Shown here: piece by piece, positions 1 through 14,275 of the stretch
Layout: each line of letters begins with the position of its first letter
How positions within the stretch are numbered: the first letter of the stretch is position 1
Source of the DNA: Candidatus Zixiibacteriota bacterium
GTDB taxonomy: Bacteria > Zixibacteria > MSB-5A5 > GN15 > FEB-12
Direction of reading: 5' to 3'
NCBI GenBank assembly: GCA_041742355.1
Contig: JBGSIV010000168.1
Coordinates: forward strand, 1-14,275
DNA: 14,275 nt
Notes under the pieces: generated by a model
What the model was told of the DNA's origin: nothing
The model's database searches: none
What the model saw: only the letters and a program-made list of their open reading frames with translations
Position numbers and translations under genes: made by a program

Positions 1-1361
1 CGATCCATGCCGGCAGTCGCATCGATAAACAGGTGGTCAACCAGGAATCCGCTGAAACGCGCGGCGATCGTCGCGGTTTTCTCCACCGTGCCGGAAGGGA
101 AGGGTTCGCTGTACTCCCCCTCGGCCTCCAGCCAGGGAGTATCCCAGTCCGCCATCACCCGTCCCTCCCCCTGACGACGGAACGAAAGCTGCATCCCCCC
201 GCGCATCTCGGGCGAGAACCAGCGAAATACCCGAACGTCTATCAAGTCGTAATCGTTGCCGTCAGCAGATCCGATCAGATTTCCCTTGTAGGTGTACCGA
301 TTGCGCGGATTGCTCTGGTTGAACGTCCGGTTTGTTACCCGGGTGTACTCCGCCAGCAGGTCGCATCCGGCAGCGAGATCGGCGGCGTAGATACCGGTCA
401 GAAGCGCAATTTCATTCGGCTCCTGATCCGACTGCACCTTGTCGTCGATCTGGAAGTCGTCGACCACCAGTTGGCCGTAAAGCTTGACACGGTGGCCGGG
501 TTTGACGGAGAGGTCGAATCCGAGGAAGGTGTTATCATCGACGCCGTCGTTCAGTTGCGAGGCATGGTAGAACAGGATCGGGTTGAGGTAGTACAGCTCG
601 ACTTGCCGGCCTGGCCCGCCGAAGACTGCCGATTCGAAAAACCCAACCCGAAGGCGATCGCTCAGGTGGACATCGAGCCGGTGCGCTGCAAGGTAGCGGT
701 TCTCGAACTGGGCGGTGCTGTCCACGGCCGGATCGAGCCCGTCCAGTCGTGCCAGGCGATATGACAGCACGATTCGACCCCAGCGGTACGAGTAGCCGAG
801 GCCGTCCATCGAGACCTCCTCACCGAGCACCAGTGATCTTCGCGGCCCCCAGAACGAAGCGAAGCGTCCGAATGTGACCGAGAAGTTTCCCGTGTGGACG
901 TTTACGAAGGCGTTATCAATGTCTCCGGCCAGACCGCGCCACTTCTTGCCCGTGTATGATTCGTCCTTCGCGAGGGCTTCGTCGAGGCGGAAGCTCCCGT
1001 AGACGAACACCTGCCGCACCGGTTGGGCAACCATCGCTCCCTGAAGGGATTCGTACGCCAGTGTCGACGCGTACTTCCGGCCCTGCACCGACTCGCCGAA
1101 CTTCGCCAGGAGACGCAGTTCGCGGGGCTGCATCCGCGTCATCCATGCGAACGGCCCAAGGTCGCCCGACGACACATTCAGGCCGTACGGGCCAAGCTGG
1201 TAGTCCGCGGCGGTGAGCGTCAGGGCATCCTGGCGTTCCAGCAGATCATAGAGGAATGACCATTCCGAGCCGCCCAGGGGAAGGACTCCTTCGGCGCGGA
1301 TGGTCCACGGAATGAGAATCAGCAGAACCAGGACGAAAAGCAGCAGCAGAATCCCTTTCAT
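1..1361 (-). CDS. Capsule assembly Wzi-family outer-membrane beta-barrel protein (3' end truncated by window edge)
   Basis: Not in the ORF track because it has no stop in the window. Manual translation from ATG 1361 (SD GGAGG at 1366-1370): MKGILLLLFVLVLLILIPWTIRA-EGVLPLGG (signal peptide), then TFGRFASFWGP, RYLAAHRLDVHLSDRLRVGFFESAVFGG, YLNPILFYH, DDNTFLGFD, LYGQLVVDDFQ, EYTRVTNRTF. These motifs are typical of Wzi-like proteins. The frame is open to position 3 (453 codons). Confidence 0.75.
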   Translation of the reverse strand, partial: MKGILLLLFVLVLLILIPWTIRAEGVLPLGGSEWSFLYDLLERQDALTLTAADYQLGPYGLNVSSGDLGPFAWMTRMQPRELRLLAKFGESVQGRKYASTLAYESLQGAMVAQPVRQVFVYGSFRLDEALAKDESYTGKKWRGLAGDIDNAFVNVHTGNFSVTFGRFASFWGPRRSLVLGEEVSMDGLGYSYRWGRIVLSYRLARLDGLDPAVDSTAQFENRYLAAHRLDVHLSDRLRVGFFESAVFGGPGRQVELYYLNPILFYHASQLNDGVDDNTFLGFDLSVKPGHRVKLYGQLVVDDFQIDDKVQSDQEPNEIALLTGIYAADLAAGCDLLAEYTRVTNRTFNQSNPRNRYTYKGNLIGSADGNDYDLIDVRVFRWFSPEMRGGMQLSFRRQGEGRVMADWDTPWLEAEGEYSEPFPSGTVEKTATIAARFSGFLVDHLFIDATAGMD

Positions 1362-1439
1362 CGTGCCTCCGTGCTATCCGCTTTCGCGCGGACTGTCACC
1401 CGCGTCTCCGGTGGGAGGAAGGATCGGAGTGCCTGCTCA

Positions 1440-2849
1440 TCAGGACGCCCCATCTCCTTTGAGAACCGTGGGGATGGTCTTGGCCAGAATGCGGGCGTCG
1501 AGCCACAGCGACCAGTTGTCGATGTACTCGAGGTCGAGCCGCATCCAGTCTTCGAAATCGATCTGATTGCGCCCGCTCACCTGCCAGATACAGGTCAGCC
1601 CCGGCTTCACCGAGAGCTTGCGTCGCTGCCACGGCTCGTACCTGGCCACCTCCGACGGCAGCGGAGGGCGGGGTCCGACCAGCGACATTTCTCCGCGCAG
1701 CACGTTGATGAACTGCGGGATCTCATCAATCGAGTATTTGCGCAGGAGCCGTCCCACCCGCGTTACCCGCGGATCCTGCTTGATTTTGAAGACCGGCCCG
1801 GACATCTCGTTAAGATTCTTCAGCGAGTCTTTGTGGCGCTCGGCATCGGCTGTCATGGTGCGAAATTTGTAAAGCGGGAAGGGGCGTCCGTTGGCGCCCG
1901 AGCGCATCTGCTTGAAGAAGATCGGTCCGGGTGTTTCGAGTTTAATCGCGGCCGCGGCCGCAATCATAATGGGTGAGGCCAGGATCAGACCGACGACCGC
2001 ACCGACCTTGTCGACGAAGTGTTTGAGTCCCAGCGCCGCCAGGCTCTCCGGTACGCGCCGATAGGCAACGGTCGGCGTGCCATTGAGACTTGAAGGCACC
2101 GCCCGGGCGATGCTGGTACGATAGAGGTCGGGCATGAGGCTCACTGTGACGCCCAGACGCTCCGCTGCCGCCAGTACCGGTGCGGTCTGCGGCATTTCCT
2201 CCGGCTCGACTGCCAGAACGACCGCATCGATCTGCGTGCGGCCGGCCAGCCCGGTCAGAAGATCCGGATGTCCCAACAGCGGAATGTCCCGGTATCGCCA
2301 GAATCCTTTGCGGGAGAAATCCAGGAAACCGTCGATCGAGGCGTCCAGTTCCGGTGACGACAGGATCAGGTCGGCAACCGCTTTCGCGCGCTGGCCCGTT
2401 CCGACAATCAGCACGCGGTTGTGCGCCTCCGGACGGCAACCCAGCGGCGGCACGGCTGCCAGGCGGCGCAGAATCAGCCGACCGATTCCAAACAGACCCA
2501 TCTGGACGGCGAGGTTCGAGATCAGGTAGATCGGTACGACTGTCCGCACTAGCGGCCAGTTGAGCAGGTATGTCGCCGCCAGGACCATGACGGAGAACTT
2601 CACCTCGGGTCCGACCAGTTGGCGGAAATACTTGCGCACCTGGGGAATTTCAAGCACGGGACGGCTGCGGTGCTCCAAGCCGAGCAGCAGGCGGAGTACC
2701 TGGGCGACCAAGATGATTTCGATGAAGAGCGGGATCGGTGTGCCGGCCGCCATGAGGACGGCCGCGAGCGAGAGGAGGGCGCCGCTGTGGGCGCCGGGAT
2801 TGCCTGCCAGAGCCAGGAGCAGGCGTCGACGATGTCGTGATGCGTTCAT
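1440..2849 (-). CDS. Polyprenyl-phosphate sugar phosphotransferase (WcaJ/WbaP-type priming glycosyltransferase)
   Basis: N-terminal TM helices, Rossmann-like RVLIVGTG segment, and C-terminal Bac_transf motifs KFRTM, DPRVTRVGRLLRKYSIDEIPQFINVLRGEMSLVGPRP, KPGLTCIWQVSGR, LDLEYIDNWSLWLD. Tandem TGA TGA stop. Start uncertain: ATG 2849 (AAAGGGG upstream) chosen; ATG 2966 and 2981 are in frame. Confidence 0.93.
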   Translation of the reverse strand: MNASRHRRRLLLALAGNPGAHSGALLSLAAVLMAAGTPIPLFIEIILVAQVLRLLLGLEHRSRPVLEIPQVRKYFRQLVGPEVKFSVMVLAATYLLNWPLVRTVVPIYLISNLAVQMGLFGIGRLILRRLAAVPPLGCRPEAHNRVLIVGTGQRAKAVADLILSSPELDASIDGFLDFSRKGFWRYRDIPLLGHPDLLTGLAGRTQIDAVVLAVEPEEMPQTAPVLAAAERLGVTVSLMPDLYRTSIARAVPSSLNGTPTVAYRRVPESLAALGLKHFVDKVGAVVGLILASPIMIAAAAAIKLETPGPIFFKQMRSGANGRPFPLYKFRTMTADAERHKDSLKNLNEMSGPVFKIKQDPRVTRVGRLLRKYSIDEIPQFINVLRGEMSLVGPRPPLPSEVARYEPWQRRKLSVKPGLTCIWQVSGRNQIDFEDWMRLDLEYIDNWSLWLDARILAKTIPTVLKGDGAS

Positions 2850-3024
2850 GCCGGTGTTGCCCCTTTTTCCGGTGTGCCGCCGAGTGGTCCCCGCTCTTTC
2901 AGGCGGCCCATCGATTACCGCTTTCCAGTTGTTGCGGCGCCTGTCGGACGTCGCTTCCGCTTGCATCACTTCCCTTATCATATCTATCGACCGACTCTCC
3001 CATCGCTTGAGTGCAGCGAGGAGG

Positions 3025-3059
3025 TCTCCGACCGAAGCCCACAACGCTTCGGTCGGAGA
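3025..3059. repeat. Perfect 14-bp inverted repeat (stable intergenic hairpin, no U-tail)
   Basis: TCTCCGACCGAAGC (3025-3038), 7-nt loop, GCTTCGGTCGGAGA (3046-3059). Lies between the PLP-fold gene and the sugar transferase. Confidence 0.85.
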
Positions 3060-3062
3060 TGT

Positions 3063-3077
3063 GGAGGCACCGCTACG
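3063..3077 (-). promoter_or_regulatory. 3'-UTR box complementary to the translation-initiation region (4226-4240) of its own gene
   Basis: Plus strand GGAGGCACCGCTACG vs minus-strand initiation region GGAGGCAACGCCATG: 12/15 identical without gaps, and one mismatch is G-U compatible in RNA. Confidence 0.5.
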
Positions 3078-3109
3078 ATCATTCGAAAGGAGGTCGCTTT
3101 GTTCTTCCG

Positions 3110-4228
3110 TTACTTCTTGCCCGCTTCTTCCGGTTCCACCTCGGCCAGCCCGAACAGGTGGCGCGCCGCTACTCGGATACTCGGCTGATTAGGTTTTGTC
3201 TTCGGCTGACGTTTGGGCTGTCTCTGCACGGCAGGTTTCTGTTCCGTTTGAGCTTCTGTCGTCTGTGGCTCATGGCGCATGGTGATCTTCCGAAGGTCGA
3301 GCGACTTCATCCGGTAGGCCTCGGGGGGCATCGCCTCGAACGCCTGGATCAGCTTGTCGTTGGTCAGGGGGGACTGGACCCGGTAGCGGATGTAGTGCTG
3401 CATCGATGGATAGCCGTCGAGGTTCTCGATCGCCACCTTCGCCCGTGCGAGCTGGTTGCCCACCTGGGCCGGATCGGCGACCCGGATCAGAAGGAAGTCG
3501 GTTGCGGTGATGCGACTCTGCGCGCCGAGGCGCGTGAGGATGCTGGCGACGCGCAGCGACTCCTCATGCACTTCGCGCAGACGCATCGTCATGGCCTCGT
3601 CATTGGTGAGAGTCATCAGGATCACCTTGCGGATAGTGGCCGAAAACTCCTCTGCCGGAGCGAAATCGTTCATCGCCGCAATCATGGTCGGGTTGGAGAT
3701 CGCGAATCCCGAGGCCGACGACCGGATGCTGTAGGCCGAGGCGAACGAGCGCAGCAGAATCACCCGCGGGAATGATTCGATCAGTGGGAGACCGGTCACG
3801 CCGAAGAAGTCGTGGTAGTACTCATCGATAATGAGGGCGCCGTCCGGCACCGCCTCCGCCAGCTGCTTCAGGTCGGCCAGCGAGTAATTGGCGCCCGAGA
3901 CCTTGTTCGGGTTGGCGACATAGATGACGTCCCTGGGGGAGGAGACGCTATCGAGCACGGCCTTCAGGCTGCCTGAAAAGGGAGAGGGGCCGATGCTTTC
4001 GGTCAACTGCACCTCGGCGCGATTGGCGGCCGCCTCGATGTCCGGCTCGACATGCCCTGCCGCAAGCAGGCGGCACCCGGGCCGGTACAGCTGGCGCAGC
4101 AGGCCGGTGAGGAAGGGCACTGTCTCGGTGTACGGGCGAATCATGGCCCGGTTCGTCATCGTCTTGCGGGTGATCAGCGCGATCAGGTCATTCATGTCGG
4201 CGCTGCTGATAGTCTGGAGTGTGTTCAT
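3110..4228 (-). CDS. Class I/II aminotransferase-fold (HisC/CobD-like) protein lacking the Schiff-base lysine; probable pseudoenzyme
   Basis: VIYVANPNKVSG (cf. NPNNPTG), LIIDEYY (cf. VVDEAY), LRSFASAYSIRSSASGF (cf. RTFSKAYGLAGLRIGY), TDFLLI, YIRYRV. ATG 4228 has GGAGG 7 nt upstream. An in-frame GTG 4363 or ATG 4357 would add a Pro-rich extension. Q/K/P-rich C-terminal tail. Confidence 0.85.
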   Translation of the reverse strand: MNTLQTISSADMNDLIALITRKTMTNRAMIRPYTETVPFLTGLLRQLYRPGCRLLAAGHVEPDIEAAANRAEVQLTESIGPSPFSGSLKAVLDSVSSPRDVIYVANPNKVSGANYSLADLKQLAEAVPDGALIIDEYYHDFFGVTGLPLIESFPRVILLRSFASAYSIRSSASGFAISNPTMIAAMNDFAPAEEFSATIRKVILMTLTNDEAMTMRLREVHEESLRVASILTRLGAQSRITATDFLLIRVADPAQVGNQLARAKVAIENLDGYPSMQHYIRYRVQSPLTNDKLIQAFEAMPPEAYRMKSLDLRKITMRHEPQTTEAQTEQKPAVQRQPKRQPKTKPNQPSIRVAARHLFGLAEVEPEEAGKK

Positions 4229-4406
4229 GGCGTTGCCTCCCAGTGCGGCGGTCGGCCGCGGTTGTTGTGCGGTGTCATGGGGCGGCGGGACGGGTGTGCC
4301 GGAAGACCCCGCGGCAGGGCGCGGGAGTATGCGATCGACTTGTGGGTTTGAATGCATCGGCACAACGGTCCTTGTCGCTGCCTGATTATCCTTTGCCGGC
4401 AGTCAT

Positions 4407-4422
4407 TGCAAGCCCTGTGCCG
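4407..4422 (-). promoter_or_regulatory. Sigma-54 (-24/-12) promoter of the PLP-fold/sugar transferase/wzi unit
   Basis: Minus strand CGGCAC-AGGGC-TTGCA matches the GGCAC-N5-TTGC consensus. It is intergenic and correctly oriented. Confidence 0.75.
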
Positions 4423-4531
4423 TCCTGTGCGGGGATTGCACAGGCCGACCTAAGTGATTGTCGGTTTGGTGTTTATATCGGGTTGCGGGGATGTGTTTGA
4501 CCTCTTCACCTCCACCGGCGGCTTCCTTTCC

Positions 4532-4566
4532 GGCAGAAATTTCCTTTCCTTGCCGAAAATCCTTCC
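4532..4566. promoter_or_regulatory. Putative enhancer (bEBP) box pair
   Basis: GGCA-gaaat-TTCC (4532-4544) and CGAA-aatcc-TTCC (4554-4566), 22 bp apart, about 110 bp upstream of the -24 element. Same layout as 7164-7198. Confidence 0.55.
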
Positions 4567-4568
4567 CG

Positions 4569-4607
4569 AAAAAAGACCGCCGGCGGTGTGCGATCACCGC
4601 CGGCAGC
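4569..4607 (-). terminator. Rho-independent terminator of the SLBB gene
   Basis: GCCGGCGGTG/CACCGCCGGC 10-bp stem (extendable by G-U pairs), followed on the minus strand by TCTTTTTT. Confidence 0.8.
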
Positions 4608-4608
4608 T

Positions 4609-4633
4609 ACAGGAAGGTAAAGGAAACAAATGC
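4609..4633 (-). promoter_or_regulatory. 3'-UTR box complementary to the RBS of its own (SLBB) gene; forms a 12-bp perfect inverted repeat with 6993-7004
   Basis: ACAGGAAGGTAA (4609-4620) is the exact reverse complement of TTACCTTCCTGT (6993-7004). The flanking (A)GG and ATGC (4630-4633) also mirror GG-ccc-ATGC at the start. Confidence 0.65.
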
Positions 4634-4653
4634 TGGAATTTTTCTGGTATCGC

Positions 4654-6987
4654 CTACAGGTTGCCGATGATGTAGGCCGAGGTGACCAGGCCGGTGGTGG
4701 CGGTCAACACGGTCGTGATCGTCTTGAGCCAGTCTCGGTCGCGCTTGATTTCACTAGGGACCACGATAATATCGCCGAGCTGGACTTTCTTGCCGAGGAC
4801 GTCGTCGCCCGCGAACACTTCGCCGCCGGCACGAATCAGGCGCGTTCCGCCTTTGTCGGCCTGGCGGGTGAAGTTGCCCGCCCGCTGGATATAATCTTTC
4901 ACGCGGCGTCCCTCGACATACTTGAGCGTGCCGTTTGCGCCGACTGCACCCATGATCGAGATGCCCGACGGGGTGGGCGGCACGAAGATCCGGTCGCCCG
5001 GCTCGATCACCACGTCGCCATCGGCGCCATCGGTCGTCAGAATGCGCTCCATATCGATAATGATGCGGCTCATCGATTCCGGCTGAAAGGTGAAGATTGC
5101 CTCTTTCACCGGCACCCCCGCCGAGTCGAGAATGATCGGCTGCGAGTGTTCAACGAGTGTCGGCACGTTCAGCCGCCGGAGGCTCTCGCTGATCGAGCGG
5201 CGCTCATACACGAGACCTGTGGGAAACGCTGTCGGTGTGAAGCCGCCCGCCCGCTTGAGCAACTGGTAGAGCGTTTCATCCCGGTTGGCCAGCCAGTAGG
5301 TGCCCGGGAAGCGCACTTCGCCGGCGATCGTGACGCTGCGTTCGTTTTCCCACTCGGGAATCCGGCGGATGAATACGTGGTCGTCCTCATGCAGCGGCGT
5401 CCCCGCTCCGGTCGAATCCATCAGCGTCACGTAGCCGATAGTGACCCGGCCGAGGGAATCCAGCCGCGCCAGTTCGGCCTGGGTGCGGTCCGCTCCCCGC
5501 TGGAATGATCCGGCCAGGAAGATCAGGTCGCCCACCGTCATGCCCTCGTACAGGGGATACTTCCCCGGCCGTTCGACATCCCCCTCGACATACACATACT
5601 GCTCGCGCTTGACATCGTTGATGCTGTAGATGTGCAGGGAATCCCGATCGGTGAGGAAGATGTCGGACGAAGGATCTCCGGCCAAAGCCCCGGTCAGGTC
5701 GATCGGAATCACCTCGACCCGTCGATCCGGATAGCGGCGAAAAACATCGGCCCGATCGAAGTAGACGTCGTACGGGCGAAGCTGTCCCCGCTCGATGAGG
5801 TCGCTGACGCGGGTGGAGTCGGCTCGCTCGTAGTAGCCCGGGTGCTTAACGTGGCCGCAGATCGCGACCATATTCGTGCGGAGATCAAATATAGAGTACA
5901 CCGTTATCCGGTCGCCATCGACCAGCGCAACATCATCCCGCGAACGCGTCGAGTCGCTGCTCAGGTTGAGGTCGCGGACCTCCCACTCTCCCTGCTCGGT
6001 GATGCGTTCGAGCATGATGCGGTCGAGGTAGGCCTGGGGCGTCGGACGGCCCGCCAGCTCCAGGAGCTGCGTCACCGTTTCGCCGCCGCACAATTCGTAG
6101 AGGGCCGACCGTTTGACTTCGCCTCGGATCGCCACCCGCGTGCCGGCCACCGGCACGAACACCGCGTCGCCGGTGCGCAGCCGGATATCCGAGGCGTTGT
6201 TGCCGTTCAGGAGCAAATCGTACAGGTCGACGGACGCCACTGTCTCGCCGTTGCGCTTGACCGCGATCGTGCGCATCGATCCGCGTTCGTTCGGGCCGCC
6301 CGCCATGAAGATCGCGTTGAGCACCGAGGTCAGCGAAGAGACCGTGTAGGCGCCCGGCTGACGGACCTCGCCGGTGACATAGATCCGGATCGAACGGATT
6401 TTGCCGAGCGATACGGTCATGTCGAAGTCCGAGTAGACCCTGGCCAGGTGCTGCTTCATGCGGTCGGTGAACTGCTCGATCGTGAGTCCCCAGCCGACCA
6501 GATCCCCCGCCTTCGGGATGAACACTTTGCCTTCGCGATCGAGGGTGAGATTATATTCGCGTTCGACCCGGCCCCAGACGTAAACGAGGACGTTGTCGCC
6601 GGGGCCGAGGACGTAGTCATCGCTTGAGGCGATGTCGGCCGGAGGATTGAGTTCGACGGGCTGGGTGAAGAGCTCCATGCCGAAGGGGCGCAGTTCTTCG
6701 AACGGCACCGGCGCGGCCGATTGTTCAAACCCGGTTTGAACGACAGCCGCCGGCATCTGTGGTAATGCCTTCGGCAGTGTGAGCGAGTCTTCGCCGAAGA
6801 TCTGTGGGCTCTGGTAGACGGGGGGAGGAGCATCGGGTTTCGCCGCTCCGGCCGCCTCGTACTGCTGCTTGAGCCGGCTGAGTTCATCGGCGCTCAGCGA
6901 GCCGAGATCCTGTGCCCGCGCCGCGCGGAACCAGTTCAGCGAGACGAGCACAATTACGAGGATGATGAAGATGATCAGTTTTCGCAT
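4654..6987 (-). CDS. Polysaccharide export protein with Poly_export and multiple SLBB domains (large Wza/KpsD-like OPX protein)
   Basis: Signal peptide (ARA-Q), DYVLGPGDNVLVYVWG polysaccharide-export motif, repeated SLBB units (VTGEVRQPGAY, IRGEVKRSALY, ICGHVKHPGYY, VEGDVERPGKY, IAGEVRFPGTY, IMGAVGANG), C-terminal amphipathic helix. RBS AGGAAGG. Confidence 0.92.
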   Translation of the reverse strand: MRKLIIFIILVIVLVSLNWFRAARAQDLGSLSADELSRLKQQYEAAGAAKPDAPPPVYQSPQIFGEDSLTLPKALPQMPAAVVQTGFEQSAAPVPFEELRPFGMELFTQPVELNPPADIASSDDYVLGPGDNVLVYVWGRVEREYNLTLDREGKVFIPKAGDLVGWGLTIEQFTDRMKQHLARVYSDFDMTVSLGKIRSIRIYVTGEVRQPGAYTVSSLTSVLNAIFMAGGPNERGSMRTIAVKRNGETVASVDLYDLLLNGNNASDIRLRTGDAVFVPVAGTRVAIRGEVKRSALYELCGGETVTQLLELAGRPTPQAYLDRIMLERITEQGEWEVRDLNLSSDSTRSRDDVALVDGDRITVYSIFDLRTNMVAICGHVKHPGYYERADSTRVSDLIERGQLRPYDVYFDRADVFRRYPDRRVEVIPIDLTGALAGDPSSDIFLTDRDSLHIYSINDVKREQYVYVEGDVERPGKYPLYEGMTVGDLIFLAGSFQRGADRTQAELARLDSLGRVTIGYVTLMDSTGAGTPLHEDDHVFIRRIPEWENERSVTIAGEVRFPGTYWLANRDETLYQLLKRAGGFTPTAFPTGLVYERRSISESLRRLNVPTLVEHSQPIILDSAGVPVKEAIFTFQPESMSRIIIDMERILTTDGADGDVVIEPGDRIFVPPTPSGISIMGAVGANGTLKYVEGRRVKDYIQRAGNFTRQADKGGTRLIRAGGEVFAGDDVLGKKVQLGDIIVVPSEIKRDRDWLKTITTVLTATTGLVTSAYIIGNL

Positions 6988-7059
6988 GGGCCTTACCTTC
7001 CTGTGACAACTTCCACTTTGTCAGCGCGGTCGCACTCGGCGTCCGCACACCGGTGGTTT

Positions 7060-7075
7060 AGCAAGCCCGGTGCCA
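7060..7075 (-). promoter_or_regulatory. Sigma-54 (-24/-12) promoter of the SLBB gene
   Basis: Minus strand TGGCAC-CGGGC-TTGCT is a perfect consensus match, about 70 nt upstream of ATG 6987. Confidence 0.85.
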
Positions 7076-7163
7076 TTGGCGACAAAACCGTCCAACTGGT
7101 TGATCGTGCAGGGAATAGCCCGAGCTCTCGGTCGGTGCGACGTGCGGCGCGACTTCTGCGCTG

Positions 7164-7198
7164 GGCAAGGGCTTCCATGTTTGCGGGAATTGTTTTCC
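7164..7198. promoter_or_regulatory. Putative enhancer (bEBP) box pair
   Basis: GGCA-agggc-TTCC (7164-7176) and GGAA-ttgtt-TTCC (7186-7198), 22 bp apart, about 89 bp upstream of the -24 element. Confidence 0.55.
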
Positions 7199-7429
7199 GT
7201 CGCCGGGCATGTCGGGAGGCAGCGCTCGCGGTGGCCACGGGCTGTTGACGGTGGTGCCGTAACAGCAAAGAGGGCAATGCGTTTGAATTTGCCGAAATTA
7301 TTCTGAAGCGAAAGACAGGAAGTGCTTCACATCGGCGGGCCGATAACCGTCAGTGGAGAAGAAGTGCTAACGCGTTTTTTGGCATACGCTTAATTGGCAG
7401 TGCAGAAGAGTGGAATCAGGCGGAATTTC

Positions 7430-7458
7430 TTGACAAGTCATAGCCGTTGCTATAACTT
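7430..7458 (+). promoter_or_regulatory. Sigma-70-type promoter of the fadL-like operon
   Basis: TTGACA (7430-7435), then TAACTT at 17-bp spacing (7453-7458). An overlapping extended -10 TGcTATAAC lies at 7448-7456. Confidence 0.7.
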
Positions 7459-7612
7459 GACTGCCTGTTTGATTGACCGAAGCTGGGGAGGATGTGCCCC
7501 GCCTGCCCGTAGGCCAATTTCCGGGCCCGCCGAGACACCGTTGCCCGTGCAAGCTTCGAGAAGTGACAACGAGAGAGACATTTTAGATAGTTTACAAAAC
7601 ACGGAGATCAGG

Positions 7613-9124
7613 ATGGGAATTGCCAGATTCTCTGCCATTGTGTTGACCGTTCTGGTTTTGTTGGCCTCCGGGATTTACGCGAGCGGTTTCGAGAATTCGG
7701 GCATCGGCATGAAGGCGCGCGGCATGAGCGGCGCGTACCGTGCTATTGCCGATGATTGGAGCGCTGCGTACTACAACCCGGCCGGTTACGCCTGGATCTG
7801 GGACAACCAGCTCGGCTCCGCCTGGGCTTTTGTGCATCATCGCGACGAAATCGTCCCCGATGCCAGGTGGGGTGGAGTCTACGAGCGCGGGTTCTTCAAT
7901 GACCGCATCAACTATAACCACCACCAGATTCTCACTAATCCGTCCGGCGGCATTCTGCTGCGTCTGCCGGTAGCCGGCGAAACGGTGTTCGGTCTGAGCG
8001 CGTACCAGCGCTTCGACCAGAACATCACCTGGAAGCTGTTCCAGCCGGTCCGGTCTTACAGCGACAGCGTCAGCCTCCCGGGCGACCAGTTCAGCAGCAA
8101 CCTCGACGTGGTGTCGTTTCAGGTGACCGCTGCCCGCGAGCTGGTTCCCGAGAAGATGTCGATCGGTATCGGCCTGCAGCTGATGCGCGCGGATCTCGTG
8201 TACAGCAACATCTTCTTCCGCGAGAACCCGATCACCAATACGCCGGATGAACCGATTTGGGATATCATGCAGGACTTCCCCTACGACCGCATTCCGCAGT
8301 GGAATAAGAATGTCGGGCGCGGCTGGGGGTTCGGTTTGAACGCCGGTATCGTCACCAAGGTGAACGAGAAGCTTCGGGCCGGGTTCAGCTTCAACTATCC
8401 CTTCCCGATCACAGTCAGTGGTACGGCCCAGAGCGAGTTCTACCTTCCGGACAACTACACCCAGTGGCACGAGTCCGACTCCGCACAGGTCAACAACCCC
8501 GGGACGGTCGGTCAGCTTTTCCTTTCCGGTGCTGTCGTCCGTCCGCAGTATGATTTCGAAGTTGACCTCGACCTGCCGCCCTCGTTCGGCCTCGGGCTGT
8601 CGTATCAGGCGACCGAACGTCTGACGGTGGCGCTCGACGCCGAGTATACGCTCTGGTCGCAGTATGAAGGTCTCTCCTTCACGTATACCAACGCAACCAA
8701 CCTCTTCGGTCCGGCCGACACATCCGAGCTCGTGCGCAACTTCTTCACTGAAGACGTCAGCGCTCCGGCCGATTGGGCTAATGCCGCGAAGATCATGGTC
8801 GGTCTGGCCTACGAATTCCCGAAGTTCCTCACTCCCGACCTCGGCCTGACCGTCGTCGGCGGTGCTTCGGCGGACCAGTCCCCCACGCGCGACTCCAAAG
8901 AGCTGACGCCCCAGTTTATTGACACGCGCAACAAGCTCGGCTTCAGCCTCGGCGGTATCGTCCACATCCAGCAGTGGGATCTCGGCCTGGTCACCTCTTA
9001 CACTCGCGCCCAGTCCGGCGAAGCGAATGTTCTTAAGATGGACGGGGAGTCGTTTGCCAGCCTCGCCGGTGACTACCGGGCGGAGACCTATGAAACTATC
9101 CTCTCCTTTAACTATCGGTTTTAG
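7613..9124 (+). CDS. OMPP1/FadL/TodX-family outer-membrane transporter for hydrophobic substrates
   Basis: Signal peptide (IYA-SGF), N-terminal hatch motif GMKARGMSGAYRAIADDWSAAYYNPAG, LDLPPSFGLGLSY, LDAEYTLWS, C-terminal FNYRF beta-signal. ATG 7613 has GGAG upstream; the track's 7394 start overlaps the promoter. Confidence 0.9.
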   Translation: MGIARFSAIVLTVLVLLASGIYASGFENSGIGMKARGMSGAYRAIADDWSAAYYNPAGYAWIWDNQLGSAWAFVHHRDEIVPDARWGGVYERGFFNDRINYNHHQILTNPSGGILLRLPVAGETVFGLSAYQRFDQNITWKLFQPVRSYSDSVSLPGDQFSSNLDVVSFQVTAARELVPEKMSIGIGLQLMRADLVYSNIFFRENPITNTPDEPIWDIMQDFPYDRIPQWNKNVGRGWGFGLNAGIVTKVNEKLRAGFSFNYPFPITVSGTAQSEFYLPDNYTQWHESDSAQVNNPGTVGQLFLSGAVVRPQYDFEVDLDLPPSFGLGLSYQATERLTVALDAEYTLWSQYEGLSFTYTNATNLFGPADTSELVRNFFTEDVSAPADWANAAKIMVGLAYEFPKFLTPDLGLTVVGGASADQSPTRDSKELTPQFIDTRNKLGFSLGGIVHIQQWDLGLVTSYTRAQSGEANVLKMDGESFASLAGDYRAETYETILSFNYRF

Positions 9125-9135
9125 GGAGGCCGGAG

Positions 9136-10437
9136 ATGCGAAGTATGACAAAACTGATCTTGAGCGCTCTGCTGCTGAGCCTTCTCCTGGTGTCGGGGTG
9201 CACCGATCGCGGCAGCAACTCCGCCCCCGAATACAACGGCAACAGCGGTCGTTTGATCCTCAATCACGTCTTCTTCTGGGAGATGGTTGTTCAGATCAAG
9301 AACGAGTCGCAGTTGACCTTCCCGCAAGCCTGGGTGCCGAATGTCGGCGTGTGGGGCGCCCCCCCCAACTACACCCCCGACCGGCAACTTCCGCTGCTGA
9401 TTCTCCTCCCGCCTCAGGGCGGCGACCAGCACTACTACTTCAACCATGGGCTGGCTCAGGTCGCCAACGAACTGCTGACCGAGGGCCTGATTGAGCCGAT
9501 GGTGATCGTCACGCCCGCCAATGAGCAGACCTTTGGCGGCTACTGGTGGGCCGGCAGCGGCGGCGGCGCGGGCAACTACGACACGCTTGTCGGCGGTACT
9601 ATGCTCGATTGGATTTGGGCCAGTGCGCTTGGCACAAATGCCTTCGATACCACGCAGGCGATGACCGGCATCGGCGGAATCGGTGAAGGCGCCTACGGCG
9701 CGTTTCGCGCCGCCATGAAGCACCCCGGGCGCTTCGGATCGATCAGCGCGATCGACGGCCCCCTTGATTTCGACGGTGTTGACGGCGCCAGTGGCCTGAT
9801 CAACCTGTTCGACGACGTTCTCAATGAGCAGGATCTGCTCGGGGACGAGGACTACCTGGTCAAGTTTGACAGCTCCGGCCAGTTCCAGCTTGGCCGTCTC
9901 TTCATCGGCGGCGCCCTCGCGTTTTCGCCGAACGATACGTTGGTGAGCCCGGTCATCACTGCTCTGCCGGCCGGCGGCTTCAGTGTGACTGTACCCGACT
10001 CGGTACGCTTCAGAATTCTGGGCACGGCCGGCCTGGACACCGCGATCATTCAGGTGGACAACGACAATTTCGATTTCCATCTGCCCTTTGACAAGGACGG
10101 CAACCCGATCAACGAGCCCGATGCTCCGATCTGGGATCTGTGGATGCGCAACAGCCTCGACAAGATGTACCATGCCTACCATCGTAGCGGCGAGGACTTC
10201 AACGATGTCGATCTGTGGTTCGCCACCGCGATCCAGAACGACCCGCTCGGCTACAACAAGATGACCCAGGCGTTTATCCAGTTGCTGCGCAGCTACGGCT
10301 ACGAACCGGACGTGAAGTTCTACGACGGTTACCCGGGCAACCCTGCGTACACCGACGAGTACCTGAACCATCTGCTGCGAGAGATGCTCATCTTCCATTC
10401 GAACGCGTTCAAGAGAGCACAGCAGGACGCGGAATAA
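9136..10437 (+). CDS. Lipoprotein with alpha/beta-hydrolase (Fes/putative esterase-like) fold and degenerate catalytic residues
   Basis: Lipobox LVSG-C. PPNY...LPLLILLPP, IEPMVIVTP and GIGGIGEGAYGAFRAAMKHPGRFGSISAIDG (cf. AIAGxSMGGYGA...HPxxF). SD GGAGG 6 nt upstream; 11 nt after the fadL stop. Confidence 0.82.
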   Translation: MRSMTKLILSALLLSLLLVSGCTDRGSNSAPEYNGNSGRLILNHVFFWEMVVQIKNESQLTFPQAWVPNVGVWGAPPNYTPDRQLPLLILLPPQGGDQHYYFNHGLAQVANELLTEGLIEPMVIVTPANEQTFGGYWWAGSGGGAGNYDTLVGGTMLDWIWASALGTNAFDTTQAMTGIGGIGEGAYGAFRAAMKHPGRFGSISAIDGPLDFDGVDGASGLINLFDDVLNEQDLLGDEDYLVKFDSSGQFQLGRLFIGGALAFSPNDTLVSPVITALPAGGFSVTVPDSVRFRILGTAGLDTAIIQVDNDNFDFHLPFDKDGNPINEPDAPIWDLWMRNSLDKMYHAYHRSGEDFNDVDLWFATAIQNDPLGYNKMTQAFIQLLRSYGYEPDVKFYDGYPGNPAYTDEYLNHLLREMLIFHSNAFKRAQQDAE

Positions 10438-10460
10438 CGCCATCTGATTCGATCAACACC

Positions 10461-10494
10461 AGCCCGGAGAGCGTTCTTCTCCGGGCTTTTTTTT
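10461..10494 (+). terminator. Rho-independent terminator after the esterase-like gene
   Basis: AGCCCGGAGA/TCTCCGGGCT stem, 7-nt loop, run of 8 T (10487-10494). Confidence 0.88.
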
Positions 10495-10507
10495 GAGGGA
10501 CACGGCC

Positions 10508-11230
10508 ATGGAAGAGAACCGACCTTACGACCTGCTTTCGGTCGGCGCACATCCCGATGATGTTGAAGTGGGGACCGGCGGCGTGCTGATCGACGCCTCC
10601 AAGCGGGGTTACCGGGCCGCCATCGCCATTCTCACTGAAGGGGAAATGGGCACGGGTGGCACGGCAGAGATCCGCCGCCAGGAGGTCCTGTCCGCCGCCG
10701 CCATTCTCGGCGCCGACGTAATAGCCCGTTTCAACTGGGGGGACACCCGCCTTGAGGACACGCACGAACACCGCTGCGCCCTCGCCGCTGTTATCCGCCA
10801 GACTCGCCCGCGCATCATGCTCGCGCCCTACCCGCATGTCGGTCACGGCCGGCGCCAGTCGCACCCGGACCATGTCGCTTCAGGCATCCTGGCGATCAAC
10901 GCCGCTAATCTCGCCGCCCTGCGGAAAGCCGATATCCCGGGCGAACCGCACCTCGTCACCCGCATTTTCCATTACTTCCTCCCGCCGGGCGTCTTCCCCA
11001 ATTTCGTGGTCGATATCACCCCCCATGTCGACCGCTGGATAGAGGCGCTCTCGGCTCACCGCTCGCAGTTTCTCAATCCCGAGAAATCGCGCGATTACAT
11101 CGAGAGCATCACGGCGTCGGCGCGGTCGATGGGCCTCCTGTCGCGATGCAAATATGGCCAGGCGTTCTATGCTGTCGAGCCGATCCTCGTCACCGACATC
11201 ATGACACTCGCCGAGAGCTGGGAGGGCTGA
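10508..11230 (+). CDS. bshB1: PIG-L family deacetylase, bacillithiol biosynthesis deacetylase BshB1-like
   Basis: DLLSVGAHPDDVEVGTGG, LTEGEMGTGGTAEIRRQE, IRQTRPRIML, HPDH, PNFVVDIT, AHRSQF. ATG 10508 has GAGGGA upstream. Confidence 0.8.
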   Translation: MEENRPYDLLSVGAHPDDVEVGTGGVLIDASKRGYRAAIAILTEGEMGTGGTAEIRRQEVLSAAAILGADVIARFNWGDTRLEDTHEHRCALAAVIRQTRPRIMLAPYPHVGHGRRQSHPDHVASGILAINAANLAALRKADIPGEPHLVTRIFHYFLPPGVFPNFVVDITPHVDRWIEALSAHRSQFLNPEKSRDYIESITASARSMGLLSRCKYGQAFYAVEPILVTDIMTLAESWEG

Positions 11231-11265
11231 ACTGTCCGCTATTCTACTGTTTAGACTGACAGAAT

Positions 11266-11303
11266 ACAAAAGAGGCGATACCGTCCGGTACCGCCTCTTC
11301 TCT
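11266..11303. terminator. Terminator between convergent bshB1 and tlpA (best on the minus strand, possibly bidirectional)
   Basis: AAGAGGCGaTACC-gtcc-GGTAcCGCCTCTT. The single mismatch is a G-U pair on the minus strand, which ends TTTTGTATTCT. Confidence 0.78.
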
Positions 11304-11309
11304 ATTAAT

Positions 11310-11324
11310 AGTGGAAATCTTGTG
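11310..11324 (-). promoter_or_regulatory. 3'-UTR box complementary to the translation-initiation region (12873-12889) of tlpA
   Basis: Plus strand AGtGGAaAT--CTTGTG vs minus-strand initiation region AGAGGAGATgcCTTGTG: 14 pairs including one G-U, one mismatch and a 2-nt bulge. Confidence 0.45.
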
Positions 11325-11351
11325 GTCAGCGTCTGTTCTGAATGGCCCCGC

Positions 11352-12875
11352 CTAGATCTGCCCCGACAACGCCTTCTGGATCAGCGGATCGAGGCTCTCG
11401 CCCCGGCAATCGTCATGAAGCCCGATCAGCGCGCCATCCTTGCCGATAAGGAACGGCGACGGAATGGAACTGACGGCGTACGCCAGGGTGAGCGGGCTTT
11501 CCCAGTTCATCTCGTCGTAAACATGCCGCCAGACCATGCCGTTTTCGGTGATCCACTGACGGTAGGCTTCCTGCGAAGTTTCTTTTGGGTAGTCCAGCGA
11601 TATCGAGAGGATCTCGAAGCCCTGCTTGTTGTACTTCTCGTAGGCCGCTTTCAGGTAGGGCAGTTCCACCCGGCAGGGGCCGCACCAGGTCGCCCAGAAA
11701 TCGACCAGCACCACTTTCCCTTTGTAGGAAGCCAGCGAAACCTGCTTGCCGTCGATATCGGTCGTGTTGATAGCGATCGGCCAGTTGGCTTTCACCATGT
11801 CGGGAGCCATGAGGATACCTGCCGCACCCATGGCACCCTTATCCGTGCTGTACTTTATCGCGAATTCGCGTACCTGCGGATAGAAGTCGGCCCGGTTGTC
11901 GCCGGCCGCCGCCAGTTTCGATCCCAGCAGCCACGCTTCGGCGCTGCCGTATTTCTTCGAGACCGGGTCCATCTGACCGAAGTACTTCTCCGCCTTGGTG
12001 TATGCGAGTTGCCCCTCCGGCGTGCCGGTTTTCGCCGGGCCGTAGTGCATCAGGGCAGCTACGACGCCGCGGAAGAGCGCTTCAGAGGCGTTGTCGGCGC
12101 TCGGCTGCTTGGCCAGATAGGCGTCGACTTCACTCATAATTGTCGCGCACAGCGGCCCCCAACTTTCCTTGTACGGCGACTGGAGCCGGCTCATGGTCAG
12201 GATGCGTTCGAGATCGTAATCAAACGTCTCCGGCTGCAGCGATTCCATCGCGGCAAGGCGCTTGGCCTCCAGGTCCATCTGGGCCGCCGATACCTGCCAC
12301 TGGTGCCGCACCCGGTTGTTGGCGCGGAGAATCCCCTGCTGTTCTTCCAGCCAGGCGATCAGGGCCACCGTGTCGGTGAACTGCTGCGGGGGAGCGTCGT
12401 AGCGGGGAAGACCGATAGCCAGCAGCTTCTGCTTCGCGGCGTCCGTTGCGCGGGCTTTGTCGACGAGAGAGGTAAACCGGGCGTCGCCGCGAAGCGGCTC
12501 GAGGTCGGTATCCTGCTCCATGTGGCCGGCGTCGGTCCAGCCGTTGGCTACAGCTGTATCGAGGCAGGCGAACGCGGCATCGACATCTCCTGCCTTGCTG
12601 TAGGCGCAAGCGAGGTTGTAGTGCCCCCACCGCCCGGCCGGGATCAGCGCCGCCTGCTTGGTGAACGCCGCGATAGCCTCATCGAACTTCGCCTCCTGCA
12701 TGGCGGCGTAGCCCTCGTTGTTCAACGCTCCGTACTGCTCCAGCACGGCCGGATCGTAGTTCGGCGGCAACTCAAGGCCGCTGGCGGCCTGCTCGGCCTT
12801 GGAACAACCGAGGGCCGACAGCGTCAATACCGTACCCACCGCCGCAATCGCTAGAATTGACACGAATTTCCGCAC
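11352..12875 (-). CDS. Lipoprotein with N-terminal TPR-like region and C-terminal TlpA/ResA-family thiol-disulfide oxidoreductase domain
   Basis: GTG 12875 with AGAGGAG 7 nt upstream; lipobox ALG-C. TPR-type YNLACAYSKAGDVDAAFACL...DTDLEPLRGDARF. Redoxin motifs YKGKVVLVDFWATWCGPC, GFEILSISLD, VSSIP. Confidence 0.9.
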   Translation of the reverse strand: MRKFVSILAIAAVGTVLTLSALGCSKAEQAASGLELPPNYDPAVLEQYGALNNEGYAAMQEAKFDEAIAAFTKQAALIPAGRWGHYNLACAYSKAGDVDAAFACLDTAVANGWTDAGHMEQDTDLEPLRGDARFTSLVDKARATDAAKQKLLAIGLPRYDAPPQQFTDTVALIAWLEEQQGILRANNRVRHQWQVSAAQMDLEAKRLAAMESLQPETFDYDLERILTMSRLQSPYKESWGPLCATIMSEVDAYLAKQPSADNASEALFRGVVAALMHYGPAKTGTPEGQLAYTKAEKYFGQMDPVSKKYGSAEAWLLGSKLAAAGDNRADFYPQVREFAIKYSTDKGAMGAAGILMAPDMVKANWPIAINTTDIDGKQVSLASYKGKVVLVDFWATWCGPCRVELPYLKAAYEKYNKQGFEILSISLDYPKETSQEAYRQWITENGMVWRHVYDEMNWESPLTLAYAVSSIPSPFLIGKDGALIGLHDDCRGESLDPLIQKALSGQI

Positions 12876-12916
12876 AAGGCATCTCCTCTTAGGCAATTGA
12901 TCCGTGATTTTCGCTC

Positions 12917-12945
12917 AAGATATGTGTTCAGTGAAAGTTATGCAA
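12917..12945 (-). promoter_or_regulatory. Sigma-70-type promoter of tlpA
   Basis: Minus strand TTGCAT-N17-TATCTT in an AT-rich intergenic patch about 40 nt upstream of the GTG. Confidence 0.6.
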
Positions 12946-12999
12946 CAAGGCATCTGACCCGGATGAGGCATGCGATGGTCGTCTCTCGGGCGGTTGACG

Positions 13000-13043
13000 A
13001 AAAGAGAAAACCGCCGGCGGGCACAAACGGCGACGCCGGCGGT
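13000..13043 (-). terminator. Rho-independent terminator of the M3 peptidase gene
   Basis: ACCGCCGGCG/CGCCGGCGGT stem (13010-13019, 13034-13043), followed on the minus strand by TTTCTCTTTT. Confidence 0.75.
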
Positions 13044-13072
13044 CTGAGTTCGGAATTGGGAATTACGCGCCG

Positions 13073-14275
13073 CTAGGCCTGCTGTTTGGCCAGCGCCACG
13101 TAGGTGTCAATGTCCGCCAGCGAGCGGTCAACCGCATCCTTCCAAAACGCCTCTTTGGTCAGGTCGACCCCGAGGTGCCGCGCGGCCACGTCCTCGCAGG
13201 TCATGCTGCCGGTGTCGGCCAGCAGCGCCTTGTAGTTCTTCGCGAACGCTTTGCCCTCCTTGCGGGCCCGATCGTAGACGCCCCCGGCGAAGAGGAAACC
13301 GAACACGTACGGGAAGTTGTAGAACGGCGTGGAGGTGATGTAGAAGTGCAGTTTCGACGCCCAGAAGAGGGGGTGGTACCCGGAATCATCGAGCATTCCG
13401 GCGAATGCCTCGCGCTGTGCGGCGAGCATCATCTCTTTCAGTCGCTCGGCCGGCACAATCCCGTTCTTGCGCTCGGCGTAGAACGCCCGGTCGAAAATGT
13501 AGCGGCTGTGCAGGTCGGTGAACATGACATACGCCGCCTGGATCTTCTGGTCCAGCAGCGTGAGCTTCTCCTGCGGGTCAGTCGCTTCTTTGAGGGCGGC
13601 GTCGGCGACGAGCGTTTCGGAGAAGATCGACGCCGTCTCGGCCAGCGGCATCGGGTACTGCTGGGCGAAGTACGGCTTCTCGGCGATTGCCTGCTGGTGA
13701 TAGGCGTGGCCCAGTTCGTGCGCGAGGGTCATGAGGTTTTCAAACGCCCCGCCGTAGGTCATGAAGACGCGCGACTGCTTGATCGGCCCGAGCCCGGTGC
13801 AGAATGCTCCGCCCGCTTTGCCCGAACGGTCCTCAGCCTCAACCCAACGGCGCTCGAGCGCCATGCGATAGAATGACGCCATGTCGTCCGAGAACGACCC
13901 GACATTGCGGATGATGAACTCGCCCGCTTCGTCGAACGGGATAAGCGTCTCCGAGTGGCCGCACGGCGAGAACTCGTCGTACCAGGCCCATTTGTCGATC
14001 CCGAGCAGCTTCTTCTTGGCGCTGATATAGTCGTGCAGCCGCTTCTTCTCGCGCGAGATCACGCTCCACATCGTGTCGAGCGTCGCTTCCTGCAGGCGGG
14101 CGTTGGTCAGCGGTTCGTACATGACGTCCCACTCGCGGTTCTTGTAGAGTGACAGGCGGAAACCAGCCTGGGCGTTGAGCGCCATCGCGGCCAGGTCCTG
14201 CCGCCGCTCCCAGCCGCGCACCATTGCTTCGAACGCCCGGCGCCGGGCGTCGCGATCCGGGCTGGCCATCTTGGT
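13073..14275 (-). CDS. M3B (PepF-like) oligoendopeptidase, 5' end outside the window
   Basis: RSGKAGGAFC, TLAHELGHAYH (HExxH), LAETASIFSE, HFYITSTPFYNFPYVFG. The frame stays open to the window edge. Confidence 0.95.
   Translation of the reverse strand, partial: TKMASPDRDARRRAFEAMVRGWERRQDLAAMALNAQAGFRLSLYKNREWDVMYEPLTNARLQEATLDTMWSVISREKKRLHDYISAKKKLLGIDKWAWYDEFSPCGHSETLIPFDEAGEFIIRNVGSFSDDMASFYRMALERRWVEAEDRSGKAGGAFCTGLGPIKQSRVFMTYGGAFENLMTLAHELGHAYHQQAIAEKPYFAQQYPMPLAETASIFSETLVADAALKEATDPQEKLTLLDQKIQAAYVMFTDLHSRYIFDRAFYAERKNGIVPAERLKEMMLAAQREAFAGMLDDSGYHPLFWASKLHFYITSTPFYNFPYVFGFLFAGGVYDRARKEGKAFAKNYKALLADTGSMTCEDVAARHLGVDLTKEAFWKDAVDRSLADIDTYVALAKQQA

What the first reader, a model, noticed from the sequence alone, without database searches (positions are those of the whole stretch)
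3063..12889. Recurrent architecture 'stop - anti-own-RBS box - hairpin': candidate general 3'-to-5' fold-back mRNA control system
Seen: in functionally unrelated genes, the short 3'-UTR just before the terminal hairpin is complementary to that same gene's SD and start codon. The pairs are SLBB (4609-4633 vs 6984-7004), PLP-fold gene (3063-3077 vs 4226-4240), tlpA (11310-11324 vs 12873-12889) and, more weakly, the fadL operon (10440-10449 vs 7606-7616). Each box differs in sequence and follows its own gene's spacer and start codon (including the GTG of tlpA), so it is more than a generic CCUCC. Several mismatches are G-U compatible, which points to RNA pairing. Known: 3'-5' pairing that occludes translation is described for individual mRNAs (S. 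aureus icaR; type I toxin mRNAs such as hok and aapA). I do not know of it as a routine feature of neighbouring ordinary genes. Inference: completed transcripts close into a loop that shuts off initiation or creates an RNase III substrate. Translation would then be restricted to nascent or 3'-processed mRNA, capping output per transcript. Most affected products are exported envelope proteins.
Basis: partly seen in the sequence, partly recalled or inferred. Interest (0 to 1): 0.88.

Follow-up and report, generated by a model that had tools for sequence, protein, structure and literature searches.

The report
Conserved mRNA tail masks own start
In an uncultured bacterial order, the message for a polysaccharide-export protein, and that for one giant secreted protein, end in a short conserved tail complementary to their own ribosome-binding site, probably a built-in brake on translation; this is a feature of a few genes, not the general system first proposed.

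Summary
The four pairs are in the sequence, but they are not one system. Genome-wide, cognate start/3'-UTR pairs score like non-cognate ones (38 of 760 at p<0.05, 38 expected). tlpA (0 of 8 orthologues) and fadL (0 of 18) are chance. The PLP-fold pair is genus-limited and uncertain.

The Wza/SLBB pair is real. It ranks first of 760. Across the order, 76 of 82 orthologues with a terminator region keep a helix of at least 7 bp between the RBS (GGAAGGU) and a box about 3 nt before the terminator. Flanks change together (14.2 double changes on tree branches against 3.9 off-register). Where wza heads an operon, the box sits about 5.7 kb away at the operon end.

A second, unrelated gene outside the window (giant T9SS-tail protein) has its own conserved box, lost where its RBS changed.

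Best reading: a gene-specific, icaR-like 3'-to-5' brake on finished transcripts. A released 3'-UTR sRNA (CarZ-like, though Hfq was found in 0 of 31 genomes) is the close rival. No expression data were available. The scan noted similar tails before in phages.

The parts
4654..6987 (-). wza-like polysaccharide export gene (Poly_export plus five SLBB stretches), 777 aa
6984..7004 (-). RBS and start of wza; core 12 nt at 6993-7004 is the target of the box
   Evidence: GGAAGG core conserved across the order
4609..4633 (-). anti-own-RBS box in the wza 3' UTR; core 4609-4620 is perfectly complementary to 6993-7004; pyrimidine-rich, predicted largely unpaired in its own UTR
4570..4607 (-). intrinsic terminator of wza (13-bp stem 4576-4607, U-tail)
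7060..7075 (-). sigma-54-type promoter motif upstream of wza (consensus recalled); similar motif upstream in 64 of 90 orthologues
3110..4228 (-). PLP-fold (HisC-like, below curated cut-offs) gene directly downstream of wza
4226..4240 (-). RBS and start of the PLP-fold gene
3063..3077 (-). candidate anti-RBS box of the PLP-fold gene; echoed in 1-2 of 3 genus relatives, uncertain
3025..3059 (-). strong hairpin without U-tail after the PLP-fold gene
4407..4422 (-). sigma-54-type promoter motif upstream of the PLP-fold gene (consensus recalled)
11310..11324 (-). tlpA 'box' (partner 12873-12889): chance-level, not conserved
10440..10449 (+). fadL-operon 'box' (partner 7606-7616): chance-level, not conserved

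Best explanation
A few selected envelope-gene transcripts of this order carry, just before the terminator, a gene-specific antisense box for their own RBS. The nascent message is translated freely because the box does not exist yet. Once the terminator is reached, the tail folds back in cis (about 10 bp, near -18 kcal/mol, often reaching over the AUG), blocks new 30S loading and exposes the message to decay. Output per transcript is limited and falls quickly when the sigma-54 promoter shuts. Shown: complementarity, conservation, covariation, position at the transcript end, gene specificity, rarity. Inferred: pairing in vivo, cis geometry, repression, the nuclease involved.
For: wza is rank 1 of 760. 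76 of 82 order genomes with a terminator region keep at least 7 contiguous pairs, median 10. Column +7 pairs in 58 of 70 rows against 29.2 permuted, as A-U 28, G-C 27, U-A 3. 14.2 double changes on single branches against 3.9 +/- 1.8 off-register, 0 of 20,000. The box lies a median 3 nt before the hairpin (65 rows) and about 5.7 kb away at the operon end in family f3. Second gene: 14 of 14 orthologues with the canonical RBS have the box, 5 of the other 8 lack it, 1 is compensated. Each box prefers its own RBS (19 of 19, 17 of 19). Hfq 0 of 31. The helix is in the MFE of the predicted 2,480-nt message. Distant anti-SD sequences repress in cis in B. subtilis (PMC12697547, Results part 1).
Against: Nothing here separates cis from trans. 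The cis effect falls with distance (44% at >500 nt), and these messages span 2.4 to about 12 kb. In family f4 the 16-nt box is invariant and does not track its own RBS (residual +0.3, p=0.84, 13 rows), which suggests a second constraint. The column +7 change is mostly one clade event, and the independent-pairs test had only 4 pairs (2 same way, 0 opposite). G-U against A-C is 22 to 15. Three f3 rows pair only with bulges or not at all, and 8 of 90 genomes gave no terminator region.
Confidence: 0.5

Rival explanations
1. The tail is cut off (RNase E/G or Y) as a stable 50-80 nt small RNA, seed plus terminator, that represses its parental mRNA in trans as negative feedback, as CarZ does, and perhaps other mRNAs.
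For: The seed-plus-terminator anatomy and indifference to gene length fit. RNase E/G and RNase Y are present. The box is conserved beyond what the own RBS needs (f4). A gene between flgC and fliE is the top predicted target in G000 (-29.3) and scores p<0.05 in 5 of 15 relatives, residual p=0.008. CarZ pairs with the first gene of its own operon (PMC7398697, abstract and passages).
Against: OppZ and CarZ depend on Hfq, which was found in 0 of 31 genomes. The flagellar-operon match is absent in the three genus relatives (p 0.15-0.73). The nuoJ match is not conserved in the 6 homologues printed. One-mismatch complements in five f4 genomes point to no shared gene.
Confidence: 0.3
2. The end-to-end helix protects rather than represses: it shields the leader from endonucleases and stores an inactive message, as described for B. 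subtilis hbs.
For: A 14-bp 5'/3'-UTR helix modulates RNase Y cleavage in hbs (PMC5737220 abstract; PMC7821165 passage). RNase Y is present in 9 of 9 genomes.
Against: Here the helix covers the SD itself in nearly all orthologues; SD masking lowered both mRNA and translation in PMC12697547.
Confidence: 0.1
3. A general genome-wide fold-back system.
For: Two adjacent genes of the window rank 1 and 4 of 760; the two top pairs of a stricter test are both conserved.
Against: No enrichment in any class; upper bound about 20-30 of 760; tlpA, fadL and six further top candidates not conserved.
Confidence: 0.03
4. No RNA pairing: chance, a DNA inverted repeat, an RBS for an antisense reading frame, or two independently conserved protein-binding motifs (e.g. 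a CsrA site).
For: The invariant core gives no covariation by itself; an antisense ATG follows in 40 of 70 rows; CsrA is encoded.
Against: In-register double changes, co-loss in the second gene, and the move to the operon end. Antisense frames run 2-292 codons with no common length. ANGGA (recalled motif) is in only 34 of 90 wza leaders.
Confidence: 0.07

Closest known systems
icaR 5'/3'-UTR pairing, Staphylococcus aureus (PMC3868564; start of abstract and passages read)
   Same: A 3'-UTR anti-SD motif complementary to the SD of the same mRNA; linked to exopolysaccharide; cis or trans left open there too.
   Different: icaR: 7-nt motif 260 nt into a long UTR, absent from other staphylococci. 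Here: about 10 bp, a median 3 nt before the terminator, conserved and covarying across an order, 2.4 to about 12 kb apart, following the operon end, in two unrelated genes. No experiment here.
CarZ and OppZ autoregulatory 3'-UTR sRNAs, Vibrio cholerae (PMC7398697 abstract and passages; PMC9438474 passages)
   Same: The 3' end of an operon pairs with the RBS region of its own operon; feedback needs full transcription.
   Different: Those are RNase E-released and Hfq-dependent; Hfq was found in 0 of 31 genomes here, and no fragment has been seen.
Long-range anti-SD folding, Bacillus subtilis (PMC12697547; abstract, Results part 1 of 2, Discussion read)
   Same: Gives the physical basis: distant anti-SD sequences pair with the RBS, lower translation and speed decay.
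   Different: Synthetic inserts within coding sequences, and such motifs are depleted in natural genes; here they are kept by selection at the transcript end.
hbs 5'/3'-UTR helix, B. subtilis (PMC5737220; abstract only)
   Same: 14-bp end-to-end helix in one mRNA.
   Different: Acts on an RNase Y site in the leader and protects; not conserved in close relatives (PMC7821165 passage).
Fold-back inhibition in type I toxin mRNAs (hok, aapA; recalled, not read)
   Same: 3' end silences the full-length message.
   Different: Toxin messages are short, need 3' trimming to activate and have an antitoxin RNA; none of this is seen here.

Membership tests
icaR-type 5'/3'-UTR anti-RBS pairing | 3'-UTR motif complementary to the SD of the same mRNA | tested here: met
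   (wza and the giant secreted-protein gene)
icaR-type 5'/3'-UTR anti-RBS pairing | Sequence-specific pairing shown by compensatory change | tested here: met
   Natural compensatory changes only: 14.2 against 3.9, 0 of 20,000; not so within family f4
icaR-type 5'/3'-UTR anti-RBS pairing | Inhibits initiation and lowers protein in vivo | not testable with these tools
   needs reporters or toeprinting
icaR-type 5'/3'-UTR anti-RBS pairing | Duplex cleaved by RNase III | tested here: inconclusive
   RNase III in 9 of 9 genomes; contiguous helix median 10 bp, short for a substrate by recalled rules; cleavage not testable
Autoregulatory 3'-UTR-derived sRNA (CarZ/OppZ) | Discrete RNA released from the mRNA 3' end | not testable with these tools
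   needs RNA-end data
Autoregulatory 3'-UTR-derived sRNA (CarZ/OppZ) | Hfq dependence | tested here: not met
   PF17209 in 0 of 31 genomes, 5 of 14 controls positive; ProQ and other chaperones not searched
Autoregulatory 3'-UTR-derived sRNA (CarZ/OppZ) | Seed next to an intrinsic terminator, complementary to the parental operon's RBS | tested here: met
Rfam RNA families | Match to a curated model | tested here: not met
   0 matches at E<=1 in the window
General genome-wide fold-back system (proposed) | Cognate pairs beat non-cognate pairs across genes | tested here: not met

The most novel reading that the evidence does not exclude
An order-wide, Hfq-independent class of 'self-addressed' transcript tails: each of a few costly envelope messages, up to about 12 kb long, carries its own antisense address at the terminator, moves it when operons are rearranged, and uses it as a completion-triggered switch-off. 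The wza tail may also reach a flagellar-operon gene in trans, linking polysaccharide export to motility.
Probability: 0.3. Interest if true: 0.78.

Novelty: new variant of a known kind. Interest (0 to 1): 0.6.

Why it matters
Natural 5'/3'-UTR pairings in bacteria are known from a handful of messages, and a review notes that hbs and other functional 3' UTRs are not conserved in close relatives (PMC7821165). Here two cellular genes keep such a pairing across an order, with compensatory changes, over kilobases, and the box follows the transcript end. That gives ready-made natural allele pairs to test how far RBS masking reaches and whether it works in cis or in trans without Hfq. It also gives a search rule: look at the extreme tail of cognate scores, then at orthologues. 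The negative result matters too: fold-back is not routine, at most a few percent of terminated genes in this genome.

Tried and rejected
General enrichment: three scoring schemes and four operon classes, all null. Generic anti-SD before hairpins: CCUCC in 17 of 819 against 14.3 +/- 3.7 shuffled. Restriction to sigma-54 genes: 2 of 9 such transcript heads low, both from this window. tlpA 0 of 8 and fadL 0 of 18 orthologous pairs at p<0.05. Other top candidates: MFS gene, beta-propeller gene, rpiB, purL, hslU and C70:6970-8328 not conserved, on 1-5 relatives each; C33:6434-9235 had only one partial distant hit and was not evaluated; three further fetched candidates (C237, C98, C157) were not searched. 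Antisense reading frame and CsrA-site explanations rejected. Trans targets: nuoJ not conserved (script stopped before the last rows); f4 pattern search gave no shared gene. Rfam: nothing. The independent-pairs test was underpowered; the IQ-TREE run did not finish, so a FastTree tree was used. Sequencing runs: no RNA holder listed. Other orders: no box seen next to wza in 20 genomes, but 4 had no start called, most are operonic and transcript ends were mostly not reached, and part of the output was cut, so this is weak.
Full report
Context. The window is G000:C168 (4.37 Mb, 60% GC). It holds, on the minus strand, a wza-like export gene (4654-6987), a PLP-fold gene, a WcaJ-type sugar transferase and a Wzi-like gene; on the plus strand fadL, an esterase and a BshB1-like deacetylase; then tlpA and an M3 peptidase. 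The one full-length relative returned from named genomes (46% identity) is titled Candidatus Zixiibacteriota, so the lineage is probably Zixibacteria (inference). Genes were called with my own hexamer and RBS model (3,477 genes) and hairpins with a simple finder (932); both are approximate.

Observation. The four pairs exist. Against non-cognate gene starts, wza scores p=0.003 and 0.001, PLP 0.056 and 0.002, tlpA 0.48 and 0.20, fadL 0.30 and 0.25. wza ranks first of 760 with a 12-bp Watson-Crick run (0.03 expected genome-wide); PLP ranks fourth.

The general claim fails. 38 of 760 cognate pairs reach p<0.05, with 38 expected; operon heads 9 of 174, with 8.7 expected. An all-against-all stacking score gives 41 or 44 of 760. 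Using only the 20 nt before the hairpin, no class is enriched, and CCUCC is not enriched (17 of 819 against 14.3). A hairpin-adjacent helix score gives 5 of 1,032 at 8 or more (5.0 expected) but 2 at 10 or more (0.47 expected). The test detects 14 of 19 wza orthologues, so at most about 20-30 of 760 genes can carry a box of that strength. Orthologues of tlpA (0 of 8) and fadL (0 of 18) show nothing.

The wza pair is conserved. All 20 first loci (family f1) carry ACCUUC before the terminator, 19 of them ACCUUCC. 133 of 151 order genomes have the gene; I analysed 93, of which 3 had no start called. Of the 90 left, 82 gave a terminator region (13 placed by hand) and 8 did not. 76 of the 82 keep at least 7 contiguous pairs, median 10; six of these pairs follow from anchoring on the two cores, and the three f2 rows were mis-anchored. 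The box ends a median 3 nt before the hairpin (65 rows). In family f3, wza heads an operon and no box follows it; a box lies about 5.7 kb downstream before the operon terminator, clean in 4 of 7 genomes with a terminator region, bulged in 2 and missing in 1. In 20 genomes of other orders no box was seen, a weak result.

The two sites change together. Among 70 distinct rows (4 dropped for a changed core), column +7 pairs in 58 against 29.2 permuted (A-U 28, G-C 27, U-A 3), column -1 in 50 against 35.3, column -2 in 40 against 22.9, column +6 in 62 against 55.9. On a FastTree tree of 75 rows (f2 left out), five columns chosen after that result show about 9 Watson-Crick-to-Watson-Crick double changes on single branches against 1.5 off-register. 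All 14 variable columns, unchosen, give 14.2 against 3.9 +/- 1.8, reached by 0 of 20,000 derangements. U-A became A-U at +6 on three separate branches. In G037 both cores changed and still pair over 14 bp. Against this: the +7 change is largely one clade event; the independent-pairs test had 4 pairs only; family f4 keeps an invariant 16-nt box that does not track its own RBS (p=0.84); G-U outnumbers A-C only 22 to 15.

A second gene. The runner-up, G000:C150:1444-8208, encodes a 2,254-aa secreted protein with a T9SS-type tail, matched in 55 of 61 order genomes. 23 of 30 3' ends examined carry UUUCCU just before the terminator. Of 22 genomes with both ends, all 14 with the RBS GGAGGAAAG have the CUUUCCU box; of the other 8, five lack it, one is compensated, and two keep it with an uncertain start. 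The cognate residual is -4.0 kcal/mol, 0 of 10,000 permutations. Each box prefers its own gene's RBS (19 of 19 and 17 of 19). Codon 5 is GGG in 7 of the 8 rows with glycine there and can pair with a CCC run in 6 of those tails (read; GGG is 18% of early glycine codons); this is suggestive only.

PLP-fold gene. A hairpin with a preceding box occurs only in the genus: G001 has a compensated 9-bp helix (p=0.006 by helix length, 0.11 by energy), G002 a partial one, G003 none before the hairpin; 0 of 7 reach p<0.05 by whole-UTR energy. About even odds.

Mechanism. Pairing is well supported (about 0.9); its consequence is inferred. Masking the SD should block initiation and speed decay, as measured for distant anti-SD inserts in B. 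subtilis (PMC12697547; abstract, Results part 1 of 2 and Discussion read). Because the box is made last, only finished messages are silenced. For cis: no Hfq in 31 genomes, gene specificity, and the helix in the whole-message MFE. For a released sRNA: length independence, seed-plus-terminator anatomy, RNase E/G and Y present, the over-conserved f4 box, and a partial lead to a gene between flgC and fliE (5 of 15 relatives at p<0.05 on G000's background, none of the three genus relatives). RNase III is present (9 of 9).

Known and new. It works like icaR (PMC3868564, passages) and has the layout of CarZ (PMC7398697, abstract and passages; PMC9438474 passages). hbs (PMC5737220 abstract), PMC7821165 (passages), PMC11780869 (passages) and bioRxiv 10.1101/2025.09.11.675593 (passages) were also seen; no supplements were opened. 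Seven searches listed no such element for wza or this lineage; the library lacks most subscription papers. Earlier notes of this scan describe similar covarying tails in phages, unchecked, one of them partly overturned; none was listed for look-alikes of this stretch.

Verdict. The general system is refuted. A rare, gene-specific, order-wide anti-own-RBS tail is supported for wza and one other envelope gene. New variant of a known kind; interest 0.6.

Noticed in passing
L217:425-462 and 7207-7260 (G000:C150:1444-8208): Giant secreted protein with T9SS-type tail, one per genome in most of the order and very variable in length, with its own conserved anti-RBS box.
   Followed up: yes
L185:1667-2030 (G000:C207:16166-16495): 109-aa gene of no known family between flgC and fliE; its RBS is the best predicted trans target of the wza box in G000 and in 5 of 15 relatives, not in the genus relatives.
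   Followed up: partly
window 7060-7075 and 4407-4422 (-): Sigma-54-type promoter motifs before wza and the PLP-fold gene; only 15 genes of the genome matched this pattern.
   Followed up: partly
window 4530-4570 and 7186-7198: GGAA...TTTT/TTCC motifs after the wza terminator recur in most orthologues, and a GGAA-N5-TTCC palindrome lies upstream of wza; candidate sites for an enhancer-binding activator.
   Followed up: no
window 3110-4228 (-): The PLP-fold protein seems to lack the catalytic lysine of the HisC-type motif (motif recalled, read) and scores far below all curated cut-offs; possibly a non-enzymatic regulator kept next to wza in family f1.
   Followed up: no
L277-L306, just after the giant gene's terminator: A TTGTGGTA/TTATGGTA-like motif follows the terminator in most of 30 genomes; possibly a promoter or operator of the next gene.
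   Followed up: no
window 11268-11301: One hairpin seems to serve as terminator for both the BshB1-like gene and tlpA.
   Followed up: no
G000:C77 and C106: Two 16S 3' ends that differ upstream of a standard anti-SD tail.
   Followed up: no
L065 (G028), about 90 nt upstream of the wza start: In this f2 genome the box matches a site near the predicted transcript 5' end better than the SD (read).
   Followed up: no
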